Source: Rhodosorus marinus CCMP1338 (Eukaryota > Plantae > Rhodophyta). Taken from it: 64,000 nt of DNA. Location of the stretch: contig JAMWBK010000006.1 of assembly GCA_029953675.1 (NCBI GenBank), positions 2,232,001-2,296,000 of the forward strand, written 5' to 3'. A program made the position numbers and the translations under genes. The notes below the pieces were generated by a model. It did no database searches. It was not told the DNA's origin and saw nothing but the letters and a program-made list of their open reading frames with translations. Positions 1 through 64,000 of this stretch are shown here, one piece after another (position 1 is the first letter of the stretch; the number at the start of each line of letters is the position of its first letter).

Positions 1-1889
1 GAACGAGGCTCACAACTCCGCCTGGTTTCCGGTGCTGCTTGGGCTTTCCGTCAATGTGAAGAGCATCTGGCCTGAAATAGTCTCGGAGGCCCTACAGGGC
101 TTGTTTTCGGTGAGTAAATTCTTTCTCGTGTTTTCTACCTCAGCCGTACGAGAGCAACCCCGGAGTCTATCCACTCATAGGGGGTCGAGGGAAAGGGCGA
201 AGATTCTTATTCGTGAGCTACGGTCGTCAATTTGCCTGCAGATTTTGGAGGAGTACGGTGGAAGCTTTACTCCGGGCTTGTGGACGCTGATCTTCCGAGG
301 TGTGCTTACCCCAATCTTTGATGACGTGAAGCTCCTAACTCAGGGGTCTCGGGACGTTAGAGAAGGTGAGTTTATCCCGCGTCCAGCAGAAAAATGTTGG
401 CCGGTGAACACTGATAACTGAGTTCACATGTGATATTCGTAATGTAGAACGGCAGCTAGAGCCCGTCGCTAGGTGGGCTGCTGGGACTGGGAAAGAGGCC
501 CTCATGAGTCTCTGCAAGGTCGTTCTCAAACATTTTTCTAGGACGAGGCATATTTTCAAGGACTGCCTTTCAATTATTTTCAGCTGGGCGACGGGGGAAA
601 GCGAGTCTCTAAACAAGGATGGAATGGAAGCGGTACGACTTGTTGCGATGGAAGGTAAGGTATCTAACTAGGAGCTTCATCACAACCATTGAGTGCTCAC
701 GGCGAGGACAAATCTTGATTAGGTGGAAAGCTTTTTAAAGCGCAGGAGTGGGACGAGCTGGTTCAATCGCTTTCTCTTGCGTTCAACGAGACGATACCAT
801 ATGATCTTCTGCGGCCGCCAGCGGAGTTATTCTCCGCCAAAACTCCGCCCATTGATCTTGAGAGCTTGACCACAGCTCCTGCTGCACTAGCTGGTGAGCG
901 TCCTGACGCTCCAGAAGTCCAACCCGCGGAGGAGCAAGCCCGTGAAGTCATTGTGCCACCTATTCAAATTGATGGTGGTCTCGAAACCGACAGTGAGACT
1001 TTCGACGATCCTGGCGAGCAGGAGCCCCAGGAGTCAACCTCGATGGAAAAGGATGTTCCGCCAAAGTCAGTGGCAGGGAAACAAGCCTTTCGAGTTGTCA
1101 GAGGAAAATGCGTTGCGCAACTGGACCTTATCTCGCTTGTTCAAGACATGGTTGATGAATTTTATATGAAGCTGACGACGCAGCAGATTCTTGCTCTCGT
1201 GGAGCAGATTTGGAAAAGCTACGAATTCGCCCATAAATTCAACGCAAGCGTCGAGCAGCGATTCGCTCTTTGGCGGACTGGTTTCATGAATCAGGTAAGC
1301 ACAAATCAACGCAGTTTTAGAAACGACCCTACTCCGCTGATCGGCTTGCGTTTCCTAAACAACGCTCTGTTGATACTGGCAGGTCCCGAACTTAATCAAG
1401 CAAGAGACGAATGGAATGCTGGCCTCGTTGAGAATCTTGATGTGGCTTTACGCTGATTCCTACAAGGATCCCAAGGCGAAGGAGCTAGTTTCTGTCAGGC
1501 TGACGTCGCTGTTCGAGGAGCGTCTTGGGTATGTTTTCGAAATTTGATGTTGTTGATTATTTCCTCGGAGTAGCTAGATCTAACCACAGTTGCATGGATC
1601 TCGACTGTCCAGTGCTTTCGTTGAGCTGTCCTCAACAAGCCCTTCGGAAGGGGAGGACCATCGCGAGCTCCTCGCATTGACACCTGTAGTTCTGTTCATA
1701 CTGAGCTGTTTCGAACGGCTACCTGAAGCTGAGTTCGCCAGCCTGTGTGAAAGGTTCTACAATATTTTCTTCGACTTGATGGATACGGATGTCAGAGAAG
1801 TGAGAGCCGCTGCCGTGAACCTGGTTCGAATTCGATTATCCGTTTTGCATGGGTATGCGTCGCTGATTAGTGAACCTTCAGATCCCTAG
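1..1889 (+). CDS. Brefeldin A-inhibited ARF guanine nucleotide exchange factor (BIG/Sec7 family), 3' part; spliced and 5'-truncated by the window
   Basis: Exons give 'LWTLIFRGVLTPIFDDVK' and 'AHKFNASVEQRFALWRTGFMNQ'. After intron ~1295-1382 they read 'VPNLIKQETNGMLASLRILMWLY', matching the C-terminal HDS/DCB region of BIG GEFs. A further intron lies at ~1528-1590. Confidence 0.85.
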
Positions 1890-1936
1890 GCGTCGCACTG
1901 ACACTGTCCTGTGTTCCATGTTTGAAAACGAAAAAG

Positions 1937-2204
1937 ATACCCCACGGAGGGCAAGCAGAGCTACATTCCGCGCTCGCTGTTGCCCAAGACCATAAAGGAG
2001 GACGTGTTGGGAATATCTGGAGATGGTGGTGGACTTCAGCTCTTGAACGAAAAGCTTGCTGTGATACCTGGTATTTACGGTCTCAGGACTGAGAAGCTAT
2101 CTACCGGAGAAACACGCGTATACGTCTACGGAGAAGCAAAGTTAGAAGTCATCCTCTCCACAATCGCAACCATGTCAGAGGGTGTATCCGTTACTATTCT
2201 CTAA
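1937..2204 (+). CDS. HMA/ferredoxin-fold-like segment without CxxC; probable terminal exon of the BIG gene
   Basis: The open frame has no in-frame ATG until near its end. A GTATGC...AG intron at 1853-1936 would join it in frame to the BIG exon. The sequence 'EDVLGI...LQLLNEKLAVIPGIYGLRTE...TRVYVYGEAKLEVILSTIATM...VSVTIL' has a beta-alpha-beta-beta-alpha-beta pattern. Confidence 0.45.
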
Positions 2205-2259
2205 GTGCACATAGAAAACAAGTGTTTATGAGGGCGGAGGGGTCGGGATACGAAACATA

Positions 2260-2673
2260 CTAACTATCGTGAGGCTCGATCAGGTGTTGTAAATTGCTGT
2301 CAAATGAAACAACATAGTATATACCGAAAACCGTGAAATAGCACGAAAATTGCACAAGTGTGAATCGTGGGTAGGTGACCAGGTACCCAAATCCCCGGCA
2401 GGGTTCTTCAATTCTGTCTTTACCTCGATCAGAGTTCGGACGGAGTAACTGGACTGGATCTACCAGAAGATTCCCTGCACTACCCGATTCCTTGTACAGA
2501 AAGGTTTGAATGTCATGCGGCTTCAACGCATCGAAAAGCGTCAGAGCCTCTGACTTTGCCACCATTGCCGACAGGTATGGGTGTGAGAGCTCCGGGGGGG
2601 AATGGGGCATTGCTGCATACCCCATTGAATGGACGAGCGCCAATGTGATGATGATAAAAATTCGAAGGGTCAT
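2260..2673 (-). CDS. Small putative secreted protein (137 aa, intronless)
   Basis: True ATG start, signal-peptide-like N-terminus (MTLRIFIIITLALVHSMGYA), no family recognised. Confidence 0.45.
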   Translation of the reverse strand: MTLRIFIIITLALVHSMGYAAMPHSPPELSHPYLSAMVAKSEALTLFDALKPHDIQTFLYKESGSAGNLLVDPVQLLRPNSDRGKDRIEEPCRGFGYLVTYPRFTLVQFSCYFTVFGIYYVVSFDSNLQHLIEPHDS

Positions 2674-3829
2674 ACTTGATTTTGGGGCACAAGATAGGGC
2701 ACAAGCTCAATGGAACGGGCCTCATCATGAATTCGTTTAGTATACACATGAAAAAGTTGTCCCACCATGAAAGGCCTTTAATACGGCAAAATTGCAAAAT
2801 AGTTCGACGTCCAGGACTGAAAAAGGCTCAAAATCCAAGATCAGGGACAAAAAAGACTAGGAAGCTAATCAAGTTATGTCGAATTCCCCATTGAAAATGA
2901 GTTATTGATCTGAAGTTCATTATAGAGACGGACCTGCTTGAGAAGCAGCAGATTCGGAAAAGGCACTGCCAGACATGCAAGCTCCGCTTCACCGCCTTCT
3001 AGAAACCCAAACCAAACCCGCACATCAAGCAATGGGGCATTAGAATCCTGACGAGCTTCTTGGAATCGGCGATAGTGTTTGACAATGAGGCCATCATTTC
3101 AAAATCGTTGAAATCTAAGCCAACCTTTAAATGGGGCATGCCCCGCAGGCTAACCTTTATTATGCGAACAGAAAGGCTCCCGCCAAAATATATGGCAAAA
3201 ATCGTTCCCGCTTAAGTTTTATAAAAGGTACAATAGACATAAAAATATCAGTTATATTCGATTATTGTGAATATTTTAGTGTTATACTTCCAACGTTCAT
3301 TGAGAATTACCCTATTAAATAAGTCAGTAATTTATTTATGGATTTTTATATTTTGATGCTGGTGGAAAATTGCGGGAAAGTAGTGTTTCACATGTGTCCG
3401 GGTGGGTGATTGGTATTGTAGGCATAGCGTGGACGGGAAAGGATGTCGAACGGTTCCTCTCAGCGACCTTTTCTCTCCGTCTTTGGAATAGAGGTGAGAA
3501 AGGCTGAGTGGAGGAGTAATTTGGGGATGCACTGTTTGATTAGAACGCTGGATTGCTTTTTGTGTGTTAGTGGGAATGGCTACGTCCACTTTCACCCCAG
3601 GATGGTCTGGTGAGTGGCCGCGTCTCACAAGGGCTTTGCCCTTGAATTTCTTTCGGACTTTGGTCTGGCCTGTTTTATTTACTATGCGATTGTTTTTGAC
3701 ACTTCCTGTTTGTTGGCCGCAGGTTACGTACGAGATTTGTTCTCCTTCTGCCTTAAGGGTAAGACTGCTGGCCAGAAGCGAATTCGCGCTGAAGAAGACA
3801 CGGATCTGCCTGGTTGCCACACCGCGGCC

Positions 3830-6800
3830 ATGGATGCGGAGAGGATGACGCAGCAGAAAACTTCCGAGTGCTCTTCTGAGGGAACAAGCAATCCGAAAAA
3901 GAGACGACGTACTTTCCTGACAATTTTTGCATCTGACGCGCTAGGACCCAATACGGTACTCCAGAATCTGGGGTTTGGGCCCCGACGCTTGCCGGGCTTC
4001 GAAATCCCGCCGTCTCCTCCTAAAATCAAGGCAAACGTAATCGAAATGATTGACTCTGCAGAACAGGATATGAACGACCAGAGCTGTGTACAGACGCATC
4101 CGGAGAGTCCGGCATCCCAGGAAAAAGTGGGAGGCTGCATTGGTGTGGGCAAGAATTCCGGCTCCACAAGCGCATGCCAGAGTCATGAAATCGCGCCCGC
4201 TTATGCTCAAGTTGTCAGCAGAAATAAGATGCCATCTTCAGATGACGAAATGGACGGTGAATCTCGTCGTGAAGAGGAGGAAACTCAGTCTCCGAACTTG
4301 ACGATTGATGAAACCACGGAGCATTCCACGGCCAGCTCATCGTCGTCGCGGAAGGATCAGAAGAGCCGTGGTTGTGTGGGACTAGATGAAGCACCCACAG
4401 AGGTACGCATCAAGGACAAGAGAGACAACGAGGAGGTGGTCTCCAATGCTCGACGGGAACGAAATGCAGCGCTGCAAGTCGTCATCAGGTCGGATCGAGA
4501 AAGCGGAGAAAGAAGCCCTTCGAGTGTTGAACCAGAGCACAGGGTACACAGCGCCCGTGCAAAGACGCTGGTGTCGTCCTCTTCTGAAGAAAACGATCAC
4601 TTTTCGAATCGAGAGGAGAAGATAGGCCCACATGAGAATAGTGATCCCAACTCCAAGGGGTCGCGTTCTCAGAGTAACACTTTGGAAAAGCCCACTAGTC
4701 TAACATCTGCGGAACTGCTGGGTGGAGCACCATTGGGAAATGACTCTGCAGTTGATTCAGAGGTTGCAGCTGGCATCCGAGGAGAGACTGGTGAGAATGA
4801 GGCTAGAGATATTAAGGGGCAAAGGGAGAGCAGAGGGGACGACTTTAAGGTTGTTCTGAGAGAAAATAGGCCAGAGGCGGGTGCCGTTGATGGGTCTAAT
4901 GACGAGCCGAGATCAGAAGGTGCTGACGGTGGGCAAGTGCAATCGTCAAAAGTCAGCGAGAAGGACAGGAGCAAGCATTCGAATCCACCCAGGACTGAGC
5001 AGAACGAAAGAGTAGATGCCAGCCCTCGACTGGTCGCGGAGGAGAGGAAAGCGCAGAACCTTGGCTACGGAGGTATCGCCCAGAACTACTCCAAACCGGC
5101 CGAGGGACTATGCGTCGCTTACTCACAGGAGGTCTTCCCCCGTAAGAACCATTTGACGATCAAGCAGAACCTAATCCGTTCTCCAAGGAAGCTGGGTGCT
5201 GAGTTCCGCGGAATGCCGTTGAAGGCGCAGGATTCCCGGACGGCCTTCCTGAGGAACACTACTTATGCATTTCCCAAAGGATCACACCGAAATTCAATTG
5301 CAAAGCATGGCAGAGTTTCTCCACAGAAGAAATCCACTAACCGCGGCCGCACGGGAGGACTGTTGCATCTGATGCGGGTGATTGAGGACATGCTCGATGG
5401 CACGGGTCTAGACTTTGTGGACGAGGAGCTTCTCATCCGTGCGACTGATGACCAGCGCAGTATCGTGCTCAATGAGCTCACAAACCGATGCATCTCCGAG
5501 GAAAGCCAGAGAAGGGTGATCCTTGGAGGGTTTTATGAGACCCTTTGGCATTGGCTCGACAACGGCACTCGTCGACGAGATTGGAGCTGCATGCAGGAAA
5601 TTCTGATATTCCTAGAGAAAATGCCAATGAAAAAGGTGGGGCCTCTCTCTTCCTCCGAGCGGCATTAGCGGTGGATTCTCCCGGTCTAACCATGTCTATC
5701 CTGAAACAAACGCAGGAGTCCGTAGGCCAGCCTTCAGTGCTTATGCTTGCCGAACGATTGAAAGCGATCGCCGCTATGGAGAGCAACCCGAGTGACCATG
5801 ACGTTGTTCAACCCTGCAAGGGTTCCCAAATTAAAGTTGCCGAGAGAGCTTCGTGTCTATACAAAAACTGGCTCGAAGTTGCTGAGCAAGCTCAAATGCT
5901 GAGAAAACTAAGGTACTGGTGACCTGCTCAATGACCACTCTTCAAACGCCTCGCTGAATCTCCGGCTTATTCTTTTCTAGTTCCTGTCTAAAGAGGAGCT
6001 TCTCGTTGAAACGCAAGAGTGGTGGTATCGAAGACACACCGCGCTCCCCAGTTGACTCAGTAGCGAGGCGAGGGATCTCACTGAGAGGCAATATTGAGGA
6101 CTCTCCCGGCGCTTCCTCGTTTCTGGATCTTCCCGTAGGTTCTTGCAAGCACTCACGAAGCCAGTGAATTTATTTCTGAATTCAGCTGTTCTTCTACCAC
6201 TTCACAGCAGTTTCAGAATGAACTCAAGGATCCGATGGAGTACTCCAAACTGATTAGCGACGCGTATCTCTTTGGAGATGTACTTCCAGGCTCGTTAGGC
6301 AGCAAGGACGGGAAGAAGCGTGTTGTCTGGGCTGAATCCCGGATATCCAGAGAATACGACTCGACCGATGCTCATACCGACGGTTTTCGAACGCCAGAAC
6401 GCTCAGTGCATGAGAATGTCGCAAGCGATGATGCGGTGGAGAGGCATATTACTAATTCTGATAGTTTGATCAACATGACGAAGAAGCGGATTTCAAGAGA
6501 GACGTCAGTTCCTACTTTTGCAAAAGCGAACAGACGCAGTGAGAAGCAGGGTGAACTGCACTTCGGCAGGTTCAACGACAGAAAGGACCCGGTAAACATG
6601 CTCTACTCCGGGCGCGAGCTGGAGGCTCTCTCTCCCAACAACTCCTTGACTCCCAGCCAGAGACCAAATCTAGAAAAGCTATCCAGGTCAGCTCAGAGCT
6701 CGCGTATTGTTTCCGCCATGAAAGATATGCAAGCGTCATTCGACAACGAGGACCCGTCAAAGGTCATGCCGTTTTCGCATGGCTCTCTGAATAGAAACGG

Positions 6801-6882
6801 ATCAGTTGCCAGACCATCACTATCTAAAGTGCCCATCAAGCTCGGCTACCATCGTGTTTCGACAACTTGTTCACGAAGCTAG
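3830..6882 (+). CDS. PNUTS/PPP1R10-like nuclear PP1-targeting protein (long disordered N-terminus, TFIIS N-terminal domain, RVxW motif); 3' end uncertain, may reach ~7098
   Basis: The TFIIS-N/LW-like helices 'GFYETLWHWL...ILIFLEKMPMKK|ESVG...ERASCLYKNW' span an intron at ~5635-5715. The PP1-docking motif 'KKRVVWAE' lies at ~6310-6335. Confidence 0.65.
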
Positions 6883-7753
6883 CTACGAACACCGGGACAA
6901 AAGTACTATTGTAACCAATACCCGCTGATTTCCTTTCTACTAACTCTTAGTCCAAGTTCAATAAATTCAAAAGAGAGGCGCAGAGGACAGACCCTGTACT
7001 TCGCAGCGCCAGACTTCAGTTTCATCGTGCATGACAGTCACTTTCCTTCAAGCCAACCCAGCTACTCTTCAAATCTCAGTGACTTTGCGGCTCACTAAAC
7101 TGCTTAATCCACCAAACAAACCGCTGCTTCAGAAGGTTCCAGGGACCAAAAGCGGAGGCTCCCCCCCACCCTACACGTGCAACTTCACACTCTCAACCAA
7201 GGCTTGACCCAAAAGAAGAAAAATTTCAACCTTCCAGTGATGTCCAAAAAACTCACACCAAGGGTTTTACTCTAACTCAAGCCAATCATAGTTTACATAG
7301 CCAAGTCATGCTGCACGTAGCTCCGCGATCCACCTGAAGAACTCAAAGCCACAGGATTTCAGTGTCAGCCTATTTCCAAAACCCTCAATTTTTTCTCAAC
7401 CATGAAAAGACAGTCTGTCTAAATGACAGACTGTCTTTTCGTCCGAATCAGTTTGCTTTTTTAAATAAGCAACTGTGTGGATCGGACTGATGAAACCCAT
7501 GATCGGTTCTTGATCGGGATCTGCTTCCGGTAGGATGGATTGGGTGTGGGAGGCTGCTGAGAAAGATGTTACTACTGGTTGCATAGCTGATAAACTCGTA
7601 TTGATCGATTTGGTGGAGTGTTTCGATGTGTGCTTCGTGTGTTTATAGATCTTTGCTTGTTTGGGCTTGGAGTGGTTTTTTGTGGTCGTGTTTTTTTGTT
7701 TTTTTTCTGGCTCGATGGGTGAGAGGAATGGGAAGCCCAGTGGCAAGTTGGGA

Positions 7754-8504
7754 ATGGCAAGAGCGGAAGGTGATAATGGGACGTATGTGGATATCGTCAC
7801 GGAAGATGTTGTGTTCAAGAGATACGGAGCTGTCCTGGATAGATGCGTTAGATATCCGGGAGGTGAGTTGGTGAAGTTCGATATTTGGTCAAAGTACGGA
7901 GCATATCATGTCGTTGTGTCCGCTTATGGATTGAGATCGCTGAGATTTGCTCTCGTCTATGGAATAGGAACTGGCGGAACAACAACGAGTTTTGCCAGTG
8001 CGTCCCTTATGACTCGAGGACAAACACCGTGACGATGATACGAGAGTACTTTCCAGCTCAGCATAAATTTCACTACGGGTTTCCCGGAGGAAACGTTGAG
8101 GATAAACACGGGTCACCGCTCTCTGCAATTCAAGCAGAGCTTGAAGAAGAGGCGGGCTTGTATGGAGGAGAGTAGGTATTCGATCACGGCTCCGAGAAAC
8201 CGAAACCCCTCACCTTACATTGCTCAAGTGGTCTGACCACAGGTGGTTCCCGCTACTGGACGTCGGGAAGGCAGCTCCGCAGGACAAGTATCAAGAAGAC
8301 TGCCTCTACATGTATGTTGCGGTCGACTCACAAGTGAAGGAGGCAGAGACCTCCACCGATGTAGAGGAGCTCATCACGATCGAGCACGGAGTGCCAATTT
8401 CAACAGTGCATGACAGAATATACAAGGGGGAGCTGCAGGCTAATGGAATCGCCACTTTCCTCCTGGCACTCCGCCATCTTAAGTTGTTGGAGTATCCAGT
8501 GTAG
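7754..8504 (+). CDS. Nudix hydrolase (ADP-ribose pyrophosphatase-like), 3 exons
   Basis: Nudix box 'GGNVEDKHGSPLSAIQAELEEEAGL' preceded by 'VTMIREY'; introns at ~7894-7967 and from ~8174. Confidence 0.85.
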
Positions 8505-8569
8505 CTTACACAGACCTGACCTTTGTCAGCGGGACAAAGGAGGTGCAAACTGTTGTACAATTGTCTATA

Positions 8570-9308
8570 CCATTTCATAATACTGATCAATGTTCGTTGC
8601 GGGGCCTGCGCGCCAAGCTTACGCAAGGGTTTTTCCCAGAACAGAATATGAGCTGTTTTAGGCTTAAAATCGTTGTCGGTACTTACTCGGCAGCGGCCGT
8701 AATACACTACATAGAAGAAGTGGCCTCCCTAAAGTTGCTAGTAGGGCGCGGTCCTGATACCTTCTTATCCATGTGAAAATCGCGGCATGCTCTCACTGAG
8801 CTTTGTCTCCATCGAGGATTCTCCTTTGGAAGAGCCTCAGCAAACGCCAGAGTTTCGTCACGGCGGGTAATCTTGACTTGATCCGGCAGATGAGTCCCTT
8901 GCCCATAGAGCGGACGTGCGAAAATGATCTGCCCATACATCCGTACGAGTGCTTATTCCGTATCGAATACGCGTAACTATTGATGATTTGCCGCTACCCG
9001 TCAGGGCTGTAATTTACCCGTATGCGGGTTGATTGCCTGAGCAACTAAATTTTTCTGCATGAACGCCCAGTCCCGTGCTACACGGCCCGTGCTACGCGGA
9101 CTGCCGGCTTCATCAAGTTTTGTCGGTATCGGTGACTAAGCATGCATTTCTTCCACGGCGAAATTCCACGCTCTGCCAGGGGTGCTCTGCCCGGTCGATG
9201 TGGCGCAACCTGTGCATGTTCATTCTGCGCCTTGAGGCCACTCCAAGCAGATCCTGTCGGCAGGTACATTTCCGGGCTGCTGTCCATGCCTTTTTTGAGT
9301 CCGGTCAT
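8570..9308 (-). CDS. Hypothetical spliced protein; boundaries uncertain
   Basis: Three plausible GT-AG introns join minus-strand frames into a continuous product (MTGLKKGMDS...RDWAFMQKNL...MYGQIIFARP...CRDFHMDKKVYYGRCRVS...TAHILFWEKP). No family recognised. Confidence 0.3.
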
Positions 9309-9475
9309 ATTCTTTATTCTAGGTATACCTAGTCTACTTTGCAACATTTTACGCACCCAATTGACTGATGTACCGGAAAGGAATTGCTACGAGACAATTA
9401 TCAATCAATATACTGCAACTTTACCAAAACTAGATACTCTCTCCCTAAGCTGAGGCATGATTTGTGCCGACGAAG

Positions 9476-9529
9476 CATGAGTCCCGCATGGTCCATTAGT
9501 CCTGCACTGTCCATGAGTCCTGCATTGGT
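9476..9529. repeat. Imperfect 3 x 18-nt tandem repeat
   Basis: Units catgagtcccgcatggtc / cattagtcctgcactgtc / catgagtcctgcattggt. Confidence 0.8.
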
Positions 9530-11556
9530 TGGACAATGCGGGACTATGGAGGTGACGTAACAGCAAGTCAGCAGCCGCTTTGCGTTTTTTTGTATAGGTT
9601 TCATTAAAGAAAAATTGAAACATTACAGGACGCACAGCCCGCAAAAGGGTGGGATAGCCTCCTTTTTTTTGGTCCGCGTTCACCCAGGTTTAGAAGGGCA
9701 AAGAAATCCAAGGTCCTGAGAATCATGAATTCTTTACAGAAGGCTGATGATGAAGAGCGGTGCCTCCCTGCGATTCTAGAACGGAACGCCAACAACAATC
9801 GACGAATTTTGTGGCGGAGCATATGGAACAAAAAATATGTATGAAAAATTGAGGCGGATTCAGCAAGTGGGCAGAGCGCAAGTTACCTTAACCCCAATGA
9901 TTCTGATAACCACGCTCCCTGCGGAAGAATGAAAAAATACACGATTCCTCGGGATCCAGACTAGGCAGCATTATTGACCAAATGAAGGCCTGAAACGCAC
10001 TGCTACATGCGCTGCTACTGCGCGTTCATTGTTAAGTTTTCTAAAATAAATTAGGTGGGCTGATCAGGAGAGAGGACTATATCCTTAAAAAATATTTAAA
10101 TCTTTAGGTCGTCAGGAAAGGAAACAAAGCTATTGGCTTGTGAAGAGTTTCCTGACTTGATATTCTGACCAAAGCGGAGAAACTCCGAAGTTCTCATGAT
10201 AACGTCCCATCAAATAATACATAAAACTTTATCAATGACACTCTCTCGTGAAACCCTTGTATTGAATGAAAAAATGTGAGAGGACACTTATGTTTACTCT
10301 AGGAGAGAGCTAGAAGGGTTAGAAAACCAGATGTTTGAGGGAGGTGCGAACGAACAGCAAGGCAGACCGCTAGTATTTCTATTGAACAAGCAATGTATAA
10401 AAAGGTAGTTTGACGCTTATTTTACGAACATTCTCCGAGGCTTTTTCTCCGCTTTGCAAAAATTCATTTAGATTTTACTCTCTTCAAGGAAACCTCGTTC
10501 GAAATTGAAAATAGCTTATTTTTGTACAAAAGTTCACGAAAACATCGTCACGATATGTATCCCTACAGTATCGATTTGTTATTTAAAAATCGTTCACTGG
10601 AAATGACCAGATTTGAAAGGCTGACAGGGGCAAATTTCTTTCTTACAAACAGGTATTGTTCTTTCGCCGAAGCCAAATTGTTTTAGGGGTAGGAACTCTG
10701 ATTCTCTTGGATGGAATGGTGCAGATTGAACTTTACCCTCCTCCCATATTTACCAACAAAGAGTTGTCCAACTCCACCGTACAGGGAGAGCATGGTCTGA
10801 TTGAGTACATCTTTCCTTCAAAATTTGTTTTGTTTTACATCTTCTCCAGATTGAGATGTTCTAGAAAGGGGTATTTTCCGCGGAAGAAAACTTGTCGTTA
10901 CTTCCTCTGAAAAGGGGGCTGTTGAAATCAAGCTTACTAGCAAGTGCAACTCGGCATACCAGGGGGTTATAGAGTGTCTTGTTCGTACGCATATGAGTTG
11001 ATTGATCTAGTTGTAGTTTCCCATGGCATAGCAACCACTTTCCCCTTCCTCTCCCTCCCCCGGGCTCCGGGTGAAGCGCTTTTTTTGCTGGACGAGAAAT
11101 CTGGTGCTCTCTTTCTCCGTGAAGCTTTTTTCTTTCCTTTTCTGAAGTGCAACAGCGGGGATACGCAAGCGGGGCTTGAAAGCAGGTGCCATGTACAAAG
11201 AGCGAGCTTGTTAACATATCGGCGGTCCGCTCGAGGGGCGAGCGTAAGGGAGGAGGTAGCCCTGCAACGTAAAGCACCTGATTCCTAGGGAAGGGCGACA
11301 GCCGTGGTTTTTGGGCCGGCAAATGCTTTGTAGGTTGTGATCCCGTGTAACTGTACACTGCATACGGCGAAGCGGCGAAGCTGGGCTTTGCTGTACCCTA
11401 ATCCTTCTCAACCGAGGAGTCCGTTTTACAGTGGTTTATATATACAAGGGTCGGAGTGTGCTGCAAGTGAAGGATCCACAGAGGTGGTCGACATGCGAAC
11501 AGTTCCGTCGTTTCTCGGGGTAGGACTTGGTTGAGGTTTCGCACAAGATCAGCGAG

Positions 11557-12236
11557 ATGGTTAGCGTCGAGATGGTTTTAAATCCCCAGGGACAGGGTAA
11601 TGGCACGGATGAAATGATTGGGAGGATGATCAGGCACTTTCACGCCTTCCGGCAGCCAATGGCGGCAGCGAGCCTGGGTGAGTATGCGTCTCCACCAGCG
11701 GAGCCCCGCGATGAGGCGAGCGCTGCAAGGTCAAACGAGGTACGTAGTCGATCAAATCTCACCCTTGGGGTTTCCCCGCACTTTTTGAGGTCGCGACGGC
11801 TCATGAGGTCTGCCTGTTCAATCTTGTCCAGGACTCTGCCCGTAGAGGAACTACTGGCAGTGAGGCGATAACTGGGGATCAGGAATCCCTGAAGCGAGGA
11901 AGTACTAGTGAAGGGAGTAGGGCGTTGTCTGACGGGGATGGCAAGGGAAAATTCGAGTGCAAGCTCTGCTCCAAACGGTTTTCTGTGAAGCCAAACTTAC
12001 GGCGACATCATGCGACTGTTCATCTGAAGCAGAAGCCGTATGCGTGCTCAAGGTGTGATCGAACCTTTGGGCACAAGAATGTGTTGGACAACCACATAAG
12101 ATGTGTACATAAGAGGATCAGACCGTTTTCTTGTGATCTGTGCGGGAAGTCGTTTGGCTTCAAGGTTGTGTTGAAGAGCCATATGAAGGCGATTCACAAG
12201 GTAGACTTCAACTCGATGGAGATTGCGGAGAAGTGA
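11557..12236 (+). CDS. C2H2 zinc-finger protein with three C-terminal fingers
   Basis: Fingers CKLC...HHATVH, CSRC...HIRCVH and CDLC...HMKAIH with KPYAC/RPFSC linkers. An intron at ~11739-11830 joins the upstream ATG exon in frame. Confidence 0.9.
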
Positions 12237-24799: not shown

Positions 24800-27700
24800 C
24801 TACCGACGCCTCTTCGACCCCGCTGAATACTTTCCGCGCTTCTCCTTGGAAGGCCGCCTGCGGTCGTCATCACTTCCACCCCTATCTGCATCCTCCTAAA
24901 CGACGAAAGCAAAACCAGATGTAAGCTAAGCCCAAGCCGTTGCACACCATCAGCCCTTCCCCAAACACAACTGATTGAGACTTGTGCGTCACAAACCCTG
25001 GCGGCCTTCTTCTCCAGTTCATCCCAACTCATTCCCTCCTCGTCGGAAGACAGTTCTGCCTCTCCTTCTGCGCTGTCACCACCAAGCTCATCCTCGAAGG
25101 CATCACCTGAATCCTCTGATTCCTCATAGTCATCCGACTCCTCTTCGCTTTCCTCATCTTCGGCGGACTCCTCCTCGAGCTCAAATTCTTCATCCCCTGT
25201 TCCACGAATTGCGTAAGCACCACAGCCACGAGCACAGTTCAACAGCCGCTTCAGTTCTCAGGAATTGCCTACCTTCTTCAAGTTCTTCTTCCTGCTCCTC
25301 TCCCTCTTCATCTCCTTTGTCTTCGAGGAAGTTCCATCCGCCAGATTCAACAAAGTCCTGCGGAATCCAGTCAACCCCTTCAGCCTCTCTTTGTCGATTT
25401 CGAGCACGAAGCCTCGTTATTTAGGTTGTACAGTGCGACTCGCTCACCGCATAGTTCTCACGAATATTCGATAGGACGTTGTCCCACACGAGATTCGTTG
25501 AGCCCTCGTAGTATTTAATCTCCTGCTCATCAAGAAACTTTCTGAGAGGGTCCAGCTCTTGAGTAGGGATAGATGAAATACGGCTCCAAGATACGCCTTT
25601 AGCAGTTTCCTCGACGAAATCCTATGACCCACGCATGAAAAGAAAAGAAAGTTAGAAAGTTGGGTTACGCATACTACGATTTGCCGCCGGTCTCTGTCTA
25701 TCGCCTTAAACTCACCTTGGAGACGAAGACGAGGTCAAAGTTCTTAAGCGAGAACGAGACGCGCTCCAGGTAAGCGAGCTCCACGTTCTGAAGGGAGAGG
25801 ATGAATGGAGGCCAATCGACCAACGAAACAATGCACGAAACCGTTGGCATTAGGAAAACATTCGCGTTCTTGGGTGCGCCGTGAAATCCTGCTCGCGGAG
25901 ACAGTAAATGTGCTTAGTTCGTGAATGAGACGCAGGGGCTGCTCACAACACGACAGGGTGCTGGCCAGGGTTGCTCCTGGAGGTGAAAGGTGTACCTAAG
26001 TTTCGATAAGGAGCGTCGAACTCGAGATTATACTTTTCTTCGACGTCCTTCGTGAACTTGAGGAAGATATTGTTCATACGGTTTCTTCGTTCCCGCTCCC
26101 TCTGTTCTTCAACCAGTTCATCCTGATCGTATGCCTTTCTCCTCGTCTCGTTGAGCTTCACAGCGCTTTCCATTACTTCAACGTAGAATTGCACGTCGTT
26201 CTATGAAAAGCAAAAAGATCGAAACTAGGCGGTCAGCTTCTCGACATCCCCAGCACCGTAAGATTGCAAAAGGTCAAAAAGTCCATCGTCCTACCGTTTT
26301 CTTGTTCCTGATCATTATCGGATTTATCAAGTTGAAATGCAGCAGCACGATGACCTCACTCTTCGCCTCCTGGAAGAAAGCGTGCTTAACATTTGCGTAA
26401 ATAACGTCGATATGAACGCCCTTCGCGGTACGGAACCTACGGGGTAAACAAAAATTGTCCCCCAACTCGAGATTAAATGTGCTGGCTCCGAAAAGGTCGC
26501 AGAGAAGAACCAACGGGAAGCGGAAATGGGACCAGCATACCTGAAGCCGTTCGTATGAGCTTCTAAGATACCCTTGTTCCCCTTTCCACTCTGTACTGAG
26601 GGGCGGATGGCTACGTCGTTTAGATATGGCTTTCTTGTCGCGCTCCTATCCAAGATCAAGTTCTCCTGCTGTACTTGAACTTCCGGCTTCGACGCTTCTT
26701 GCAGTTGAGAAACAAAACGACGCCTAATCACCGAATCGAACGTCGAATGCGTTTAGGGTTTTTTCCTCGTTAGAAAGAAGAGGCGTGTCCTAAAAAGAAG
26801 ACGGGCAATGCAACCCTTCAAGCTTTCATTGTCTCTCGATACTACAATACCTCAACTCCCTAATCCTTCGGACGCTCTCGTTTATGTTGTCCGAGTTCGC
26901 ACTTCTGAACGTCAGCTCCTTTATGAAATCCTTGTCTGGATCTGGAAACTTGGGGGTATCAGCTTTGTTGCGATCTAAGAATCGAAGAAGAAAATTGAAA
27001 GGGGAGTTCGGTTTTCCGTTTAGCGCTCCACAGGAACGATGAACCCTGGGCCAGTCACTCACTGTTCAAGTTCCCTGAAGCAGGAAAGTGAAAGTTGATT
27101 CTAATGTATGAGTTGTCTCCCTCTTCGATCTTTCCAACGTTCTTGACGGCCGAAATATGAAAAGGGACCGGAACTCCATTGATCGGCAGCAGGATCGATT
27201 CGTTCTGCATATCTACATATATCTGCCTCGGTTTCAGGGACGCGGGGTAGGCTTCGGGCGACTCGTATGCTACGTACTCATCCAACGTCTTCTCCTGTAT
27301 TCCAAAAACGAGAGCAATTTAAGCTTCACTAGATTCATGGTGTGCTTCAGGTCATCTCCGCTCATTTGTATCCTGGCTTTTGCTCGGCCAATCTTTACAA
27401 ACCTTCCCGGCTTTCTTCGAGGGATCAGTTGATTTTGCCTCTCCCAGTCGAGCTTTTCCCTCCTCCAACATTCGACGAGCGAGTTCCTCCTGATGCTTTT
27501 TTCGTTTTTCTATTTCTGCGGTTGTTTCTGCGATCTCCGACGCTGCTTTGGCGTGCCTGCTTCGTCTCGAGCCCGTCTGTAGCTCCGCCTCCTAGAAATT
27601 GTACAAACAGTCCGTGAGGGGCCCGGCCAAGAGAAGCGAGCGAGTAGTTCATTCAGGAGGAAGCAATTTCTTACCCGAATCAAAAGCTCATCCTCATCCT

Positions 27701-29671
27701 CTTCCTCATCCTCCTGTTCTTCATCTTGCAGTTTGTAAGATATGCTCTTAAAAGCCTTCTTGCAAGACTGCGTGTAGACCTGCAGTTGCGAGTTTTTGGG
27801 TAATCAGCAATAGTTCATGTCCTTCGAAACCGAGAGACCATTCCTGAATGTCAACTGGGATACTTTCGTACCACTGGTGATTCCCCCTCCTTCGGTACGA
27901 CCACAGTATCAGCTACCATCAATGCATAGTCGCCTTTCTTGTCATCTTTGAGATTCTGGAGTCCAACAGCTACGTTAAAAACCATTCCAGGCTCCAGCAA
28001 TCTCTCGTTCTTCGCGTTCAACACAAATGCGGCATCTCTGTATTCGATCCCTTTTTGGATGGACGATTAAAGGGACAGGTTACTCATTAAGCGTCCAGCA
28101 ATTCATACGACCTCTGGTGAACACGTGTTCAAGAAAGCATGTCAGCTGAAAACGCACCAATTCCAAACCCAACGTTTTTCGGCAAATGGCTGGACAAGCC
28201 CTCCTTCTTTGAGTTCAGTTTTGCAGCAACAGTTTTGAACACTGTATTGAGTTTTTGACCTTGCTTCAACGCACCAATGGCTGCTGCCTGGCCTTCAACC
28301 AGCGCCTGCACATGTATAAAAATTTCCCTTGTAAACCAAAACGAGAACACGTCCACCCAACCACCAAATCAAACTTGAACGGAATGCTTGTCGGAAGCTC
28401 CTACCTCATAGATCCGTTCCTGCTCCGCAGATGCATCAATCAGGTACGTCCGAATAGCGTTCGAGCAGTAGTTTCTATACCTCGCACCCAGGGAGCAGAT
28501 GAGACAGCCGGCAGTTAGAGGCTTGTCATCGCTCTGGGCGGATGGTCGAAGATCATATTTCCCTCCCGACTGGATAATTGGTGGGTAACAAGGATCGCAG
28601 AGTTTCGCTTCAAGGGAGCCCATCTTAACCTGCAGATGACAACGGTTGGACCGAAAGGAAAGTTATACTACTGAAGCTGTCTTCTGGCGCGATCGAAGGT
28701 CCCTCATCTGACGTGCTAGCTCTCACCCTCCTCGGTTCTAATATACAGTTCTCAACCCGCTCGCTCAATCTAGCATGGCTGATCTTCTTATCCCTGTCGA
28801 GGATATCCTCCACTTCCGGAAGGAGGAAGTGCTTGAACACGTTGCATGTCAACTCAGCGGCAGTTTTAATCAGGGGCAGTTCTTTTTCGTCTTTTACATT
28901 CATTACCAAGCTCAAGCCTTCAGATATGTTTTCCTGCGCAACGAGTGGAGGTGACGAGAAAGGGCTGAGCCCTCCACCCCTTTTTTTTTCCAGTATGGTA
29001 GGATCGTAAAGAACGAAGCAATTAAGCATACCTGATCCACTTCCGCGGCCTTGAGCGTATCTGAGAGTTCGTCAATGTTGTCACCGTGGTGCTTCTCCTT
29101 GGTCAAGACGCCAACAGGTCCATCAACACCTGCTAGAGCCTCCTTGATTGTGCCCTATTCACATTTAGCGCGAAAAGATGAGAATTTTGCGTCGATTCCG
29201 GGACTTGTCCAGCTCCTGCATTGAGAAGGGGTGAAGGGCCTCACCGCTTTATAAGGAGTCACGACGACGTCCAGCTTATGTGTCGCCGATTCGGCTCTTT
29301 TTCGAACTAGCTTGGAAACGCTTTGTTCGTCTTCTTCCTTGCAGAGGATCTTCGCAGATTTCTTCGTCAAGAAAAGCAGAGTTCCTTGCAGCTCCGAACC
29401 AAAAAGCCAGGTGAACAGTGCATACGATTTAAGGTATCCAATATCTTCATCCTGGTCGATCTATTGAACGAGTCAACAGCAACAGGGTCAGAAGTAGAAC
29501 TGAGAAAGAAGAGTGGGTTTACGATCAAAAAGCTCCGCTTTATGCAAATGCTGCTCATCTGACCTTTCCCGTGATGATCGCAAGAGAATTACATCCTGCA
29601 AACCCAGCGCCTTTCTCCAACCACCGATCGTACATGGTGGATAGCCTTTCATGAAAAGTTTCCGATGCCAT
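24800..29671 (-). CDS. SPT16: FACT complex subunit SPT16, multi-exon
   Basis: 'FHERL..MYDRW', 'CYPPIIQSGGKYDLRPSA', 'SLGARYRNYCSN', 'QIYVDMQNESILLPINGVPVPFHISAVKNV', 'YIRINFHFP', 'LEAHTNGFRY', 'NVKHAFFQ', 'FYVEVME' and an acidic C-tail with 'SWDELEKKA'. Confidence 0.97.
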
Positions 29672-31062
29672 CGCCTCTTTCTCCTCGGACAGGTGAACAA
29701 GCTGAAAAGTACCAAGAAAACAGACAACACCAGGAGATCCGTCAGGGCCTCGTGCTCATCGTATGGTACGTGCTTCAAATTCTCAGAAGAAACCACAGCA
29801 GCGAAAGCGAACCAAGCGGAAGAAATCTGATCCAAAGAACTCACCTCAAGAAGTTACGCTCTAAGCTCTCCACATCCGGGCCCAACAACAAGACACCTCC
29901 AAAACAAAAGTTTGAAATGAAATCTTCAATTCTGACACGATCAGTACATATCCAAATCTTAGCTAACGCATCATCGCATTCCCCCACCCTCCCCCCCCGT
30001 CCTAGGATCGTTCCCAATTTTTCTCACCACCCTCCTCTCCATTCCCCAAACCCAAAGCCCGTTAATGCCAAACGAGTCCAGTCAATCATTCAACGCAAGC
30101 TAGACAATTTATGACAAGGACTACCCTAAATTCCTTTTAATTGCGCGGGAACTAAGCCGCTGCCATAAACAGAATATAGAAAGGGGGGTAATGTTTTGTC
30201 TTGTATGGCTCAAGTATTCTAAAAAAATGTGAAAACCAAAAACCAGAACTAAAATGAATCCCCCTAAAATTCCAAGTTGTCTTTCTTAATTAAGCGGAAA
30301 ATGGACATTTTTAGGATAGGAAGATATCTCAAGTATTGACTGAACTCTGTTTTTTAGTTATTCGTGGACGGTTCGGCATTGTATTTTTCGTGGAATAAAA
30401 GGTTTTCTTGCGACACAAACATTAATTTCAATCATTATGTTTTGTCGAGTGGTGGGTGAGTGAAGGCATAGTTTGTCTGGTAGATGATCGACAGGGCGGA
30501 TTCCTAGGCTCCCAGTTGAGTGTAGTATTCCCCCTGTTCTACATGCGGAGATTAGCGTACCTTCCTTCCACATTGTGTTGATTGTCCTCTGTGGCCTGCA
30601 TGTTTGACATAGGTCATCGATCGGTGCCGATCTCCATCTTGAACGGCTGGCAAACGACTGAGCTATCCGTGGTCCCCTGGTCGATAGATTTTGTTGTGCT
30701 CTGGTGTAGATACTGGAAACCGTCCGGTGTGTCCTCGTTTCGTGTTTGATAAGCTATGTACTCTCTCGACTTTAATTTTTTTCCCATCAATTATTTTTCC
30801 CCTTGAATTCAATCCCTCGACGTCGACCTTCATAGAATCACCTGCGGCTAATATCATCTACTACCGCTGACGTCTTCATTGAACATCCCCTCTCCTCCAA
30901 GTTCAACCAAGCGATTCTCCAGTCAGCTCGGCCTCATGCGGAGAACGAGCTCTGCTTCTTCGGGTAAGCCGCGCATTTCCGTTGCTTTTTGTTTTGACAT
31001 TGTCTCCCCGCTATGGTCCATTAGTCCTACGAGCATTGTATTCTACACTCTATGGGCCCAGG

Positions 31063-32954
31063 TCACACTATGGGCACGTTCTTAGCTGCCTTACCCTGAG
31101 ATTTTTTGACCTTGATAGTTCTCACGATGTCTGCCATTTCTTCCTGTGAGCAGGCTTTTCTCAAGAACGGATGGGCGAGGAGAGCAGTTGCCGTGGAACG
31201 GCGTCTTGGATTTTTTTGAAGGCAGTGGGCAAGGAAGTCGTTGAACTCCGCAGACCACCGGCCTGCTGGTAGTCTGGGAGGCTCCGAGGTTGTTATCAAG
31301 TACATCGCTCTGACCGCCTTTTCTCCGTACAGGGGTGGCTCCCATTCAGCACATTCGTATGCGAAGATTCCGATGCTCCATATGTCAACCTGTACGTGGG
31401 ATGGAGATAGAGGTCAGGAGAGAATGGAAAGCTCCCCCGCTGGGCAAAGATCTCTGTTGAGCAGAACAGTTCTTACTTTGTAGTCATATCCCATGCATTT
31501 CACAAGCTCTGGAGCCATCCAGTAGGGTGTACCGACCTTGCTCATCCGCTTGTCCCCATCCGAGGAGAGCTCGCAGCAGAAACCAAAGTCTGAGAGCTTA
31601 ACCTCACCCCCCATGCCGAGGAGAATGTTGTCACTCTTGATATCGCGGTGGAGTCGTCTCATGTTGTGCATGAACTGGAGACCCTTCAGAGACTGTTCAA
31701 AGGAGACCAGAATATCAGGTATGGGATCCAACGATGGTAATGAAAGGTACACTAATTTTCCGTCCAGATAGCATGTTTGAACCGCTTCCAGAGCTGACAG
31801 TTTTTCTTACCTCTCTGACGATATAGGCGATGTGCTCCTCATAGAATCTGGTTCTGCGCCTCTGCAAGAGCAGCAGAACGTCAGTCACCGCTCCGCCCTC
31901 CATAAACTCCATTGAAATCCAGAGCTATAGATTATGGAGCACATTGGCGAGGCCCATGGTTAGTCACTTTAACGGGTGTGTTGATGCAGTGGTTGACGCA
32001 CAGAAGGCTGCGAATTACCTTTTTGTTCCATCTGTAAGTTTCGTAGCACTTGATCAAGTTCTCGTGTCTGGTACAGGCCATCACCTCAATTTCGAACTCG
32101 ACGGCCTCTTTTTCATTCTGACACTTTGGTTTCACTTGCTTCAGCGCCATTTTCTTCCCTTCACGGTTTATCGCTACAAACACGTGACCCGAAGCGCCCT
32201 CCCCGATCTTTCGCAGATTCTGGAAGTGTTTGAACGGATCTTCGTCGACAAAAATTGGATGTTCTGGCGGGATTGAAACTCGAAGTGAATTGGTCGCTGC
32301 GGACAACCCAGAGTAGTAACATCTGGACTTGGATTGTTCCGAGCTTGTGTTGGGGGACACCATCTCGTCAAGCGGAATATTTCTCGGATTGCCTTGATTG
32401 CTCGGCGGCTTCAGGGCCCCAAATTTGTAGAGTTGCAAGGCGCCTACGGCCGCGTCCGCATCCCTCTCCAGGTCCTCTCGCTTTATTCCTTCCTTCATGA
32501 GCTCCGCCTCCATTTCATGCGGGAGTCCGGAGAAACCAACTTCGTCCACAACAACATGAACCCGCTGCTCAACTGCAGTTGGAAGCGTTATCTCAATATT
32601 CGACATATCCTTTGCCGACGTCTTCGGGGTTCGCGCGAAAATATCCCGCATCGGAGTTCGAGCTCGTGCTGGCATTCCCGGATTAGGATTTCCAAACTGC
32701 TTGGCCGACTTCTGAGTCGTCGGGCTGTTCTTATGCAGCGAACCCGATTTATCGTTGGACACAAACGGTTCCCAACTTTGATCCGCCGTAGTCTGAGCAG
32801 AAAGAGGGTTGGAATTTCTCGCGTTGGAATCGTTCTCATTGGTTCTCCCAGTCGCGTCGACACCATCAAACATCCTAGCTATGGTTGCCAAGTCCAGCAC
32901 CTCCTCTGGGTCCGGCCCCGTCCTCGGGGACTTCTTTTTAAAAAAACCGAACAT
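31063..32954 (-). CDS. PAK/STE20-family Ser/Thr kinase with CRIB (p21-binding) domain; 3' end may extend further
   Basis: CRIB-like 'ITLPTAVEQRVHVVVDEVGFSGLPHEM'; kinase motifs 'KIGEGASGHVF', 'HRDIKSDNILL', 'KLSDFGFC', 'GTPYWMAPE' and 'WSAEFNDFL...RRRSTATALLAHPF'. Confidence 0.92.
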
Positions 32955-34938
32955 TCCGAAAAGAAAACTTATCAACTAGTCTCACCCAACCTCACCTTTC
33001 AGGAAAACCATTCCCATATCCAACCAACCTTCGCCTCAAACACCTCCGAACATCCCAAACAACATCATCCGGAGCCTATCTCCGACTCAACTCCAAAACT
33101 CCGAAAAGCCCCAAATCTATCCCCCTCCTTCGTCGTATAAGAGGCATATGCCAGGAGAATATATCCAATATCCCATAAACCACTCGGAGCAGTACTCGCT
33201 GGCACCCTAACCCAGCCACCCAGCCTGGCTAGGATGATCCTCTCAACGGAAAAACCCTCGTATTATTTTTCCTATTCAAAAGTAACGGCTAGGCCAATAC
33301 TTCCTTCTGACACCTAAAAATGGACCGTTCTCATCAATACTTCCAACAAATCTCCTCCTCTAAATTATCTAGAAATATAAGAATTGTAGCTTCCAATAGG
33401 CTAAAGCTTAACACGCATCTTTTTTATACTCTCAATTTATTTATTTTTACGGTTTTTGTTAGTGGGATGAATTTCTTGTTTGTTTTTGTTTTTTAATTTA
33501 TTCTCGAAGGGCCTGGTTCTTTATGCAGCGATGACCGTTTCGTAACTAGTGGGAGGCACTGCGGCTTATTGTCGCTTCTAGCACAGTGAGATGGGCGTGA
33601 GGAAGGAAGGCATTGGATATGGAATCGAAAAAGCTGCTATGTGTCTAATTCTTTTGGGGAAACATGAAATGTTGAAGTATCGAAGGGTCTTGAGGTGTGC
33701 ATGTTATGAAGTCGTTCGTACCCTGAACTGGTTTGGGTGGTGTTTTCAGAGAGACTTTTCGTTTTGGCATTAAAGGTGAACATGGGCAAGGGGTTACAGT
33801 TTGACCATGAAGAAACGCTGGGTTCATCCATCCCCTCCTTGCTTTCTCTTCTCTGTGACCGGGACGTCACCCGAATTTGGCAGTTGTGGGGGTGGTGAAA
33901 GAACGAGATTCTTGATGATTGGCACAAACCATCTCTTGCACCATGATATTACCCGATGAATCAACCTTGAACAATGTTATCTGACCCCCGCAGAGCCTCC
34001 GCTGCGAAAAGGAAACATTCGCCCATCCTAAATGTCCCGCACTCACGTGTATTCAATGTACGAAAGCCACAGTACTGCACACCTGCGCTGCTAGGGGAAG
34101 TCCCGCGGAAACCTTAAGTGTCCCCACCTCTAATGCTCGACTGTGGAAAAACCTATCAATCAATATTCGAGTCAGTCAATTAAAACATGAACTTTTCATA
34201 AAAAAGTCATGATCAATCCAATGGATTATGTCCATCAGTTCAGCCCCCCCCCCCCGAGGCCGTCCCTTAAACTCCAAAATAGTGGGTTTATTTTATTGAT
34301 TTATCTACAAAGACTCGGAAATGCAAGAATGAAAGGGGGTTTATAGTTACTCCGAATTGATTGAGGCACGAGCACCTGTACTGATTTCGTAATTTTATTC
34401 GTTTTTATGCTCGCTCGGTTGGGAACATGGGTCTCAGGCTTGGCCTTATGGAAGTTTGTAAATTTCAAAGGTTGTCGGCTAGGGCAGGACCGGTCGTGGG
34501 ATGACGTTCAGGAACGATGGGAAGAAGGGGGTTGGGCGGGTGTGTGGCTTAGGGAAAGTGTTTGGGGGAGGGGGTGGTGGGGATGGGGATGGGAAGGGTT
34601 TTTGCAGAGGAAAATGGGGTGTTAGGTATGAGGAGCATTTTTTGAATGTGAACCAGCTGCTTGGAGCTGGAAGAAAAAACGTGGCGATTGGGGGGTTGCG
34701 AAGATCTTTTCTGATCTAGGTATGATTCATGCGAGATTTTGATCGAACGCGCCCCTGTTCGTGTCCGAGGAAGACCGAGGAAGACTGTAATCGGACATTC
34801 GGTGAGTTTGAAAGGCTGGTTCGGATGATTTTTGCTTTCGATTGGGTTTTGCTTACGACATGGCTATATTCTGAGTTGATTTTTTCTGTTCTGTACATGC
34901 TGGTAGTCGCCCTCTGGTGAATTCATGTAGTTGGCTAT

Positions 34939-36495
34939 ATGACCACCTCTTCATCAATCTCTGGATCTCCAGTCGGATCTCCCAAAAATTCGAATCAGGG
35001 GTCGAGAAGAAAATGGAGGGCTGTTCCAACCCATCGACACACAATCGGTGCGTTCAGAGAAGGAGCGCGGCCGTTTCAACCTCCATGGTGCATTATTTCG
35101 CTTAAATACGAAGCGAAAGTCAATACTGCGCTCTGCATCGCTGAAGGACCTAGCCTCAATGTACTGCTACACATGGAAGATCCACCACTCGACCAATCCG
35201 CCGCAGCCAAGGTAGGCAGCTGCACAAGAATATGGACACCTTGCACTCACAATTGTGCTCCGCCTTCACTCCTACTTTCACTGGCATCACACCGCGTGAT
35301 TGGGATCTCCTCTTATTATTTCCTACGTCTCTCTTATTGTGCTGTCAAACCTTAGACATCTTCTGCGGGGGCTAAGACCCGGAGTTTCAATTCCATTCTT
35401 CGGATCGATCTTACGGAGGTCATTGGCTCGGAGACTAGGATATGTTGCCTCGCCTCATGCAAGACACCTACGAGTTGGATAGTCATTGGCCTGGAGTCTG
35501 GTGCACCGATCATTGTCGATATCGAGACGCAACGGGTCGTTTGCGCATACCAAGCGCCGAAAGGCAGTGGAGAGGTCTGCAGTATCGCCACCGCCAACGA
35601 CCGGATGTTCGCCACCGGCCACAGCACAGGCGAAGTGCTAGTCTGGAGTTACGTTTTTCATGCTTCTGACAATCGCCATGGCGATGGTGATAAACTGCGA
35701 GCTGTTGGATTCAAAGGTATGGTGGCCCTAGGCCGCATTAGCAACGTCCATAGAAATCTGAAGTCAAGGTCCTGAACTGTACGTATTTCATCCTCTTCGC
35801 CTGTTTCCGCCAGATGATGTTGCCCAAGAGGAGTTCTACTGCGATCAACCGATCGCCGTAGTTCCAAGAATTGCTGGACGCGTGACGGCAATGGCCTTTC
35901 AATTCGAGAAGCTCGCGGTTACGTCCAAAAGTGGCTATTTGTCCGTGATATCTGTACAGCGTGACTCCAATCACGAGATCGATTCCTCCAACTCCGTTGG
36001 GGGTGTGAGCCGCGCTGTAGAATATGGGGAGGCGTTGTGTGTCTCCTGGAGTGGACCCAGTGTTGTCGTCACCGGTGGAGAAGACGATCTCGTATGGATC
36101 CACCTGGTTTCGAGCGATCCAGTAGAAAGACGAGAGTTGAAGGGCCACAACTGCTTTGTCACAGGATTGTTTATTTTGAAGGGGAGAAATGAATCGCCTG
36201 AATTCCGGGACATGATCAGCTGTGGATTAGATGGCAGACTGATTCTCTGGCTGCAGAACAAAAGCAAGGTAAGACCCACGCTCGTTCCTCTTCCAAGGTC
36301 TCTTCCGGAACATTTCGGCTGAGGTTTGCTTTCACGTTATCCATGCCGTTTGAATAGGAGATCCTACACGAGGAAGGCGAGTCATTCTACGGGTTGGAAG
36401 GTCGGGGAGCGGCGGTATACACAATAGGAGTGGATGGGAGTGGAAAGTGGTCCCTAAATCGTTATGTTATTGATCCTGATATATGGAATAACTAA
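34939..36495 (+). CDS. WD40-repeat protein, WDR20/DMWD/CreC-like; start uncertain
   Basis: 'KLAVTSKSGYLSVI', 'ALCVSWS..VVVTGGEDDLVWI' and 'ELKGHNCFVT' match the WDR20-family TGGEDDLV signature; several short introns. Confidence 0.75.
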
Positions 36496-36782
36496 GAATA
36501 AATTAACATCTTCACGTAGCTTTGTGATTTGAAGAATTGCATCACTCGACGACGAGGACGATGCATTGACTCCGGCAACGGTATGTTTCTGTACTTAGCA
36601 CATTTACAAAAGAAGCCCTCCAGACGCCTTTTCAAAAGAATCCCTCCAAACGCCTTTTGTACAAATATTCATTACGTGCACACTGGTGTGTTCCAGTCCT
36701 GCGCCACTGATAGCACAGGACATGGCCTCCAAAACTACAATTGGCGATCCCGTATGGCCCGCGTCTGTCTCCGCGGGCTTAA

Positions 36783-38145
36783 TTACAATCCTAGCTGATG
36801 CCACACCTCATCAGCCGACGACGGAGCGACAGAGAAAAGCGCAAAGCTCTACAAGTAGAGAGGTTTTTAAGAAACAAAAGCACGACCTCGCCCTCAGAGT
36901 CGCATCTTTTGCTTCGCCGCTCTCACTAGCAGGGTTACGTACCTCTTCGATTATGTCTTGAAGAGCCTCAGGTAGTTGTATGAACTTGGGTACTCGTCGG
37001 CCACGGAGATGCATTACACAGCTTCCCTTTCCTCCAAACCATAAAGGACATCGACCATGCCTGGTCCACAGAGACCGATTTGGGCTTGAATCCAACAAAT
37101 AGTCTGGGGATGAGCGCATTCAGAAGACGTCAATCAGCTACCACTTGTTCAATGAACAAGGGAATGAACTTGTAAACAACCGCTTACCATACTTCTCAAA
37201 GAATGGAAGGACAAAGTTCCCGGTGGTGCTTGGGCTCGGGCTTGGGAGTGGACCCTGAAGAGGGGGTCGTCTCCCCCTGACGAATCCATGCACAAGATCT
37301 ATAGATGCGACTCCTCCAAATTCAGGTGGGAGTACTTCAGCTTTACGCCCAGACTGCACTTTGGATGCCGCAGATTCGATCGTCATCCTTCCATCCTCGA
37401 AGAGGCTCAGCCTAGCAAGCTGGTTGAGCACAGACGCTGCTGATGTGAGCACGTATGAAGTAAGCGTGAAATTGGTGGTCTGTTCGCGTACCTGAAAAGG
37501 ATACTGTACTGGATCAATGCCGTCCTTAACCTGTCCCATGATGTTGACCGATGCTTCGTACGAACTTGAACTTGGATCTTTGTGGAAAATGATTTTCCTC
37601 GAGGCGATCATGGCCTGCATGTGGCATTCGTCTTCGTTCTCGCATAGTCTTGGCTTCTCCACCAACTTCAGTGCCTCCAGACCTTCCAACTTGGTAAGAA
37701 CCAAACCCCGATTAACGTCTACCAGATCGCCCTCGCTGTACCAGAAAACGTCATGACTACCGTTTCCCGCCCGGCGCTCGACAAACTGTCGGAATAATCG
37801 TTCGTTCCATTTGTCTCCTTTGAATCGTCCAGTGACACCTTCAAACACAGACGTAATCAAGTCCATAGCGCCCATGCATTTCCAGATCTGTCCTTGCATA
37901 TGTCCATTTCGGTCTGATCCTCCTCCGCCGACAAGCAGCAAAAGTTCGGGCAACTACAAATTAGTCCCAATCCAATTCGTGGCCGGCGGATTGGAACCGA
38001 TGTGATCTAGTCGGCCAAACGAGGCGTGGATTGCATTGTCAATCAGTCTCGCAACACTTTGGTGTTGATAAGGGCTTAGGAGATCCAGCGGAAGTATAGA
38101 TGATTGTGCGCTCATCCACTGGCTGAACGTACCCGCGCGTCTCAA
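36783..38145 (-). CDS. DUF1838-like conserved algal/bacterial protein; 5' end uncertain
   Basis: 'DVFWYSEGDL...LTKLEGLE', 'SRKIIFHKDP' and, after splicing, 'WTRHGRCPLWFGG...HLRGRRVPKFIQLPEALQDII' resemble the DUF1838 pattern as I recall it. Confidence 0.5.
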
Positions 38146-39336
38146 GTTGCAATTTGATGTATAGCGGCGGTCGTCATCGATCTTCTCCAGAGGAGTAGCA
38201 GCACCTCCTAGAACTCGCGCGTGCAGTGTTGAGAACTCGCGAATCTCATATCACGGATATACAGCTTTAGAAGAGTATGTAGTCAGCAGGACGATGTTGT
38301 TCAATCTAGGCCGCCCACCAGAGCTACGTGGATGTCTGTCTTTATTTTCACAGAGGCAGAATGATTGTTCTCGGCGATATTGATAGGCACTTAACAATGT
38401 TGATTGGATAAGTTCCGGTGTCTTCCAGGTGAAGTTATCGGGGCAGAGGCTCATCGATTTCGCTAGGCATGTGAGCACAGAGATGATACATATTTTGACT
38501 CCAGTTCGTATTTTTTGTCTTGTTTGACACGGGCACCTCGTTTCGCAAACGCACGTTGGGTGAACCAGCCGGTTCTAGCTAGCCGGCATGTGGATAGGGT
38601 TTAACGGCCTTTCTTTTATTTGGCTTCGTGCTGATTAAAATCCGTATGATCCATGACCTCCAAGCATTCCGAAAAAGCATTCCATCAACGGACTTGCAGG
38701 ATGCATGAGTTGATTGCGGCTGTTTCAATTTGAGAAACAGACGAGGTTTCAACCAGGACGAATCTCAGAAAGGGTTGAGAACGGCGAGAGGTCGAGACTA
38801 ATGGGGAAGCTACCACTGGCGCTTCCGAGGAAATGGTGAGGATTTATTGTGCCCATCCATTTGTCCCAGAAGTTGGGTACATCTCTGCCTTTGAATTTGT
38901 TCATTTAACAACCCACTTTCGGCTGTGAAGCGGCCCTGAAACCGAATATATTGGGCCAAACGGTGATCCGCCGGGACCAAAGTGTCCAATAAAGACCTTG
39001 CCCGCTGAACAGAATCTCAGTTCTCGCGTATACATGACAACCATGCACAGTTTCCAATCGTTAGAACCTGCCGTGCGTTTTCCTCTGCCCAGATTGCGAA
39101 CCGCCATCGCTCTCGTTCAGACGAAACGTTCCTTGACTATGTCGGTTGTACGTGTCGTCTATAACTATTTTAAGTGCAATATTCTACAGGCTCGTATCAG
39201 ATCTTGAGACATCACCATTCCAGGACAAGGGATGTGCTGTAGCCCACTGCTAAACCCGATTACGGCCAATGCCTCAATAGGTATGAAATTTGTATTCGAG
39301 CAGGGGTGGTTACTCTGGAGCGGATAGTGACGTGAA

Positions 39337-40351
39337 CTATTCCTGCTCCATGGGAGTATCCCAATACAAGTAGTCTCGCCAGCTCTCATGGAGGTACTTC
39401 GGAGGAAATTTTCGCGATTCAAACTGGAGCTCGTGCATGGTTGGTACGGTCGGCGTTTTCAGGAGTGCCATGTCAGGAATATTTTTGATCATCCTAGAGC
39501 CTTTTCTGCCGTTGCACTTAATACATGCAGAAACGATATTTGACCAGTTGCACTTGCCACCGTCTTTCCTACAGACACAAGCAAACAGATAAGATCAGCA
39601 TGCTGTCGTCAACTAAATAACCGGTTGTGAAGAGCGCACTTGGGAACCACGTGATCAAATGTCAGGTCGGTAGCCTTTTGCCGTTTGCCGCAGTATTGAC
39701 AGCGGAAGTTGTCGCGCAGAAAGACGTTGAATCGTGTGAATGCTGGTATGCTCTTCAACGAGTGCTTGTGATACGATCGCAAGCAGACCACACTTGGGAT
39801 TTCCATTGTGACGGACGGTGATCGAACCTCGTTGTTGTAGGTGGCGACAATGCTCACTCTGTCCAAGTAGAAAGCTTTCACAGCCTCCTGCCAGGGCCAA
39901 ACCGACAACGGTAGATAGGACAGGGGCTGGTAGTCTGCATTCAGAACCAAAACTGGGAACGAACCTCGTTTGGTTGAGGGCACGGGTTCACCACCCCTGC
40001 AATCCACACCAGTATCCACGTCCGTCGAATGGGGACCCCCATACTTCTGCCCCCTCTTCGTGGCTCTCCGTGAACTTCTGTGTGAAGAAGTTGAAGATTT
40101 TGCTTTGGCTCTCTTTCCAGGCTTATGCAAGTCAACAGCCCTCGTTCCCCTTCGATCGGATTCTGCCGCCCTTCCAGCAGAACAAGTAGCACTTAGAAAG
40201 CACAAGTCAACTCTCATACCTGTTGAAGACCCTACTCACTCATCTCCGATCTCTCAACCTTGCCTAGAGTTCCCTATACCCTACACATCCGCCTCCCCGC
40301 TCAGTCACTCCATTCATCATCGTACCTCACTATACAACTGCCGCTCAACAT
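39337..40351 (-). CDS. HNH endonuclease (McrA-like, alphaproteobacterial type) with basic N-terminal extension; spliced, 5' exons tentative
   Basis: 'VLVLNADYQPLSYLPLSVWPWQEAVKA', 'PAFTRFNVFLRDNFRCQYCG', 'LTFDHVVPK|KDGGKCNWSNIVSACIKCNGRKG' and C-terminal 'FPPKYLHESWRDYLYWD'. Confidence 0.92.
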
Positions 40352-41885
40352 GAAAACATGAAATACACAACCTGTGCAAATTCGCTCTATTTTTTATTTC
40401 CACAAAACACGGTTTTTCCTTAAGACCGAAATGGCTGAATGTGGAAAAGCATCCTAAGAAAAAGTTGCTTATCTTCATGGGTAGGAAGTAGCCAACTTCT
40501 CTCTTCCATGGTGAACTAATTTCACCTCAGGCCAGGAGAAGAAAGTAAAGAATTAGAATATGCGGATTTATTTTCCATGATACCTTTTTGTAAAGCTCAG
40601 TGGGGGGTACTACGTTTTCCATAAATCAACACAAGTCTTGCGAAATCCTGGTATGGGGGTGAAGAGATTGCTCGGATAATTTTTGTTTCTAGAATCGATG
40701 TTAGAGGGCCTTGTTTCCGTTGTTGTTTTTTTCAAGAAAGGACCGGAATCGTAAAAGCTGGTTTTGATTTAAAGGGGGGTTGTGGTCTTTAGGTCATGCT
40801 GCATGGATATAAATACTTTTGTCCTAGTCCTCTATCAATTTTGAAATTATAAGAGAAAAGGTTTCTTCTCAGTCAAAAATAACCCCTGAAGATTTTGATA
40901 AAATAACCTTCCAATCTAAACAGAATCTCCTAAGGGGCTCTATAATTCTGAAACATATACTTTAACGATTCACCCCTTTTTTACCGCTTTTCATGCTCAA
41001 AGACCCTTAAAAACGCGATTTGTTGTTGTTGTTTTTTCAAAATAAAAATTATCTTTTTCTAATCGAAAACGAGCTCATCTTTAACTCTCTCGAATTTCGA
41101 CGAGCTGAAGAATCTGATTCACCAAGTTTAATTGGACGACAGATGGCATGGGACAAGTTTCTCACCATATATATATTCATGAATATTAATTTTTTCTTTT
41201 CTGGTTTGCTGTTGACTCCCTAAAATAACAGATTTAGTTGATTGTTACTCAACCGAGTATTGACCAAAAAAAACTAGTTTTCAATTTGTTTCTAAGAAAG
41301 ACAATTTGATACTAATAATAGATTCTACCGTATCTCAAGAACGCGTGTAGTTATATTATTGGATTTACCTTAGGAAGTCAATGAATTATTATGTGATTTA
41401 AGTATGCACTTTTTTGCGAAGTGCGTATGGATGAGCTAATGGTTTTGGAAGGGTAGAACATATGGACGAGCAGCGGAAAAAGTCAGTAATGAGGCTACAC
41501 TCAGACAGTGTTCGGAAGAAGAGGGTCCCGGGAACAGCGTCTTTGGTATTCGAATTTTCTTCGCGGCACACAGAGTACCCCAACAAAACCGCTGGCTTCA
41601 TCCATAAAGACCAAGCGTTACCCCTCCTCCTTCACCCAGATGGTGGGCAAGCGTCCATATACAAGAGAGTTGTATTTCACCCGCCGTGTTGCTTTTCCTC
41701 AGGTTTCCCGTAAGGATTTTACTCTTTGCCTTTCCCGATATACACGGCTCGCACCCGGGGTCCTGGGAGCTTCCCCTTGCAAAGTCCACCCCTCCATGCG
41801 CAGTCTGGCGATGTCTCTTGGCGGGAATGTCCAAACCTCCTATGTCGGTCGTGCTTCTTTATTTGTATACTTCTCGGGCGAAATA

Positions 41886-42452
41886 TTACCCCCACACTCC
41901 AGCCGTTCCAACCAACGGGCCCTCCCGACTAAGAGAATCCTGGCACTCTTCGACCTCATCCGGTTGCCCTAGTTGCGAGATTCGGGAGCTCGATTTCCGG
42001 GAGGACCCATGAGTTGGAGAAGGCGGTGCTCTATTGGAGCCCATGAGATGACGGGTAAAACAAAGAATGGGACGCAAAGGCAGTTTTGGGTACGTCCGCC
42101 TCAGCAATCCCGACCTGGTGATACCTGGATTTGAGATCGATTTTTTTTGAGATAACGCGAGCTTCTCCCGGGTCGTCACAGATCGTCTATCTCCGGCAGC
42201 GGTTACAGCAGAGGTCACATCATCAGATTCAGAGCCCAGTTGTCTACGAAGAGCCTCAGTCCTTTCCCCCCCCCCACTTCGGCCTTCTTGCTTCTTGTTC
42301 ACAAACAATGCCGGTGCTCCCGAGGAGCCATCTGACGGCTGTACGTAGAGCATCAGCTCTTCCAGTGGCCTCCTCAGCTCCCTGCGTGGAACCAGAGACA
42401 ACCGGTATGAGCTGAAGAAAACGGGTCGCATTTCCCATGTCAATTTCTGCAC
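41886..42452 (-). CDS. Hypothetical protein fragment
   Basis: A long open frame follows a plausible acceptor (ttcttcag); no family recognised and the start was not resolved. Confidence 0.3.
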   Translation of the reverse strand: MQKLTWEMRPVFFSSYRLSLVPRRELRRPLEELMLYVQPSDGSSGAPALFVNKKQEGRSGGGERTEALRRQLGSESDDVTSAVTAAGDRRSVTTREKLALSQKKSISNPGITRSGLLRRTYPKLPLRPILCFTRHLMGSNRAPPSPTHGSSRKSSSRISQLGQPDEVEECQDSLSREGPLVGTAGVWG

Positions 42453-43009
42453 CTACTGGTTGCCTGGGTGGAAGCCCCCTAAGCTCCTAGCGCCCACAGG
42501 ATCCAACCACTTGTGGTCAGTGTTCTGACTAGCATCTTTGCGCCGAAGCACGACGTCGCCACCGGAAGCCTTCTCGCCTCCGTCGGCTTTGCATCGACGT
42601 CATAGCGACATCTCGCATACTTAAAAAGGGGGAAGGGAGGTCTAGGCGCTAGGCACAAGCACTTCCACAACGTACACCAACCCACCAAAAACCAATCTCC
42701 TCGACGACTAGAATAGTAATTGCCAACAACGAATCTCACTGCTGGCCCTACTGAGAGCCCGAGACTGCGCTTTTCATGGACATCCCTTCAAAGCAATATG
42801 CAGATCCTCGAATGTAGCTCCGGCGACATCATCTGCTTTCACTGCCAGAATCCAGACCAGAAACCTCACTATCAAACCACCAGCAAAACTCAATCCTATC
42901 CAATCTCCAACCAAACAAATGTCACTGCCATGCTACTCAGCGAACGAGACAGGATACCGTCCCTGAAACCCGAAAATCCATCCATTCATTCCTTCGCCCT
43001 CTCTCTCCG

Positions 43010-43730
43010 CTTATTCTTCATCAGATCAGTGCACCCTTCTTCACCCTCAAAAGCATTGCAAACACCCCACTCACCCCCCCTGCAAAAACCACTTCCAATA
43101 TGCACTAAATCCGGAAAACACTTTATTGGATTAAAGTAATTTGTAAACATTTTTTTTGGTTCGATGGCGAAAGCAAAAAGAGGAGGATTGGTTTTACTTC
43201 TATGAGAACGCTTTTGGGGAACAAGGTGAATGTCATCATCCTATCTCTATATCTCTCCACTTCATCTTCATCACACCAGAGCATTCTTCTACATCCCCAA
43301 AAGCATTGCAAATACCACCTCACTCACCAAACTCGAAAAGTCTCTTCCAATGTGCAACAATCCCCGGGGCCGTTTATTGTATTGAAGTAAGAAGTACATT
43401 TCTTAGGCGATTAAGAGCAAAAGAGGAGGATTAGTTTCGGTTTTGTGCGAAGGCTTTTGGGGAACAAGGTGAATGTCATTATCGTCTCTCTCTCTCTCTT
43501 TATCCACTTCAATCTTCATTAGACCAGAATATCCTTTTCACCCCACGCCCCAAAAAGCATTGCAAACACTACCTCACTCATCCAGCAGCTCGAAGCTCAT
43601 CGAATATCCAACAATCCCGGAGCTGTTTATTGTATTGAAGTAGTATTAAGTACATTTTTTTTGGAGATGAAGACAAAAGAGGATTTGCTTCGGTTTCGTG
43701 AAGAAAGCTTTTGAGGAACAAGGTGAAGAG
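43010..43730. repeat. Three diverged ~245-255-nt tandem copies
   Basis: Block 'aaaagcattgcaaa' occurs at 43049, 43299 and 43553; block 'gaacaaggtgaa' at 43219, 43462 and 43716. 'tttattg.att.aagta' and 'aaaagagga' also recur once per unit. Confidence 0.85.
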
Positions 43731-44142
43731 GAAGCTTCTGCTTCCTTTGTGGGGGAAGACGAGGAAGGTGGAATTGGGTATGGACTGCGTTTGGAAGGCT
43801 TGAGAAAGGAAGAGGAAGACTTTTGAAGGTTTGGGTTGAGCGATGATTTGGAGTTTAGAGGTTTCCTTAAGGTGAAGGAAGAGGATGGTTGAAGTGGTAG
43901 GGAAGAGAGACTATGGATTGAAACCTGGGCTTTTCTTCGGGGGTTTGTGAGGAAGGATTTTACAAGTTTGAGAAGACTTGGTATGGAATTTGGAGTTTAG
44001 GTTTTTTCGTGAAAGCGATAGGGTTGAAGAGGTTAGCAGAGAGCTTCGGTTGAGAAGATGGGTGTTTAGATATGGGATTGAGGATGTTGTGAAGTTCTGG
44101 TTCGTTTCAGTTTGTTGTTGTGGGTTTTGGGGTGAGGAGGCC

Positions 44143-47100
44143 ATGGGAGACGTTGGGGTAGAACCGACAGGACCGTGGCTGAACGGGGGTGGAGGGGAGA
44201 GATATGCGTGTTTTGTTGGTGAAGATATTGACTTGAAGGGGATATTGGGAAGCGTGCTCAGCGTTGATGATAGGTTGCGATGGAAAGCGGAAGTTGAGTT
44301 GGAGAAAGCCAAGTCGCAAAGTCCGAAAACGTTTTTGTGTGATCTTGGGAAGGTTTTTGCTGACAAGTCAGCTAATCCGGATACTCGCAGGTTAGCTGGG
44401 ATTATTCTCAAGAACTCCTTAACAGGTTGTGTTGGGGACTTTGTCAATACAACGTGCTTTCAGGGGCTGGTGGAGAACATATTTTCCGTATTGCACAGTG
44501 ATATTCAGCCTGTCAGAAGATGCGCTTCTCAGCTGGCCGCAGAGTTGGCTTCATATGAGATACATAGCGGACTAGCGAGGGATACTTTATCGCTGTTGAT
44601 TTCTAGCGCTGCTTCAGACCAGCTGAGCCCCACACTTGTCGAGGTATGGGAAGATGGAAGCCACCGCTTGTCGAAGGAGTCGGCAATTTGAAACGCTTAC
44701 GGAAAAATCTATCGTTCGATATGGCCAGGCCTGCCTGGAGGCAATTGGATTTATCAGCGAGGAGCTGATATCGAAGCACGGCAAGACTACACCTATACTG
44801 CTGGATCAAACGCTTCCGATTCTTGAGGTAGTCGTTGGCAGGTAAACTACATGCTCGATTTCACAAGCCGTTTTCCCTTGCACGGCCGGACACTGATGAG
44901 AAATTCTCCTGCTTCCCATACGGAATTTGGGAAAACCGGCAAACGTTTGATAGAATACGAAACGCTCCGACATGGGAGGTGCAACTGAAGGCGAGCAATA
45001 CGCTCTTCTTCCTGCTGGATTTTCTCTCCGGACCTCTTGGGAACAGAGAGAGGTTGACGGAGATCATGGAGATTTTGTTCACTTTGGCGGATTCAAGAAA
45101 TATGGAGGTTCGATTGTCGGCTTTCCACTGTCTTGTTTATGTAAGTACTAGGCACTGAACACGGGATGGTCTCGCTTGTTGGAGCGGTATGGCTTGTCCA
45201 AACGCCTGGATAGAGAGCTCATGTGGATGACCGCAAACTGATAAGGATCGAGCGTAGCTAGACGGTTAGAGTGGTTGACCTGAGTTGTAGGTCAGCATAG
45301 TTGGATGAGCTTTCCCAGTCTGATCGCGATGGTGGTTCTTCTCATTGGTACGCTGTTTGCAGCTGGCTGGATCGATTTACACAGAGCTGTCTCCGTTTAT
45401 TGAGAGGATTTTTGCGAAAGCAGAGCGTGCGATTTTATATGACGAGGAACCGCCTGCCCTACAGGCGCTAGAATTCTGGAGCACTTTGGCGAGCGTGGAG
45501 ATTGATAACCTGGAGAATGTGAGTGCTTCAGCAAGCGACTTTGGCAACAGAAAAGCTCTTCTTCTGAACCTGCATTCGTTCCGCATGTTCTAGTTGGCTT
45601 CTGAGGAGGGAAGCTACGTGCTAACCCACGGAAAGTTCGAATCCTTGATTGCACCGGTCGCCAAACGGCTGTGCTATGTTTTGTTGAACTGCTTAATGCG
45701 ACAAGAAGAGTATCAGGTACGTTCCCAACCACTGGAAAGTTTCAGAACGCAGTCTCCGGAGCGGTTCTGGTCTAAGGATACTCTTTCTCTCCTTGGTTGC
45801 AGGATGAAGACACATGGAATAAGGCTGCTGCCGCGCGAGTATGTCTTGGCTTACTCTCCCGGGTTGCGCCGAGCACTGTGATTGAATATGTGGCACCGTT
45901 TATATCGGAGAACGTGATGGATGAGAATAGCTGGAGGAGGCGCGAGGCATCCACAATGGCTTTGGGGATTATCGCTGTTGATGCAATGCCAGCCGTGCTT
46001 GAGGATATCGTGAATGAGGTACGTACGGAAACGGTGTAGCGTTTCCGCTGCATGAAGATGGAACAGTTAGCTGAGGCTGAACTTTTCCATTCTTTCGCTA
46101 CATCGTCAATGTCTTTGCCGAAAAGAGTTTGCCGTTTTTACTGATGGGCCTCCTACACGACGAGTGTCTTGCTGTTAGGGAGACAACTGCTCTGACTTTG
46201 TCCAAGATTTGTAAAGTTTCGAAAGCGGCCTGCACATCGTACGAGGGTTTTCTCCATATGTCTTGCTTGCTTTACCAGGGGATGCGTTGGTCTTAAGACT
46301 TTCATGCTTCTGCGCTCTCATTTGCTCAATGTTAAGGTACTTCTCTGAGCTAGCTCAAAATCTATCCACTGCCTTGCGTGATGATGAGTCTGTAGCAAAG
46401 CACGCCTGCAGAGGGTTGTACAATCTAGCGGACTTTTACAGATTTGCGGACGGGGTGACAGAATCTGAGCTTGCATCTCTCGCTCAGGTGTTCAAACCAC
46501 TCATGATGGAGCTGTTTAGTTTGGCCGATCGCTCGTCCGTGGAACGAGAAGGTTTGAAGGGACTTGCTTTTCGCTCGATTGGAAACTATGTTGATTGTGC
46601 TCCAGAGAGTTGTCTGCCGATCGTCAGCGAAGTTGCCACTGCGCTCCTGGAGCGACTGCTTGTGTTGAGGAAGGACCGCCCGCTCTCGCCGAACGAGAGG
46701 GCAGGTATTATCTACGCTCAAGGCATATTGATGGTATCACTCACTCGATATTTGAGCAGGGTGAATCCGGGCAACACGGGGCTGGTATTCAAAGCCAAGG
46801 ATCGAGCCCTGGAATTTATCATTCATAACTCCGATGATACGTTGACCGAAAAAGCTTTGAAATTGTTGGCGGTAATCGAGAAGAACCTCAAAGCTGATGC
46901 GAACGGTATCAGTGAACAAATCGCTCCAACTGTGCTCGCACTTATCAACACCGGCAGAAATGGTTCGGTACGGGTTCGCTTCATGAGGGCCTTGGCAGGG
47001 GACTAATCTACCACCGCTATTGGTTGTTCACAGAGCTCACCCTGGTCAACTTCCGCTCTTTCGCATTCTCCGATTTTCCAGATTGCGGCAGGAACAATGT

Positions 47101-47909
47101 GTGCCGCCGTTGACGCTATTATCGAACTTGTGCGCTCTGCGGGGAACGGCTTCGAGGCCTACCTACCGACTACCGTTCAGACAATACAGGAGCTTCTGTC
47201 CCATCCAGAAGCAGTCTGGTAAGTCGGGTAGCAGCTTTGTGTGTTCGGAAATTGCTTGGTCACATTGGCGTTGACGCCTATGCAAACGCAAAGTTGAATT
47301 CACACGCTATGTCTTCCCCTTAACTAGGAGGTTTGGGCCTTGTCTGTTGACTTCGTTGGGTGAACTATCGCTTGCCCTGGGTGATGGGTTTCAGCCTTAC
47401 GTTGACTCGTCCTTAGTGGTCATGCAAGAAGCGGCCAAGATATCATTAAGCGGGGAAGGTGTTGACCAGAGCCTCGTATCAGAGGAACAAGTTTTGGAGG
47501 TAGGCTAGAAGTCAGAAATAGACTCGACCAAGCGCAGCGAAAGATATTGAAGAAGCGATTCCCATCATACCAGATTCGTCGAAGCATACTGCACTCGACT
47601 TCTTGTATTCTGCGGAGCTCTGCGGGCAACGGTCAGCGAACCTTAGCGGTTCAAAAGTTGAGCTGGGTGCTTGCGATTTGCGAGAACGTTAGCGCGGACG
47701 ATTCTGCGCGAAAACTTAACCCATACCTCGCTGACACTCTGGTTGGATTGGCGATCACTGTGGTGGTGGAAATGATGTCCGTTGAAGCGAAGGGCCAAGT
47801 GCAGGAGTGGATTAAGAAATTGCTCGAAAAGGGAGTTTCGAGCACCAACCCTGAGATCAAGTCATTGGCTGGGAAGGCGGCTGTTGAAATTGGTTTTCAT
47901 GCAAGTTGA
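44143..47909 (+). CDS. Importin subunit beta-1 (karyopherin beta, Kap95)-like, multi-exon and divergent
   Basis: N-terminal 'LKGILGSVLS...KAEVELEKAK...RRLAGIILKNSL', 'ALQALEFWSTLA..EID', 'QDEDTWNKAAAARVCLGLL' and 'WRRREASTMALG' are importin-beta HEAT motifs. Confidence 0.88.
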
Positions 47910-48361
47910 AAATGCTTGAAGAATTGTGCATATGTCGTTAACTGCTTTCGCACTGGTGGAGTGCATGCTGCAGAAACGCGATTACGAAGGCTTCCTTGTA
48001 GGAACGTCGAGATATGAACTAGAGGGGAAATATTTATGTTAAAGCTATGAGTAGGAAACTTAAAGAACTGTGAAGGAGCGAGTTACACGCTAGGTAACAG
48101 CACTAGTTTTCCTAGCCACCAAGAAACACCAAGAATCTTGCTGTAAATGGACTAGCCTGCTTCCAAGAGGGCGCGACCGCGAAGGTTGTCGTCGCTCTCC
48201 GAGCCACAACTGAGCCGATTCTTAAGCTGGGAGTAGTGGCCCAATAGTTCCTGAAAAGCGAGCTCGAAGAACGCGAGCGAGTCCTGCTCATTTTCCTGTG
48301 GAGAGCCTACGGGTCGCAATCGGCCCCATCCAGGTGGTGATCAACACATCCTCCAAAAGAC

Positions 48362-48570
48362 GAAAACAACAGGTGCATTCCTAGTACAGTTTGATTCGTA
48401 CTACCACACACTAAGAAACGCGGACATCATCCAAATTCCACGAAAAAAGAATCGCTTGCGCACTCTGAAACAACAAGTGCATTCCTAGTACAGTTTGATT
48501 CGTACTATCACACACTCAGAAACGCGGGCATCAGCCAAATTCCGCAAAAAAAGAATCGCTTGCGTACTCT
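48362..48570. repeat. Tandem duplication (2 x ~104 nt) containing the last 10 nt of tRNA-His, its terminator and downstream flank
   Basis: Copies 48362-48466 and 48467-48570 are near-identical (gaaa(a)caacaRgtgcattcctagtacagtttgattcgtacta...aagaatcgcttgcgYactct). Confidence 0.92.
48546..48552 (-). terminator. RNA polymerase III terminator (T7 run) of tRNA-His
   Basis: TTTTTTT on the minus strand, 8 nt after the tRNA discriminator base. Confidence 0.75.
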
Positions 48571-48632
48571 CAGAATCGAACTGAGGTTTTCACGGCCACA
48601 ACGTGAGGTCCTAACCACTAGACGAAGTACGC
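48561..48632 (-). tRNA. tRNA-His (GUG), intronless
   Basis: GCGTACT/AGTACGC acceptor stem, D-loop TAGTGGTTAGGAC, anticodon arm TCACG-TTGTGGC-CGTGA, T-arm CTCAG-TTCGATT-CTGAG, discriminator A; 72 nt. Confidence 0.97.
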
Positions 48633-49255
48633 CGAAATTGGAGGGCAAGTTTTTGCATTTATGTAGACAATTTTCAATTTTCAGTACTTCGATGAACTGA
48701 TGAAGGTACTAAATATAGAAGGTTGGGTTCCTTTCATTGCAGCGAGCTCGTTTTTAGCCTGAAATGTGTGATTGAAAGCAACTGTTATTGAGAGTTTCAC
48801 AATTCTGGTTTAGCGTTGGTACTCTTGAAAGTGCTGTTCGCTAGGGCATTCCCTTGCTTTGATACTAGGATCTTATAGTTTAGAATTGTCAATGATCTTG
48901 ACATGTTGCGTTGATCTTGTTGAGATGGTTTCTGATTGTTTGTGAAAATATGCGAAGAACCCGGGGCAAGGAGATGAGAAGAAGCATAAATTCTTGCTGC
49001 CATGAGAGCGGCCCACCACACAGTTCTAATCGTGCCGTTCGTTTTCTTTATCCTAGAGAAACTTGTTTCTATTGTGACGTTCTCCCAACTGAAGGACCTC
49101 AAGAAAAAGCAGATTAGGTGAATTGAAAAAGTAGAGGATGGCTCCATAGACGAATGTGGGCGGGACCAATTTCGCCATTGACTGATTGATGTAGCGCACA
49201 AGTGCAGCGAGTTGTGTTGCCAAGTACGTTGCTCGAGCGTACTCGCCTTGGCTAT

Positions 49256-50120
49256 CTAGCTGGAGTCGTAGAGATTATCGAGCAACTTTTTCACGTTGTT
49301 CAACTGTCACGGGAGCAATCACGAGTCAGATGCATGGGCGTGAAAGCTTCCTATGAGGGTCTTGGGAAGATCACCTACATCTTTGTCAGTTGCTGTTTTT
49401 CGATCTTCCCGTTGCTCCCAATCCTCGAGGCTTCGCGTGTTGTGGCCCGTTGGCGGAAAGATAGTTACGCCCTCCGGTACGCACACATGTGAAGCTCCAG
49501 TGAGTTTGCAAATATCATCAATAACTGAAGTCTCAACGAACTATTCATGGGAGCGCAAGCATGAGTTCATTAGCAGGTTGCAAAACGGTCCGTCTACAGG
49601 ACTTCTGCTCCAAAAAGGCAAGCGGCACGATGGTATTCCGGCCGTGCTTACTTCCAAAGAGCCACCCTCCGGAAAGTTCTCGGCCTCTAACATCCCACTA
49701 AATCTAATAGCGTCCTCCTTCCCCTCGAACGTTACTATTACGTCAGTATCGTCACCGAGCTGATACGCGCAAATCACAAGAGAATGAAACTGTGGTTGAG
49801 ACGTTCGCATCCAGTACCAGAAGCCACCCAAGCTGACTTACCGCAATGCTGTAAATACCCTCCGCGTCCCCTTGTTTGTAAATCAACGCGATCACGCGCG
49901 TCAGACCACGCCAGTCACCAACTGCAAATTCTTTATCGTGGCTAGGATTAAATTTCTCGTTAAAACCTTTCATCAAGTCATTTAGTTCACCATCACTTGC
50001 CGCTACTCTAACATCTTTCCGAACATACGCTCGCTGTCTCTTCAACCCGCAGCCCCCGACGAGCTCGGGCGTGACACCCGTGCCAAGCTTCAATCCAAAC
50101 GGAGACACAAATGTATACAT
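49256..50120 (-). CDS. DUF3110-family protein of cyanobacterial type, probably plastid-targeted; spliced
   Basis: 'VIALIYKQGDAEGIYSI', 'DVIVTFEGKEDAIRFSGMLEAENFP' and 'VTIFPP'; the N-terminus 'MYTFVSPFGLKL...VRVAAS' resembles a red-algal transit peptide. Confidence 0.75.
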
Positions 50121-50690
50121 CCTCAAAACTGCAAACCACCTAGCTAGCTACCTCCTTCAGTCACTGCTCAGGCCGCAAACTCAGCAGACCTAGCTGCCAT
50201 CAGCCAACTGCTTTCTAGAATCCAAAATGCTTCCTCCCCTCTTCACCGCTCCCCGCAATCAAACCCGGCTCTCCACCAGAGATAGAGTCAGAAAAGGAAG
50301 TGGCCCTCATCAGCAGCCGAAATGGAATTCCAGTCAACATCGGGATTGAACGTGGTGCGCATGTCAAAATCGGAAAAGGCCCAGTGCCGATGATGATCCA
50401 AAAAGTCTAGTTTGTTCCGTTGTTGTGGAATCATCACCACAGCGTAGAAGGCTGCGGGATTGATTTGGGATCCTCAGGCGATCGATATGTTGTTGAGCCC
50501 TTTTTTCCTAACGTGGCGGGATGGGGAGTCTTCTACCTGAGCAGTCCCCTTTTTGCGTACCATTTTTCGCTTCGACCTTTCCTATTTTGCAGCAGTCTAG
50601 CTCAAACCAATACAATCTAGCCCGAATGAACTATCAGTAAGATTTTACTTCGGTTTGCCTTCTCCTGTTTAAAAGGACAACACGGTGCGG

Positions 50691-50724
50691 GGATTAGCTG
50701 GGGAACTGGGACCCCAGCTAATCC
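50691..50724. other. Perfect 13-bp stem-loop
   Basis: ggattagctgggg-aactggga-ccccagctaatcc. Confidence 0.8.
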
Positions 50725-51499
50725 GGTGCTCCGCCTCAGATCATACTAAGAGCTGCATACTAGGCGTACTCTCACGGGCACCGAATTCTGTACAAGAGCT
50801 TGCTGTTCTCACCGCAAAACTCCGCTGCGTCCTCCACTCCAACAACCCTCGACTCGAGCGCCTTGGATAGTATTCCGGCGTTACGAGCACCCTTCCCGGA
50901 CCCAGAAAAATGGTTAGAAGCAGGAATGACTTTCTACCAAGCTAAAACTTAATAAGTCGAGGATGGCCAACCGGTTTCGAGCAAAAAATGGTGTTTGAAG
51001 CACGTGGCTGTAGATTCATGGTTGCTGTAGCCAAGCTGCGGTATTGGTAGTCATTGGACCCAGTTCTCCGAATAGCAGTAGAAACTCGCGAGGTTGATTC
51101 AGGTACTCAAGCAGCATCTGTCCAAGACTCACCCTCCTGATAGCAGAGAAACTCGTGTCTGAAAGCTTTTCCCGCTGGGGTTACCAACCCTACGGCCGTC
51201 GCTCCCGCACATGCCGCTCCTTATCCAATCTAATGTTCCTATTTTGTCGGTGCTGAGCACCTTCTCGTCGACGACTCTCGCGAGTATTTCTGCTATCAGG
51301 AGGGTGAGTCTTGGACAGATGCTGTTTGGATACCTGAAGCAACCTTCCCAACCGACTCTTGGTCTCGACGCCGACTCTACCACTATTTGAATTAACCTAC
51401 GTCTTGTAAGGTTGTGTTGTTTCTTCGTCAACCTTCTATCTCTTTCTTTGCTCCCGCTCACTTTCGTTCTCTATTTCTTCTTTGAGTATGCTCTAGCTC

Positions 51500-51550
51500 G
51501 GAGATCGGAAGAAGCCCTGCAGTTCTAGCTGCAGGCTTCTTCCGATTTCC
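51500..51550. other. Long hairpin (~22-bp stem with one bulge and one G-U pair, 6-nt loop)
   Basis: ggagatcggaagaagccctgcag-ttctag-ctgcaggcttcttccgatttcc. Confidence 0.8.
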
Positions 51551-52876
51551 ATCTATCCTCAGTGCTTCTTTTCTCTGCTGAAGGTCGCCTTGGCCGTTGT
51601 CTCAGACCGTACCTAAGTAAAGACAGCCTGGTTCAAGAGTCTCAACAATATCAATTCAATGTGAACTCCAAATTGGATTTCAGTGAACATTCGCCTCTGT
51701 TGGGAAGGCTACTGCTCGTTGTTACGGTCGAGAGGCGTTGATCGAAGGAGGTTTCCCGTTGTTGGTATGTTAGAATCATCATCTATGTGGGAGTAGAGTT
51801 GTTTGTATTCGGAAGATATAGTGTGTGAGGCGGAGAAATGTGAGATCTGTGGAACACCATGGTACAGCGGGATCCGATAGGGTAGTCATTGTTTCGCGTT
51901 TACTGCGCAATTCCAGGAACCGCAATGAGGGAATTCTGAATCTTAAAGAGGCCCTTCGTCGTTTGTTTTATGGTCTAAAGAGGTTTGCTCCAATGAACAT
52001 AGAACCCGGTTTACCGACAGAGTCGGAATGCAACGTAGAACAAGCCCCTCGAAAGCTAACCGCGTTCTCACCAGTTCCATCTCGTGACCATACAGATCAA
52101 AAAGCAACCCAGCAAACCTAGATGACGCGCTGCGGCGCATCAAAATGGTTAATCATGCACACCCCAAAAACCCTCTTTCCATGCAATATTTAGTAAGGCG
52201 ACGGAAACCAAAACTATGCATTTCCTGCTTGTTTTCTATATATAGAATTTAAAATTTCCCACACGTCACAGTTACGTTCATACCTCTCGAACATGCACCC
52301 GATCCTATCTCAAATTCGGAAGTTAAGCTCGAACGGGCCTGGAGAGCACTGAGGTCAGGGATGACTCGGGAACGCCAGGTGACGTACCTTTTTCACTTTT
52401 TTGCTCAAATTTTTTTTTGTTCTGCATTCCAGCACGACGATCGGAAGTAAGTTCGTAGAACTGTGCGAGATCACTTCATGCACCTCAGTCTGGACAGAGT
52501 CGACTCGTGCTTGACAGTGTGCGGTTTTGGCCTGTTGCTTATGGTGACTGTTCATCTGGATGAGTGGAACTCTTTGATGAACACTGGGAAAGGGTAATTG
52601 ATAAAAGGCGGTTAGAAATTCTCTCAGAGGGGCCTGCTTTGCATGTCCTGCTCGAGGAGAGGAGGAGGGCGGACGTCGAAGATTTTTGATCCGAGATTCG
52701 CTCATGGCGATTCGATTATAGTCTTCTTAGTTGGACGGGAGCCGAACATGAATCGATGAGCCATGGTTGTTTTACGAATCAGCGAGCGTTGAGGCTTTCT
52801 CCAAGAATGAGTTTCTAGCAGGCTGATTTTGAGCTTGTGGTTAGACTAGAAAGGTGTGGAGGAGAAAGTGAAAGAC

Positions 52877-54864
52877 ATGGGAGGATCTTCTCGAAACTTG
52901 AAAGCAGAGAATGCGCATAAAGATGGAAGTGGTAGAACAAGATCTGAACGTCTGTCCAACGCCCATCCCGTAGTATATAGTGAGCTGGTTGACTCTCTCG
53001 CTGCAGATGAAGGCCATTGGTGTATGTTTTTACGGGATGGCGTAGAAGGAGACGTCAAGTTTGGGAAAACCATTAGGCGTTCGGAGTATGGAAGAGTTCC
53101 TCTCGGACCTGTCGTGGTGGAGGAGCAGGAGGAATTGCTAATGACATGGATTGAAACCAAGCTGGATATCAAACTGGATCATTCTCAACCTCTCGCGTAC
53201 GCGCTTACTAGTGGAATAGTTTTGAGATTTCTTACAAATGGCGAAGCGTGGGTTCCCTCCGCAACTCTCGAGGGACCATGGGAAGGGAACGACTCTGCTG
53301 AGACGCGCCTGGACAGGCGGGAGTTACGGAGGCTTAGGAGGCAGGAACGCAAGGACGGAGTAAAAGTGAAAGGGAGCAAAGCGTTTCTTCGATCTATGGG
53401 AGTCTGGGAAGAAAGGAGAATACCCCTTCCGTACTCCTACTACACCTGCGTAAGGGGGATCTCTCTGTTCCTTCAGCACCTGCGCAATATCGGCATGGAT
53501 TCCAATGAGATGTTCGAATTCGACGATTTACTGTACTATAGAAACATTCCAAAAGTGATGAGATGCATCGCCGCATATGCGAGGAAGACGGACTACGAAA
53601 ATTTTGCCCAAATCGCGAATCAAGTGCCTGGAGCGGTTCTGAATTGGACTCAGGAAGATGAACCCAATGAGAGATGGGAGAATGACCGAATGCTTTCAGA
53701 TCTCGTCTTGGCGTTCAAGAAGGCGTCCACGAAGAAGCGCCTGAGTGTTTTGGTAGCCGGGGCAATGGGCAGCGGTAAAAGCGCGACCATTGAGACCATT
53801 ATGGGAAGAAGGTCAATGGCCCATCGACACAAGCTCAACTTGATTACTGAGGATTACCACTTCACTCCCGAAGAGATTCTAGAAAGAAAAAAAAAGCGCG
53901 ATCTTATGAGCGATCCGCTCCTGAGGTTTAAATTGGATGCTGGAAAAAACCCCAACGCGGAAGTATCCAAAATTTATACGAAAATGCATGGAATCGCAGT
54001 CTCAATTACCGAAGTTCCCGGTATGGAAGAGTACATTGCAGGGTCAGCCGATGGGAACTGTCTTATACGTGCACGAGCGGGAGATTTTGAGGGCGTGCGG
54101 AAGTCAATTGCTCATGACAGGTTCGAGCCCTGGATGTCCTACTTTGATCCTAAGAGGTGGCCCTGATTCCGTTTGGGATCTGAACTCTCCGTTTCCCCTC
54201 ACAGGTACGACCTAGTCCTTGTTGTTGACCGAATAGATGACTACAACCCAAATCGTACTTTAACAGCGTGTAGAAGTCTTTCCGCATTATTTGGGCCGCG
54301 AGTCTTTGACTACTGTTTGTTCATCTTTACGCACGGATCTTCTCTCCCGCCTGCGGATTTGACGTACACTGAGCACCGATCACGCTGCGTGCAAGCCTCC
54401 CTGGAGGTTGCGAACAAGGTATGTTGACTGCACGCAATCACTTTGAGTAAATCAACCCCAGCGCGTAGTAGCGGAGGACTGATGCTTCTGGAGCTTGCTC
54501 TGGAAAATCAGTTTGCTGCAGGTGCAGGTGGTCAATTGTTTCCATCTGCAGTAATCGAAAACAGCAAGTCCTGCCCACAGGACAGTAAGACCGGAAGCCC
54601 GATCCTGCCGGACGGATCAGACTTCCTCCCCCGCCTTCATCGAGCTATGGAGACAGTCCTGCTCTCTCAGCACGGATTGCCTTCGCTCGTGCCCGTAAGC
54701 ACTTCAAAAATACGTTCTCCTGCTGGCGATGGTTTCGCGAAGGCCTCTTCTCACCGACCCTTGCTGTTGTGCCTGTCAACAAATGTCAGAAACGAAAACG
54801 ACCTTGGTGGGAGTCTTGGGTTCTCGGGGGCGTGGCGTTGTGGATAGTTACCTTTGGGCTCTAA
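52877..54864 (+). CDS. Calponin-homology domain fused to a Toc34/Toc159-type (AIG1-like) GTPase with C-terminal hydrophobic anchor; 3' end may extend
   Basis: CH domain: 'LLMTWIETKL...LAYALTSGIVL...RGISLFLQHLRNIGM...FEFDDLL..RNIPKVMRCI'. GTPase: 'VLVAGAMGSGKSATIETIMG', 'ITEVPG', 'DLVLVVDRIDDY', 'LFGPRVFDYCLFIFTHG..LPPADLTY', 'VIENSKSC...ILPDGSDFLPRL'. Tail: 'KRKRPWWESWVLGGVALWIV'. Confidence 0.8.
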
Positions 54865-56231
54865 GCCCCCCAAAATTCTTGCCTCACTAATCTTACTGTA
54901 CAGAAACAGGATTGAACAGAAGGAAATTCGAATACTGAACGCATTCGCTACCTTTCTTGCCAATACTCACCCTATTCAACTCACGTGCAGGAGAGAATCT
55001 GTTCGACTTCCATACGTGTAGAGTCTCCAAGCAGAGGCTCTGCCTTCAGGCAATCAGGGTCAACTTAGGCCCTCCCCTTGCCAAAACACCTCGCCAGTTC
55101 AAGGAGCCTTTGGGAAGAGCGAGCGATCAAGGGGCTCCTCCGGGTTGGACTCCCGTCCCTTTCCGTGCTTAGTGGCTCCTAAAAACCTTCCCTCGTCCAG
55201 CCGTTCCGCATAGACTTGGAGAACAGAAAAACAGCAGAGGATAGATACTCGCGCGGTCTTGTACTGAAATGGAGTTCTCCTGTGCTTCGTCTCTACCTGG
55301 CTTTCAAACCTCGGCACTCTACAGACCTCCGAAGTCCAGTGCTGAGAAATATCTTCGGCTCCGATCAAGATTAGTCTACTGCGTTAAAAGGTGGGAGTGG
55401 GGTTCATGTGCAAGAATTTTAAGTTCAGACGCATGTCAAGCATCCGCAAACGCGGAAAGGGCCTCCATATCCAGGCCCACGAACACCCAGCGTGCTTCCG
55501 TTCCGCACCCGTGCTTTGCCCTTGAAGACTTTAGTGTCAGCACGAAAAAGATTGATTCAATCAAAAATATTTGACTGAATTCAATCGACAAAATGAGCGG
55601 GGGGTTGTTGCCTACAAGAGCGGGAACAGGACAGACGACACTCTCGGACTCTTAGCATCGTTTCTGGAGTTCGTGAAGGACTCTTTAGGCTTGTTGCTCT
55701 TCTGTTCGCTTCATTTGTTCGGAAAAATGTCACGGAAAACTCGTCGAACTAAACGGCCAGGCCATTCTCCCGATGCTTGATGCACACGGTGGGTTGGGAG
55801 GCCGGGAGATCTCCCGATTACCGCGTGGACGTGTAGATACTTTGGGTGCATACCCTCGAGTCTGCTTCACTACGCAGCTCCCCGCAATGAATACTCCTGA
55901 TGTACCAATTGAAGCGAGTAGTGTGTTTTCTGATACTCGTGCCGTGTGAAAGTCCGTCATCGATTTCGCAGGGGAGTCTGTTCATCACCTGGCTTAGCCA
56001 ACAATCCAGCAAGCATCATAGAGGGAATTGTAACGGAGGGTTCGGTAAGGTCTGGAGCAGATTTTCCAGCCTAAGGCAGGACGTGGATCAAAATCTGGTC
56101 TGGGTCTATGGTTTTCAGACTACTTACTGGGAACTGGTCTTGGGGATACACTTGACTGAGCTGGGGTGCGAGCCGTACTGGTCTTGCTACAGGGCAACAT
56201 TCCCTGCGTTTGGTTTTCCTTTTTTAATACA

Positions 56232-57530
56232 ATGAGTCGGAGGGAAGTGCAGACTTTGAGAGCTGGTTCTCGCAATTTGCTGGCACCAGACGTGCCTGAA
56301 GATTGCCGTTCTGAAACGTTCCAGAGAAGCAAGCGAAGCGGTCGTCTGTGCATGCCTGTGCTCCAGTTCTGGAGAAATGAAACTGTTGAAAGGTCCCTAG
56401 TTGGAGTGATTGGGGTAACACGGCCTGGAACTCAAGATTTTAATAGCGATGAGCTAAAGAGAATACGAAACAGTGGTGAACTAGAACACTCAAGTAAAAG
56501 CTCTCTGACGCCAGTTGGCTCAGCTGGTAGGAAACATGAACGTGAGACGGCATCAGTTACTGGGAGGGTGCGGTCAGGTGAGATTGAGGTGGGAAGCCCA
56601 GCACATCAGAGCAAGCTTGGGGCCAAATCTGCAGAGGAGAGTGGATTGACCGGTTCTGGTATTGACCGTAGAAAAGAATCAATTGGATGGAGATCACATC
56701 GCCGCGAACCGACATCCGAGCATTCCGATCAGAGACGGCATGTGACCAAAAGACGGAGGCGAGGGGTGGGACGAATAGCAGCGACTGAGGGAGAAGGCCC
56801 AAGCGACCTGGATCAATTCAGACGCGGCCGGTTTCTGCGAAAGCGAAATAGAATAGCCCCTCCCGTGGCCTCCACAAGCAACCGAACAGAAAGCCAGACG
56901 TCCGTGACAAGGCTCAAACCCGGAAGTCCTGAGCAAATTCCGCCTAATTTCACACCTCGAAACCAATACCGGAGGCCTTTCAATGGACACGAGAATGATC
57001 TGCATCTCCGCCACGGAATGGTTAGCCTGACCCCGACTACGTCCTCACTAACCTTGCGAACTCCAGAATCTGATAACAATCGATGCATGAAGCGATCGGA
57101 GGACAATGCTGCAGTAATCATCGGCCCTCCGTCTGTGCTGGATGCCACACCGCCCAGCGTATTAATTGAAACATGCAAAGATGGAAGCGATGAAAAGAAT
57201 GACTTGGCTGGAGAGGAACCTGTAACAATAGGCCCTCCTCCAGCCCTTGATGTCAGGCCCATATTTGTTTCTGTTCAGACGGTGAAGCAAACCGACAGAC
57301 TGGCGCATAGCCACACGTCAAAGGGTTGTGTCCCGGAGCCCGAAGCTGAACGAGGCAGGCGATCGATTATCCGCGACAGGCTAAGAATCCTCTTCGAACA
57401 TGTCAAGTCTGCTGTTCGCCGACACCCAAACTCGAATCTACTCATTGAAACCAGTCGCTCTCCGAATTGCAATCACGGCGGAAACGTACCAGGTGAGATC
57501 TCTGAGAGCGATGAGGAAAGCTTCAGATGA
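56232..57530 (+). CDS. Hypothetical low-complexity, R/S-rich disordered protein (may continue into downstream exons)
   Basis: 432-codon ATG-initiated open frame with an internal duplicated motif 'IGPPSVLD'/'IGPPPALD'. Confidence 0.6.
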   Translation: MSRREVQTLRAGSRNLLAPDVPEDCRSETFQRSKRSGRLCMPVLQFWRNETVERSLVGVIGVTRPGTQDFNSDELKRIRNSGELEHSSKSSLTPVGSAGRKHERETASVTGRVRSGEIEVGSPAHQSKLGAKSAEESGLTGSGIDRRKESIGWRSHRREPTSEHSDQRRHVTKRRRRGVGRIAATEGEGPSDLDQFRRGRFLRKRNRIAPPVASTSNRTESQTSVTRLKPGSPEQIPPNFTPRNQYRRPFNGHENDLHLRHGMVSLTPTTSSLTLRTPESDNNRCMKRSEDNAAVIIGPPSVLDATPPSVLIETCKDGSDEKNDLAGEEPVTIGPPPALDVRPIFVSVQTVKQTDRLAHSHTSKGCVPEPEAERGRRSIIRDRLRILFEHVKSAVRRHPNSNLLIETSRSPNCNHGGNVPGEISESDEESFR

Positions 57531-57680
57531 GACAACCTAGACCCCGGTTCCAGGACGCGTCAGTACTAGTGACCTCTACTGGTTCTATCTTTGAACGGAT
57601 GAACTCTCACCTGAAGGTCAGGCCTACATGCGCCTATTTTAACGTCAAGAATAAAGACGACCCCGACTGAACACTGTTTA

Positions 57681-58993
57681 ATGGAACTGTTTAAACTGTT
57701 CGAAACCTTGTGTTTGAAAGCCTATGGCTCAAGATGTGATCACCAAACGGAGCTACTGGAACAAGCGGCCACAACCCTGGCGTTGATGAGCTACATGCGC
57801 CAAAAAATGGAGCATGTGAACAACGTCACTCGTGTCCTGAGCATGTCAGGCTTTCTAGCTCGGCACCAGGCCGTTGTGGGACACACGCTGCGTTCGCTCC
57901 GGTGTCGAGGACTCTCCTTGGAAATGCAATCTTGCTCGACAAAAGTAGAAGATTCCCGTTCCCCAGGACTGCCTGCTGAGTCTGTGTGAGTCGTTTGAGC
58001 TCCACATCGAACTACTGCGGGCCCGCGCTTGGATGGAGGAGAATCGGTCAATTGCGATACTGGATCCGTGCTCCTCGTTCACATGATCAGGGCCACAAAC
58101 AGGGAGGCCAGTATATTGAACGGCCAATCGCAACTATTCAGATGAATTTGTATGCAAATGTGATCTGCTCACGAGAGAGTTACGTTCTGAATCCTCTCGT
58201 GCTGAAGTACGACATACGTCTATCCCGTAGCACTGTCTAGCCGTGCTACTATGGCTACAAAGCCAGGCGTCAAGAATCACAGCTGGTTGGGTCCTATTAC
58301 TCATCTGCTCTCGCTTGTTAAACTACGTACCGTGTTTACCACACTCCTAAGCATTTCGATCCCGATCCTGCGCGCGCGCCGCGGGTTTGGGAGCGTTTCT
58401 AGCTTGCTCTCCTTCTCTTTGGGGCTTGCCTCTGTAAAATGAACAGGCTACTATGTTGGATGCCGTCTTTGTACAAGAAGCCGGTTCATACCGCCGTCAC
58501 ACGGGAAATCTTGAAGGTTGATCGTCCACCACTTCCAGTTTCCACTTGTGGCGTCGGCTGGAATTTTCCACGAAAAAGTCCAATCAAGATGTGCTTTTGG
58601 GTGCTCATGCCTCAGTGCAGAAAGTGGTCTACACCTCTGCTTTCAGCATTCTTTCAAAACGATTATTTCGTTGCCGAGCTCCTGAAGTTCCAATTGTCCA
58701 GTTCAAGACCGAGGTTTTTCAATTCAGAACTGTCTTGCTTGCACCAACAGATTCCTGACAGACCGGTGTCGACTAACAAGAACGCGACGACCGAGTGCGA
58801 AAAATCCGTTTCTGAAGAAGAAGATATTCCCTTCAACTTGTCCTCAGGCCTGGGATCTTCAGAGAAACTCTGTCAGTTTCTCCCATACTGCTCTGGACGA
58901 ATGATCTACCAATTCATCGACTATAGGGAGACGAACTCCTCCCCCATTAGTTGTTCTCATTTATGGAGCGATCCAGCCAAGTCTCACACCTGA
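57681..58993 (+). CDS. Probable additional coding exons of unknown product
   Basis: Open frames 57681-57989 and 58439-58993 look globular-protein-like; the splicing was not resolved and no family was recognised. Confidence 0.25.
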
Positions 58994-60619
58994 CTATTGC
59001 CCAGACTTCAATCTTGCCCCATTTTTTTTAACGCCAATCCATTGTTCAGCAACTAAGTCTACTCAATCTAATGTACCTCAAAAAAACCATACTCTCATCG
59101 AATTGAACAAGATCTCCTATACAAGTCAACTCATAATGACTGAAATTGTTCAGATATGCTGATAGCAACTGTGTGAGGGTATATCGTCAATCATTCCCCT
59201 AATCATATTCCCCGTGGCAACTACACGCATAGTAGGTATTCAACACCGACCCAGCCCAAAGTTTTTTCTTGTTCTACGGGTAGGGATATTGAGAGACGGT
59301 TTCTAATTAAGATTATCCACATCCCCCGACTCGGAACTGATCAACTAGGTTCTCTTGTGTATATTCAATATCATGCAGAGTTTGTTTCATTTTTCTACGG
59401 GTAGGTATATTTACCCGCTGTTTCCGATTAGAAATATTCAGCACCCCACCCCACCCCCCACTGCTCGAATTCCAAATCCGTAGGCTCTGCGACACGCCCC
59501 ACCAGTTGATGTGCATCCAAAATTCTCCACATGGACGAGTACCCCATTCCCCTGCCTAGAAAAACCAAAAAATAAAATAAAATACGAGTTTGTCTCGAGA
59601 GCTTCAGTCAATTTTCCTTGACAATTCGTAAGGTCAGAAAACTCTTAAATTATTTCCAATATATTGTACGTAGTTTACATAAAACAAAACATTTTGTTTG
59701 TTTGATTGTATTTAGAAAGGTTGATGTGTTTTTAACCAATCACTAGATGAGAGGGAGAAATTTACCCAATCAAATCTAGGTTTCCAGTCCCGAAGCTTGT
59801 TCTCATTTCGTTTTGATTATTTTAATAAAATAGAAGTTGGACAGTTTTTACTTTCTGCCAGTCACTCACAGAGGTTGAAGGCCCCAAGGGGAGGGGGGAG
59901 AGATGTGAATAAGCCTAATCTGAACTTTGGGTAAAAATACCCTACCGGTAAAAATATGAAACAAAACCTGTACTACTGTATAAAGAGGAGAAGTTATTGA
60001 TCATTTTCTACCTCGGAGTCGGGGGGGTTGGGGAAGGTGAAATTTCTTAGTTGGAAACCCTCAGTGAAATCCCCCCCCCTAGCCTTAGGCAATAAAGAAA
60101 CAAAAACTTTGATAGTGAATACATGAAAATTTATTCATCAATTCTACCTCGGGGTATAGAACATGAGGATGATCGTCTTTATATAGATTGTATAAGAGAG
60201 GCCGTCGAACCAGTTCTTGGAAGGATATATACCATATATTATTTGTTTTTAAATTTTTTTGTGTGATCATTACCGTTTTAATGTATTTTTGTGGCCAGAA
60301 TGGAATTAGTTGAGAAAATGATGGGGGTGAAAGATTACCAACGCGGATGGATGGTGCATGTTGGGAGGGATAAATACTAAGACAGGGGTCAGGGTAGTGA
60401 ATGTCTATTACAAGTTTAGGTGTGTATGGAGCGAAAGGCATGGGCAGTTGAGACTTCCGGTCAGGGGCTAGAAGGGGGTTGTGGTAGGAGACTCGCAGTG
60501 TACTGTTGGGATTGGAAAACAATGGTCGTTGAGTACTGTGGACATGGTGAACGATTCTTTGGCGCGCCCCTGTTGAGTTAACTAGGTGAGGGCTGAGGGC
60601 ATGTAGTTGGAAGCGGAGA

Positions 60620-61958
60620 ATGGTGTCGCCATCGGAAGGGAGAGATTCAAAGTCTACTGGGACTAATGATTGTGATGATGATTCTCCGGAGAGGGGAATG
60701 ATGGATCAGGAGGTGAGAAAACTGAAAACTGCTCAGCTTCAGGCTGAAAGCACTGAGAATTGACGATGGGATTGTTTGTTTTGTCTTTAAAGGAGGCGCG
60801 AAAATCAAATAGAAGATCCAACCAGAGAAGGCACACGCACAATTCTCGGGAGAAACTGAATGTGAAATTCAAGGAGCTCAGCCGGTTTGTTGCCCCGAAC
60901 GTTTCCCAGTCTGGCTCTCCCTCAAGCAACAAAACACACAAGTCAAAAATTATCAGTGATGCGATACAGATGTATAATAACCTCGTCAAGAAAAGAGAGG
61001 CTCTGGAGACGGAGCTTGCGTTCTCAAGCTTGGAAAAACTTGAAGAATGGATCACCAAGGTGCGAGTTTCCTATCTGAGCTGCTACCTAACCTTTCGTCG
61101 ACTCATATGCGCGACCATGGTCTTACGATCCTCGCAGACTGTAGAAAAGAAGCAAGAAGATCTCAACGAGATATTGGAGGATATCGTCAGGGTCTTCTGC
61201 GTCAAGCAGGAGTGGATCTTAGGAGAAGTATGGGCTCCAGAAATGGCTGTCGACAAGGTCGTGTTGAAACGCGCAAAGAGCGTGAAGAATCCATGCTGTG
61301 AGAGAGATGAAACATTGTTCATAGAAGAGTAAGTTGGAGACTCATGGCTTAAGTCGAAGATTGTGGAAATCATTCTTTTGCTGAGAGCCGAGGTTTAAAT
61401 AGGTTCATCGAGCATGGCAACGTCCATCAATACGAGCCTCCAACTGGCCCCCAGGGGAGAGCGTACCAGACCCTTCGTCCTGAATGGTATAACATCTTCC
61501 CGAATTGTCCAGTGTTTTTTGTCCTGTGTGAGAGCCTGAAGATAGTCGTATGTGTCTATCCCAAAAAGGCTATCTGACCTCAACGACCCGACGATATTTC
61601 CGGCTGGTGAGACGGCAAGACATTCTGGAATCAACACCGCCTGCAGCATTCCGGTGAAAAGTGAAATCTGTAATCCTCCAATTTTGGCTGTCGTGATGTT
61701 TTATAGTGGGGAGGCACTGCCTTTCGATGCAGCGAAGCTCTCGTTAGCAGGTGAGATTCAGGGCCAGAGTGTTTTGTTGCCATCTAGGCCCTTCATGATG
61801 CCGTGATTCTAACGGTTGTCCGCCCGAATTCGTTATCGAAACCCACCGTAGAAGACGTTTTGAAATCGGTGGTCAACTGCTATGAGACGCGTAAAATGTT
61901 TGCTCAGTCGAACATAGCAGAGCAGACCCAGCAGCAACAGGACAACGCAAACCCGTAG
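60620..61958 (+). CDS. bHLH transcription factor with C-terminal GAF-like domain, multi-exon
   Basis: HLH: 'RRHTHNSREKLNVKFKELSRFVAP...KSKIISDAIQMYNNL'. GAF-like: 'WILGEVWAP', 'GPQGRAYQTLRPEW|LSDL', 'ARHSGINTACSIPV', 'LAVVMFYS'. Introns begin at ~60713, 61060, 61330, 61486 and 61751. Confidence 0.75.

Positions 61959-64000: not shown

Follow-up and report, generated by a model that had tools for sequence, protein, structure and literature searches.

A calponin-homology domain fused to a TOC-type GTPase in Rhodosorus marinus: a conserved red-algal protein family with a possible adaptor role at the plastid surface

Within a window of 64,000 nucleotides from the red alga Rhodosorus marinus CCMP1338 (contig JAMWBK010000006.1, positions 2,232,001 to 2,296,000, forward strand), four exons between positions 52877 and 54864 of the plus strand join at GT/AG sites to encode a protein of 571 amino acids (Table 1). 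Exon 1 lies in an open reading frame that runs from 52856 to 54166 without interruption and has the ATG at 52877 in frame, which agrees with a preliminary description made from the sequence alone that had placed a calponin-homology (CH) domain and then the start of a GTPase in one frame (52877-54120). The 571-residue product is the NCBI entry 'hypothetical protein NDN08_000946 [Rhodosorus marinus]' (100% identity over 100% of the length), and the loci of relatives designated L006 and L007 have the same exons with identical intron positions. The protein is composed of three parts: a type-3 CH domain, a TOC-type G domain and a predicted C-terminal tail anchor.

Table 1. Exons and protein features of the CH-GTPase gene of R. 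marinus (positions in the window)
Feature	Position	Strand	Residues and content	Basis
Exon 1	52877..54120	+	1-414 and two bases of codon 415; N-terminal region, CH domain, linker, G domain through G3	Uninterrupted ORF, GT donor at 54121
Calponin-homology domain, type 3	53114..53590	+	~80-238, split by a lineage-specific insertion	Family profile, AF2 model, Foldseek, Pfam in relatives
Charged insertion, ~55 residues, between CH helices C and E	53261..53428	+	~129-184	Full-length family alignment, low-pLDDT segment in AF2 model
Acidic/aromatic linker, CH to G domain	53645..53686	+	257-270; W-x3-DEP-x-E-x-W-x2-D	Family alignments
G1/P-loop	53759..53788	+	295-304; GAMGSGKSAT	Family alignment
Switch I insertion, ~45 residues, family-wide	53813..53971	+	~313-365	Family HMM gap versus Toc34/Toc159, Lactuca Toc34 alignment
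G3	54011..54022	+	379-382; EVPG, not DTPG	Motif counts
Exon 2	54205..54418	+	415/416-486; DRIDDYN, THGSSLPP	AG acceptor 54203-54204, donor AAG/GTATGT; also in L006, L007
Arginine-finger position of Toc34	54227..54247	+	423-429; DRIDDYN, Asn429	Pairwise alignment to pea Toc34 1h65
G4 equivalent	54329..54340	+	457-460; THGS	H458 invariant; aligned with Toc34 THAQ
Exon 3	54512..54694	+	487-547; VIENSKSC, ILPDGSDFLPRL	Splice sites, NCBI identity, L006/L007
G5/TOC signature	54557..54574	+	502-507; ENSKSC	Motif counts
Toc34-type LP(N/D)G motif	54605..54637	+	518-528; LPDGSDFLPRL	Alignments
Exon 4	54790..54864	+	548-571 plus TAA; KRKR, then predicted hydrophobic tail anchor	Splice sites, L006/L007
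Predicted tail anchor	54790..54861	+	KRKR (548-551), then hydrophobic WWESWVLGGVALWIVTFGL (553-571)	Hydropathy, Toc34 alignment

Taken alone, the Rhodosorus protein scored 14.5-18 bits against the Pfam CH model, under the cut-off of 26, and because it was sub-threshold in this single-sequence comparison we built a profile of its family instead. Pfam CH (PF00307) matched 8 of 22 family members (best E-value 5.7e-10), and the family N-terminal profile matched calponin in the PDB (1h67) with an E-value of 7.1e-11 across residues 2-104 of 108, and Rng2/IQGAP with 8e-10. The top 16 PDB matches were all CH domains, those to calponin, IQGAP/Rng2, Vav, transgelin, GAS2 and PIX spanning E-values from 7e-11 to 1e-3, and no non-CH fold scored below 0.3. 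An AlphaFold2 (AF2) model of residues 62-285, computed from a 22-sequence alignment, reached a pLDDT of 78.8 (core helices above 90) and a pTM of 0.70; a full-length model from 4 sequences (pLDDT 43, N-terminus below 50) was discarded. When the AF2 model was compared with the PDB by Foldseek, the top 22 matches were all CH domains, including those of IQGAP1, Rng2 and GAS2 CH3 solved on F-actin, the probabilities ranging from 0.75 to 1.00, with the first dozen near 1.0, and the target-normalised TM-scores from 0.15 to 0.65 (0.52-0.65 against single-domain CH targets); the E-values were only ~1e-2 or weaker because of the insertion in the domain. Model and matches together describe a compact, all-helical CH fold. 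The N-terminal region is a type-3 CH domain, a call that holds at family level and that for the Rhodosorus protein rests on family-profile and structural evidence; the early expectation that this region would match CH profiles was borne out by the family profile and by AF2/Foldseek, and failed for the Rhodosorus protein by itself.

The red-algal domain has the same fold as the CH domains of calponin, transgelin, IQGAP1/Rng2, Vav, PIX and GAS2, which the profile matches along its full length. Unlike calponin-type single CH proteins, it is fused to a predicted membrane-anchored G protein and, in Rhodosorus and its closest relatives (P0002, P0004), is split by a charged insertion of ~55 residues. 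This insertion, carried by P0001, P0002 and P0004 and missing from most of the family, is lineage-specific in the alignments, unlike the one in the G domain. The linker that follows is itself conserved: E265 and W267 (E204/W206 in the numbering of the N-terminal alignment A4) are invariant in that alignment, the full-length alignment A3 shows almost no variation at W257, E265 and W267, and the model gives the linker a pLDDT of 78-94, falling to 78 over residues 262-271. As to what such a domain might bind, the closest CH relatives found by Foldseek are a mix of actin binders and non-binders. Not all type-3 CH domains bind actin: calponin can bind it without its CH domain, and in Vav and PIX the domain has a regulatory or protein-binding function. 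No microtubule-binding CH domain of the EB1, Ndc80 or CLAMP type occurred among the profile (PDB) or Foldseek matches, and a microtubule-type CH domain (EB1/Ndc80) was set aside for want of any such sequence or fold match.

The G domain matched Pfam AIG1 with 31.3 bits (cut-off 27), and its best solved relative is pea Toc34 (E-value 2.5e-16), with GIMAP structures at 2e-4 or worse. The closest representatives outside the family are Toc34 proteins from green plants and green algae (Lactuca Toc34 and proteins of Chlorokybus, Mesostigma and Cymbomonas) and a Cyanophora TOC GTPase. Over the C-terminal half of the domain, Toc34/159 proteins scored 80-105 bits versus 10-20 bits for AIG1-repeat proteins. 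With Toc34/Toc33 (pea 1h65/3bb1, Arabidopsis Toc33, Chlamydomonas Toc34 7vcf_G) the red-algal proteins have in common the AIG1-fold G domain, a P-loop of the form GxxGxGKS[ST], T-H(G/A), (D/E)RxD, ENSxxC and LP(N/D)G, and the last three of these are common to the family and TOC GTPases but essentially absent from AIG1-repeat proteins; the cysteine of ENSxxC, for example, is present in 22/26 family members, 22/24 Toc34 and 25/27 Toc159-like proteins versus 2/33 AIG1-repeat proteins. GIMAP/IAN AIG1 GTPases share the Pfam AIG1 fold but are much weaker relatives and, unlike the red-algal family, have no ENSxxC and keep the canonical DTPG. In the alignments, Rhodosorus THGSSLPPADLTY lies against Toc34 THAQFSPPDGLPY, VIENSKSC against LIENSGRC, and ILPDGSDFLPRL against VLPNGIAWIPHL. 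Residues G295, G298, G300 and K301 of the P-loop are invariant in 23 family sequences (the lysine in 26/26), as is H458, and E502, N503 and S504 are conserved. By profile scores and shared signature motifs, on which its affinity rests rather than on a neighbor-joining (NJ) tree, the G domain is TOC-type (Toc34-like, AIG1-fold).

Several features set the red-algal proteins apart from Toc34/Toc33, beginning with the added N-terminal CH domain and the conserved acidic/aromatic linker. The first G3 residue is Glu in all 26 family members, versus Asp in 81/84 other TOC/AIG1 proteins; E379 and P381 are invariant, and the fourth position is variable (S20/A3/G2/E1), so that the motif reads E-x-P-[S/A/G] and departs from canonical D-T-P-G. 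Family HMM positions 35-120 are left unmatched by Toc34/Toc159 proteins, reflecting a switch I insertion of ~45 residues. Alignment of Rhodosorus DRIDDYN with DRLDAYR of pea Toc34 replaces the arginine finger by Asn429, and the column holds Arg in 6/26 family members versus 20/24 Toc34 proteins, leaving the finger missing in Rhodosorus and in 20/26 of the family overall. Across the aligned sequences, the whole family departs from Toc34 in its G-domain insertion and in having a G3 other than DTPG. The sequence observations of the preliminary description all held in this comparison: its Toc34 motifs (DRID.Y, THG..PP..L.Y, VIENS..C, ILP.G..F.P.L) were all found in order and aligned with Toc34, residues 379-382 do read EVPG in place of DTPG, Asn429 does take the place of R133 of pea Toc34, both domains carry insertions in its stated size range of ~45-55 residues (~55 in the CH domain, ~45 between G1 and G3), and the basic-plus-hydrophobic membrane anchor that it had placed at the end of the protein is matched by a predicted anchor of KRKR and a hydrophobic stretch.

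In the alignment that stretch of 17-19 residues, whose highest Kyte-Doolittle average over 17 residues (1.48) is reached at the extreme C-terminus, falls on the transmembrane segment of Toc34; Toc34/Toc33 have one such segment, C-terminal and placed like the one predicted in Rhodosorus. Unlike Toc34/Toc33, the Rhodosorus protein stops directly after this segment and has no intermembrane-space tail. Across the family the C-terminus is conserved as (K/R)RWWExY followed by a hydrophobic stretch.

An exhaustive search recovered ~25 representatives of a single CH plus TOC-type GTPase family. Named members, which account for ~7 of the ~25 representatives, are all red algae and fall in Cyanidiophyceae, Florideophyceae, Porphyridium and Stylonematophyceae; the family covers at least four red-algal classes. 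Members were recovered from Cyanidiococcus, Cyanidium and Porphyridium, and the CH domain is well conserved in the first two. When 98-110 G domains were placed in an NJ tree (Poisson distances), the family was monophyletic in 100/100 bootstraps, and support was only 21-35% where it connects with Toc34/Toc159 or AIG1-repeat proteins. Judged from sequence, the recovered red-algal Toc34-like proteins are one conserved family, and the fusion of a CH domain to a TOC-type G domain is the standard architecture of this pan-red-algal group; the search for the same architecture that was first proposed found it in more than 20 representatives, so that the Rhodosorus fusion is not an isolated one. The accompanying claim that no such fusion had been described stands as far as the searchable literature goes, which holds no paper discussing a CH-TOC GTPase fusion, but is tempered by UniRef, where two members carry the automatic name 'Calponin-homology (CH) domain-containing protein'.

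Red-algal 'Toc34 homologues' appear in earlier literature. In C. merolae, the 'Toc34 homologues' CMP284C and CMQ137C bound preproteins weakly and were absent from preprotein complexes and import intermediates, while the unrelated GTPases PTF1-3 did bind preproteins and were proposed instead (Baek et al. 2022, PMC9407449). A 2026 septin preprint assigns CmTOC, GsTOC, PpTOC, RmTOC_1 and RmTOC_2 (the latter two from Rhodosorus marinus) to a red-algal 'TOC33 family'. Neither PMC9407449 nor the 2026 preprint, in treating red-algal Toc34/TOC33, mentions a CH domain or an altered G3. CMP284C, CMQ137C and the TOC33-family proteins of the preprint probably belong to the same family as the Rhodosorus protein, and the published C. 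merolae data make a classical receptor role questionable.

We propose that the Rhodosorus member of this red-algal family is a nucleotide-gated plastid-surface adaptor whose CH domain docks a partner, with F-actin as the leading candidate, and we put the probability of this reading at roughly 40%. As in Toc34, the C-terminal segment would fix the protein to the outer envelope of the plastid, with its CH and G domains on the cytosolic side. With its P-loop, T-H and ENS elements kept, the G domain may still bind guanine nucleotide. Its switch machinery appears to have been rebuilt, by the ~45-residue switch I insertion, the E-x-P-[S/A/G] motif at G3 and the loss of the arginine finger from most members, and for that reason it would not be expected to cycle like a Toc34 homodimer. 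The CH domain would then dock a cytosolic partner, possibly F-actin, at the plastid surface, a role that seems likelier for this protein than that of a classical transit-peptide receptor. Both the plastid-envelope location and the actin binding of the Rhodosorus protein are things we purely infer. Coupling of the envelope to actin has precedents in AtToc159, an actin binder in vitro, and in the actin anchor CHUP1 (PMC3355566). By analogy, what the red-algal protein may share with these is the concept of an outer-envelope protein that shows an actin-binding module to the cytosol; CHUP1 has no homology to it, an N-terminal anchor and no G domain, and Toc159, unlike the red-algal protein, has no CH domain.

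A genuine red-algal Toc34, that is, a preprotein receptor whose G domain works in import much like that of green plants and whose CH domain serves as an auxiliary module for regulation or protein docking, with no cytoskeletal role, would account for much of the same evidence: the best solved relatives are Toc34 proteins, the TOC-specific motifs and the predicted tail anchor are conserved, the P-loop is invariant and the G4/G5 elements are kept, regulatory CH domains, those of Vav and PIX, occur among the closest CH relatives, and the 2026 preprint places red-algal homologues in the TOC33 family. Against it stand the replacement of the G3 Asp by Glu in 26/26 members and loss of the G3 Gly in 24/26, the large switch I insertion, the absence from 20/26 of an arginine finger needed for the activity of the Toc34 dimer, and the weak preprotein binding of the C. 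merolae homologues next to that of PTF1-3 (PMC9407449). We regard it as doubtful.

The adaptor might also sit at the plastid surface and dock something other than actin, either microtubules or a specific division, positioning or targeting factor, which we consider unlikely. That single type-3 CH domains often serve to bind other proteins counts for such a partner; that several of the closest matches bind F-actin directly (IQGAP1, Rng2, and GAS2-CH3 as solved on the filament), and that no microtubule-type CH domain was among the matches, counts against it. The cyanidiophytes weigh against an actin tether: the CH domain is retained in Cyanidiococcus and Cyanidium, and in the related C. merolae actin is apparently unexpressed, phalloidin staining is negative with no detectable F-actin, and myosin is absent (PMC7169423). 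A partner other than actin is also favoured by a green alga in which TOC GTPases contact a different cytoskeletal system, the septin SEP1 (2026 septin preprint).

We give little credence to the idea that the protein is a GIMAP/IAN-like, tail-anchored AIG1 GTPase of the ER, mitochondria or other endomembranes that owes its Toc34 likeness to AIG1 ancestry. Tail anchors do occur in many GIMAPs, Pfam sees only the generic AIG1 family, and the deep NJ nodes are weakly supported, but in the profile comparisons Toc34/Toc159 score far above GIMAP or AIG1-repeat proteins, the three TOC motifs are essentially absent from AIG1-repeat proteins, and the restriction of named members to red algae counts, weakly, against a non-plastid role. 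That a CH gene and an adjacent Toc34-like gene were merged in prediction, for which only the a priori chance attending any multi-exon model speaks, is ruled out to within a negligible probability, as a single uninterrupted exon runs from the CH domain through the linker into the G domain, half of which (P-loop and G3) it contains, the interdomain linker is conserved, and more than 20 representatives, transcript-derived EukProt and MMETSP sequences included, share the architecture.

The family bears on plastid protein import in red algae and offers a lead as to what the red-algal "Toc34" does. The CH domain, the invariant G3 Glu, the switch I insertion and the mostly lost arginine finger would together explain in concrete structural terms why the C. 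merolae Toc34 homologues do not behave as receptors, and they suggest two hypotheses, docking of the cytoskeleton or another partner by the CH domain and nucleotide gating that proceeds without dimer-stimulated hydrolysis. The family also bears on the recent idea that TOC GTPases descend from, and still talk to, cytoskeletal GTPases. A more far-reaching version, which we think decidedly improbable, is that red algae have no classical Toc34, that their sole TOC-type GTPases are CH fusions with rebuilt switches, which link the cytoskeleton to the surface of the plastid to position or divide it or to deliver cargo, and that PTF GTPases read the transit peptides; were it true, and given the proposed septin ancestry of TOC GTPases, organelle-cytoskeleton coupling would predate preprotein reception as a function of the TOC G domain.

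Word-indexed searches that started from the family alignment or from the Cyanidiococcus protein added almost nothing new and returned no named C. merolae orthologue; one weak match was to a fungal CH-domain kinase.

In red algae, the window protein (P0001) belongs to a conserved family in which a type-3 calponin-homology (CH) domain, a TOC-type G domain and a C-terminal tail anchor are combined. For the window gene, downstream exons were drawn from enumerated GT/AG combinations, and the chosen model, which has canonical sites, is spliced from four exons into a product of 571 aa. This product is identical (100%, full length) to NCBI "hypothetical protein NDN08_000946 [Rhodosorus marinus]", from a stylonematophycean red alga, so the exon structure proposed in the preliminary description agrees with public annotation. 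The same four coding blocks and three intron positions recur at two relatives' loci, L006 (a partly unspliced MMETSP transcript) and L007 (a genomic Logan contig), which also keep the last small exon, KRKRPWWE(S/A)WV... L006 still contains the counterparts of introns 2 and 3 (1625-1677 and about 1852-1940), which accounts for the frame-shifted C-terminus of the predicted protein that it encodes, P0003.

Positions of the window gene, its conserved stretches and its neighbours
Feature	Position	Strand	Basis or remark
Importin-beta ORF piece, IBN_N	43978-44688	+	Pfam
Importin-beta ORF piece, TPR_IMB1/HEAT	46263-47003	+	Pfam
tRNA gene	48561-48632	-	Rfam RF00005, 59 bits
5S rRNA gene, complete	52270-52390	+	Rfam RF00001, 72 bits, E 3e-13
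Uninterrupted ORF	52856-54166	+	ATG at 52877 in frame
Exon 1	52877-54120	+	GT/AG model
Residues 1-79	52877-53113	+	N-terminal to CH domain
CH-G linker, residues 257-270	53645-53686	+	
Exon 2	54205-54418	+	GT/AG model
Exon 3	54512-54694	+	GT/AG model
Exon 4	54790-54864	+	GT/AG model
Candidate ORF, 454 aa	56166-57530	+	Ser/Arg/Glu/Pro-rich; downstream of window gene

Searched exhaustively with HMMER, 1.84 billion representatives yielded 390 matches. In the top ~25 (P0005-P0028, E 1e-97 to 1e-16) the aligned region takes in the latter half of the CH domain, the G domain and the C-terminal anchor; lower matches covered pieces of the G domain only. Named members come from the Cyanidiophyceae (Cyanidium caldarium, Cyanidiococcus yangmingshanensis), Florideophyceae (Agarophyton chilense), Porphyridiophyceae (Porphyridium purpureum) and Stylonematophyceae (Purpureofilum apyrenoidigerum). 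Both cyanidiophyte members are named "Calponin-homology (CH) domain-containing protein" in UniRef, and the architecture is therefore already present in automatic annotation. With ~25 family representatives, the fusion is not a one-off. The novelty claimed for it survives in part: it appears undescribed in the searchable literature, where we found no paper with both "Toc34" and "calponin homology", but it is the norm among the red-algal TOC-like GTPases recovered. The nearest representatives outside the family were Lactuca Toc34, proteins of Chlorokybus, Mesostigma and Cymbomonas, and a 1082-aa protein of Cyanophora paradoxa (P0037). The last of these is the closest TOC-type protein of the glaucophyte; ~800 residues of N-terminal extension precede its G domain and anchor, which sit at the very C-terminal end (a Toc34-like topology). 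Outside the green lineage, it is a further case of a Toc34-type GTPase with a non-canonical N-terminal elaboration. A 2026 preprint gives two TOC-type GTPases, RmTOC_1 and RmTOC_2, for Rhodosorus marinus CCMP1338, yet the nearest relatives that we found (P0002-P0004) share only 50-55% identity with the window protein, so this genome may hold a TOC-type paralogue of it.

The CH assignment rests on evidence at the level of the family and not on the window protein by itself, which scores 14.5-18 bits against Pfam CH (cut-off 26) and for which full-length AlphaFold prediction with four sequences gave no usable model (pLDDT 43). A profile of 22 N-terminal regions matched 1h67, the CH domain of calponin, along almost its entire length (E 7.1e-11), followed by calponin-1, Rng2/IQGAP, Vav3, transgelin-2, calponin-2, GAS2, Vav1, PIX and IQGAP1; the top 16 matches were CH domains without exception, and the best match to any other fold had E 0.3. 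Individually, 8 of the 22 regions matched Pfam CH (best E 5.7e-10). Using the 22-sequence alignment, AlphaFold modelled residues 62-285 with pLDDT 78.8 and pTM 0.70 (core helices >90), and the top 22 Foldseek matches of this model in the PDB were all CH domains, among them transgelin, IQGAP1, Rng2, transgelin-2, GAS2-CH3 bound to F-actin, calponins, Vav and parvin (probability 0.75-1.00; about 1.0 for the first dozen). Target-normalised TM was 0.52-0.65 for single-domain CH targets and 0.15-0.16 for the two full-length Vav1 entries; E-values were no better than about 1e-2, since the superposition is disturbed by a long insertion. EB1- or Ndc80-type CH domains were absent from both the profile (PDB) and the Foldseek matches. 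The N-terminal module is thus a bona fide type-3 (calponin/IQGAP-like) CH domain, and the initial call of a CH domain holds by family profile, AlphaFold model and Foldseek alike. In P0001-P0004 (Rhodosorus, Purpureofilum and two further relatives) the preceding residues 1-79 (KDGSGRTR..LSN ... LA.DEG.WC.F.R) show strong conservation, which is not seen in other red-algal classes; the four-sequence AF2 model is uninformative here.

The G domain passes the Pfam AIG1 threshold in the window protein alone (31.3 bits versus 27). Among solved structures, the best matches were to pea Toc34 (E 1.8e-11), Arabidopsis Toc33 and Chlamydomonas Toc34. A four-sequence profile improved the pea Toc34 match to E 2.5e-16, with the best GIMAP at only 2e-4. 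Neighbour-joining (NJ) trees recovered the family as monophyletic (100/100), but gave only low support (21-35%) at the nodes joining it to Toc34, Toc159-like and AIG1-repeat proteins. A stronger argument for TOC affinity comes from scores and signatures: the C-terminal half of the domain gave 80-105 bits with Toc34/Toc159-like proteins versus 10-20 bits with AIG1-repeat proteins, and (D/E)RxD and ENSxxC are common to the family, Toc34 and Toc159-like proteins and nearly absent from AIG1-repeat proteins. For Cys507, the Cys of ENSxxC, the column counts are 22/26 family, 22/24 Toc34 and 25/27 Toc159-like versus 2/33 AIG1-repeat. On these scores and motifs, which bear out the original assignment, we treat the G domain as TOC-type, albeit one that lacks both DTPG and the arginine finger (pea Toc34 R133), which are canonical in Toc34. 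Every Toc34 motif in the preliminary description, including EVPG at G3, reappeared in the alignments: DRIDDYN aligns to DRLDAYR, placing Asn429 at the Arg position as described, THGSSLPPADLTY of the window protein to THAQFSPPDGLPY of Toc34, VIENSKSC to LIENSGRC, and ILPDGSDFLPRL to VLPNGIAWIPHL. The proposed basic-plus-hydrophobic anchor is likewise recovered: KRKR is followed by hydrophobic residues, which align to the transmembrane segment of Toc34; Toc34 has a tail extending past this segment, whereas the window protein ends with it.

Judged from a 23-sequence alignment and column counts (26 family members against other TOC/AIG1 proteins), the family appears to keep the nucleotide-binding core intact while its switch and catalytic elements are rebuilt. 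There is no variation at P-loop residues G295, G298, G300 and K301 or at H458 of T-H-G, and 23-24 of 26 members conserve ENS. The first G3 residue is Glu in 26/26 members versus Asp in 81/84 other proteins; the second is hydrophobic, not Thr; Pro is retained; and the last is Ser (20), Ala (3), Gly (2) or Glu (1). Arg occupies the finger column in only 6/26 members, with P0010 and P0012, the named cyanidiophyte proteins, among them, versus 20/24 Toc34 proteins. Both insertions noted at the outset exist. That of ~45 residues in the switch-I region is family-wide, as is a shorter one after G3, and family-HMM positions 35-120 are unmatched by Toc34/Toc159 proteins; the charged ~55-residue insertion within the CH domain is confined to P0001, P0002 and P0004, with different insertions at the same site in Porphyridium and one other member, so the two differ in age. 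The CH-G linker is conserved and acidic/aromatic (W..DE.DE.W.GD). Residues 257-270, W..(Q/E)DEP.E.W..D, are among the family's best conserved stretches and mostly high-confidence in the AF2 model, with E265 and W267 invariant in the N-terminal alignment A4 and nearly so in A3; the linker may be an interdomain latch or binding motif.

The fusion has clear mechanistic implications. By homology with Toc34, the window protein would reside in the plastid outer envelope. It would face the cytosol, where it may be nucleotide-gated rather than dimer-hydrolysing and its CH domain would dock a cytosolic partner. For this partner F-actin ranks first, since direct binding to it is known for several of the closest CH relatives; its candidacy is weakened because type-3 CH domains behave variously, and because the conservation of the CH domain extends to cyanidiophytes that are relatives of C. 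merolae, an alga apparently without actin. In C. merolae actin is seemingly unexpressed, phalloidin staining is negative and there are no myosin or septin genes (PMC7169423). In plants, AtToc159 can bind actin in vitro, and the known anchor for actin at the outer envelope is CHUP1 (PMC3355566), and the Chlamydomonas septin SEP1 contacts TOC159-family GTPases (2026 preprint). A classical preprotein receptor is a possible reading of the red-algal family, one that fits poorly with its motif changes and with the biochemistry of CMP284C and CMQ137C, candidate family members annotated as Toc34 homologues in C. merolae. These two proteins were not recovered with translocating preproteins, and their binding to preproteins was far weaker than that of the unrelated PTF1/PTF3 GTPases; the authors wrote that their TOC identity "must be carefully examined" (Baek et al. 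2022, PMC9407449). The 2026 preprint includes red-algal "TOC33-family" proteins, two from Rhodosorus marinus, in its G-domain tree and nowhere mentions a CH domain. Actin coupling, as first proposed, is a reasonable hypothesis for this family.

Around the window gene, the 454-aa ORF has no Pfam match, and the two importin-beta pieces (43978-47006, +) probably form one multi-exon importin-beta gene upstream. The 5S rRNA gene lies ~490 bp upstream of the window-protein start codon on the same strand and is followed by T-runs; it is the only copy within the 64-kb window and hence dispersed, not tandem.
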